Shown: piece by piece, positions 1 through 64,000 of the stretch
Numbering within the stretch: the first letter of the stretch is position 1
Layout: the number at the start of each line of letters is the position of its first letter
DNA from: Perna viridis
Lineage: Eukaryota
Direction of reading: 5' to 3'
Length of the DNA stretch: 64,000 bases
Assembly (NCBI GenBank): GCA_037379345.1
Contig: CM074518.1
Span: 42,807,586 to 42,871,585 of the forward strand
The notes under the pieces: generated by a model
Seen by the model: the letters and a program-made list of their open reading frames with translations, nothing else
What the model was told of the DNA's origin: nothing
Database searches by the model: none
Position numbers and translations under genes: made by a program

Positions 1-399
1 TTCCCTGAAAACGAATATGTTTGTTCTCTTCTCATAAGAGATCACCGCAATCAAGTGACGTCAAATTATCTCTTTCCTTTGTGTTTTAATATATCTATTT
101 CGCTGTCACTTTTAGGACGTTTCTGGTTGTACGAAAACGAGTTTAGACGAATACGCTTGGCTTCAACTCACACGGTAATTTCAATTCGCAAAGAATCGTT
201 TTCGGGACACTGGTGTTCTGTCAAAACGTTCAAAACTGACGTTTTCCTGTTTTTAGGGATGCCATATTAAATGTAATGTAACTTTGTAATTGGAATAATT
301 GCAGATATTTGCACCAGTTTCCTGAAATAAGAAATTATCAGGCAGTAGAAATAAGATGCCCATGAAATAGAAATAATACGCTATTGTTTCTCCTTCCAG

Positions 400-3229
400 C
401 TTCAAACATTGGTACAACTCCACGAGTCAATAGTGTAATAGGGGTACCTTTACCTAGCCCACGAATAATATCAAACGCCGTTCACAGAGGTGGGGTGTCT
501 CCACCAAGGAGTACTATCTTCAACGTTGCTCTGACTCATTTTGGGCAATTCATCGACCACGACATAATATCTACACCCATTCTTAGAGGTAATATAACGG
601 GAAACAGTTGTCATAATTAGATTAAAAGTGATTGCGTAAACCCTATGTCGTTTACCCTTTATCGCATGCCTTATATCACACCCCAAGGCCTATATCGTAT
701 ACCTTGTATCACCCCCTTGGACCTATATCGCATACCCCATATCGCACCCTAATAGTTGCACACTTGAAGTATAGTCAAACCCTATGATATAATGAATATG
801 ACATTCCAAAATCTGTATCACGCATGATATCAACCCTTGACCTACAGAACCCTGCGGGCCGGTGGGTCCCAAAAAGTACCAAAAGTACAATACTGCTGTT
901 TCCTTTTTACTGCAACACTGCAACTCTTTTTTTTTTGGACACAATTTTTGGTTCTTCTCCAAAGAACTTCAGATGAAGGATACTACAGACACTGTGAAGC
1001 CTCTTATATCTTAACCGATACTTAGAGATCGATGGTAAAGGAAAACTACTGATCTAACTATACGACAAACGCGATTACTGTTCATTCCGTATTTTCAACG
1101 TTTTCTTTTATCTGTGGCAACATCCATTCAGCACCTGCGTATAGAGTTTTCAAATCAAACCTCATGCATTATGCCAGAGCTTGTAGTAACTATGTAGACT
1201 TAGTTTTTTTTACAATTCGGCCTCTGGAACCGGGGTGCTACAGGATTGAAGTCATCACTACCGAAGTTTTATGGTCGTCATCTTGAAGTGAATAGTTACG
1301 GTATATCCATCGGCACCTTAAAAACTGATTTGTTCAACGTGTCAAGTTTTCCTTTCCTCTTCCATCTACTGTGAAAAAGCTGAGTACCCTTACTCTATCG
1401 GTGCACTTGGTTGTGTCATGCTCTCAGTGGAGTCTAAGTTGCTTTGTAACTTTGTACGTTTTAGTTTGTGTGTCTGTTTTCCATGTCTAGTTTTTCATTG
1501 GTTTGGTTCCCTTTTTTCACTCTTTGTATAATCTTCCCAAAAGGCGTCATACATGTTTAAGAAATTATTATGTAAAGCAACTTTATAAATTTAGATCACT
1601 ATTTTATCCTCAGCTGGATATCCTCCATTCATTTACAGAAATATTATATAAATAATATAACTTTTGCATATTAGACACGCTTTTACCTAGAGTATGGTAT
1701 TACACTGCAAGCGTCAAAATGTTTGCTTTTTCAGCGATTAACAATCTGGTGCGAAAAAAGTAACTGCATATTTGCATTTTAAAACAATATTTCAAAACCT
1801 CAAAATTTGGAACCATCGATAATATTTGACAATAATAAAGAGACTAAATTTGTGTAAACTTAACTTTGATGCAATAACTTATAATCGTCGGGGAGTATGT
1901 TAGAAAGTTATCGATAGCCTCTCACACCTTTAAGTATCTAAGCATTTTGAATTAGATTACAATGCGTTTTTATCGACGAATTATGTGTCTGAATAAATAG
2001 ACGATTAAAAGGCTATTTACCATAACATATTTTCGTTTGATGACTGTATAACCTCTAGATTAAGGGACTTATATGATAGCAAAGTCAACTGTAGTCATGT
2101 TCAAATCATATGAAACCAATTAAACTTGAATTTCAGGATGTTTGCTGCTCATGTTTAGTTATTTCTTTACCTTAGACTTACCTGTATGTGTTGGTTTTTT
2201 TTAATAGACAAAACCCGCTTATACAAATCCTATGGGAAAATCAAGTCAAATACTATTCAAAATTTTAAAAAGCTTACATCTAAAAAACGAGCGCACTTAT
2301 CCATCATTTTTTTTTTCATATATTGTTCTTTAGCGTGCAAGATCGCACGTGATTGCACAACCATTTGAAATCTTGTTATTCTTAAACACAGCAGCGAACA
2401 TCCTTAAGAAACACGTTTAGTCCAATGATCGCTTATCAAAGTTTACTTAAAGTGCAAAATTTAATGATGATGCATTGTAGCACAACGTAATTTGTTAATC
2501 AAAGTATGCGTCTTATGACCATAAAAGTACTTTCTGAAGTGTTTTGTCATACAATTTGTCAACCGTGTTTACCGGTACATCAAGATCAAACGGTCTACAT
2601 GTTTTTATAGCAAATTTAGTGTAATCTGGTACTAAATTTAATTTCGGTACATTGTAAGATATTAGCAACTTTATCCAAAATTATGTTTCCTTTTATAAAT
2701 TTCCCAATTTAAATTGCCACGAAGCAACATCCGACAAAAGTAAAAATCCAAGGCTCTTAGACATTAAATGATTAGAGTCGATTTTCATAAAAAATGACAT
2801 CATATGATATTTCTAAAATCTTATCTAGACTCAATTTTCGACCGATCAAAACACTTAGATTTCAGATTTGAAGAAATTAGAAATTATTCGAGCAAATATC
2901 TCAATGTTTTATAAGCCAATTTAGTCGTAATGTGACCATGAATCTTTGTGTGAAAATAGTTAATATTGCTCATTGTTTCCTATGTTTTTCTTAATTAGAC
3001 CTCTTGGTAACTCCACCTTGAGATAGAGTGTCAATGAGCTACATGTATGTAGCAAGACTCTCATCTACTTTTACTCGCATTTACATTGTGCAAGTGGCAA
3101 AGGAATGCGTGTGTATTTATACCGAGCATTAAATACCACTTCTGTTTGTTTGTTTGTTTGCTTGCTTATTTTTTGTTGTTGTTGTGTGTTCATTCTTTTG
3201 TTGTTGTTTGTTTTTGTGTTTGCTTTTTG

Positions 3230-3260
<31 letters not shown>

Positions 3261-6200
3261 GTTTTTTTTGTTTTGTTTTGAATGTAGATCGTTCTTTTTT
3301 TTAGGTTAACGTTTACATCATGGCTGTAATGTCTTTGAATTGTCCTTCTTTTTTGTCGGTATTTTTACCGATAGTAAGAGAATCGCGCTTTAACTCTGAA
3401 TGGAAAAAATAGTATTTGTTGATTTATTATTTATTTCTACATTGTACTCTATATAAATACAGGTGAGAATTTTGCGGCTATGCTTTACAGTAGAGAGAAA
3501 ATCATTATAAAACTGTGTGTAATGGTGTGTAACTGTGGAATACCGGGAAAAGTTCTGCTGAGCATTGAGCTCATTGCTTTTATCACTCAAGCTTTTTTCT
3601 TGTGTTTTAACTTTTTCAATGATTCAAAAAAACTCTTACTTAAGTTAATTATAATAAGTTTTGTAAAAACAAGTTTTCAAAACTCAATCGGTAAAGTCAG
3701 CAAAATATATAGACCAGATTAAATAATAGAATAAATTACATAACTGTACACATAACAAAACTTAACATTAAAGATTAATGATTGGTTTTCCTAAATCTCG
3801 CTGTAGTGTAGAACAACTAATGATATATCAATGGGTTTTTTTGTTTTTTCAGATGGTAATGAAGAAATACGATGCTGTACCGGTGCAGGTGTGCCAGTTT
3901 TAAGGTAGAACGAAAAAGGCTGATATAAGCATGTCTTTTCAGTATAAAAAGTGGGCAGGTGTACCTTTTTTTAAATATAGTAGGCTCGGAACCCCTATCT
4001 GTGAACCAAGTTGTACCAGATTTTTTATTTATATAATGGTAAGAACCTCCTGATGCCAAAGATACTTAGTCATATTTATGACAATTAAATATCTCTATGA
4101 CGGTTCCATGGAAAGAGTAAGTAGAACTAGACTGTTTATTGTTAATTTATAAGACATATTTGCATCCATTGAAGAACTATTCTAATTCTGATATGTAACT
4201 AATGAATTAATTGTCGAATATTGAATGAAAAAAACATGAATATAGAGATAGAACTCTAGCTTTCTCAGAATTGCGACGACTAAATAGCGTTTTCCAACTA
4301 TAGAACAAATATAAATATATATCTGATTTTTTAAATACATGTATATATCTGTTGTTATACTGTTTTGGCCATTCATTTCTGGCGCAGTATTTTTAAACAC
4401 TGTTTTAAAAGTACAAGTACATTATTGACGTAGGAAATGTATATTCACTAATACTGACAATGTTTTAGACCAGAATGCTTTTCATTTTTCACACCACCCG
4501 GAGATTTCCAAACAACGTGCATGCACTTTGTTCGATCGGACTTTGGTCCAGAACCAGGATGTCCTCCAGGTATTTTATCAATTCTGTATACATAGTTAGG
4601 CCTGCATTTATCAAAACCTAGCATTGTCAGATTAGTGTTTTTTTTTCACCGTGGTAATACAAATTGCTTCAAGAAATGCTAGAAATAATTCAGTACGAAT
4701 TGCATTTCATAATGCCAAAAGAAATGAAATACGGACATTTAATGTGATCCTGAATGCCTCGGTTGCCTCGCGTAAACGTGCCACAATCTTATAAGTATTC
4801 CATACTGAACTTCGGCTATTTTGATTCAAAACATTGGATTTTACATTTTTTTGTCGCCGATGGGTGACTTACTGTAACTAGCAATTCCATTGTGAGACAT
4901 GTAGGTAATATGACACTAAACGGAACCATGTAATACGTTTGAGTACAAGTTACCTTTGATATCCACATAAGTTTTTTTTGTAGAAAATACAAACTGTCAG
5001 TGTGTATCATTTGTATGATATGCTTCATAAAATCAAAATAGGAACTGGAAGCAGAAAGAGTAATCAATGGAACCAAGGTTATAGCGGTAATCAAAAGAAT
5101 GTAATCCAGGGACAAAGACCAGACATGGAAAACAGGCATACACAACAAAGAACATAAAGTAGCTAAAATCATACATACAAGGTAACAAAAGGAATTGAGC
5201 AACTTGGACTCCACTAAAAACTGGGAGCTTGGACCAGGTGCAGCGGTAGGGAAAGCATTACGATCTTGACGCATTACGTATCTTATCATATATATATGTA
5301 TTGTTTCATTAATTTCAGGACCTAGGAATCAGATAAATCAGAGAACGTCCTTCCTGGATCTATCTGTAACCTATGGCAATACACGTGACGGGCAAAATGA
5401 TCTCCGTGAATTTAATACAGGTGTGTATAATTGTTTGTAATTGACAGTCCTCCCAAAAAAAACTGAAATGTGTAATGTAATATTCATGCTCAGGAATTTT
5501 AGAAGAGAACTTTCATAAAATTTGAAAGCTGTGTATAGGAAAATTGGTATTCTAATTGATATTTTAAAGTTGCATTATTTTTAAATATCTATGTCAATTT
5601 ATATAATTTCAATATTGTAATAAATGAAATTAATCCGTCCACATACATTATCAAGAGTTATGAACACAAATGTAACTCACACTTTGATGATTCGTTGCCT
5701 TAACTCGACCAGACTGTTTTATGGTACAATTCTTGTACTTTCAGGTCGTCTTTTGGAAGGCCCAGGCCGAATTCTACCAGAGGGTCCTAGTGGTTCTGAA
5801 TGTGTAGGACCATCCCCTTGTTTCAAAGCCGGTAAAAAATGTTTGATAATTCAAAAATATACTAAATGTTCGAAGTCTCAGCAATGATGTGTGTTTGTTC
5901 GTAGTTTGAACGATGGTCAATAACCTTAATTACTTGCTAATCGTTACATGTTGTGTAAAACCTTTATCTAAATATAACAGTACTACTACAGTTCGTATAA
6001 ACAGATTGTTGTCTTTGCATGCGCTTGAGGTTGGGAAGCGGAAACGGTACAATTAACACTTAAGAAAGTTTATTGTAGTTTATAAACAAACCTCATTTTG
6101 CCTACGATCCTGTTTTTCATATTTATAGTAACGTTCATTTCTCGGTTTAACTATAATGTGGATGCAATTCAGTAGAAATAATCACGAACACGATAAGCTA

Positions 6201-9200
6201 TCATATCATTGTGATACAAAACAGTTTGTTTGTTTGTCTATGCATTCTGAAGCCAGTAAGACTCAACTATACATCACAAAATTACATCATACATTTTTTC
6301 TAACGAATACTCGTTTTCTGTAATAGGAGACAACAGACCTGCTGAAATTCCGATGTTGACCGTGATGCATATAGTATTTTTAAGAGAACATAATGACATT
6401 GTCGATGGATTGAGGAGTATGAACCCTTCATGGGATGACGAGCGTTTGTATCAAGTTGCGAAAAAGATACTAACGGGAATATATCAGCATATAATATATA
6501 CAGAGTTCTTGCCGATTATCATAGGTCAACAAGGCATGGATATATTTGGATTAAGAAGTACTCCAGTTGGTCACAGTAATAGCTACAACCCAACAGCTAA
6601 TCCCGCGACCCGTAACGCCTTTGGAGCTGCAGCTTATAGATTCGGCCATTCTCTAGTTGGTTCATTTGTTGCAGCATACAATATAGATTTAACTCCAAGG
6701 GCAACTGATCTCTTAGAAAACAATTTCTTCCGGACCGATGCTATTAGAAATCCAGCTTTATTTGGGGCAGATGGTATTGGACGCTGGATGACGTCGCAAC
6801 TCAAGAGTAGGGCTGACCGATTCCTTACGCCATCTGTTAGAGATAGACTATTTCAGACAGCGCCTGGTAATGGATTTGACTTAAGTGCATTGAATATTCA
6901 ACGTGGTAGGGACCACGGCATTCCCTCGTATAACCGTTGGAGGCAGTTTTGTGGACTTCCACCTGCTCTTCACTTTGGAACCGGACCTTTGGGATTAATC
7001 AATCATGATCCATCTGCTGCCGCTGCTTTGGGCTCAGTTTACAGGTATAATATGTTGTATTGAGTTTCTTCTTGTATATACAATTAATGTACTGTACAAA
7101 ATGTATAAGTAAGCTGAAATTTTCTTTTATCCATTGCGACACAGGGCCTATGTCTGAAGTTTTGGATTCAATAGGACAATCTTGTTGCTTTAATAACTTG
7201 TGGATATGGAAAATGACATCAAGATGTCGCTGAGATACACAATCACCAAATTACAGAATCGCCATCGTTACAAAAAATGTAGGCATTTTGACAAAATTAC
7301 TACCGATCTGTGTAACAAAACTGAAGTGTAAATTAATGTATTTGTTTTTTGTTCAGTCAATATGTATTTGACATTTTTTTAGTCATCCAAATGATATCGA
7401 TCTCTATGCTGGGGCTCTATCGGAAAGACCAGCTCCAGGGGCGCTCGTTGGTCCAATATTCAGATGTATCATTGGGCTTCAATTCAGATTGTATAAGATT
7501 GGTGATCGATTCTTCTATGAAAACAACTTTGTTCCTACTGGTTTCACGACGGGTGAGTTCATTTTCAGGATGTTTCTGTATTTTTTTTAAAAAGATTTCC
7601 TAGACTATTTCAGCTCTTTTTGCTAGTCAGATCCCAAGTAGTCCCACAGAAACACTTGTTTACATAATCTGTCGTCAGGCATTTTCATAAGTCTATTCCA
7701 GTATCTAACCATATGTTGAAAATGTCTATGTCGTGATGGTAACCAACCCATATCTCCGATTATTGCCGATTTAGGTGCGAACTTGTGTACTCCTAAGAAG
7801 TATCTGATTGCTTTATTTTGAACATTGTCAATACAGTTGAAACCTTTAAATCCCCATATAGCAGCATTATAGTCAATAATCGGAGCCACACATGAGTAGA
7901 ACAGTTTTTGAAAAGTACTAACTCCACAGTCCTTTAGCCCGTGCACTTTTGAGATTAGGGCCCCGAGGGCACGACCTCCAGCCTTAGCAAGATTATCGGC
8001 ATTTGACTCGAATGTTTTCTTTTCATGAAATATCACGCCTAGATACTTATATTGTTCTGTTATTTGTAGCATATTATCACCAATTTTAAACTGGAAGGAT
8101 GTTCTTGGTCTTCGTCCCGATCGAAAATGAACGACTTTAGATTTGTCCGTGTTAATGAGAACTCGCCACTTTTTACACCAGTTGTAAAGAGTATTCAGCA
8201 TAAGCTGCATGTCATTCTCGTTAGTCGCAAACATAACTATGTCGTCGGCATACAATAACAGTGAAAGTTTTTTTGAATGGATATCGATACCCAACTCTAG
8301 GTTATTTATTTCCTGAACCAAGTCATTTATGAATATCGAGAATAGAGTCGGGGACAAATTATCACCTTGCTTAACTCCTGAATAGCACGTGAACCAGTCT
8401 GTCATAGTATTGTTTATTCGTATGCTTGCTGAAGTCAATGAATATATACTTTTCACAGAGTTATAAAGTTTACCATCGATATTCTTTAAGAGTAATTTAT
8501 AAAGGAGCATATCACGGTCTACGAAATCGAACGCTTTCTTCAGGTCTACGAAAGTTGCTATTATATTTTGGTTATTTCGAATTATACTGTTCAGTGTAAA
8601 AACATGGTCCTCACATGATCTTTGTCGGCGGAATCCATTTTGCTCGTCTGCAAGTAAATCATTATCCTCTAAATAGGAAGTTAGACGATTGTTCATAAAA
8701 GAGCTAAACAGTTTAGATATACATGACTGTAGACACACTCCTCTATAATTCAATGGTTCTCGCTTATCGGAGGACATGTCTTTCAGGATGGGAAACAATA
8801 TTGCCTTTCTCCATAAAGATGGTATCAAACTTGTATCAAATATCCATTGAAAAAGAGATAGTAGAATTGGTAAGATGTTCGGCGATTTAAGAACTTCGTA
8901 TGGTATTTTATCCAAACCAGTAGCTTTTCCATTTTTCGTGGCTTTAATCACTACAGAGACCTCTTCAATAGTAATATTGGAATTTAATTCTTCGTTACAT
9001 TGATATAACGGATCTAACATGTTGTTTTCTAGTAGATTTTTATGCTGTAGCGATTGTCTATAAAATTCATTATCAAAATCCTGATTTGCATTAGTGTTGT
9101 TGTACATTTTTTCAAATTCGGATTTCCATTTTTCGCAAACTTCATTTTCGTCATTAAGAATATTTCGTTCATCGTCATAAACTTCCATGGGTATTTCGGA

Positions 9201-12200
9201 TTGTTTTCGTGGTCCCATATTACGTATTTTAGCCCAGAATTCGTTAGGGTTTTTTGTTGTCATTGTTTCAAGTTCCTCACAGAACGCATTTCGGTGCCGT
9301 CTTTCATAAAATCTCAATCTACGATCAAATAGTTTTTGTGCACTTTGGAATTGGAGCCGTTTTAATCGTTTCGAATTTGTATTTCCCGTACATTTTAAGA
9401 ATGATCGCTCTTTAAAGTGCATGTCTTTCCAAAGAGTCGATAGTTCTTCATTCCAGTATGGTTTATGATTTCGGAAACGTTTTTTCGTTTTGTTACTTGG
9501 TGCAAAGCAAGGAATTGTATCATCCATCTCCTTTAAGATAGTATCGCACAAATCCGTATATATTCCATCTATGTTGCTTTGTGTTTCACGGGTCCGTTCA
9601 ATACGTGTTATAAGTGTTTGTATTGCTTGTTTCGATATATCAGAGGCGAAAAAATCGTTCGGAATCACCTTCAGTTTATATCGTTTTTTGAAAGCACTTC
9701 CTGATTTTTTACTTATACTATCGACATTAATTTGTGCGTTCAGTTTAGTTTCTAGTACAGAATGATCCGGGACTTTCGAGCGGTCATTTAGGTATCCAAA
9801 TAAGTCGTATTTTTCAACTATCGATCGTATGGTGCAAACCTCGAACGAAATGAATGTCTGTAAAGCTTCATGTGGAACGCATATATAATCGACAACTGAC
9901 TTTCCTTTTCCCGATATGCACGTATAATTGTTTTTTGAATTATCATATCTTCCATTTAGAACGCACGTTTTAGATTCGTTCAAAAAGTCTATAAAGGCAT
10001 GTCCATGTTGATTAATTGCTTTATCAATGCACGACCTTTCCGGTACAGAATCAAACTCTGAAACGTCGCTTAAGGATCCAATGCGCGCATTCAAGTCTCC
10101 GCATATAATATGAGCGTCACAGTCGTTATAAGAGTACATGATTGACAGGATATGCGCAAAGAAACTTTGTGAATCTCGTCCCCAAACTGAATTTTCCGGC
10201 GGTAGATAACAAGATATCACGGTGAAACTGAGGTCGGTACTTTTGGAAGTAAATTTTACACATAGAATACCATCGTATGTAGCGTCTATTATTTCCGAAG
10301 TATATTCCTGATTAATCCAATGTTTGACGAAAAGTCCGACACCCCCAGACCCTTTCGGTGCGTTTCTGTGAATTTCTTTTCTATTCGATCCTATCCATTT
10401 ATAATTTTCTATCTCTAGTTTATCATCATTTTTCAAGTGCGTTTCGCATATACTGAATATATCGGCATCTACATTTTTAACAATCTGCTTTCGTAATAAA
10501 GAGTTATTTTCAGTCCAACCACAAACATTTAGCTGAGCTATGCTAATAGTCCAGTTGCACCGGCCGTGTACCTATTCCGAATCGTTTTGAATATCGTTTG
10601 CCTCCATCGGTACGTTTTCATTTTTCTTAAGAATGCGTCCGCTTCCCGTTATTCTGTACGAATTTCCGTGTGGTAATTCTTTCAATATTGTTCTCGCATT
10701 TGTTTCAAGAAGTCTCTCCATGCGTGATTTCGCGCCCTGGATAAACACCCGTTTATATTCATCAACTTCTTTGAGTTTATATTTATTTCGGAGAACGAGT
10801 ACTTTTTGATCTGAGTTTTCGAAACTGACTTTTATCAATGCCGGTTTGTCACGAAATCGCTTTCGTAGTCTAGCTGCTGCTACAATTTTCACGTCATTTG
10901 ATATATCTTCACCGATACTATTTATAATGTTATTTGCTTTTTCGGTTATATCTTCATCGTCAGAATATGGAACATTTTTAACTATAACGGTGATTTCATT
11001 GTCATTCAGTGGATCTGGCCTACGTGGATTGCCGTGAGCATTTTGTGTATTCGCTTGACCGTTATTGCCTAATCCATGTTCATCGACCGGTACATTGTCA
11101 ACAATACCCTGTATAGTATCAATACGTGTAGTGAGTGTTTCTAAAGATTTAGCGAGGGTGTCCATGCGTGACGATTCACGGGCCATATCAATGTCTATGT
11201 CAGTTTTTAGAGCTTTTATTTTATCATCAATAGTTGATAGGACATCTTTTCTTAGTTTGTCAATTTTTGATTCAACCATCTTTTTCATACTATCTTGTCC
11301 ATCTTTTATTTCTTTAACACTTTTGGCAATAGAAAGTACTGAGTCTTTTAATTCATTGAAATCGGACAATTCACAGGTAGCCATTTTACTTTGTTTACGT
11401 TCGGGTTTGGGGGTCTCACCTTCAGAACTTCGCTGTCTTTTGTTAAATTCGTTCGTTGAGTCCGTCATACTCCAGAAACATATGAAATATTCATAGTGTC
11501 AACATCACTTCAAATTTCTAATGTTTTTAAGCACTTAAAGTTCATTTTTTCACTAGTATTTACGCTGCTCGTGTTATTGTGTACCTTTCCACGGTATCTA
11601 TATAAGGGCCTGAAAAATTCCCAACGATGTTAGAACTGTCAAATTTGCGAAGCAAATTTTTTTGGTCGTTCCCTCCGACTCGAACTCGTACCGCTGTGAC
11701 ATCTATGGCAACACCGCCTGCACTACGTCCAGCGCCCTAGACCACTCGACCAGCTAGGCTATATAAAGATATAGCTTTCGCTGGCCGGGTCATACCTCCT
11801 CGTAGGATTATTCTAGGGCTGTAACTTAGTACACGATGCATGTTGGGAACAGTTCATCTAGGTGTTATTATGTAGGATAGAGGATCAAATTAATGATGCA
11901 TGTCACAACAAATCAATATTATACACCGTCGCAGAATGTGACGACTCTATTCTATAAGTTAACGTTATCTTCCCTGTATCAATTTGATCCGATGGAGCAG
12001 TGTAGCGAATAGAGTCGTCACATTCTGAGACGTTGTATAATATTGATTTGTTGTGCCATGCATCATTAATTTGATCCTCTGTCCTACATAAAAACACCTA
12101 AATGAACTGTCCCGTACTACCATACATCGTGTACTAAGTTACAGCCCTAGATTAATCCTACGAGGAGGAATGACCCGGCCAGCGAAAGCTAAATCTTTAT

Positions 12201-13380
12201 GTAGCCTAGCTGGTCGAGTGGTCTAGGGCGCTGGACTTAGTGCAGGCGGTGTTGCCATAAATGTCACAGCGGTACGAGTTCCAGTCCCGCGGAGAGAACG
12301 ACCAAAAAATTTGCTTCGCAAATTTGACAGTTCTAACATGGTTGGGAATTTGTCAGGCTCTTCTTTAAGTTAACGTTATCTTACCTATATCTATTTGATC
12401 CCATGGAACAGTCTAGCGAATAGAGTCGTCACATTCTGAGACGTTGTGTATATGTGACGACTCTATTCGCTACACTGCTCTATCGGGTCAAATTGATACA
12501 GGGAAGATATGTAAACGTATAGAAAGGTCTGAAAAATTCCAATTACATAATAACATCTAAATGAACTGTCCCGTACTACCATACATCGTGTACTAAGTTA
12601 CAGTCCTAGATTAATCCTACGAGGAATGACCCGGCCAGCGAAAGCTATATTTTAATATAGCCTAGCTGGCCGAGTGGTCTAGGGCGCTGGACTTTGTGCA
12701 GGCAGTGTTGCCATAGATGTCACAGCGACACGAGTTCGAGTCCCGCGGAGGGAACGACCAAAAATTTGCATCGCAAATTTGACAGTTCTAACATGGTTGG
12801 GAATTTTTCAGACCTTTCTATACGTTTACATATCTTTCCTGTATCACTTTGATCCGATGGAGCAGTGTAGCGAATAGAGTCGTCACATTCTGAGACGGTG
12901 TATAATATTGATTTGTTGTGACATGCATCATTAATTTGATCCTCTATCCTACATAATAACATCTAAATGAACTGTCCTGTACTACCATACATCGTGTACT
13001 AAGTTACAGCCCTAGATTAATCCTACGAGGAGGAATGACCCGGCCAGCGAAAGCTATATTTTAATATAGCCTAGCTGGCCGAGTGGTCTAGGGCGCTGGA
13101 CTTAGTGCGGGCGATGTTGCCATAGATGTCACAGCGATACAAGTTCGAGTCCCGCGGAGGGAACGACCAAACATTTGCACAAATTTGACAGTTCTAACAT
13201 CGTTGGGAATTTTTCAGACCTTTCTATACGTTTACATATCTTCCCTGTATCAATTTGATCCGATGGAGCAGTTCCAACATCGTTGGGAATTTTTCAGACC
13301 TTTCTATACGTTTACATATCTTCCCTGTATCAATTTGATCCGATGGAGCAGTTCCTACATCGTTGGGAATTTTCGGACCT

Positions 13381-13418
<38 letters not shown>

Positions 13419-16400
13419 CTTTGTCTAATGAATATCGTAGTATATTACCAATATAATAAGCCACTCTTGAATAAGGTGGTTAAAAATTATGCTTATACAC
13501 ATCAAGTATGCTTATTATGTGAAAATATATATATATATATCTTTGTCTAAGGAATATCGTAGTATATTACCAATATAATAAGCCACTCTTGAATAAGGTG
13601 GTTAAAAATTATGCTTATACACATCAAGTATGCTTATTATGTGAAAATATAGAGTTTTGCATATCGAAACTGGTACAAACTAGTCTGTAATAAAAAAGAA
13701 ATATACGATATTAGATTACTCTTGAACGTTACCATACATATTTATGGACTGGCAAACCAACCGATTTTTTTCAAATGTCCATATATCCTGTAAAGTAGAT
13801 AATAGATAGGTACATATTTCGTATGCTTGTAATTTTAATGAAATTAAAAAAAACAAACTTATATAACAATATATATATTGTTGTTTTGAATATAAAAAAA
13901 CTACGTCATTCTCCTCTTCCAAAGATTTAAGGCATATATTAAAACGTTTTGAACGTAGGTTTTATATTGAAACAGAATATAAAACAACTTTGGAAGATGC
14001 ACAAAAATAAAAGAATTAATTAAATAGATTATATGCAAAGCCTATTTCAATAATGTTATAGTTCAATTACAATACGATCAGTGTTTTTACTGCATGCTAT
14101 ACCTTTTTTTCTTACATATAAAACATGCACATAAGCGTATACATTTTTTCTCTTTTAGCCCAGCTTAGAGAAATAAAAAGTCAGACGATGTCAGCATTGT
14201 ACTGTAGAACTATAAGAATTCCCAGTATGCCGGTTAACGCGTTTGTGTCTGACAGAAGTGGGTTTGTATATTTGATATCGACATACCATATTGCCATTGT
14301 GAGCAAATTTTACTTTTGCAGCCTTATTATCGATCTTTAAAGAGTCTCTTACTGTCATATTATAATAACCAAATTAGTTTTTACAACGAACCAAACTATA
14401 ACTCCCAATACGTGAGTATAAAGCATCTTAAGTGACCCTAATATTTATAACTTATCAATGTAAAAAAAAACAAAAGACAAAAACAAACACAGCACCATAA
14501 TCTCAAAAGAGACAAGTATTTGAAATTGTAGATGAAGATTTTTTTACATTGAATAAAGTAAGGTTTGAGTATGTTAGTAAAAGTGATATCCTATAATGTA
14601 CACATACCTTGTATGCTTTATTGGAGAAAACGTTTCAATTATGCATAATCCAGTAATATGAAAAATTTGTAATACGTTTTTAATTACCAAAAACGCCCCT
14701 CGGATAGAATGCTTTAACAATAATTTTATCCACGAAAGTCCCGATAAAGACAATTGATTCTGAACTACATGACAATTGTATTTAACAAGCTAAACCAATG
14801 TACTCATGTTATGTATTCGTCGATGAATCATTAGTTTTAAGAAGAAGATACTAATGCAAGGATAAAATACATTATTTGTCACTGTACAATATTTCGGAAA
14901 GGTTACCTAAACAGCATTCCAACGTTGGTGCAACGGAGTCATTTACGTTGGGCCAACGTAGAGTACACAATGTTGGCCCAACGTTGGCCCAACGTAATTC
15001 CAACATTGACCTAATGTTGACCCAACTTAGGTCCAACGTTTACCCAACCATGTGGTCCGACGGTGGTATTTCTTAAGATATTAGAACATAATTTTGTATT
15101 TTAATTCCTGGTTATATCGCAGAGTGGTGATTCTATGCACTTATTCAGAGATTAAAACACTCAAATTTACCCTCAGTTAATCATATAAATTCTTTTCAGT
15201 AAGAATATACCAATGACAAGCTGATTGTAGTTTATAAGATTAAAACAAGAACATATATTATAATATTAGCAGATACTACAAGCATTGGTATATTTAATAT
15301 TGAAAGTTGGCAATTTTTTTTGCATTTAATTAAATAAACGAATGAATATTTTATTGCATCAGCAAAACATTACTATGGCAAATAACACAATATACATATA
15401 TGACAAAAATAACAGAGGACAAACAATGTGTAGTATTATCTGGTTATATGAATGGTTATATCTAAATATAGTGAAAATATGAAATAAGCTTCAAATAATT
15501 TGAGCCCTCAATTTAGACATTGACATATTTTTTTTTTCTGCACGATCTTGCTTATACCAAATGTCAAAGTTTATGAGTATTAGGCCACGAACAACAATAT
15601 TTAGGTAAAAATGACATCTCAATGACCTAGGAGTATCGTTATATCTAGGAGTTTAATCAAGGTTTCAAAGTACCACTACGCAATTTGGTTAAAAATACAC
15701 ATTCATAACATAAATAATTTTCAAAAACAAAGTTAATCTTATATGAGCTATGGAAAGGTAATTTTTCATAATTTACTACACTAGCACGTCAGTTCTGATA
15801 ATATTGATCACTAATACGGTTTTTGATAAATTCAAATGAAAGATAAATGCTATCTTGATCCAGCCATATATTGTTTAAACCAAGGAAGGCTATACAGTAA
15901 ATCTGGAATTTTATAAGCCCAATTTACTTACATAAAAGTTTATAAACATCATACACAATTTAAATTTCTCATATATAATGCGTAACCAATATTTAATAAT
16001 TCTATATTTACATACACATTGGCAAGTGGCCAAGTTCGTCATATAAAAATGATGTTGGCACATTTCTTCTTAGTCTAAGAACATTACGACAGAAACGTTT
16101 AAAAATAATTTCGACATTGTTGGCCCGATGAGGCCCCAAAATTTCGGAGACATGGTTCAAAACAGATCCAACCACACTATTGAATTATGCACACTTCTGC
16201 TTCATCGTAATTAAAACCTTTTTGAATTAATCGATCAAAGATGAAAGCGCTCTTGATTCTTGATGTGATATTCTGTTATGTGTTAGTACAAATTTCCGAT
16301 TATAATGTAAAGGCATTCCGAGATAAACATAAGAGTTCACTATTTCTAGGTCCTGATCTTTATATAAGGGTGGAGAGGGCTAATCATGTACATTATTATT

Positions 16401-17538
16401 ATCTTAAGTTAGATTTGGTTATTCATTATAAGTTTGGTGTTATCAAGTTCTAATTATTAAACGCGGATACTTGTTGCATAAATATTAAACATGTAATAAG
16501 TAACATAATTTGTGAAAAGAGCCAACAAAAGTTTTTTTTTTTTAAAGAAGTAAAATTATGTTAATAAATACATATGTATTTGCTGTTTCCGCGTTGGGCC
16601 AACGTTGGCCGAACTTAGTATCGCAGGTAAGGTTTAATACAGTATTTGCTTTCACACGTCCGGATTATCTTCCTTGTTTTACTTTTCTTGAGATCTACAT
16701 ACATTGTTGCATCAAGATCAAGAATAACATGAAGCTGCTTTCACATGTTTGTCACCGAAATTGTTTCCACGTTGGTGCAATGTTGGTTCAGTGTGGGCTC
16801 ACTGTTGGCTATGGGTAGAACAAATGTAGAATAATGCAAGTAATATTATCATGGTTTTGATTTAATAATTGAAATTTAACAAATCTCTCAAGTACAAATA
16901 GATTTTAAAACAAGTTTTTTTTTAAAGAGAAACATAATATGGAACGGTTATCCTGAATATAGTAGTACCAACGCAGAATCTTTCTATTGTATGACATATT
17001 TAAAATTTCAAAACGTGGTGTTTAACCATGAGCTTGTCTAGTATAGACCATTTTTGTAAAAATAAATCGAGAAGAAATATTTCCATAACAATCGACGACT
17101 ACATTGGGCCAAAGCTAACTAAAAGCCAACGAACCAATCATCAGCCAATGGTGGCCCAACGGAGGTATGCTGTCTGGGTTATACATCGTTATGCTTTCTG
17201 TCTCACAAAGACTCACGATGTTTGGATAATAATGTTGCGGGAAAATCAATAGAAGGGTTTTTAATCTATCTTGTAGCCTTGTTTGTTCACACATTTTGAC
17301 ATGCATTGTCGCTAATCACATTTAAAAGCCAGCAAATCGTTAAATGNNNNNNNNNNNNNNNNNNNNNNNNNNNNNNNNNNNNNNNNNNNNNNNNNNNNNN
17401 NNNNNNNNNNNNNNNNNNNNNNNNNNNNNNNNNNNNNNNNNNNNNNNNNNNNNNNNNNNNNNNNNNNNNNNNNNNAGGGCACCAAGAATTCCATGTCAGT
17501 TTCTCCGTCCATTGGATCTTCGACCATGGAGGAAGTAA
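400..17538 (+). CDS. Animal heme peroxidase (peroxidase-cyclooxygenase superfamily, chorion peroxidase/peroxinectin-like), paralogue Px1; 5' exons lie outside the window
   Basis: Phase-consistent GT-AG exons 400-588, 3853-3904, 4469-4569, 5319-5420, 5745-5831, 6327-7044, 7383-7552, 14159-14261, 17478-17538 (TAA). Motifs: FGQFIDHD (distal His), RTSFLDLSVTYG (Ca site), GDNRPAE (distal Arg and heme-ester Glu), AYRFGHS (proximal His), NIQRGRDHG, DIDLYAGAL..GDRFFYE. Internal exon sizes match Px2 except 52 vs 49 nt. The last acceptor directly follows an N-gap. Confidence 0.93.
640..790. repeat. Degenerate minisatellite (ccctatatcgcatacc-like unit) in a Px1 intron
   Basis: Repeated cc(c/t)tatatc(g/a)ca(t/c)accc variants visible in the sequence. 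Confidence 0.6.
960..1523 (+). mobile_element. Decayed 3' fragment of a Penelope-like retroelement (RT thumb + 3' UTR)
   Basis: Translates in pieces as KDTTDTVK..LEIDGKGKL..YDKRD..CGNIHSAPAY..KFYGRH; homologous to 32862-33622; frameshifted. Confidence 0.8.
3140..3303. repeat. (GTTT)n/(GTTTT)n low-complexity tract
   Basis: Direct inspection. Confidence 0.85.
5056..5255 (-). mobile_element. Penelope-like element 3'-end copy
   Basis: Reverse complement of the shared ...gtccctggattacattcttttgattaccgctataaccttggttcc(c)ttgattactct terminus. Confidence 0.85.
7623..10571 (-). CDS. LINE ORF2: apurinic-type endonuclease + reverse transcriptase (982 codons, no initiating AUG)
   Basis: The frame is open from 10571 (VHGRCNWTISIAQLNVCGW..ICETHL), upstream of the track's TTG start at 10436. 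EN motifs NVCG, CETH, GGVG, YLPP, GDLNAR, SVVDY, DH. RT motifs KATGLD, QNGFR, DLKKAFD, GVKQGDNLSP, LYADD, YKYLG. Confidence 0.93.
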   Translation of the reverse strand, partial: VHGRCNWTISIAQLNVCGWTENNSLLRKQIVKNVDADIFSICETHLKNDDKLEIENYKWIGSNRKEIHRNAPKGSGGVGLFVKHWINQEYTSEIIDATYDGILCVKFTSKSTDLSFTVISCYLPPENSVWGRDSQSFFAHILSIMYSYNDCDAHIICGDLNARIGSLSDVSEFDSVPERSCIDKAINQHGHAFIDFLNESKTCVLNGRYDNSKNNYTCISGKGKSVVDYICVPHEALQTFISFEVCTIRSIVEKYDLFGYLNDRSKVPDHSVLETKLNAQINVDSISKKSGSAFKKRYKLKVIPNDFFASDISKQAIQTLITRIERTRETQSNIDGIYTDLCDTILKEMDDTIPCFAPSNKTKKRFRNHKPYWNEELSTLWKDMHFKERSFLKCTGNTNSKRLKRLQFQSAQKLFDRRLRFYERRHRNAFCEELETMTTKNPNEFWAKIRNMGPRKQSEIPMEVYDDERNILNDENEVCEKWKSEFEKMYNNTNANQDFDNEFYRQSLQHKNLLENNMLDPLYQCNEELNSNITIEEVSVVIKATKNGKATGLDKIPYEVLKSPNILPILLSLFQWIFDTSLIPSLWRKAILFPILKDMSSDKREPLNYRGVCLQSCISKLFSSFMNNRLTSYLEDNDLLADEQNGFRRQRSCEDHVFTLNSIIRNNQNIIATFVDLKKAFDFVDRDMLLYKLLLKNIDGKLYNSVKSIYSLTSASIRINNTMTDWFTCYSGVKQGDNLSPTLFSIFINDLVQEINNLELGIDIHSKKLSLLLYADDIVMFATNENDMQLMLNTLYNWCKKWRVLINTDKSKVVHFRSGRRPRTSFQFKIGDNMLQITEQYKYLGVIFHEKKTFESNADNLAKAGGRALGALISKVHGLKDCGVSTFQKLFYSCVAPIIDYNAAIWGFKGFNCIDNVQNKAIRYFLGVHKFAPKSAIIGDMGWLPSRHRHFQHMVRYWNRLMKMPDDRLCKQVFLWDYLGSD
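10572..11468 (-). CDS. LINE ORF1 (coiled coil + RRM/CTD-like nucleic-acid chaperone), 298 aa
   Basis: Heptad-rich N-half (LKDSVLSIAKSVKEIKDG..IDKLRKDVLSTIDDKIKAL), then ITVIVKNVPY..AARLRK..KPALIKVSF..KVLVLRNKYKLK..VFI, typical of L1-type ORF1p. Lies directly upstream of ORF2. Confidence 0.85.
   Translation of the reverse strand: MTDSTNEFNKRQRSSEGETPKPERKQSKMATCELSDFNELKDSVLSIAKSVKEIKDGQDSMKKMVESKIDKLRKDVLSTIDDKIKALKTDIDIDMARESSRMDTLAKSLETLTTRIDTIQGIVDNVPVDEHGLGNNGQANTQNAHGNPRRPDPLNDNEITVIVKNVPYSDDEDITEKANNIINSIGEDISNDVKIVAAARLRKRFRDKPALIKVSFENSDQKVLVLRNKYKLKEVDEYKRVFIQGAKSRMERLLETNARTILKELPHGNSYRITGSGRILKKNENVPMEANDIQNDSE
11600..13385. repeat. Fold-back tandem array of a ~410-bp unit containing a tRNA-Leu-like Pol III cassette (SINE-like)
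   Basis: One minus copy (~11607-11952) and three plus copies (tRNA-like heads at 12204, 12660, 13069; period 409 between the last two). Internal inverted segment 12453-12540; 80-bp sub-repeat 13193-13385. A box TGGCCGAGTGG, B box GTTCGAGTCC. Confidence 0.88.
13384..13650. repeat. (TA)n tract followed by a 122-bp-period tandem duplication
   Basis: tctttgtctaa(t/g)gaatatcgtag...gtgaaaatata occurs at 13418 and 13540, separated by (TA)n. Confidence 0.9.
14906..17178. mobile_element. ~2.3-kb non-autonomous TIR DNA transposon with subterminal CAACGTTG repeats
   Basis: Left end cctaaacagcattccaacgttgg; right end reverse-complements to cccagacagcatacctccgttgg. Both ends are flanked by TTA (possible 3-bp TSD). 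Clusters of gttgggccaacgttgg at 14920-15060, 16590-16610, 16770-16810 and 17100-17160. No transposase ORF. Confidence 0.65.
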
Positions 17539-17814
17539 TCAAAAAAATTGGTTATAGCAGATAGATTTATTGGCAATAAATTATTATAGACAGTTTTGTT
17601 TCATTTGTATTTTATCATCGTTTTTATCACATAATTACATCTGTAGAGATATTTTTTATTGAATGGGGTCGACGGGACGACATTAGAATTCCCCCATAGA
17701 CCATTTAACTACATGCACAATGCTAAATATTAAACATCACACCGTTGTTTATAGGGATACCAGTGTATAACGTTTCCTTATGACGATTTACAGTCTACCC
17801 AGTGATGATTGGGT

Positions 17815-17920
17815 TTTCTCGTAGTTCACTGAAGACCCATGGGTGGTCTTGAAATGACATTTTGTACATCCCGGTTAAGTTGTGGTCTCTTTGCCATATT
17901 CACCATATCAATTTTCCTTT
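17815..17920 (+). mobile_element. Decayed SINE-like tail fragment (second copy at ~35270-35400 on the - strand)
   Basis: gaagacccatgggtggtctt...gttgtggtctctttgccatattcaccatatc is matched in reverse by gatatggtgaataggtcaaagagacaacaacc...gaagacctaccctgggttttca at 35273-35350. Confidence 0.55.
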
Positions 17921-19049
17921 TATACCGGATGAAATGAAAAGTCGAAGCAAAACATTTGGTTAAAGGCAAAATTGTTCCAAAAATAAGTGGCAAATAAAGC
18001 TCAAATTCCTAGAAAAGCGTCTATTCCTATTGTCGACTTTAATCGGACTCTCTTTATGTGTATCCATGTTTTATAGTTATTCTTTTTTTTTTCAAATAAA
18101 ACCAGAATTAATTTCAGAAAACTCCCATTCAATACACATGATATAAAGTCAAATGCAACATTAGACAAATGACGCATCGTAGTTATTTTTATAAGTTTAA
18201 CCCAATGGAAGTTCATCTTCTGAAATGGCCTTCAAGGGCGAAGAATAGTTCCTATCGCACGCAACCCGCTACGGACTATTTTCCAGATAGTTTTAGATAT
18301 ATTTAAATATTTGTACGATTCATTTTTCGGACAAAGGGTTAACCGAGTCAATGAATTGTCTACAGGTGAATCACAAATGTTTGTCGTCGAAATGGTCACT
18401 TTCTTATAACTGTTTCACCACTTAGTTTAAATATGATCATTCAAATGACTGACGTAGATGACATTTAAACTAGACAGGAGGGACAAGAAGCTTAGGAATT
18501 TTCTTGTTTTTTTTTTTTTTGTTTTTTTTTTTCGTTTGTTTGTTTGTTTGTTGTTTTTTTTTTTGTAAGAACCACTGATGGTGCGGGCTGAAGTCTAAAG
18601 AATAACTCGAATCAGTAGTTTTGGGGATATGAATACATCTGCCATATTAACACAAACACAAACAAAAAAAACTCATTACGACCATCATGAATAGTGAAAC
18701 TCTTTTTTGGTATCGCTGATTTTTCCGCAAACATTTCAAAACTATCCGATTTGGATATTATTTGGTTTTCAAGATAAAAATGGCATGCTGAATCTAATTT
18801 TTAAAGATTTGAGATGCATTTTTCAAAAAAAAAGCTGTCGCCATGGTGACCGATTTTTCCGCCAATTTTCAAAATGCTCTGATTTGCAGGAATTTCGAAC
18901 CTAAGGGAAAACATGAAATGCAGAATCCATTAATGTGGGTTTTGATATTCAAAAGTCGCCGGTAATTTCGACAAATGTTTACTCGTAGAAATCCGAAGTA
19001 GAATTTCTATCTGACCGAGGTTTTGTTTTCTTGATATGAACGTTAGCTT

Positions 19050-19243
19050 TATCCTACCGGTGTGCCTGGTCCATGCTCCCAGTTTTTTTTTAGTGGAGTG
19101 CGAGTTGCTCATTTGCTTTTGTTACTTTGTATGTATTATTTTAGTTACTTTATGTTGTGTATGTCTGTTTTCCATGTCTGGTCTTTGTCCTTGGATTACA
19201 TTCTTTTGATTTCCGCTATAATCTTGGTTCGCTTGATTACCCT
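19050..19243 (+). mobile_element. Penelope-like element 3'-end copy
   Basis: Same shared 3' terminus as the other copies. Confidence 0.85.
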
Positions 19244-20017
19244 TTCAAGCAAATCCATATCATAATATGCGTGCAATGATATTAAAGAGACGTAAATGTA
19301 TGAATATCATTCACTCAGTTTAACTTACAACTAAAGACTGAGTTAAAATGGCAATATGTCCACTTTTTAAGATATAATCGGTTATTCAAATATTTAATCA
19401 AACGATGCTTTAGATTCGGTTCAATTCCACAAAACAAAGTGCTGTGTCTGAATTGCTTATGATATATATAAGTTTGATCTGCAAAACTAATATATGTCAT
19501 GAAATAAGGAATTATCTGCGCTTTGGTGTTTTGATTGACAGCGTAACAGAGTCAAAGTGCGTTACCAAAACACAGTACTAGTAAGAAAACTATGCACTTT
19601 TAAATTTAAAGTGAAGAGACTAAAAAATCAAATTCGATGATGATCTAAGTAATTTTTATCAGGCTAAAGACCAAGGCACATAGAACGTAAATAAAATAAA
19701 ATTTGGGATATAAAGCCCATTTTTGATGTCCAGTAATGTTTTATAGATTCGAAATTTCTGCAAATCAGAGCATTTTGAAAATTGGCTAGAAAATCGGTCA
19801 CCATGGCGATTTGTACTTTCGAAAAAAAATATTTGTTTCGATATAAAGTGAAACAAATTGTTCATTATATTCCTGTTAATCACAGTGTTATTGATAATTT
19901 CATTTTCCGGTATCACATAATGAGTTACCCTAAGCAATTAGAGCGAAAGAACCAACAATATAAGCATCATTATTCATTATACAAGATAACTTGTGCAGAG
20001 AGTGGCATTGTATTGTG

Positions 20018-23000
20018 ATGAACATGGAAACGTTGTCAAATGATTACAAGAGGACATTTATTCTTGTTCAAGCTGCAGTTATGTATTTTTACAGAACATG
20101 GGGTAAGCACACGCGTTTGTTTAATACAGCATGGCAGTATCTATTCATATCTATGATTGTTCCCCAAAAGTAAATAATTCACAAATTGGTTTCGATGTTT
20201 GTAAAGGTTAATCAAAATACAATACGCATTGTATATTATATAATTTTTTTTGTTTTGTTTTGTTTTGTTTTTTTGTTTTTGTTTTTTTAATTTTTTAGGT
20301 TTTTGTTTTTTTATGTATATATACCATGTTTTTTTTATTATTTTGAATTCAGTAAAAGAAATGTTTTATGTACCATAAATGACTGTGTATAATTAAGCAT
20401 TGAGGCTTTACATTGAGGAGCTATTTGAACATATAACGTTTATTTCTAATAGCCCGTCGTCAATTTGAGAAAAAAAAACTCATTGGGTATTCACGCGTTG
20501 GTAAAGTCATGTATTTCTCCCTGTAAAAGTAATCAAGAGAGCCAAAGTTATAGTGTAATTTAAAAGAATGTAATCCAGGGAAAAGACCAGAAATGAAAAA
20601 CAGACATATACAACAAAGAACATAAAGTAACTAAAATCAAACATACAAAGAAACAAAAGCAAATGGGCTACTCGGACTCCATCAAAATTGGGAGCATTGA
20701 CCAGGTGCACCGGTAGGGTAGGGTCATCTGCTTTTCTAGAAACACCAGCCCAGTTATTCATAAAAAAGGCATGTCCGGGGTAGACGAAAGAGGAAAGGAA
20801 ATCTATGGCACGTTGATGATGATGACCATACAACTTCTGTAGTGGTGACTTCAATCTTGTAGAAACATCTTGCAAAAGAATGAAAACATGCTTTTTCTCT
20901 TCTTAATGGCCTTCAAGAGGGTTTTGGTGCCTCCTTTTCTTTATATGTACTTTTTAAATTACCAATTTAATGTATAAAATTGAAAAGATATTTATAGTAT
21001 ATATTATGATTTTTTTTTCAGGTCAAAACTTATGTTTTATAAAATTTATACAAATATGTACTGCTTATCTTGTCAGAAAGTTTATGTGCTTGACAGTATG
21101 TGAAATCTTGTGTTTCAACCCCTTTAAATTTTAGCTAAAATTTCTTATATTTGTATTTGAAGAACACCGGGTCTCATCAACAGTCTTGGTTCTCACATTT
21201 TGAAGAAAAAATTGATGTTTGGTTGACTGCAATTACATGTAAACTAAATCTTATAATAATTTTTTCAGCACTTCAAGAAGTTTTGCTTCCTATAGATACA
21301 CCAAATATAGGAAACAAGGACATTTGGGAAGAGGATTTTTTATTTCATGTCATTGACCTTACGGGCTATAGATTGGAAACACGGAACTTGTCATTCTTTT
21401 CATTTCATGTAAGGGCTTGTGCTGACTGTGCATTATACCTAACAGACTCAGAACATGTGCAAAATGCAAGTGAATTGTACAGCATTTATTTTGGAGCCTC
21501 ACGTAACAATTATTCTGCAATACGTCTGTGGAGAAATAAAACCGGCAAACAGTTAACTAGAACGTACGGAGCTTTCTTAGATTGCAACGAATTTAAGTCA
21601 TTCTGGGTTAGCTTGAATGACGGTTTGCTTCAGTTTGGTAAAGGACAAGAAGCAGGAACTGACGTCATATCAACATGGTTAGACCCTACGCCAATCACTA
21701 TAAATGGTGTTGGTATAGCTACAGGGTTTGGACAAACTGGAAGATGGAAAGTACCATTGAGTGGTAAGTGGTTTTTGCAATTAATATGGAATGGTCTCAA
21801 GTAGCTGTATTTGTAAGGGTCATATAAGTATGAATGGGTGATTCATTTTAAACAAAATGCATTCTTTCGTCGGTAGGCATTATATAGTTTTATGATTTAA
21901 TAGTCAATAATTTTTCACTAAAGGTCATAGATGAATATTATTTTGAGAGTATTTTGAAATAGGGGTTACGACAATTGTCCCATTTTTTTCTATTTGAGAA
22001 CTTCAATGTTCTAGAACATTCAAAACATATCGCAAATATTGACACCACTGCAGTACTCTTGAAAGAACAACTTCTCAACGAGTTTATTCACATCTTTAAG
22101 ATATAGTTTGGACTATTGCAGCTTATGACAGATTTGAAACAGCATCTCAGTTGATAGCAATGCCTACTTTATCGTTATCCTTCACACCCCTTTTTGAACC
22201 CATTTAATCTATATACAAATGTACCAAACACTACATGCATCACACTAGACTGATAGTATTCTCTTACAAAAGACACGCACGTTGATGTTATTCAATAAAA
22301 CCAAAATATTCTATCAAAATAATTATACACTTGGTAGATCAATTGTTTTACAGTTTGTGATTTAATAATGAAGAAACATTGAATGGGATGACTCTCTGAT
22401 TAAAATATGACGAAGCTCTAAAACATCAAAAAACCGGATATTATGAGCTTATGTTAATTCGCGTTCCGAACACACTTGCGCATAATCTTGATTTTTAAAG
22501 AAGGATTACGATATTTGATGAATAATTTGTAAATACATCATCTAGTCAATTTATTTTTTACGTTTTATTTTCTGTCGCCTGATACTTAAACCAAATTCAT
22601 CTTATTGAAAGAGCAATATGCTTCGTCTCCGATAAGGTCATACCATGCAAGATTCATTGACGTTTTGATATTTGATTTAATTTTTATATTGCTCTCATAC
22701 ATTTTTGATTCCCATTCAGAGGCTTTCTAGACTTAAATGAGATGAAAGATAGATGCATAACCATCATAAAACTGAGGAAATTCCTTATGCTCGCAAATGA
22801 ACACTTTGCACGTTTAATCTTATGTTAACGGGTCTGATATTGGAACATTTCTAACATGACGTTATCCCTGCTTTCAACGGTTTTATATAAAAATTAGACA
22901 TTATCATTCATATGTATGTGGTAATGAAGTACTAATTTTATAGGATTTTTTTATCATTATCTTATCGAACTTCTTTTTGACATTCTCCGTACAAGTGACT

Positions 23001-25108
23001 GGTTTTCTCTTAAATGAATTATCTTGAACAGCATAATTTATACTACTTTTATGCGATTTAAATATTAATTTTTTTAATTGATGAAATTTACATTACATAT
23101 TTTCATCATACAAATATCAATTTTAAAATGTGTCTGATTAATACTTCCAAATTTTGCATTGAGTCGACAAAAAGTATTTTTTAAATGTCTGATCATACTC
23201 CTTGAAAATAATGCACGCAATATTTTGACGAACTTCTTAACACATTTTAAGTACCAGTCTGTGTAAAAATCAGGCTATGGGTGGCACATCAAAATTTTCA
23301 ATTTGGTCTGTTTTGTCTCGATTGTATTCGTTAAATTTAGTAAAAAAGAACATATTCTATTTAAGAGAGCGTCCACGCAAAAACCAGGGAGTGGGTGGCA
23401 CATGACAAATGGTTTTTTTAAAAACAATTTATCCTTTCTTAAATTTGAATGTTAGTTTTTGATGAACAACAACGGTTGAGGAGAAAAAAATTACATAAAA
23501 GGAAATGAAATTCACTATACTGCTGAATGGACCGCATCTTTAATTTATCCTGAAGCATCTATGACGTATTTTATTTTAAACTGCTTATATTAGGAAAAAA
23601 GTGCAGAAAAAATTTCATTAGTGCTTTGTAAGTAAATTTGACCTATCAATATCTTAAACTAGTATGTTTAACAAACAATTTAATGGTTATTTATTGAAGT
23701 TATCAGGTAAAGATTTTTCACACTTTATGCACATTTTACCCGTTCTTAGACGGAGAAATACTTAAATCCCTTTACCTAATGTTAAAAGCAAAAAATAAGT
23801 ACACCATCATCAAATTTAATTGCAAAAAATGCAGCACATATTATCATAACAAATTTTGGCATGATGTATATGTGTATAAACGAGTAAACACTCGCTAGTA
23901 GCAGTAGAATGAATTACATAAGAATTGAAATCGAAAACCTATTCGAAAACTGAGAGTTTCTACCTGATCCAACTTCTATACAAGTAACCCTTGAAATTTT
24001 GGCAATTTTTTGTTTGATACAAATTGGAATAGACAAGGTGAAATAGTGGATTAGAAACGTAACCATTATTTCCAAATAACATTTCCTATGTTAAGCATAT
24101 CGTGTTTTTTTTTTCTCCAGTTGTAGATCAATTCATTGGCTTCTACAGTAAGTGTAGCAGATCTAACCTTTACGCTGATATAGTTGTACACCATGCCTAC
24201 TATTCATCAAAAATAAAATGTGCCTCGTTCTGTAGTAAATCTGATGTCTGCATTGGATTTAACTATCAGCGTGTAAACAAACGGTAAGTGACGCAACACA
24301 TCAATTCAAATATTTACATTTAATTCCCGCAAAAATGTGATTAAAAAAAGCTTCAAGTTCTCAATTTATTAGATCTATTAAGTACCATTATAATTGACGA
24401 TTCTGCATTTGCATATAAATAAAAAAAATTCTTGCCTTTTTAAAATTTGAAGTAAGTCTAACATCCGGTTTTGTTTATGTACATTTAAAAAGAGTCTATT
24501 TGACCTGAAGCAGGACATTAAAACAGTCGAACATTTTTGTTCAAATACTGAAATTCAAATCGGCAACTACGGTCTACAAACGTAATTATAATAACTTCAT
24601 TTACTTGAGGCAAGATCCAGTAGCCTTTATAATAATTCTATGTTTAAACAATAAAATTGCCGTCGATCTATTATCGACAAAAGACCTAGTTAGTGTGAAA
24701 ATATCGTTTTATAGAATGTTGATAACATTGAAATTTGTCAAAAACACCCTTCAACTGCGATACTAGTCTACCTCATACCTCTTCGAAACGTAAATACCAT
24801 TTTGATCAGGTACACATAAATCAGAAATAGCTATTTTAGCCAAATAGAAACGTCATGTATGGTCTATATGTTTTCCAGATGGAAAATTGCTAACACAGAA
24901 GACAATATTTTCTTCATTTGTATGTCTGTTGAGTCTACGAAATTACCATTTTTTAATTTAAACAATTTTTGATTTTGTTTTCAGATGTGAAATTTTAAAA
25001 GTATCGGAGGAGATTATAATCGATATCCCCCTAGTAAATGAAGTTGATTGGAATTACTACACTAAATGTTACGAAGGAAGAGAACTCTGTATTGGTTGCC
25101 TCTTCTGA
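20018..25108 (+). CDS. Putative secreted FaMeT-like (Methyltransf_FA) + PAN/apple-like domain protein, paralogue A (~288 aa)
   Basis: Exons 20018-20102 (MNMETL..ILVQAAVMYFYRTW; least certain), 21269-21763, 24121-24283, 24985-25108 (TGA). FaMeT-type pattern FHVRACADCALYL..YSIYFG..NNYSAIR..LDCNEFKSFWVS..WLDPTPITINGVGIATGFGQTGRW. PAN-type CASFCSKSDVCIGFNY..CEI..WNYY. Confidence 0.82.
20527..20868 (-). mobile_element. Penelope-like element 3' fragment
   Basis: STRLKSPLQKLYGHH plus the shared 3' UTR. Confidence 0.82.
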
Positions 25109-26669
25109 GCTTTTAAAAGAAATTAAAAACAGAATGCAGGCCGTCGTTGTGCTTTGTACTTAGATTTATTTAGTTATTTTATTGATTTAATGTTACACGT
25201 ACCTGATTATAACTGCTATTCAAACAATGAAACCTCAATAAGAAATGCCAATAATCGGAAATGAGCGCGCAATTTTGTACAGAGCTTTTTTTTTTCAAAA
25301 GTAAAATTGTAATATGGTTGGGTTGCCAAGTTTAAATTACCACTTAAAGCACAAACAGTCGACATAGCTATGAAATCATTGAATTTGTACGTGGCATACT
25401 CTTGCCTGGCATATTCATACTTTATATCCTTGTTTAAATATTGATTATCTGTATTTAACATATTCTTAATGTGTTTGAAAACGAGATTGAGATAATAACA
25501 TATGAGTAACAATCGTCGCTTTCATTGGTCAATTCAGAGGACATTAGGTATTTTAGCAAGCTAATCGGCGCAGTTTATCGCTTTTTTCTATAGATAGCCA
25601 TTCAGGTGTGTAACACACCGTCTCTTCGCTTTCAGACTGTTACAGTCTGTACGTTCCTTGCTTCTAACTTATCAACGGTTATGCCGTTTCCTCACACGAA
25701 GAATGCTACAAATATAGGGTGGTAAATAAACGTTTATGGAGTTACATTGAAGCCAGTCACTTCCAGATGCATTGTCATATCGGTTTATTTTTGTTTATGT
25801 TTTTGTTAATTATTTAGTGTTACGCATTAAAAAAGCGATATACATCATTATTTCATGTAAAACCTTTGTACATGGTGAAATAAACTATGTGTTTCCTATT
25901 GAGTTTTAATTTAGACAGTGTTATAGTTACATAGCCCAGTGCACAAACGTACAACACAACAAGGTGTCCTGTGTGAGATTACTAATTCGGAATATAGGTA
26001 GTTGATATTGAAACATGAATCTTGAAAAGCAAATACAGCTGTATAATACAGAGATCATTCAATGATCAGTACACTAGCACACACTAAACACCGTACACTA
26101 TACAAGAAATCACACTATCTATTGCACATTTCAAAGTTTGAACTGGCATCTTCACTGAGAAACTTGAACATACAAACGACTCCCGTTACACTAGTAACGT
26201 ATAGTGAAGTTTGATAAATAAAAAAACAACAGTAAATTGAGTTGACCATGCCATCAAAACAAAACAGGTCGATATAATACAAATTCAGCACAACATACTA
26301 CTTGTAAGACTCCTATATTAAGTAGCAGCTTCCTCATATTACATGTACACTATGTACCATGCTTACAATTAGATTATTGCAGTTTGATTGGATTGTTTTG
26401 TTTGTATTGGGGGTTGTCTTCATGTGTTTCTGTTAGTTTTGTTTCTTTAATTTTGGTGTGTGTAGCATTTATGTTCGGAGTAAACATCTATTAAATTACA
26501 TGGTCTGATACAAGCTAATCCAAACAGGTATACATAACAGTGGTTAGAAAGACTTAAACATATAGCCATTAATTTCATTACGACTGGCAACGGTTCTGCC
26601 AAGAGTAATAAATCTAGCAACTTTATTTAGGACTTTAAGTAAACATTTCAGTTGGTATTTAGATATCCT

Positions 26670-26890
26670 ACCTGTCCATGCTCCCAGTTTTTAGTGGTGT
26701 TGAGTTGCTCATTTGCTTTTGTTACTTTGTATGTATGATTTTAGTTACTTTATGTTCTTTGTTGTAAATGTCTGTTTTCCATGTCTGATCTTTGTCCCTG
26801 GATTACATTCTTTTGATTACCGCTGTAACCCTGGTTCCCTTGATACACTCTTTGATTACCGCTATAACCTCGGTTCCCTTGATTACCTTT
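26670..26890 (+). mobile_element. Penelope-like element 3'-end copy with tandemly duplicated terminus
   Basis: tcttttgattaccgct(g/a)taacc(c/t)(t/c)ggttcccttgat appears twice in tandem. Confidence 0.82.
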
Positions 26891-29307
26891 TGCCAATAAG
26901 CAATATCAACCATCCGTAGCATATATTACCACAGTAATGTTCTATTATCGTAATAGTATTTATAAATAAATATCAATAATCATAATCAAAATACTGTTTG
27001 GTTTAAATTTATAAAAAAAAATTAATAAGTATTACAGTTTAGTTTTAAAATTGCTTTAACGCCCAAGAAGACGACTGTGAAATATAACCGGAAAAAGTTA
27101 CATTTGCCGGAAGCTATAATCTTGGCTTGAAAAGAACCAAAACGTTCCGGAAAATACTCAGATACTAATGTAATGCCGTAAAGTGTGGCCACAAAGTTTC
27201 CGTTGCCAATCAATCCAATATGAATCATATTTCATGGTGACACTTGTAGATTGATAATACAAAGATGAGATCAATGTCATTTTTATTTTAGAACGGCTAA
27301 ATACAAAAATCGAAAGGTGTTCATTGACCTAGTTGAAAATTGACGATTTGTTGATATTAAAACTAGTTTCATATTTACTAGATTTGTAATAGGGAATGCA
27401 TTTTTATCGTGCCTTTAAAAAGGAAGTATGAAAAATTCATGACCATATAATAAGATAGTTATTGCAGTTACCGCAAAGATCGTGCAGCATTTACCAATAT
27501 AATAGTACTAACCCTATATAACTGACCTTTTCAAATTTGATATCATATTAGCAATTAAGGGGACAAGATTAATCATTATGTCAACTAAACAAATTTGCGA
27601 ATATCTATCTTTGCAGTTTAAAATCAATTGATAATCATTTCATGGCGATAAAATACTAATTTGGCGGTTTTTAATTTGTGCGCTTAACTGTCCGTCTCAA
27701 AAGTTATCAAAGTTACATCACAAACATAAGTACAAAAGCAGTATGTATCCGATTACAATAATTCTTAATTCCATATAATCACGCAGTGAACTGACATCTA
27801 CTACATTTATCATTGCCAACTTGCTTTTGTAAAAATTGTCAATGTAATAGACTTTTTCGACTTTACTGCTATGAAAACGATGAACAAATTTAAAGTACAC
27901 CTCTGTGAGAAAATCTAGTAAAGCCCTGCCTCGCTGACATCAATTTAACGCACGTTCACTGGCTACTCATTTTTTAACATGAAATAATCGCTAGACTGGT
28001 ACATTAAAATATTCAAGTATTCAAGTTACGATAAAAATTTCTAGTCTAGACTTGAAACGGGTTTTATATTTAATTTGAGAAAAATTATATCTTTCTTTTT
28101 TAACATTATTTAGACCAATATTGTATTAGAATTATCAACTTGTTCTACTACGTTTATAAATCGGTTACTTAAACAAGCACTATTTAAAAAAAAGATAACC
28201 GACGCAGAAAAATTGTACTTCTAAGTTTCCACATTTCTTTCAAGAAAATAACAAATAGCACGCAATTCAAATTTGAACGCTTTTTTCAATTTTTTTTTAT
28301 ACGGTTTTGATAACGCCATCAAATAATCTGTATTTGGCCAATTGGGAAACAAAACTGCGATCAGATGACATGCGTTTTCATAGAATAGCATCCGAAGATA
28401 AAACGGTAAAAAGTGGAACTCTACCTACTGCGTCGGAAAAAAGTCTTAATATCATGGAAATTGATGCCTTGTGATATAAAAAATAATGATTGGCAAAATG
28501 TTTATGTTTCTCTTTCGATAAGTCTAACGGTACATGATTTTCTTTACATCGACAGATTTCAAGAAGTTTAATCATTCAGTGTTACTTTTAACGATGTTTC
28601 TCGTAAATTTCAACTGTTTTCTGCAATTTTAATTCATATAGTTGACAATAAAACTTTACTAAAGTGAGCTCTTGATAAACCGACAACCTCTGAAGCCATG
28701 TAATAATAGCTTCAATGTGTTTTGAAGCTTTATGAACAGAGAACCTGTCTTGACCAAACAAAACTTTTCCTCAGGGTTGGATTACGCAGGTCTTATTTTA
28801 TATATATGTATACGTATATAAGTATATGGTAATATATATATATTTTTTTGCCCAGTTTGCCATTTTTTTCTCCTTCTTATGGTAGTTTGTTTCGTAAACC
28901 AAGCAAATTACTGGCTTGACTTGTCATGGGCATATCATCAATTATCTATTTTTATCATTTATAAAAAAAATAGAAATGTCAAATTCTAATCTGTATAGCA
29001 ACGTTCCAAATTGTTGAAATCAAGACATTTTTTGCGCACTAAAAGTCTTTAATGCCGATTATAACTATATTTTCTTTTATCTAAAGATACGTATCCAGAT
29101 AACATATTGATTAATTTCTTTTGCATAGTTTGCAGTATTGAAGCAAGGTTTACCAATAGACAAACGCAAGCTTTGTTAGAACTTCGTTTTTTTTTTCAAC
29201 CTGTGTATTGTTTTGCGCTTCGCCTGCTTGCTGTAAAACGTCATTACAGATTTTTCAGACAGACTTTAACGTTGACACGAACCCAACAGAAATACAAATG
29301 AAACAGT

Positions 29308-32300
29308 ATGAAAGTTATGCTAGTTTACACTGGACTTTTATATTTTTACAGTTTACAAGGTAAGAAGTAGATTTTCTTTTGAATTATTGTCATTGTAATA
29401 GAGTAATCATGTACCATACATACAAAAAAAATAATAGTGTTTTATTGATAACTTTCTATTTAGTACCGACTTAATGTTCAAAGAATATTATACTTAAGTT
29501 TAATTGTATTCCCTACTTGCGGAGCTCGGGATGCAGCCATATTTTGTCCTGTTTTTGCAGAGCTACCTCCCGTAAGAGTAGGTGTAATTTCGAAGTCTCT
29601 CTAATCGATGTTCGGATTCGGGTGCAGAAAAAAGAGGTAACTCGAATGAAAATGGAATCCCCAGCAGACAAACACAATGGTGTTTCTAAAATTTACAGGG
29701 TGTTTCGTTTTGTTGGTAGGTTACATAAGGATGATTTTCATTTGTATTCCGGGTAAAGAAAATTTATAGCAGGGTCAGTAGAACGAGAAATTCCCTTTTG
29801 ACTTTCGAGATTTTCTAAAGTATCGTCAATATCGGATGGAAAACCTTACGTGTTTCGAATAGACACCTGATCCAAAGGGAGACAAATGTTGACAAAATGT
29901 TGGTCCGTAAGTCGGGAATAGCTCAGTTAGGCATGTGAATATACAATATGTCCATCGATCAACTTAACACTATCAAATTAAAAATTCTTTTAAAATGAAG
30001 GGACAATATATCAACCAAAATGAACAAAGTGAAGCTTTTACTCTTACATCCATTTTTCTTCAAATTGTAAAAGTACATGTTATAGTTTTTGAACCAGCTT
30101 TAAGGATAGCTGCTTTCGTTGTGTTTTAAAACTTCTTATACTGCGATTTCGCTTTTATTCCAGCTTTTGAGGTTATTGTTCCTATAAATTCTCCGGATAT
30201 AGGTAACAGAGATATATGGGTTTCTGACTTTCTTTCGCACATCATTGACCTAAAACACTATGGATTGAATGCGCGAGGATTTTCGTCCTTTTCATTTGAA
30301 ATCAAGGCCTGTGCTGATGCATCCTTATATCTAACTGAATCGGAGCATATACAGAATGCTACATCACTGTACAATATTTATATTGGAGCAGGAGGAAACG
30401 CCCATTCTGAAATCCGTGTTTGGAGAAACAAACAACCTCGTCATGTAGTTTCCACTTTACGGTACGAAACGTTCTTAAACTGCAACGTGTATATGCCCTT
30501 CTGGATAAGCTTGAATGGTAGTTTTCTCCAGTTCGGTAAGGGAAAATCAACATGGAATAATCTGATATCTAGTTGGAATGACCCTACGTCGTTTGAAGTA
30601 AATGGTATCGGAATAGCAACTGGTTTCGGACAAACTGGGAAATGGAAAATTCCAGTTAATAGTAAGTTTTTGAAGTGCCTAAATTCAAACATGAAATTCA
30701 CCCGATTCATTAAAAAATATTCATGAGACGAATGCATAGAATTCTTTATTTTCTGCTCATTTTCCATGCCTACAATATGCGTGTTCCTTAAAGATGCATT
30801 TTCAATTACGTGTTAGCCAAACTTGTTCCTGTATAATTAACAAGCAAGGAAATAGTGTTTTTATAGTCGGCTACATGTACACATAACCACTGTTCAATCC
30901 TTTTGCTGTACACAAACAACTGCTGTGTTCGGCTCTACCTGCTATTTTATTTTGTGTTATAACTGTAACCAATTTTTCGTCATATTTTTACCAATACTTC
31001 CCAGGTCCGTATCTATCCTACATCCTACATAAGGCCTTACACAAAACATATTTGAAAGCATATTTGTTTTGGTAGTTGAACAAAGAATTAAAACTTCATA
31101 CTAATAACTATTATACGGGTGTTTAACCATCTGTTTTAACTTTTTGTGTTCCAATAAAGATGGAACATTAAATGGGCCGTCTAAAGTAAATGGAAAACGT
31201 TAGTTCAACACACAATATGCATTTGTTTTGTACATGTAAAAGCCAAGAACCCTGAGTTCATAATAATTGATTTTTTTTTCTCCAATAAAAAACACCTATA
31301 AGAGATAAAAAATGATTATCATTAGTGCAGCATCATAAAATTTATCACGTTACGTCACTACAAATAAGCGCGAAAATGAAGTTCACATTTGACTAATGGC
31401 AATTTGCTCATTACGAATTTTAAAGCAAAATTGCATTTATCAACAACTTTAAGCTTTTCTAAACATGAAAAAGATATCCCAACTTTTTTGTTAAGAAAAC
31501 AAAAGTTAATATTCTCAACTTGCATGGTCATGGTTGTGAAGTACTACTTTGAATGATGTTTCCAAAAACTCCGAACAAATCCTACGATATATATCATGTT
31601 GCTAAACAATATACAAGAAATGAAACAAAACATTATTGCATTGAACGTTTTGATATGTTTCCTGTTTTATGAATAACGATTTACTTTTGTGATCACAGTT
31701 AAAACTGCGTTGCACATTTGTAATTCAGTTAAAGACAAATGCTCTTTCACAATCTAAGGTCAGCTTCATTGCAATTTTTTGTTCTGTTTTTTGTTTTTTG
31801 TTTTTGTTTTTGTTTTTGTGTTTTTGGGTTTTTTTTGTTTGTCTTTGATTTGTATTGTTCTGTGTTTCCGTGAAAAGATAAAAGTAGTAACAAAGAAGAT
31901 TGAAATTATCGTGAACTCAACATGTTCATGTTTTTTTTTTCTCCGTTTAATTAATAATAAGAAGTCATCCTGATAAACATTACCGTATTGAAATCTGAAC
32001 ATGTAGTTTCATTGTTTAATTTTGACCTCCGCTAGTGGTTCTTTGTTAAAGTACATCATGTATATCCTTTAGTACGTTCATATCCGTAATCATTGAGATT
32101 TTTTTACACGTTTCGAGTCTAAGCTGATAGGAGTACAGGGCGCACAAGGTGTATATTCAGATCTATTGAAACGTATATATTGATGTAGTTTTAAGTATCA
32201 GTCATTCTAAAAATCAGACAGAAGGTGATTCATGCATGTCAAAAACCCACCAAATTTAGTTTTATTTCTTGTTCAGAAACAGTTACTGATTACGTAACCA

Positions 32301-33842
32301 GTCTTAGTTTTTCATTTGGTTGTTGCGCTTTTGAGATAAAAATTATATAGATTGCGAATGAAATTTGCACTTTACAAGAGTTATCGTTCTTGATTGGACT
32401 CATTTGGTTGCTTTTAGTGGGAAATAAATGTATGATTTTCTAAAAAGTGCAAAACTGAATACAGAAAAGGTTGTTGTTATATGAAAGTATAGCATATGTA
32501 GACTAAAAAGACATCGTTTGCTTGGTGGGGTTTCCTTGACCATGAATCACTTTACTATTCGTAGTGTCTGAATTTTATGTGGACTGGTACTTAAAAATAC
32601 GTTTATTCGAAGACTTTTTTGTTCCGCATTTTGTACCTAAATATCAGTATCAAAAGTAAATACATTACTCTAAGTGCTATAATTTAAGTACACATTTCAA
32701 ATGAAATCAAAATATATACATATATGAACAAACATAATATGTTATAATGTATTGATGAAAAGAAATGATACATGACCCAAAAAAAATAAGCATACCGAAA
32801 CCCATGAAATATAATAAACTAAAAATCTACCAATAAAAACTAAACATTTGACAATGTTAAAAAGAGCAACCAAGGGAACCAAGGTTATAGCGGTAATCAA
32901 AAGAACGTAATCCAGGGACAAAGACCAGACATGGAAAACAGACACACACAACAAAGAACACAAAGCAACTAAAATCATACATACAAAGTAACAAAAGCAA
33001 ATGAGAAACTTGGACTCCACTAAAAACTGAGAGCATGGACCAGGTGCACCGGTAGGGTAAGCGTCCTCTGCTTTTCTAGAAACACCCGCCGAGTTGCTCA
33101 TAAAAAGTCAAGTCCGGGGTAGACAAACGAGGAAAGGAAAACTATGACCCATTGAATAAATCAGTTTTCATGGTGCTGATGGATACACCATAACGATCCA
33201 CGAGTTCATGATGACGACCATAAAACTTCTGTAGTGATGACCTCAATCTTGTAGCAACATAACCCTGTTCCAGAAGCCTATTTGTTAGAGTTCTAGCGCG
33301 ATACATAAAGTCTGCGTAGTTTCGGCAAGCTCTGGCATAACGTATGAGTTGTGATATGAACATTCCATACGCAGGAGCCGAAGCGATGTTGCCACCGATG
33401 AAAGGAAAATTGACAATTCTGAATGAAAAGTCATCACGGTTGTCGTAAAGTTTGGTCAATAGTTTTCCTTTACCATCGATTTCTAAGTGTAGGTCAAGAT
33501 ATGAGGCTGACTTCACAGTGTCTGTAGCATCTTTTATCTCAGGTTCTTTTAGGGTAGATGCGATGTATCAAATCTCCGAAATTAGGATTGTTTAAAGATA
33601 ACACGTCATCTATATAGCGGAAAATTTATGAAAAAAAAAATTTACGACAAACTTGGAATAGCTTAAAGAGTAGACATGAACATCGCCAGATACCAGTATC
33701 TATATTTTAGAAAGACGTAACTACAAATGCGACAATTTAAACAAAAAGTAATCAAATATTAAGTAGCAGACTTTGTAAGAATCATTAAAATTCTGTAAGA
33801 TGTGATACACCTTAAAAAGGCTACTTATCATTATTATTATTA

Positions 33843-33873
<31 letters not shown>

Positions 33874-36090
33874 CATTATTATTTGTTAAATTGCTTTGTA
33901 TTTCTTTATGTTGAAATTCCACATGGAATTTCCAATAATTTCTATTGTATTTTTGTCTCATTCTCAGAGTTATCTCCCTTATTTTTTTATTTCTACAGTG
34001 CATTCTGTATCATTTGTTTTTCTCCCATGAACTAAGATTTTTTGAAGAGCCGCGTGTTTCTTTCTGTTTAGTATGCATTTTAAACAAAAAATCAAAAATA
34101 AAATAAATGTAGGCTTTCCAACCATGAATCTCATTTTGCATGATTCTTATGTCGAGTGCAAGTTAATGAAGTGAAAAACCAACTATAGATTAAACATGAG
34201 CATTACAACCACCACTTATATATGTTTTGTTTCTTTTCTTTAGTTGTAGAAAATTTCATTGGCTTCTTTAACAACTGTCAGAGGACCAACCGGTTAGCCG
34301 ATTTAGTTAAATATGATATCCTCTCTGTTTCAAAGATTTTTTGTGCGTTATCCTGCCGAATTAGCGACATCTGTATTGGGTTTAACTACCACCCTTCAGA
34401 TACAAGGTATTTATAATAGCAAATCCTCAGTTAGACCATTTCCATGAATTAAGCGTGCTTGTGTCCTAAAATCAGTTTGGGGATGATTCATCATATTTCA
34501 AGATATTATATAAAATTGTTCATATACATTTGATGGGTCCTAAATTGAAAGGTTTCTGTGTTCATTTCAATAAATCTTTTATACATTATGACGTATTTTT
34601 TCATTTGTTACACTGCACAAATTCTGGCGGGAAATTTTCTTGTAATTTTTGTATTAGAAAGTAACCAAATTTTAACCAAGTTGTCAAATAGCTCCCGTGG
34701 GCAACTTTCAAACACTCTTTTTAAATGCAGTTTGTATGAGGTCTACTGAAGATTTCCGATCAAATAATATTTGGGATTAAGAAACTCTTAAATATCCTGC
34801 CATAAGCTTCTGTCTTGTTTAAAGACAGAGCCGTACGGAAGTACTTTTCTGTCTAAGAATCCGGCAATATGAATATAAGATGTAGGACATGAAAAAAGAC
34901 GCAAAAATATGTCCGCATTATCCAAATATTTATACTTCATAACAAGTGTTTGATAAGTTTGAATGTTTAAGATATTTACAGGTAAATTTTGTTGAAATAC
35001 ACAATGAAGAAATGGAGTGAACATTTTCATACACTTTTTACCTATATAACCTGTCAAAACTAATTTTAAATAGCTTTATCATTAACGTATTTTGACATAT
35101 ATCACAACTTCGTAGTTTTAACGTCTTTGGTTTATCTCGGACAGTCAATCAGTGGATGAATGTTTCTTGGAATGCAGAAGAGAACTACACTATCAAAGCA
35201 TTTTTTCCATACTACATTTTTTTTTCTCGAGTCCTTGTTGCATTCTTATTTCTTGTATATATAACAATAGTGGATATGGTGAATAGGTCAAAGAGACAAC
35301 AACCCTACAGGAATGGCAAATGTCAGCTGAAGACCTACCCTGGGTTTTCAATGAATGACGAATGAATACTTACACCATAGGGCAGTCTGAAGCTGTCCTT
35401 AAAATAATATTATACACATGAACATATACTGCAAATACGTGTGCATTCATTAAGTAAATATATAGTAGATAATATTTTAAAGACATATCCTGTTTATACC
35501 ATGTTTCATTTTGAAAATAAAAATTTTGGCAGCTAATCAGTCATAAAAATGAACTCGAAGAAAAGAATTTTTTTCATATTTGCGATAGATTTTAAAGATT
35601 TTATAGCTTCTACATGTCACGCACGTGACCCAAAAAAATATAAATAATGAAAATCTATTTAATTTTCCACTTAATTCAACTTTTGTTTTTGCTATATCAG
35701 CGTGCTATTAGATATATGCGTGTATCATTTAAATGATTGTCGGTGTATTGTGTACATTTAGCAATCATCATTGCTAAACATTTCGACATATGTTATTCGT
35801 GATTTTCTGATAATCTTGAGTCTTAGGGAAGTGAAAGACCACCATAACACTTTAGATAATGGACTATCTTCACCGACTTCAAATATAATTACTTGATGCA
35901 GTATTCATTTTGCAAAAAAAATGAAAAACATTTAATTTTAATGATAAATCAATCTCATGTTTGTTTTAGATGTGAACTATTAAAGTTTGAAGGAGATACA
36001 GTGGAGATACATCTAATGGATGTCGTTGGTTGGGATTATTATACAAAATGCTACAAAGAAACACAACTCTGCATTGGATGCTTCTTTTAG
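29308..36090 (+). CDS. Putative secreted FaMeT-like + PAN/apple-like domain protein, paralogue B (~277 aa)
   Basis: Exons 29308-29359 (MKVMLVYTGLLYFYSLQ, signal-peptide-like), 30164-30661, 34244-34406, 35970-36090 (TAG). Same intron phases (1,1,2) and an identical 163-nt exon 3 length as paralogue A. Ends TKCYKETQLCIGCFF*. Confidence 0.85.
29507..29920. mobile_element. MITE with 17-bp imperfect TIRs
   Basis: TIRs tattccctacttgcgga / tccgtaagtcgggaata. An internally deleted sibling lies at 48737-48860. Confidence 0.8.
32862..33622 (-). mobile_element. Penelope-like retroelement 3' fragment (RT YIDD motif to stop, plus 3' UTR)
   Basis: FRYIDDVLSLNNP, then after a frameshift SASYLDLHLEIDGKGKLLTKLYDNRDDFSFRIVNFP..SAPAYGMFISQLIRYARAC..QKFYGRHHELVDRY..DLFNGS*. 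No GIY-YIG after the thumb. Confidence 0.88.
33759..34149 (+). mobile_element. ~390-bp interspersed repeat with asymmetric subterminal inverted repeat; contains a (TAT)n expansion
   Basis: ttaagtagcag.ctttgtaagaatcat..aaaat ... attttgcatgattctta; siblings at 36408-36793 (+) and 61880-62260 (-). Confidence 0.75.
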
Positions 36091-36407
36091 GTTTATTTAG
36101 ATGGACATTGTGTTGCAGATTAAAAAAATTTAAAAAAATGATCACGTGTTATTGTAATTAAGGTGAAAGTGTGTGTGTGCTTGTTAAGTTTTCATTTTAT
36201 TTATTATCTTGGACATTTAAGTACCATTCCGTCTAACAATTAGGTAAATGTGACTCATTGTGAAAAACAAACGGCCGAACATACATAAGCTTTATTTTCA
36301 TGGAATGATAGACCATTCTGTATTATTGTTTGTATATTATGAATACAAAACGTTTATCACCCACATTAAACAAACAAAGACAACTCTTGCAAATTGTTAA
36401 TTTCATA

Positions 36408-36793
36408 TTAAGTAGCTGTCTTTGTAAGAATCATGCAAAATCTGAAAAATTTGATACATCCCAAAAAGGCTACATATTTTTATTTTTTTAATTAAGTTGT
36501 TTGATGGATCTATACTATAAAACGTGTAATTATTCATTCAAATATGCCTGCTCTTAGGAGATAATCGACATCGAAAATACAGTAGATTCTATTATATTTG
36601 AGCGCCATTTACAGAATTATCTCCCTTAACTTTAAAATTTATAGTGCATTTTATATAATTTTTATCTCCTAAGAGCACGGGTTATATGAAAAACCACATG
36701 TATATTTCTGTTTACTATGACATTTCAAACAAAATTTCAAAAATAAAAATATGTAGGCATTTTACCCATAAATCACATTTTGCATGATTCTTA
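36408..36793 (+). mobile_element. Copy of the ~390-bp asymmetric-IR repeat
   Basis: Aligns end to end with 33759-34149 but lacks the microsatellite. Confidence 0.75.
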
Positions 36794-36854
36794 GCTTTAT
36801 AAAGGTCAAAATACAAAAAAAGAAATCATAAAGGAAATTGATGTCGCTCGAGTC

Positions 36855-37072
36855 AGGTGTTTCTAGAAAAACAGGTTTACCATACCAGTGCACCTGGTCC
36901 ATGCTCCCAGGCTTTAGAGTCCGAGTTGCACATTTGCTTTTGTTACTTTGTATGTATGATTTTAGTTACTTTATGTTCTTTGTTGTGTATGCCTGTTTTC
37001 CATGTCTGGTCTTTTTCCCTGGATTACATTCTTTTGATTACCGCTATAACATTGGTTCCCTTGATTACTCTT
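36855..37072 (+). mobile_element. Penelope-like element 3'-end copy
   Basis: Shared 3' terminus. Confidence 0.85.
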
Positions 37073-37527
37073 ACAATGAATACGGAATACCTTTATGAAG
37101 CTACTGACATAGTATCAATTGCAAATTTCATAAAACTAACGAAAAGGTGTGGATGGTCAGACATCTTATTCACTTAATATCACTCCGCTTTCCAAAATGT
37201 CTTGTCCATTTGTGGAAAACATATACAACACATTACTTATTACATGTAACTCCTGCATGTCAAATCAAAATACTCGAAGAACAAGGCAATTAATAGAAAC
37301 CATGATCAGCAAATCTAACCATATAAATTATTTTTTTATTCTTAATATCATCCCGATATGAAACTCAGTCACTGTCTATGGTAGAGGTCATTCAAGGAGT
37401 AGAAAAATCCACCAAAACAACGATGTTTTTTCGTCTTCATATAAAAGATTGATTTTTTGGTTACACAGATCTGTATTTTTTAGAAAACCGTGCATTGACC
37501 CTCCGCTGGAATTTTGGTTCCCTGGAT

Positions 37528-37529
<2 letters not shown>

Positions 37530-37576
<47 letters not shown>
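37530..37576. repeat. (CT)n microsatellite
   Basis: Direct inspection. Preceded by ttggttcccctggataac, which resembles the Penelope-like terminus ttggttcccttgattactct. Confidence 0.95.
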
Positions 37577-37582
<6 letters not shown>

Positions 37583-38063
37583 ATTAAATCAAGAACGATA
37601 TTTCTTACAAAGTGCAAATTTTAAACTCAATCTATATAATTTTCTTCGGGGAAGTCCGACAGCCGAATGCTTGTTTAAGACTAGGTATGTGGTATAAAAC
37701 TGATTCTGAATTTGAACTAAGAGTGAACGTAATGGGGTTTTAACATGTATGAATCACCTCATGTATGATATTTACGATGTTTTACTCAATTATAGACATC
37801 TAAAAAAAAATAGAAAAATGTATTTCAACATTGGTGATTTGAGAGAGGTGAATGCGCTGTTTTTTTTAAATCATTTAGCTGCCACCGATTAACGAGGTAG
37901 ACTTAGGGTATGTGACAAAACTCATAAAAATCATTGGAACGTTTGTATTCAGCATTTTACATCAATATCATATAAGCACCAAAGTAACTATTGAATGTAA
38001 CCATTGGATTGTAATTTTTTGTTTAACTAAACGATAAAAAACAATAATTATATTTGCATTTTC

Positions 38064-41000
38064 CTATCGTCTTTTATAATGGAATTCGTGCCATGGTCGT
38101 AGGTCCAATTTGTGGTGAAACTGACAAGGAATTCGTGGTGTACTGAAAAAAAATCAATATGTAAAACCAACTATGGTAAAATATCGCAATGTTTTAAATT
38201 GTCAATGGATAGCTTATGATTTATTTCTGTAATAATCAGGCAGTGGGTAAATTATGCAGGAAAATAACACAATATTTTGATTCAATATATTCAACACATG
38301 CCGGTACTTAAAACCAAAATCGTAATTCTATATCAATTTTTGAAAAGTTGTTTTTAATGTTTCTTCATTTCAGATTGTAAGATAGCAAATATGCATATCA
38401 TTCATTTGAAATTGTGTGGAGAAATAATTTCTTATATGACTGACCAACAGAAGTAAAACATTTACCCTGGATTCAAAGGAATGCAAAATGATTTTGTACC
38501 CGGAATCGATTGATTTAACCACTATTTTACAATCAATAACTGAAGTAGAAGTCGTAACGAATTTAATAAACTAAAACTTTTGCAATTTACTCATTAACAA
38601 ATAAAAATGTTAATGTTTCAACTTACCCAGCTTTATCTGATACAAATGCATTTGCCGGCATACTACCAACACGTATAGTTCGGCAGTATAATGCTGAGAG
38701 TGTCTGTCTTTTTATCTGCATTAATTGAGCTAAAATAAAAGGAAATGTAATTGATTAACATAGTACAAGTTTTGTGACATGTAAATCATTCGAAGATGAT
38801 ATCGTAAGAGTCTAAGTTTATGCTGTTTAAAGTGTATCATTGCTGTTTATTGTGTCCTTAAAAATGCAAAATCGTTGTTACAACCGGTTTTTAATCGATG
38901 TTGTTTCTTTACACAAGAAAGCATTTGAAAAATTGAGTTTATGTAGACAAGTACACATTTTTACTTAGTCAACTTGCAATTGACAGCGTGCTTGTAGAAA
39001 CATTTAAATGTTTTTGAAGACTAAATGATATGACAAATACAATGGTTGCACATTGAAATATTAGTACTAACTGGGAAACATTGTGACGAATATCATTTTG
39101 CCGGATTATCTTAAACTTTGCCTGTTCATGTATTACTGTAATGTCCCTCATACTTATGAGATGTGAAATTACCTTTACTTACCAGGAGTAAATCCAGTAA
39201 GTTTAAAATTGTTTTCATAGAAAAACCGATCACCAGTCTTGTACATTTTAAACTGAAGACCGATAATACATCTGAATGTCGGGCCAACTAGTGCTCCAGG
39301 TGCAGGTCGCTCCGAGAGTGCACCAGCAAAGAGATCAATATCTTCTGGATGTCTACAACATTCATATTAATTGGTGTTGTGCTATTTCTAGGCAAAAGTT
39401 CGATTTTTTTCACTTGTAAAGATAAAGGAAACACATACGGTTTAATCAATAAGTGCATGATGATTCCTAACCATTACTAATACTACAAATAAGGAGGTAG
39501 ACCTAGCGTAAGGGGCATAACTCTTGAAATCAGTGATATGTTTGTATCATATTCAATTTTACAGAAGCCTTTCACGCTTTCCTTTGAAACAGAATAAAAT
39601 CAGTTCAATTTACTTTGATGCTTACACAAGATTGATATAAAATGCTGAATACAAACGTTCAAATGATTTGTAATAGTTGCATCCCTTACCTAGGTCTACC
39701 TCTTTAAATAATACAAACAATGTTTTTCATTATCAATCAAGCCATTATGAAATCGAAAAATTATATATATGAAAATAAGAAATAAACATAATAAAACTCC
39801 ACTCACAAAGTATGTAATGATTTATGGCATTGGAATCTGATTAATCATGTTTTTGTGTAATTTATATGATTTATATGATGACTATTAACTCTTATAGTGT
39901 TCATATTTAGTTTTTAATATGATATACTATTTGATAGATATCAAAATCTCAAAATATGCGTTCTTTGTTTCAATTCTAAAATGTTTATTTTTACCAAGTG
40001 TAGTTTGAATACCCGTAACAAACATTGATAACGAGGCCAACCAGTATACAATACCTGTAAACATATTTCAATGCATCTGCCACTGGTGGTTCGTGACTTG
40101 ACAATCCAAATGGTCCAGTTCCAAAATACATTGCAGGCCGGAGACCACAAAACTGTCGCCATCGATTGTATGACGGAATGCCGTGGTCCCTTCCACGCTG
40201 AATATTAAGTGCACTTAGATCAAATCCATTTCCAGGCATCGTTTGGAATAATCTCTCCCTGACAGCGGTTGTTAAGAACCGGTCAGCCCGACTACTCAGT
40301 TGTGAGGTCATCCAACGTCCGATACCATCTGTTCCGAATGACGATTTATTTCTTATAGTTTCAGGTTTAAAAAATTGATTTTCTAGAACGTCAACAGCCT
40401 TTGGGGTAAATTTTGGATCATAAGCCGCAACAAACGAACCAATTAGAGAATGACCAAATCGGTAGGCTGCTGCGCCAAACGAATTCCGAGTAGACGGGTT
40501 TATTTTTGGATTGTAACTGGTCAAATATCCAAGTGATCTACTTCTTAGTCCAAACATTTCCATTCCTTGGTGACCAATTATTATTGGCAAAAACTCAGTA
40601 TAAATGATGTGCTGATAGATGCCCGTCACAATCTTTTTTGCTTCTTGAAATAGGCGTTCGCTGTTCCATCCAGGGTTCACGACTTTTAATTCCTCGACAA
40701 TGTTGTTGTGTTCGCGGAGGAATATGATATGTACCACGGTTAGCATTGGATTTTCAGACGTTCTGTCGTCGCCTTCAAGATAAAGAGTAGTATGGATGGA
40801 GAGTCGACCAAAAAGTGACTATAATGTTTAATCTAAAATTGGCATTATGTATTGTTTCGACATAAAACAAACGGTATATCCAATTGCACCAAGAGAACCA
40901 ATTTGTTCAATGTCTCATCCTTTTTCGTCTATTCTGGATTTGGCATTTTGTGAGCAAGTCTGTTTCTAGAAAATCAGAGGACGCTTACCCTACTGGTGCA

Positions 41001-42139
41001 ATCGGTATATGCTCCACGTGGCTCATTTACTTTTGTTGCTTTGTACTTATCATTGTGGTTATTTTATGTTCTTTTACGTGTATGTCTGTTTTCCATGTCT
41101 GGTTTTTGTCCTTGGATTACATTCTTTTGATTACTGCTATAACCTTGGTTCCCTTGATTACTCTTACATTATTTTGATTTCCGCCGAAATCTTGTTTCAC
41201 TCGATTACTCATTTACTCCATCATATGTCAGACGACATAAAGACTTCTGGTAATTAGTGCATTGAAATGACCAAAACAAATGTTTGAAGTTCACTTGCAT
41301 TTTGACATCTATGTCGCTTTCTGGTCAATACTTTTGGAAAGAAAATTGTGTCCACACCCTAGAAACAACTTCATATTAAGTGAAAGGATTATTTATAACA
41401 CTTAGTTTATCTAGTGGTTTCTTCGGTGTGGATATATTTTTCTTGATGTAGTTTCTCTTATTATCTCAAAAATTATCTGCAGTTTTTGTTAAATGACGTA
41501 TATTAGTGGCACTACTATGACGCCATAAAAAATTCCACAAGACATTATTTTTCCTTATATTTATATATTTTACTTTGAATATTTAAAATAAATAATCATA
41601 TTAAAGTTGATATTTTTTTCGCAATAGTCATCGCCTAATACCCCAACACTTTTGTTCATAAAGACGTTGACACTGAAAACACAAAAAAACATTCATCCAT
41701 GTGTTTCACCCATGACTTTTTTTGATGAATGTGTCTTAATTATAAAGACAAATTCGACATAATTTGTTGTGACATGCATCATTAATTTGGTCCTCTGTCC
41801 TACATAATAACACCTAAATGAACTGTCCCGTACTACCATACATCGTGTAATAAGTTACAGCCCTAGATTAATCCTACGTGGAGGAATGACCCGGCCAGCC
41901 AAAGCTATATTTTATAGCCTTGCTGGCCGAGTGGTCTAGGGCGCTGGACTTAGTGCAGGCGGTGTTGCCATAGATGTCACAGCGGTACGAGTTCGAGTCC
42001 CGCGGAGGGAACGACCAAAAATTTGCATCGCAAATTTGACAGTTCTAACATCGTTGGGAATTTGTCAGACCTTTCTATACGTTTGCATATCTTCCCTGTA
42101 CCAATTTAATACGATGGAGCAGTGTAACGAATAGAGTCG

Positions 42140-42188
<49 letters not shown>

Positions 42189-45100
42189 TGACGCTGTTTT
42201 TGCGTTATTGTATGATTATTAATGTGACGTTCATGTTTTAAATGTGTCCAATATTACGTTTACAAAACAAAATGTGTTAATAATGTTAATTGCAACGTGT
42301 GGTTGGTACTTTGTTTTACAAAATGGTCTGTTTTTTGGGTTTTTTTTTTTTTTGTTTTTTTTTTTTTTTTTTACTTTATGTCGATGATAAAGGAAGTAAT
42401 GCAATAGAAAAAAGCGATAACAGAGTTTATCTTAGATACTTTAGCTCGTTAAATAATAATTGGTTACCTCATCGCGAACAGGGAAACAACGGGAAAGAAA
42501 ATAATATACTATACCCGTCAAGAAACATCTGGTCGACATTGAACAGGGCGTGTCTTCGGGAGCATCGGGCAATATTCTACCAACTCCTTCTTTGAGGCGA
42601 CCTTGAATAAATCATGAATAGTTTGGACTAAATGCCTATCCTAAATTTTGACTTATGAGTGCACTTTGTTGTGCTTAAGCAACGAACAAGAGATTGTTTA
42701 TATCTGCATAAGCATACACGAACTGTGAACATAAACAATACTTGAAATAAAATAACGTATTTGGTTTTTTTTTCAAATCTAAACATTCTGTTGCAACTGA
42801 ATATATATATGTCAACATGTATACTAAAAGAGTTGAATGAATGGAATAGCCATCCATCGTCGAATAGACACGGCGTATTGCTTTCTTAAATCACCTGTGG
42901 GTCAGTTCGTAAATATTTTCGAGTTCTCGTTCATAATTTATGATTTTGTTTTGTTCCGTCACTATATCCAATCAGGACTTACAGCAAAGCAAAATGAACC
43001 TTTTATCGCTTGTTTGGTCGTGAAATTTCCAGGCTCAGAAGATGATGGAAAAACATCGTTGGTGAAAATGATCTATATGATTCGTCTTCAGATATACAGC
43101 AAAACCTGTATAAACCAAACCACTTCCGTAATTTAAAAATGTTCCATTTATAAGAATTTGGGTTTACAAAGGTTCAAAACACATTTCTATTGGTGTAAAG
43201 GGATCTTAAAAAGAGTTTGGTTTTCACACGTATTGGGATTTTTCAGGGTTCAATTTAGACCAGTTTTGCTCTACTGTCTTCAGAAAAAGAAGCGACTTCT
43301 GGCAGTCGGGCTTCATCGGGGCGTTGTCGAATTTTAGGTTATTTCGACATCAATATAAATCATAGTTTGAACAAATTAACCTCTACTTAGAAGAGTTCCA
43401 TTCCTATAATGATAAATCTGATTGGATAATGCTATCATGGGAATATTCACGAAAACGAGAAAATATTAGACATCGACATACAGGTGATGTGAGTAGACAA
43501 CACAGCGAAATCAACCGTGGTGTCCGACGAAGAAGCAAACGTTTAACCACTTAATCACGTATATGTTTTATCCAGCGAAGAGATCCGCCATGTCCATGAA
43601 TATTTTGTTTCGAATAACGAATAAGTAACAGTTTAAGAGCGAACAAAACCCATGTAAGCTACTTTGTAGTATACCAGCAAAGGTCAAATATTTGCATTGC
43701 AGTATATATTATATATTTTATGTTATACATATATGTACCTGACCAACGTTCACGTAGACTGTTTTGGCCATCTTCAGTATTGCCATAGGTCACAGAAAGA
43801 TCAAGAAAAGACGTTCGTTGGTTGATTTGATTTCGTGGACCTAGAAAAACCGAATCAGCAATTTAAACAAAGCATAGTCTGGAATAGTTTACATCATAAA
43901 TATAAATGTAGAACGAATGTACATAAAAAGGCAGCAGATCGACAAATCGAAACTGTCTGCAACCTTTAGGAACAGTTACCCTCAAATAATTATATATATA
44001 CATATACACACATATAAAACATATAACAAGAGTTGTAAATAAAGAAAACAAAGACCTAGTCATTTAATCAGTGCACCTTGACGTTTTTTGATAATATGAA
44101 TATTTGTGTGGGTGCCTACTTTTACTAAAGGAATAAAACAGATACATTAACACCGCCGAGAGAAGGTTCTAAGAAAATGTAAACTTATCACACTATAAAG
44201 TAGATGTGAAATGTACTTAAACATCTAAATTATTATCCTAAAGATTCAAATCATTTCAAATTGGCCAGTTTCTTTAATTTTTATCCATAACAAAAAACAA
44301 ATCATTCATCTGATTTTTTCTGAAAAAAATGAAAACAATTTGGAGTAAATCAAAATTAAAATATAAAATGAATAAATGAAAAACGATAAGAGCAAAACTA
44401 TCATTACCCTTTTAAAGCTTGATTAAATGATCACAGACGCATCCAAAGCCGATGACCGATGATAATCTGGTTTAATGGTCAATAAACATAAGCGAACCTA
44501 AGATTGCAAATATATAAACTCCAACGATGGATATGCACAAAATATGAATAAATTGCCGCTCATGTAATAAATAAAAACCAAGATAAAGTTAGCTAAATTA
44601 ACTTAAGTATTGTGCATTTGTATCTAAATGAAATATAAGTCATTTGAAGGAAATATTTAAATGTTTCTCTTTTTAAATTTGAATATTAGAATGTATAAAA
44701 ATAAATAAAATAACGTCTTATCCGCTCAGCCAATTAATAGACAGAAGTAGTTACTTGTGACTCGAAGTTATATTTAAGGGGAACTAAAATATAAACCCGG
44801 GCTTCCAAGTTATGGCCAATGACTGGTCTGATCGTGGTTTTGTTATATAAAATGATAGATAATTGGTTCATGTATAACAGACTTTTCATTGCAAGTCATA
44901 TTTAGTGTCATTCCAAATTCACATTGAATTAAAAATATAAAATCCACATTTTAGTTCATTTAAAAAAAAAACGTAAATGAAAAAAAGTTCAATTGATGAC
45001 TATATAAACATGGATAACTGACACAAACCAATCCGTAAAATATAGTAAGCAATCAGCGTTCATTTGATCTTAAATAGATGCGATAACCATTTTCACGAAT

Positions 45101-48100
45101 CGAAGACTGAATATGGACATTGTTCCGTGAGAGATGACAGTTCAGAATTATAGTTGCCCGGATTGTTTCAAGTAGTGTATAAGGAGGTGTAACTTGACTA
45201 GAAAGGAATTTTATACCACTGTTTATGTCAATGATTTGTATGTTATTTATTTCTCTTTGACCATTGCTGATATTCTAAAACCAACATTCAACTTTGAGAG
45301 AAGATGCATTTGCGATGTGAAATGGGTGAACTTTTTTGAAAACAAAATTTTACATCTGCCATCCACTGCCTGAGTTTTGTCAAGTCGCCCTCTTAAAAAT
45401 ATATACATACAACTAAAGGTAAATAAATCACCAAAAATCAACAAAAATGTGCTTAAAACAGTAGACGAAATATTTGTTTTATCAGCAATGGGAAGTAATG
45501 TAACTGCCAAAAATATAGCATCAGAATATGTATTTATGCTTCAATTAGTCTGAGACAACATCAGCTTCTTTAAAAGCAAAACGCCGTAGAAGAATTTCTA
45601 CTATACCTGGTGGACATCCTGGCTCAACGCTAACATCCGACCTCACAAAGGACATGCATGTCGTTCTAAATTCTCCTGGAGGAGTAGGAAATGGAAAGCA
45701 CTCTGGTCTAAAAGATTAATATCGAATTTAAGTACTAAATACTTGCTTGTTAGTTTTTATTTTTTATTTAAAAAGCACGAGAAGACCCGTGCAATATATT
45801 CTTTTCATATTTCCGTCGTTGACTTCCTTTTTCTTTTCCTGTATAATTTTAAGCAAAGGAAAGTAACTCTCCTAATCGAAAGACTAGTTTACTGGAACAA
45901 TTGACAACATTAGACTTTAAATTCAAATAATCATTTGACTTATTTGAGCTGCTGTCAGTACGAGGAATTTATTTCAATTGGCTTTCCCCCTTATAGTATT
46001 GATTAGGTATATTTTAAAAATATTTTACCCAACTGGACAAGAATATAGTATGAATATGTTTTTAAATTAATATTGGTTAATATTACCTTTCCAATATTTT
46101 TTTGAACTTGACAGTTCGTGCAGTATAACTATACTCCTGATAATACGCACAAATATAAACGGAATAATTTTATGATATTAAATGTTGTTTTCAAAAACTT
46201 GGAATGGTTTTAAATGTAACGTATAATGAGTAAAGTGTATGAATATCATTACGAATTATCCGGAATGTAATTAAAATGTTTCGCAAACTGTCGATGTGAA
46301 AATCAGATAGAGGTAAAGAGAAAAGAAAAATATTTACCATTAAAGAAGCTTTGCCTGAATTACGCGAAGTTCCGTTCTTTTTTCTCCACTTTTAATTTAA
46401 AAGAACATGTACTGTATAGTGCAGAATGTATTTTTTATTTGGCAATTCAACTATGTGTTGTTAACGTATAAAGATAATTAATAAACAACGTTTATGCTTA
46501 TTCCATTCACCTGTTGATAGGTCTATCTCCTGTACAACACCTTATGGGTTGGTCACCATCTAAATAAATATAATGTGTATCTTGATCAAGAAAAGTACCA
46601 ACTACACATGTGTACGCCTATAACGATAATGGGTACAATTAATGGAGTATTTCTATGAGAAAAATAACAAAAAACTTTTCTAGCTTTAATCTAATTGTCT
46701 CATTATTTATCATTCTAATTTGCCTATTTGTGACAAAGATGATTGAATGTTGATGTTGGTTTCGTTTCAGTCTTTTTTGTTAATATATTATGTTCTTGAC
46801 ACTTTNNNNNNNNNNNNNNNNNNNNNNNNNNNNNNNNNNNNNNNNNNNNNNNNNNNNNNNNNNNNNNNNNNNNNNNNNNNNNNNNNNNNNNNNNNNNNNN
46901 NNNNNNNNNNNNNNNNNNNNNNNNNNNNNNNNNNNNNNNNNNNATTGACATATACGTATATCAACGTTCTGAAATATATCAACATTATTTGACATTATTA
47001 TTTTTCATATGAAGGAATATAAGATAATTCCAGATATCTTCTATTCATTTAAACCCTTGAATATTTTTATATTATCTATAATGATAACTTTCGAACTTTG
47101 ATGTCAAGATACGTGTGTCAAGTTTTTCACATGTATGCAATTTGATAAGATTTTAGTTACAAGTTTCAATATACTTAGATACCTAAAAAAATAAGATATG
47201 AGAGCAAACATAAGTCCATGTCACAAAACAAGTAAGGTTGTACTAAACTGTCTTACCTCTAACAGTTGGTGTTGAAATCACGTCATGGTCTATAAATTGT
47301 CCAAAAGTAGTCAATGCTACATTAAAAACATTACTTCTTGGTGGTGAAAATCCGCCTCGATGAACTGTGTTTGATATCACACGAGGATTAGGCAAAAGAA
47401 GGCCTTTCACACCTTTTGTACGGGGTGTAGTACCAAGATTTAAATCTAAAATACGCGTACCAAATCTAAGGTTCAATTGCTTTGAAACAGATATATGATG
47501 TGAATTGTGTACCTTTTTTACAATCACTCACACAAAAACATTTTGATTTATAGTAAATGGTTATTGTTACGTCCAAAAATAGATGAACAAAATTTATTTG
47601 CTTTTAAAGATAAAGGTCACTAAATTACAGGTAAAGCAAAACACATCAATTGCACACAAACTGCTTTGAATTATATTTAATTGTACTTAATTATACTGAG
47701 ATACCACGACATTTTTTAAACTGTTTTCTATGTAAATTATTCGAAAGCTAATTAAAGACTATATTTCTGTACAAAATATAAAAAAAGGATTCGCACTTAC
47801 AGTCTCCATAACTAGGGGGCAGAAAACGTTGTTGTGTTGTTACAGAAGCGCCCCACAGCGGATTTTTGAGATTGTTACAAGAACCATCTGCAGTCCGAAA
47901 TGGTGAGGATGGTTGACACGTAACATTTCGTTTAGGGCAGTATTTTGACATTTTTCTACTAAATTCTTTGACGTCAGGATAGACACCTGTCCTATATTAA
48001 TAGGAAAACATATTTTTAAACGATAGAAGTAAAGTTAGATTATGTTTTCATTATGAAATATTGATTGGCATTTTTTTGTATCGTGCTAGACTTCTTACAA

Positions 48101-51100
48101 TTAGGCTTATGGAACAGGATTATGTTGCTATAAGATTGCATAAATCCCTACAGAAGTTTTATGGTTGTCCTCATGAACTCATGGATCGTAACAGTGTATC
48201 CATCTGAAAAATGAATTCATGGATCATTACAGTGTATCAATCTGCATCATGAACTCATGGACCGTTACAGTGTATTCATCTGCATCATAAATACTGATTT
48301 GTTCAACATGTCATAGTTTTCCTGTCTTTTTTCTTCTACTCCACACTCACTGTTTATGAGCAACTCGGTTGTTTCTAGAAAAGCAGAAGTGCAGCTGGTT
48401 CATGCTCCCACTTTAAGTGAAAAATCAATTTTCTCATTCACTTTTGTTGTTTCGTTGTTTTTCTTGTTTTGATTATGTTATGCTTTCTTCTTGTGTATGT
48501 CGATTTTCAATGTCTGGTCTCTGTTCCTGGATTACATTCCTTTGATTCCCGATAGAACCTTGGTTCCCTTGATACTTTTTGATACATTGCGATCCAACCA
48601 GATTCCATTTGCTTTTTTCATGACTATTGAAGTCATCTGTCGTGATATTTTTACTTAACGAAACCAAAGCATGTAAAAATTAAGGGGTATTTAATAACAT
48701 TAACAATACTTATATGTTTCAAACGTTCCTTTTGTATATTCCCTACTTGCGGAGCTAAAGTATCGTCGATATCGGATGGAAAACCTTACGTGTTCCGAAT
48801 AGTCACCTGCTCCAAAGGGAGATAAATGTTGACAAAATGTTGGTTCGCAAGTCGGGAATAGAACGAATGGGTGTAAAATTTTGAAGTGGGGATAAGAAAC
48901 CAGATTGGAGAGTAGGGGTATCGTTGTCAGTTTCGATTTGACAATGGCATTTATTCGCTTATATGGTCACCTATGACTCCGGAAAGGGGTTACAAATCTT
49001 TTTTATTTCTATATTTTACCGCTCAATTTTACATTCTCTTATTCACGTATTACCACAATCAATGTGCACCCTGATATATAGTTTCCTATTCACAGATAAT
49101 ATGATAGTACGAAATGAAATAAATGAAATAAAGTGAAAAGAAACGATTCTATGAAGTTAATATGATATACAATTAGTAGTCCATGTTAGTGTTAGTGCCC
49201 TAACAACTCGGTATAAATTTGTAGTAACAATACATTATATAGAAAACACCGTTAAAGGACTGTCTGTCCATTTAGAAACCATGCAGTTCCTATGATATGG
49301 ATGGCACGTTGTCAAATTTATTCCATATAGTTGTTTGTTTCAATGAATCGACAATGGATAGCTCAGAAAATGATTTTACAATTTCATTAGAAACAAACCA
49401 ATTTTGCACAAAATCAAAGAGTAATCTCCTTTGTATTTCAATGTTTTCTATGTGTAATTGATTTCTCTTTAACCGTTGCAGTTAATCTATAACAAACATT
49501 TAACTTCGAGAAAGGACTCATTAGCGATATGAAGTAGATAAAAATGTTTTGAGAACAAACTTTGTAATGTGCAAGACACTATGTGGACGCCCTCTTCAAA
49601 CTTGCTTAAACATTTACCGTATTAACCTTACGTTTTAATACATGATGAGGATTTTTTATTCTTTCAAAACATGCTGCAAAAACAACTTATACTCTAAAAA
49701 ATTTGTCACTCGACAAAAAATATCGGTCTTCGTCTTTTATGTAATTTTGAAGGGAAATAACACAATAATTGAACTGATCAAATCTAGGCAAAGGTCAAAA
49801 GGAATAGTTTTAGTGGAGTCCGAATTTGTAGGTATGATTTTAGTTACTTTATGTTCTTTGTTGTGTATGTCTGTTTTCCATGTCTGGTCTTTGTCCCTGG
49901 ATTACATTCTTTTGATTACCGCTATAACCTTGGTTCCCTTGATTACTCTTAAAAGAACAGTTTGTGTAACGAATGGCCGGCATGGCAACATCGTTGTAAA
50001 AATGGAAAGTATGAACCGCCGCAATGGTCCTGACTTATTACAAGCATTTATGACAGGAATGGTGGATTAAACCTGGTCTTTGCAGGACGCTTAACCTCCC
50101 GCTTCTATAACGGTTTATTTTTTTTGATATATTTCAACATTAGTAGCCAGCATAAAATTGCCACCGGTCATAATCGGTAAAATTAGGAGTCAAACAGTAC
50201 AGAACATATAATTATAGCAGATGTAAAATATCAATGATTTCACATTGTATTCTTCAAAGCCTCTAATGTAAATCAATTTTTCCGATAAAATGTGGTAACT
50301 AAATGATTAACAATTTTATCTTTTGCTCTCACCTTCTATAATATTTTCCAGTTGCCGCAATCATGATATCACCAGCCATTCCAAACTCTCGGATGGCACT
50401 CGACGATTCTCGGCTAGCACTAAACATTGAGTGGATATATACTGGATCGTTGATATGTTCTTCACTGTAATTATTAAAGGCAGCATCATCTTTTTCAAAA
50501 GAAAAAAGAAATATACCTTCTTTATTTTTTGTCATAAGTGATTTAATTAAAATTTGAAGTAAACAAGTAACAAAATTAAACAAGCAATAAAAACCAAACA
50601 ATCAAACAAAACAAGAAATTAAAATTCATTTTATACAATCAGAAACAATAACGACGTATTTAATTATACATGTAACTGCAATTTGAAGCGTGTTCTTGTC
50701 ATTCTTCAAAGGCAAACGTAATTCATTCGAGTGAATATTAAGAAAAAAGTAAACAAAAAGTAAAAGATAAAGTGAGGATAATGAATAGGAAAACAGAGGG
50801 ATTTTTTCTACTCGATTAATATTAACATAAAATTTAATCAGCTGTATATAACAATAGACCCTTTTTGCTTACGTTCGAATAGTCGATGAGCATGCGTAGA
50901 GCATGCTCAATATACACTTCCGCTAGGAAAATTCTTTTGTTCTACCCAAGCCCTTCCGCGCGGAAGTGTATATTGAGCATGCTCACCAACTTACCACAAA
51001 AGGGTCTATTTTATTCAAGTGCAAGCATTCAGATAGTACTATCTACGAATACTATTGATGTATACGCTACTTTTTGACAATGTTTTGCGAAAATTATTCT

Positions 51101-51481
51101 GTTCTGAAATATTATTTTTTATCAGATTATATCTAAATTTTAAATAAATAGATATCTTCAAACAGTCATTGTCTCTATTTAAAATTCTCAACCCCGAATC
51201 CCAATTTTTCAATCACACATTTACATAAAATGAGAAGAATTTTCAACATTGACTGTTTAAATATATTTGAAATCTACGAAAAATATGAATCTAACCCTAT
51301 GAAATAAGATTTGATTTATTTGAACCGGATAATTTTCATCTGTCGGTGCTGTACCTTGATTTTGTTTCCTTCTGGCATTAACCTCGTTTGCTGCTTCAGT
51401 AATAGCTGTCTCCATTATATCTTGTGTCTGTGCATCAACTGCAACCAATGCAAAATTTAATACAAGTATTAAAAAAATCAT
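38064..51481 (-). CDS. Secreted animal heme peroxidase, paralogue Px2, complete (~690 aa)
   Basis: Exons 5'->3': 51481-51355, 50489-50333, 47991-47801, 47445-47257, 46559-46511, 45707-45607, 43840-43739, 42601-42515, 40772-40055, 39352-39183, 38729-38627, 38142-38064 (TAG); total 2073 nt. Signal peptide MIFLILVLNFALVAVDA. Motifs FRTADGSCNNLKNPLWGA, FGQFIDHD, RTSFLDLSVTYG, GDDRTSE, AYRFGHS, NIQRGRDHG. The exon1/exon2 junction is the least certain. Confidence 0.93.
40960..41165 (+). mobile_element. Penelope-like element 3'-end copy
   Basis: Shared 3' terminus. Confidence 0.82.
41762..42188 (+). mobile_element. Dispersed single copy of the tRNA-Leu-like ~410-bp unit, ending in (TC)n(TA)n
   Basis: Near-identical to 12911-13270 plus its tail; tRNA-like part 41917-42009. 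Confidence 0.88.
48062..48575 (+). mobile_element. Decayed Penelope-like 3' fragment with an internal ~35-bp triplication
   Basis: YRARLLTIRLMEQDYVAIRLHKSLQKFYG; atgaa(c/t)tcatgga(t/c)c.t.acagtgtat three times at 48170-48285; shared 3' UTR. Confidence 0.8.
48737..48860. mobile_element. Internally deleted copy of the 29507-29920 MITE
   Basis: Same TIRs; deletion joins ggagct to aaagtatcg at a CT microhomology. Confidence 0.8.
49808..49950 (+). mobile_element. Penelope-like element 3'-end copy
   Basis: Shared 3' terminus. Confidence 0.85.
50014..50115 (-). ncRNA. Degenerate twister-ribozyme-like sequence (circularly permuted), sense strand of Px2 intron 2
   Basis: Minus strand: aaccgtt..GCGG-GAGGU..(P1 region)..UUUAA-UCC-ACC..G-CUUG-UAAUAAGU-CAGG..ggcggtt. 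Motif order matches a permuted twister; L4 and P2 are imperfect. Confidence 0.45.
50853..51010. mobile_element. Palindromic MITE (~158 bp)
   Basis: TIR aatagaccctttt/aaaagggtctatt plus an internal perfect 25-bp inverted repeat gagcatgctcaatatacacttccgc/gcggaagtgtatattgagcatgctc. Confidence 0.85.
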
Positions 51482-53489
51482 CTTTACAATCTGGTGGTAG
51501 GACAAGAATTGGCACACTTTCTTATCTGAATTCCTACCTATTAATATACGATGAGAATCTTTATTTTCGGTATGCAATCAATCTTTTTATTATGTATTAT
51601 AATTCTTTGTTTTTATATTTATATTTAAAAGAATAAAGGATTGCTTAAAATTTTACAACTATTTAAGTACACGGATCATTTAAAAAGTGACATAATTAGT
51701 TGCACAAGATGTATGGTGAAATAAAATATTGGAAATTACATTATTTCAAACAATTTCATTTAGCATTTAAAAAACGATACTTTAAGACATTCAGGTCTAT
51801 GACCCGTTGTTAAGAACAGAGAACTAGGGCGTTTTACACACAATGTAATGATATTAAATATCGAATAAGATCACTACACACCAGTTGAACCAGAAACGCA
51901 TTTAACCCAATGTGAAATCTCTCTCTTTTTTTCTCTGCTTTTTTGGCAGTCACAATTGAGATAACTATGAAACCAACAAATCCGTTAAATTTTGGTTGCA
52001 TATTTTCTTCTAAGTCTGTTAATTATTATTTCATAATTTTCGTATTCCATACACACGTCATTTTTAAATTCAATATTTCGAAAAACAGTTCATTAATAGA
52101 TTATATTAGCTTCAAGTGATCATATTAAAAAGGAATTGGATAAACATAATAAAACAGGTGTTGCTTTATGAATTTGGCTATCGATGCATCCAACATATTT
52201 GCTCATTTCATGCGCCTAATTCCAAGTTTTAAAGCTATTGTAAAAAAGAGAATTTATGGAAGCTTAGATTATTTTTTATTTCACCTGTAATTGTACCATA
52301 CTTCAAACAAGTTTTATTCGACCAAAAACCTTAATGTATCGCGTAAGAAAAGGAACAGATATAGTGAAACGCAAGAAATACACAATCGTACAAACCTTAT
52401 GAAAAAAGTAAAGTTTTACACATCAAAAGGTCTTCAATTAGTCTAAGCGCACTTTTAAGTAAATTCTGAAAGGCCCGGACTACAAACGTCCATGGAAACA
52501 GAAAGCTGATACTTCTTCAAAACAGACCAAAAGTCAAATTATGACCCGAAGACACATAATGATCAGCCTCCTCTAACTGTTGACAAGCGTATGTCTGCGG
52601 CGGAGTTAAACTGGTTTTATAATAAGACAATAAAAGCGACAAAATGCTAACTTTCCACCCTTAAATCCCTACCAAAACTACATATGCAAAAATATGATCA
52701 CAAATGCTAATTTCTACCATACACAAACTATAAATAGAAGTCTTGAATCCCTATTGTTTTTGTTCTACATTTTTATTATTATTATTATTATCATAATTAT
52801 TAGTCCGAAATTTAGTCCGTAATATCATAAAACTAGAAACATGTATGCGGTACAATCTGAAGTCCAGATTTTCAGCTTTCAAATAGATTTGAAAGTCACC
52901 GTGGCCATAGAAACCAACAAACATTCAAAATACTCTGATAAGTATTTAGATGTTAGGCTTAGGTGGAAATATTATGCCAAATCCAAATTTTGAGTTTTTG
53001 GAACTGTTTGACGTCACAGATGAGACCAGTTTTGGGGGCCCTTCATGATCCTTCAGAATATAAATATCTCTTGTTACTAATTATTTTTTTCAACTAAGAA
53101 CTGATATCTTTCAAAAAATACTTAGTAAGAGATGCATTTTCCCAAACTCCTGATTCAGTAGATATTTATGACGTTCGAGGAAATCAGAGTAGTTAATGCT
53201 TTTTTAGCGAAGGGAATTAATTGTGAAATATAAACATCACAGCACATCACATGCCCCTGGGAACAGGTTTGTTTATTCTTTTTTTTATCACAAAAAGTAT
53301 TATTAAATCATTTTGTGTCCATATTTGAATTCTTATATCTGTTCTAAGACAGCGATTTAATGTTGTTTATGCTATGCCAAGTTTTTTAGTCTATTTCCTT
53401 TTCTAACAAGGGTAGAAACTTTATAAATTATAAAAATAGAACATTTTTGACCAGCAGTAACTTCGCTTCGTCATATATATATGCAAAGT

Positions 53490-54490
53490 AACAAAAGCAA
53501 AATGAACAAATCAGTTTTCATAGTGGAGATGGACACACCGTCACGATCCACGAGTTCATGTTGACGCACATGAAATTTATGAAGTGATAACAACATAACC
53601 CTGTTCCAGAAGTCTAATTGTAAGAAAGTTAGCGCGATAAAAAAAAAGTCTGCGTAGTTATGGCAAGCTCTGGCATAACGTATAAGTTGTGATATGAAAA
53701 CTCCATACCCAGGTGCTGAAGGGATGTTGCCAAAGATATATCTCAAGTTCTGTGGATAGGTGCCATGTACCAAATCCCGTAAACTAGGATTCTTTAACGA
53801 TAACACGTCATCTATATAGCGGAAACTAAGATTAAAGGATATAGCTAAACGATGATTCTTCTTTTGGATCTGATCAGGTATAAAGTCAATCGTCAATCTC
53901 ATAAGAGTGAAGGATTTGGTCAGCAAGTAGAGGAGCATAGTTCGTACCCATTGGAATGCCGACCATTTGTTGAAAAACACGTCGACACTGGACAAATATG
54001 TTGTCGATAAAAAATTCCAGCATTTTGAAAATATCTTAAGTACATGTGGAGCTGATTTGGAAATTTTATTTTACAGAGTATGTGGAATCTCTACCAAGAA
54101 CAATATATTTGTATATATGTGTACCGTCTATTTTGGACTAACAACAATGTATGTTTTGTAGTCGGGATTTTAACTGAATATCGGAAATACAAGTATAAAG
54201 AGTTGCAATATCATAGGTTTTAATGCTATTGTATTCTGATAATTATATTGAATTGAAGATTTCTGGAAGATCTTTCCAATTTTGCAGGATCCACATTGAA
54301 TTAATAAAAATACGGGAGTAACAAGTGTCGTGTTAGAACTAGATATCCTCTTTGACAGCTGTGAGTATAGAAGTTAGAAGTTTTGAAAGACATTTTGCAG
54401 ATCCAGCTATATAGCGTTGTTTGTATGAATTCTTGTGAAGTTTGGGAATCCAGTACATAGACTGTAGATCACAATTATTGCCCTTGAGAG
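53490..54490 (-). mobile_element. Decayed Penelope-like reverse transcriptase (pseudogene fragment)
   Basis: SMYWIPKLHKNSYKQRYIAGSAKC..LTSILTAVK, MWILQN, SFNLSFRYIDDVLSLKNP, GNIPSAPGYGVFISQLIRYARAC; multiple frameshifts and deletions. Confidence 0.85.
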
Positions 54491-57400
54491 ACCAAAAGAG
54501 GATAGCAGGATAGCACAAATTTATGGTTTTAAGTGTCTCAATATGGCTGTATTTAAAAAAATGTTATTAGATTATCTGCATTGGAACATTTTCACTATAT
54601 CGTCGAATAAAACATTTTCCACATACTTAAGTATTAACAAAGTAAAGACGGAACATTCTGTTATATTCTGTCAAGCGGGTGTAACTTTTATTACAAAATT
54701 AAGCATAAATTAACCTTACATTTTGTGCCCGTTGTGCACTTGTTTTGAACCGAGTCAAAATTTAGTGTCACATTAACATGTTATTTATCAAACGGTTAAT
54801 GACGTGTCGGACAAAAGGAATGGGACATTTGTAATGTAAACATATTAATAACAAATCTGTTTATAAAATCGAAATAAACACCAATAAGCACATTTTATCA
54901 ACACCAAAGGATTTGTTATTCTTTGTAGGCCTACAAGATAAAATAAAATGGAGACGTAAGACTCGTGTGTACATGTACTTGCGAATATGTATCACGAAAG
55001 CTTAAAATTCAGTGCTGGTATATGGTGTATATTTGTTCGAGTTCTTTTAAAATTTACCTGAATGAAATATATTCATTATATATCTTGTTTATAATATATA
55101 ATTTATGTAATATGATTTTCTAAGAAAAGAAACAACTATATTTTTTAAATAAGGCTAGGAAAGCAAATGTAAATGAGCAAAAATAAAGACCAGTAGAAAA
55201 TCGAACAAATGTGGACTTAGGTGATCACCATAGCAACTAGGAAATGATGCATTATGTAATTAAATCGATCTTCTGTATAGATTGTTTGCCTGAAACTTAG
55301 ATAGCCCAAAAATATTAATTGTGTCGCAAAGCGACTTCTACAGTACATCTGTATCATATTTAGCGTATAAGGAAACCTCTTTTTTTTATTCATTTGGATA
55401 AATCATGAAAATAAATCTGGTAAAAACCGTTACCTTGACTTGAAACTGGCCGTGTGAACAAGATTCGAGATAAAGAAGAGGTTTCATCGGTCAGTTCGCA
55501 CGTATTCTGTTTATTTTACATTGTATTATGTGTTTGCTTGTTTGTTAANNNNNNNNNNNNNNNNNNNNNNNNNNNNNNNNNNNNNNNNNNNNNNNNNNNN
55601 NNNNNNNNNNNNNNNNNNNNNNNNNNNNNNNNNNNNNNNNNNNNNNNNNNNNNNNNNNNNNNNNNNNNNNNNNNNNNNNNNNNNNNNNNNNNNNNNCATC
55701 TATGGGATTCTAAACTGACATGTGACATCTGGTATTTTCTACCAAATTGAATACGACGATAATTCATCCGCTTGGTGAAACAAACACAATGACACGCTTC
55801 AAATAGTTTCATACTGTATTCAACATAAATGTTCAAAATATACTTTAAGTCAAGAACCACTTTGTCAAAATGCTTTAGTTTTAGTCATGTTTAAAATGGA
55901 AAGCTATAGTTCGTTAATAAGGAATGCTTAGATAACAAGATTTGAAATGTCGGGCGAATCACATATGAAAGGCAGGTTTAAGATCAGAAATTAATATTTT
56001 CCCGTTCCTAAATGAATTATTCAGAAGTAGGGCAAGCCGATATTTATTTACTACAACATATTGCTCTTTCTATATTTATAAAAATAATAATTATTTGATT
56101 GTGGTCCAGCTAAATGTCAGCATTATTGAAAGTTTTCTTGTTATAAATCAGTTGTATCTTTTCATGCGTTATACATTGACACTACATGGCAAGAATAACT
56201 CACGTGAACTAAAATGGTAATTTTTAGCTTATAATCGAGGGAAAAAAAACATGTTGGGTACTTTAGTCTTTATATATCAACATATTCAACATATCTCCTC
56301 ATTTCATGCGAGTATTTTTCAATTTCAATGTGAAAATACTGAGTTTTTCATAAAATGGGAAATTTTCGGAATTTCATATTTTCTTCCATTTTACCTGTAA
56401 TGGGCATTTGTTTTCAAGTACTCTACTTAAAAAAGCTTTTGTATACTTATACACATAGAATCTATTGTGAATTAAGAACAGACAGATTGGAATGAATAAT
56501 TATTTATGTCATTATAATGACCCATAAAACAACCTAATTACAAAAATAAAAATGTGCAGACTTTTATAGGCTGTATCACATATTACATATTAAAGAATTT
56601 GCATTGTTTTTTTTCTTTTTTTACAAAGACTGCTATTTAACACAATAGTGTAATCAAATGGGTATTTTCATATTAAGCCTCGGGCCAATACAGGTGGTCG
56701 AAACCCACTACAAGCACAATGACTTGATAAAGGATTAATATAAAAAATATCCATTTTATGACACATTTTATGGTTTTAAATACTGTATAGAAACTCATCT
56801 TTCAACTGTTGTTTTTGCGAGACAAAAACTGGGCTTTATACAGAATTTACAAGTCCTTATATGAATTTCAGTGGTCTTTATACTGAAAGTTAAAATTCTG
56901 AATAAAGTCCAACAAAAATTCATATGAAGACCAGTAAATCCTTTTTTTTTTTTTTTTTTTTTTGTCGCAAAAACAACAGTTGAAAGTTCTTCGAAAATTA
57001 ATCTTCGAAAATAGCTTGTATATATGATTCAGAGTGGTCCATTGATCTGTGTATGGGTGCAATGATCGTGTTAAGAAAGTACGAATAATAAAGTTTTTCT
57101 CGTTTTCTGCAAGGATTGATATATTTATATCTATATTTGACTCCTTAATTAGGCATACATCCTCGCGTGATGGATACACAACTACTTTACACACTTTTAG
57201 GACTTGAGCTGGAGGTTACAACTAAAATAGTGACACTCACTTTGTGTATTGTTCTTGTTGTGCCGTTGGGTTATATCATTAAACAAGCCCGATAGACTTA
57301 TTTATGACCAAGAGGTAGCGTGGGCGGCTTCTTTTATCTTTACATGGTTCGGCGACTAATGATATAGGTGTCGACGCAGGTGTATTACTTCGATAATAAT

Positions 57401-60400
57401 TGAATTTAATTGAATTTCTTTTGTCTTACGAATTTTGAAATAAAATAATTTACATGGAGAATTTGACACAATACATAATATATAATAGGTGAAAATAGGT
57501 GGGTTTAAGGGAGCCTTTCTAGTACGTACGATATTTTTAAGTCAGTTCAAATATTTAATTTTAGCAAAATGAGTTACCAAATAAAATAATAAAAAAACAA
57601 TAAAAAATTAACAGGTTCGTATTATCCTCTCTACTTGCAAGGACTTCTTGTTATACTTTATTATACAGGTTCACTTGTCAGGAGTAACATTCCGTAAAAA
57701 AAGAGAGAGTTTAAATCTTAGAATATGAATTTAATTTATTTTATGTAAAGAGTTCAATTTTACATCACAAAACATAATGACATATTGCTACGTAATCTTC
57801 CAACAGAAGTGGTGTCGTCTCTCTATGGATTCTAGTCTTTATACATGTAATAGTTCAATATTTCTGACATTGTTTATCATTTTCTTCTCGAAGTGGTTTA
57901 AAGTGATACAACTGTAAGTATATACTCGCTGGCAAACCAAAACTTGCATTTTTGTTCACTCTCAAATGCAGAAATCATGCAAAAAATGCAGGAGCCCCAT
58001 GCATTTCAGCTACTCGATCTACGAATTAAGAACCAATTACGTAACACGGTCACATGACTACATTGCTAATTATAATTCTTATGGCTTGGGTCATCGTAAA
58101 TTTTATTTACTTTATCTTTAATTAAACAACGTAAGTGACTAAAAGGAGCGTTTTGATTGTATATATTAGTTGTAATAATTCAAATAATCCAAAAATTGAA
58201 GAAAAAAATGTTGTCACTCTCCTTTATATTAAACTTAAACACGAAGTTTAATGCAGTAGTTTTTTGCCAATATGTCTTAAAATTAAAAGCACAATGTTTT
58301 CTGTAAAACGCAATATTTATAGCCTCGATTGTATTATTTAAATAGAAGCATAGCTTTTCTAAGATAGGGAAGGAATTTCTGTAAAGCTGTCAATTGCGTT
58401 TACTTCACAGGTTATGTGTAAAATATTCAAACCAACCGTGGAGAACTGTTATCATTCCGTTTTTCTGAATTGAATTAATCTTGAAATAATATTGCTGAAA
58501 CAGCTCGTTTGAAGTGAGGGTTCAAAAATATTGAATCTCCTGATGCTCGCTTCTATAGGCAATGCATACGCATATACCATATTATACTTTACTGCACTGA
58601 ATTCTACATTTGCAAATTTCATAGGAGAAATGTATACTAGTCAACAAACCCAAAATTAGTTAAAATTTCTATTTGAAAACGTCCTATGTGACACGTTAAC
58701 AATAAATTATACGTCTAAAACAGTTTTAGACTGTAAACAGATTTAAACTTGTCGAATTCAAATGAGAAACGTTTGCGCCCTTCAACTGACCCCAAATTAT
58801 GTTATCACGATCAGATGTTCCTTGGGGCGTTTTTTTTTTCGCATGCGATATGCGGTTGCGTCTGCTGATGTTGTGATGCTGCAACGACTTACTACGTTTG
58901 TGTCATTGTTTAGTAATACAGTTTAAGGTCAGAAAGTGTCACCAGTTTTTTTTATATTTTATTTTACCACATGAAAATGTAAGTATGTGTCATCCCATCT
59001 CGAACCATTCCTACTGTTTCTGGTAACGCTTATTTCGGAATACAGGTCGGGTTTGCTTTCCATTTCTTAAAAATAGCTAATTTTAATACTTAGTGCACTA
59101 GCTCAGATATTGAACAGAATAATTCAAATCCTTTCTTGATGCATAATGATCTCGTTGACTACTGGATGGAAAAGTAACATTCCAATTATTATCGTATCCG
59201 TTTCGGAACATTTTTGAAAAAAAAATGGATTAACATATGCTTTTTGGTCGTGCTTACATACATAAATTGGAAAAGAAGCTGTAGATTGAAAAAAATAAAT
59301 ATACATACATATCGACAAATTCACAGTTGATTCGTCTCTTTTATTTATAAGTACAGATACACCTGCGGTCAATTGACCTCACATTTCGTCTCCGGTAATC
59401 TTAGACATTCTGTTCTGTTTAAAAATATACAAAAGCGACAGACCTTTTTACACCTGTCGTATACCAATGATGCGTATGTAAATATCAAATTATAATTTCA
59501 CTTAAGTACGTTATAGTTTCCAGATATTTAGATTTGAGAAAAGTATTTGATTAAATATGAAATACATTTGTAAAGTTTGATATAGAGAACAAGTCATCAT
59601 TGATAAAAGGTGGGGAAGAATAAATGCTCAAAACATGTAGATTGAGACATACAAAGTTGTCAACAGGACAAATATTAAAAATGTTAAATGCAATTGACAT
59701 TATCTTATCCGTTGTTGTGTTTTAGACGAAGTGTCTTGGTATCTGACTGCATCAAATACATTTTAAATCTGCAACTGACCATATACAATGTTACTTTAGG
59801 TGTTAGGAATATGAGAAAAAAATCCCATGAATTTAAAATTGTAACTACAAATTTATTTTTGTAAATATTGTAAAACAAAATGCATTTTATTAAATCCGTT
59901 GCGAATCTGCATCCAATGGTTATTCACATGGCATGGTAGGATGAAGAAAACGCGGCGCAAGATTTGCAATTTAGTGTTTTGCAAATTTAAATTGTATCGT
60001 GTTCTACATAAATATGTATCACCGGGATTCGCAAAGGCAGTAACCCAACGCGACGAGATTTTTTAGTGTGGTTATATGGTTTCGTCTCCAAATCTGGTAG
60101 TGATTTCGGTTTTCTCCATTTCCTTTGTTTCAATACAGTAAAGATTCGTACAGGTATAACAAGAATTAGATACCAGTAGATTTCCATCAAAATAACATCT
60201 TATTCCTTATGCCATTATCTTAAATGTAACCGCATTTTAGGTGTGTTTGTAAGAATCAGGCAAAATGGGAAAATCAGAAACATCCATGTCAAAACCCTTC
60301 CGATCTGACAACTTCTGACCACTTTTTGTTTTTTATATGATTTTTCACTCCGTCAAGTATACCTCTTTTCTTTTTTATCAATGCAGTTTGGTCCCCTTGA

Positions 60401-61716
60401 GTGCAGGAGTCGTGAGTATTATCTCTGGTCGAATAATGCAAACGACTTAAAAATAGATAATCACTATTTATCCGCCGAGCACGCAATATATGGCAAAAAG
60501 TGTGAAGACTGATACATGCTCGTAGTCAGGGGATATGTCAAAGTGAGGGGACATTCCTCCCAATGGATAGTTTCCCCTCAGATCTGAGGATAGTACAAAG
60601 CATGGTTTGCTCGGTTGCACAGCCGTTCTATACTTCAATGCATGAAATGTCCGTCATAGGGCGAAAAGCAACAATCAAGCATTCGATCTATAATTCATAA
60701 TTCAACGGTCGAGTACCGTGTACAGTAAGTAGATTCAAATTATGTTCGATAAATATGTTATTAATACTTCATTGCAATATAAAACTATACTTGAGTAAAA
60801 GAAAGGATACAATACCAATCAAAAATGCAATGATGTTGTTCTTTTATGTTATCGCATACTTTATTGACATAACATTGTTTTTACATATGCAGTAAATGCA
60901 TTGTTTTCTGTGTGTTGTCTGTCTGCGGGACAATAACATTTTATAAGGGCAATATCTGTCCTATGGTTAGCTTTACCGATGTCACTTCCGCGCAACTATC
61001 ACAGTCGATTTGACGCAAAAATGTCAGTCAAATTTGCTGATAACGCACTATTTTCGCTAGTCTTTTAAATTTGTTCTTTCTTTAAAAACAAATTTGATAA
61101 ATTGTTCATTACTGGAATGAAACAAGGGTAAAATAGTTTCCCCTGCTCATTCGGAAATCGGATATAAGTATGTAATAAACAGATTAATAGTATTTTAAAA
61201 ACAATAAAAAAAAAAACATACATTACAGGTATTGCAGTCACATTTTATATTAGCAGATACAGACCATAATGGGAAAAATTCACCATTTTTTTTATTTATG
61301 AACATATATACATGTACATATTTTGTCCTAAAAATAGTTCAATTTGTGCAGGATACGAGGATTAGTATATTTACATACCATTACAAACTTGTAAGGCTTA
61401 ATCCCTCAAGAAAAAAAATCGTGAAATAAGATTTAAACTTCCGTCACATTGCTAAAATAAGAACTATTCCAGCATTTGGCAGTTAAAAAAGTAAAATAAA
61501 ATAGTTTAAGGATGTAGTTGAGGTTCATCACACCAAATAATTAAAAATAATTTTCTACATTTATGAACAAAACAGACATAATTTCATTGTTTAAAGCATT
61601 GTACAGTATGACGCTTACAACAATACGTATTTACAAATTTTAATACACGGATAATTTGACTTGTACTTGTATATGAATCTACAGTTTTTTTTTGTTACAC
61701 GTTGACCTCAGTGAAA

Positions 61717-63716
61717 ATGGGAAGATGTCGATTAATTCATATAACTGTAGTTGTGTCTTTATTCTTTGTTCCAACACTCGGACAAGGTGATATAGAAGCG
61801 GCTATTTCTGAAGCAATTGCTGAAGTAGCACAACGACGACCATGGAGAACAGCATTAGGTAATTAAGTAGCACTCAACATAAGAATCATGCAAATGTGAT
61901 TCATGAAAAGTCTACATATTTTTATTTTTCATATTTTGTTTGAAATTCATAGTAAACTTAAATTTACATGCGTTTTTTCACATAACTAATGTTCATAGGA
62001 GATAAAAATTATATAGAATGCACTGTAGATTTCAAAATTAAGGGAGATAACTCTGTAAATGACACTCAAATAAAATAGAACCTATTGTATTTTCAATGTT
62101 TATTATCTCCTAAGAGCAGGCAGACATGAATGAATAATTACACATTTCACAATTTAGACCCACAAAACAACTGAATTACAAAAATAAAAATATGTAACCT
62201 TTGTTGGGGTGTATCGCATTTTTCAGATTTTGCATGATTCTTACAAACACTGCTACTTAACATTCTAAATGTGCCCTATTACAAATAAAAAAAAACATTG
62301 TTAAATATAGCTTGGAAAAGCATACTAGAGACTTTTTGACGCATCTCACAGCAGACATAATTTTATTTATTTATTAATTTTATGAATGTTAATGTTCTGA
62401 GGCAATCATTTTTTAAGTATATATAATTGCCTTTTCCAGACGATCTGGCATTTTTTTTAATCCCTGGGTTTTCGAGACAAATAATACAAAAAGTAATTAA
62501 CTATTGTTTTATAGTTTGATCTCTGTATGATATGATAAAGCACATATTTCCTTGACAAATGTAAACCATTGTATTGATTGTTTTTTTTTTTTTTTCCACG
62601 CCCATTAAATACTGTAATAACCAAAACAATTTAGATTTTTAGAAACTTATTGTAGAATTGCTAGTATTCAATCAGGTTATGCCCGGGTTGACAGTTTCAT
62701 ATGTACTAATATAATTACACATAGATTTTCTCATTATATATTCCAGGCTGATTAGACCTGTGCTTAATTCGGCGAAATTTGTGTCATATACTATAATAAC
62801 AAGTGCGGTACACACACAACTTTCAACTTATGATATTATCTCGGTGATTTACCGAGTGTTCCCGGTGTATTTTTTTTTTATAATTCACACTGTGAAATAA
62901 ATTCAGTAATTTCACTCTCGCACTTTCTCCAGCCAGAACGTCACAACACAAATATCAATATGCCTACAAAAAATTTAAAAGTTATGTTGAAAATATCAAC
63001 GAATAACGGAAGAAATCTATAAACGTTTGTATTAATTAGGATAATCAATTGCCTAGCGTGAATAACCAAAATATGAACACTCAAGCCAAGAACGCATTAC
63101 GATTTGACTCGTACGCGGAACAAGTTCTCCATACTCGTTAAATAAAGGCGTTCTTATGCACTCTTCATCACCAAATATCACTAGATCTCCATGACGTTTG
63201 TGTCGTAGAGGTGTAAGAAAACGATAAACATGGTTTGGTGCTCTTCCGTTTACTTACCGAGGAGCACACATTGATCAGCACATTTTGGTTATTGTAACTG
63301 TTAAAATACTAATCAAACGATCCGTACAAATGTGTTATAAATCTAAATGTTCAATATAATAATGATTTTATAATGTTCATACATTTGAATATATTCATTG
63401 TAGGATTTTTCTTTACATAATTCTTCTTTAAGATGAAAGCTGCAGCCTTTTCGTTGGCTGTGGGTGTAGGATACCAATACAACAGAACAAGATAGCTAAT
63501 GAATATTTTTATTGTTTCCTGTTGTTTTTGTAATCATTAGTTTTAATTAAATTTGAAATCCTCATACTTAATACGTGCAGGGGCGAACTTAGCTGCACCG
63601 GATCCAATTTCTATGCATGCAATGTTCAGTAGCAGTAGAGAGGCTCCCGGTAATGTTTCTGCATTCGGAAAGGCTGGTGATATTTCCAACACGGCAACGG
63701 CAATCTTTGCTTCTAG
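61717..63716 (+). CDS. Secreted heme peroxidase paralogue Px3, first two coding exons (continues beyond the window)
   Basis: Exon 61717-61858 (MGRCRLIHITVVVSLFFVPTLGQGDIEAAISEAIAEVAQRR..) matches Px2 METAITEAANEVNARR. Exon 63581-63716 (DPISMHAMFSSSREAPGNVSAFGKAGDI..ATAIFASR) matches Px2 DPVYIHSMFSASRESSSAIREFGMAGDI..ATGKYYRR. Same phases (1,2). The catalytic domain is not in the window. Confidence 0.82.
61880..62260 (-). mobile_element. Copy of the ~390-bp asymmetric-IR repeat
   Basis: Reverse complement of 36408-36793 (taagaatcatgcaaat ... ttttgcatgattcttacaaacactgctacttaa). Confidence 0.75.
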
Positions 63717-64000
63717 GTTAGTGTCAAGACCGACATTGTTCTCAATGCAACACGTTGTCATAAATAAGAGAAACTGGTATATTTTCAATTGGTTTTACGC
63801 TGATATGAGACAGTGTAACTTGTAAGAGGACGAAATTGAGTGTATTGATAAATATTTTTTTCACAGATTTACATCAACTAGGATTTATGTTTTCCATGAT
63901 TTTTTGTTTTTTGTTAATGATACGAAACTTGTAAAGCTACTCAGTATTACCTGGTTAATTATCTGTTGGTAACATCCTGTCAAACTGACGCTTCGAACAA

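Follow-up and report, generated by a model that had tools for sequence, protein, structure and literature searches.

How ORF2 is translated from the RNA of a two-gene LINE has been described as an open question (PMC3894237), and a LINE copy in the genome of Perna viridis raises it directly: its ORF2 follows ORF1 in the same frame after a single UAG and has no AUG ahead of the endonuclease. The copy lies in a 64,000-nt stretch of contig CM074518.1 (positions 42,807,586 to 42,871,585), here called the window, for which a sequence-only reading had proposed that ribosomes read through the UAG. The features needed below are, in window coordinates:

7639..11605, minus strand: LINE copy, near full at its 5' end and broken at its 3' end
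10575..11468, minus strand: ORF1, 298 aa, with coiled coil, L1-type RRM and C-terminal domain, and disordered tail
10572..10574, minus strand: the lone stop separating ORF1 from ORF2, an in-frame UAG with GUA after it
7640..10571, minus strand: ORF2 without AUG, encoding APE endonuclease (PF03372, PF14529) and reverse transcriptase (PF00078)
10137..10139, minus strand: codon 145 of ORF2, its earliest in-frame ATG, which falls within the endonuclease
10548..10571, minus strand: predicted proximal pairing element, +1..+24 after the stop, with core CCGG at +9..+12 (10563-10560)

The window element and its copies

The element is an APE-type non-LTR retrotransposon (LINE) by its domains and copy structure, and its copy in the window, which is broken, belongs to a young family. 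ORF1 is open from 11498 to 10575, with its first ATG at 11468, and the minus strand at the junction reads GAT TCG GAA TAG GTA CAC GGC CGG, as the sequence-only reading had it. Also as described there, ORF2 begins in frame directly after the ORF1 stop with no spacer (10571-7623, 982 aa plus stop), its own stop falling in flanking DNA past the break at 7639. The endonuclease motifs NVCG, CETH and YLPP occupy ORF2 codons 15, 42 and 122, and all precede the first in-frame ATG (codon 145, window 10139). Throughout the window family no AUG was found near the ORF2 start, nor in any frame within 30 nt of the UAG.

About 740 nt are missing from the 3' end of the window copy, comprising the C-terminal CCHC finger, the 3' UTR, the predicted distal pairing site and the TTAC-repeat tail, and this part has no match anywhere in the 64-kb window. 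Searching the genome at the DNA level returned 13 matches, of which 9 are at 99-100% identity. Sister copies are 99.6-99.8% identical to the window copy over 11605-7639, and complete ones are about 4.7 kb long. Their 5' ends are scattered among the 8 copies fetched (variable 5' truncation), and AATAAA followed by TTAC repeats forms the 3' end in 7 of the 8 copies shown, the eighth ending within the first unit. Because six sister copies carry an intact 1167-aa ORF2 at >99.6% identity, the family has spread recently with the TAG in place. TAG GTA is kept in all eight near-identical copies that span the junction, the window copy included, with no sense codon at this position, and the frame between the ORFs does not vary among close relatives. 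The window ORF2 is cut after about residue 977 of 1167, so the fusion of about 1280 aa first proposed reflects a copy broken at 7639; with the sister ORF2 of 1167 aa a full fusion would reach about 1466 aa.

The AlphaFold model of ORF1p (pLDDT 75.8) contains a coiled coil, an RRM and a C-terminal domain, by which the modelled protein is of L1 type. Foldseek with this model gave 8 matches at E<=0.001, all human L1 ORF1p, although a PDB sequence search using the ORF1 profile gave nothing significant. The best PDB matches of ORF2 are L1 ORF2p and R2. Pfam scanning detected no protease domain in the element proteins, and neither Pfam nor the structure model gave an SGNH esterase in ORF1p. The clade is probably RTE-X or Proto2, a placement that rests on bivalve relatives and on motifs typical of these clades. 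An SGNH esterase is present in ORF1p of some RTEX members (PMC3905857). RTE-X and Proto2 LINEs occur in bivalves and, like the present element, have two ORFs, APE-RT architecture, a C-terminal CCHC finger and a length of about 4.7 kb (PMC10294476). Named relatives come from Mytilus, Mercenaria, Mya, Ruditapes and medaka, and a quick RT tree built without reference clade members separates the group from the other LINEs of the genome.

As for its surroundings, two haem peroxidase genes face each other in the window (366-7590, plus; 39991-40818, minus), and the LINE apparently lies within an intron of the first, with an exon-like ORF 50 nt away. Two ORFs with a farnesoic acid O-methyltransferase domain lie at 21139-21804 and 30130-30726 (plus). 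The 5' end of the LINE is flanked directly by nested units of about 410-455 bp that occur in both orientations (11600-13400), and the same unit is present at the loci L076, L084, L085 and L093.

The junction across families

Related loci were surveyed in the element's own genome, in metagenome contigs and in host-like contigs within prokaryote assemblies. Each locus was placed by its first endonuclease strand, those without a detectable Asn motif being left out, and families were defined as clusters under 80% APE identity; 67 clusters became 65 when L007 was merged and L221, with no stop on its contig, was dropped. A junction counted as in frame when at least 150 open codons preceded the stop in that frame. 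By this rule 38 families are in frame; in 10 the long upstream frame is a different one, and 17 could not be assigned to either class. The 38 derive from the own genome (11), metagenomes (2) and other assemblies (25), and 20 of them come from two assembly records, perhaps of one host. Two of the 10 scored as other-frame (L026 and L071) are on inspection decayed in-frame TAG junctions and were not added to the 38. Many full-length eukaryotic LINEs (L149-L228) are found in bacterial assemblies from animal symbionts, likely as host DNA, and one LINE protein from such assemblies (P0100) is labelled a bacterial reverse transcriptase.

The junction stop is TAG in 36 of the 38 in-frame families and TAA in two, as against TAG at 4/29 terminal stops of ORF2 and 6/31 chance stops upstream of ORF1; the families are related and therefore not independent trials, so p-values overstate their independence. 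A G directly follows the junction stop in 29/38 families (background 0.27-0.29). No AUG precedes the endonuclease in 33/38, with linkers of 6 to 309 codons. G-ending Lys/Glu/Gln codons keep their G in 176 of 486 nearest-family comparisons, with synonymous sites saturated, and since synonymous G is kept in only this share, retention of TAG points to selection and not to mere recency. The in-frame TAG state spans the RT tree of the group (a quick tree, leaving out 8 families with too little RT).

It is scarcely credible that the UAG is a private nonsense mutation, marks a dead lineage, or belongs to a host code that reads UAG as sense. Although the window copy is itself damaged, the six near-identical sister copies retain intact ORF2s, and in-frame TAG occurs 0 times in 23 intact ORF2s (27,152 codons), the same codon serving as terminator in the 4/29 noted above. 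The copy and family survey thus refutes a private nonsense mutation.

The sequence around the stop falls into contexts that fit viral readthrough classes. Type III readthrough uses an in-frame UAG followed by GGV, GUA or GAU, so that the UAG-GUA of the window family is, as had been suggested for it, a listed context (PMC13517186). The strict type III hexamer is present in 8/38 families and UAG-G in 29/38; as described in the same source, UAG-G alone is not leaky and viruses need a stimulator (PMC13517186). The family L033 (L090-L093, L060, L290) has UAA-CAG-UUA at the junction, which is the type I, tobacco-mosaic-type consensus (PMC5382211, PMC13517186).

Other arrangements also occur. At the stop position L152 has TTC and thus one continuous ORF of 1487 aa (junction near 1130); the sister family L151, about 72% identical to it in aa sequence, carries TAG there. 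In the same tree, L161, L171, L176 and L184 have ORF1 in another frame. Near position 4000 of L161, ORF1 runs in another frame into the first endonuclease strand; this locus has neither an AUG for ORF2 nor a duplex, and may represent a frameshift family. In other LINE clades of the genome the ORFs overlap in another frame and an AUG lies near the start of the endonuclease. Two control families also have ORF2 in the frame of ORF1, but with TAA as the stop and an AUG soon after it (54 nt on in L284, 9 nt in L286), and for this reason a shared frame alone is not diagnostic.

The main rival to readthrough is AUG-independent termination-reinitiation. ORF1p would be released, the ribosome, held by the predicted duplex described below, would restart at or near the next codon, and ORF2p would be a separate protein. 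Reinitiation has been described for SART1, with downstream structure, and proposed for mammalian L1, and post-termination 80S ribosomes can restart in vitro at non-AUG, even non-cognate, codons (PMC5972666). The window family has an AUU at codon 9 from which a complete endonuclease could be initiated, and near-cognate start codons are available in 28/38 families. Furthermore, an enzyme fused to ORF1p would be pulled into ORF1p coiled-coil trimers, which may be awkward. However, reinitiation needs neither frame 0, nor UAG over UAA or UGA, nor a following G. In 10/38 families no AUG or near-cognate codon is available that preserves the first endonuclease strand, a natural ORF1-ORF2 fusion exists (L152), and in control LINEs with nearby AUGs ORF1 ends mostly in TAA or TGA and the duplex is absent. 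Reinitiation is, for these reasons, an unlikely source of ORF2p.

Splicing, with TAG|G as a 3' splice site that joins ORF2 to an upstream start, deserves hardly any weight. The acceptor consensus is indeed matched by TAG and the G after it, but there is no pyrimidine tract (0.41 pyrimidines at -20..-3 vs 0.43 in the ORF1 body), reads and contigs contain no splice joints at the low depth available, and none of the 8 fetched sister copies is a processed copy beginning at the junction. Two raw RNA runs yielded 26 and 10 reads, with depth 0-2 at the junction, most of the reads being in element sense, assuming a stranded library of the common type. Two contigs, whose RNA origin is guessed, cross the junction unspliced with TAG, and none of the sequence records carrying the element is listed as RNA.

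Complementarity between the junction and the 3' end

The sequence-only reading had pointed to the 80 nt or so after the stop as a possible site of conserved structure. Local structure there is at chance level (mean z 0.05-0.08 for 70-nt windows in 38 families, in pseudoknot-free folding), the local fold of the window junction scores z -0.4 to -0.8, and the 3' UTR by itself shows no structure (z +0.7). The signal is instead a predicted long-range duplex with the 3' end. Codons 3 and 4 downstream of the stop end in G or C much more frequently than expected from the encoded amino acids (27 vs 12.2 and 28 vs 13.3; z about 5). For the window family, pairing of +1..+24 with the 3' UTR is the best in the whole element at -30.0 kcal/mol, the next being -20.4, and a predicted duplex extended over the stop reaches -37.8 kcal/mol. 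In complete copies the predicted partner lies about 70-90 nt after the ORF2 stop (L074 5746-5765). It is absent from the window copy, which would be inactive because its 3' end with the distal site is lost.

In a first scan for partners across whole elements, the ORF2 end or 3' UTR ranked in the top two for 14/24 families. This 3' zone was picked after the fact from that scan and was therefore tested further. The top hit fell inside it for 8/23 real segments, vs 11/184 shuffles and 11/138 other segments. When +4..+21 was compared with the own 3' zone in 30 families (13 of 43 having been left out without a usable 3' end), the mean z was -2.6, 15/30 families fell below -2, and the 3' zone was the best of about 8 own windows in 16/30 (3.7 expected). 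The other 11 offsets gave mean z of -0.01 to -0.47, leaving +4..+21 as the only one of 12 with signal. Of the 30, 10 families were absent from the first scan, and 6 of these are below z -2. Six further new families all have TAG-G and 5/6 of them score below z -3, with the frame not shown in four of the six, where ORF1 is decayed. In control LINEs 1/12 fell below z -2 (L282, AUG-type, -3.8). The ranking across families is weaker, the own zone coming first in 5/25 and in the top three in 13/25; sister families share the site.

The placement and variation of the two arms are also informative. Double changes between close families preserve pairing, as with C-G to U-A at +18 between the window family and family B, and L103, L268 and L267 form their pairing with unrelated sequences at one shared position, 12-19 nt ahead of the ORF2 stop. 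Stop-proximal and 3'-terminal sequences are thus complementary, with compensatory changes, in the predicted pairing. The start of the proximal arm falls 4-10 nt past the stop in 30/31 copies, in a search segment that began at +4 and to which closer starts are invisible. In 5/6 copies of the close clade, AATAAA follows the distal site after 70-76 nt. The UAA family L033 has a strong duplex with its 3' UTR (z -6.2). L195 is a long-branch, GC-rich LINE with UAG-GGG in a prokaryote assembly, its host possibly not an animal; its duplex of 15-16 bp, directly after the ORF2 stop, is the strongest seen.

Several results count against a duplex-assisted readthrough model. Half of the 30 families miss z<-2, several being weak; L151 and L153 have no 3' partner for the post-stop segment; the stop-less L152 scores z -4.4 (rank 5 of 9, within a tandem tail repeat); the control L282 noted above also gives a signal; and relatives exist with ORF1 in another frame. 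The 3' end of L152 consists of four 41-nt repeats partly complementary to its post-junction bases.

The duplex may also be real and have a sole role other than recoding: it could bring the 3' end and poly(A)-binding protein beside the ORF1 stop, so that the RNA escapes nonsense-mediated decay, or hand ORF2p to its own RNA end. An RNA whose tail folds back to a stop can be protected from decay. The distance of the distal site from AATAAA in the close clade would suit such a role, as would the complementarity retained in stop-less L152. In contrast, the stretch downstream of the ORF1 stop is just as long in control LINEs, of which 11/12 nevertheless lack the duplex, the 4-10 nt between stop and proximal arm are near the spacing of viral stimulators (PMC13517186), and a non-recoding role leaves the production of ORF2 unexplained. 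Such a role is compatible with readthrough; as the only role of the duplex it seems rather unlikely, if less so than reinitiation.

A-to-I editing within the duplex, turning UAG into UIG (Trp), is very improbable. A comparable editing of a stop codon is used by hepatitis delta virus. Editing would account for the strict UAG, the predicted duplex of the window family reaches over the stop, and one decayed family-B copy (L023/L084, G000:C6 near 7584800) has TGG, by chance transition or as a trace of editing. However, the A of the stop is predicted to pair with U, and many families have the stop outside the core helix. L1 shows cis preference, ORF2p copying the RNA that made it, and under such preference edited RNAs would seed TGG copies, yet all eight young copies have TAG. 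Similarly, the two contigs of guessed RNA origin show no letter other than TAG at the junction, and L033 has UAA.

Possible route to the ORF2 protein

Taken together, the comparative data make it likely that ORF2 protein is produced as an ORF1-ORF2 fusion by UAG readthrough, probably stimulated by the predicted 3'-end duplex. Readthrough as first proposed had three supports that are conserved in relatives (frame, stop and context), and two elements, local structure and fusion length, that did not hold. Most ribosomes would terminate at the UAG, setting ORF1p free. The long-range duplex, if it forms in cells, would lie near the mRNA entry channel of a ribosome whose A site holds the UAG and would slow termination, and in a minority of ribosomes a near-cognate tRNA would insert a residue at the UAG. 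Such a ribosome would continue into ORF2, unwinding the duplex, and give a fusion of about 1466 aa that may itself be the working enzyme. The outcome would be much ORF1p and little ORF2p, and ORF2p would be made only from RNAs whose own 3' end is still in place.

More tentatively, the group is quite possibly an ancient animal LINE radiation in which a Gag-Pol-like RT fusion is made by UAG readthrough switched on by a 3' end folding back over 3.5 kb. Only intact RNAs would then make the enzyme, which would be born beside the end that it copies; this would amount to an integrity check and a mechanism for cis-preference, convergent with tombusviruses.

The nearest parallel is the tombusvirus CIRV, whose p36/p95 readthrough at a type III UAG-G needs PRTE-DRTE pairing with the 3' UTR over 3.5 kb (PMC3234231, PMC13517186). 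The LINE resembles it in having UAG-G, a polymerase in frame downstream, and a post-stop site predicted to pair with a 3' end about 3.5 kb away. A CIRV reporter did not work when removed from its genomic context (PMC3234231). In CIRV a large local stem-loop supplies the arm as a bulge of 6 nt, for which compensatory mutants were tested (PMC3234231), whereas the predicted LINE duplex has 10-18 bp directly after the stop, with no conserved local hairpin, and is encoded by a chromosomal element. The gag-pol of MoMLV and epsilonretroviruses likewise fuses a structural or RNA-binding protein to RT through UAG-G (PMC13517186). The retroviral structure starts about 8 nt after the stop, much as the predicted one of the LINE does, but is a local pseudoknot, and the gag-pol fusion is cut by a viral protease (PMC13517186), the domain for which Pfam gave no match in the LINE.

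Among LINEs, the closest precedent is in a ciliate. Under the code of Paramecium the stop cannot be UAG. Group 3 of its germline LINEs, a separate clade, has ORF1 and ORF2 in one frame, for which read-through was suggested from consensus sequences; in the passage of that paper concerned, the suggestion takes a single sentence with no signal analysed (PMC5405496). SART1 and mammalian L1 resemble the window LINE in having a bicistronic RNA and low ORF2 output, SART1 also having a downstream RNA structure, and they use an AUG with overlap (UAAUG in SART1) or spacer to make a separate ORF2p (PMC5972666, PMC3894237). The window LINE differs in its zero spacer, absent AUG and fixed UAG-G, although mammalian L1 and the window family share the L1-type ORF1p fold. 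Stop-restart coupling of the SART1/calicivirus type, with an AUG overlapping the ORF1 stop or close to it, does not fit the window family, whose stop has no AUG within 30 nt.

Our literature searches gave no report of UAG readthrough or long-range pairing in animal LINEs; a Repbase annotation of the junction may exist. Readthrough would be a third route to ORF2, beside the usual answer of reinitiation, and its proposed parts are exact (stop, context and two-arm duplex), with natural compensatory variants available for the two arms. It would also place in a chromosomal element a long-range recoding signal of a kind that we found described only for plant RNA viruses.

The annotation of such LINEs would change as well. 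No fused ORF1-ORF2 protein was found among longer proteins, a weak test, and viral contigs held no relative carrying the junction. Because ORF2 continues in frame past the UAG without an AUG, gene callers cut the protein inside the endonuclease or splice across the stop. Most of the 101 relative protein models begin inside the endonuclease. Four public bivalve models (P0047, P0054, P0057 and P0058) join ORF1 to ORF2 without part of the junction region, the stop apparently being skipped through predicted introns.
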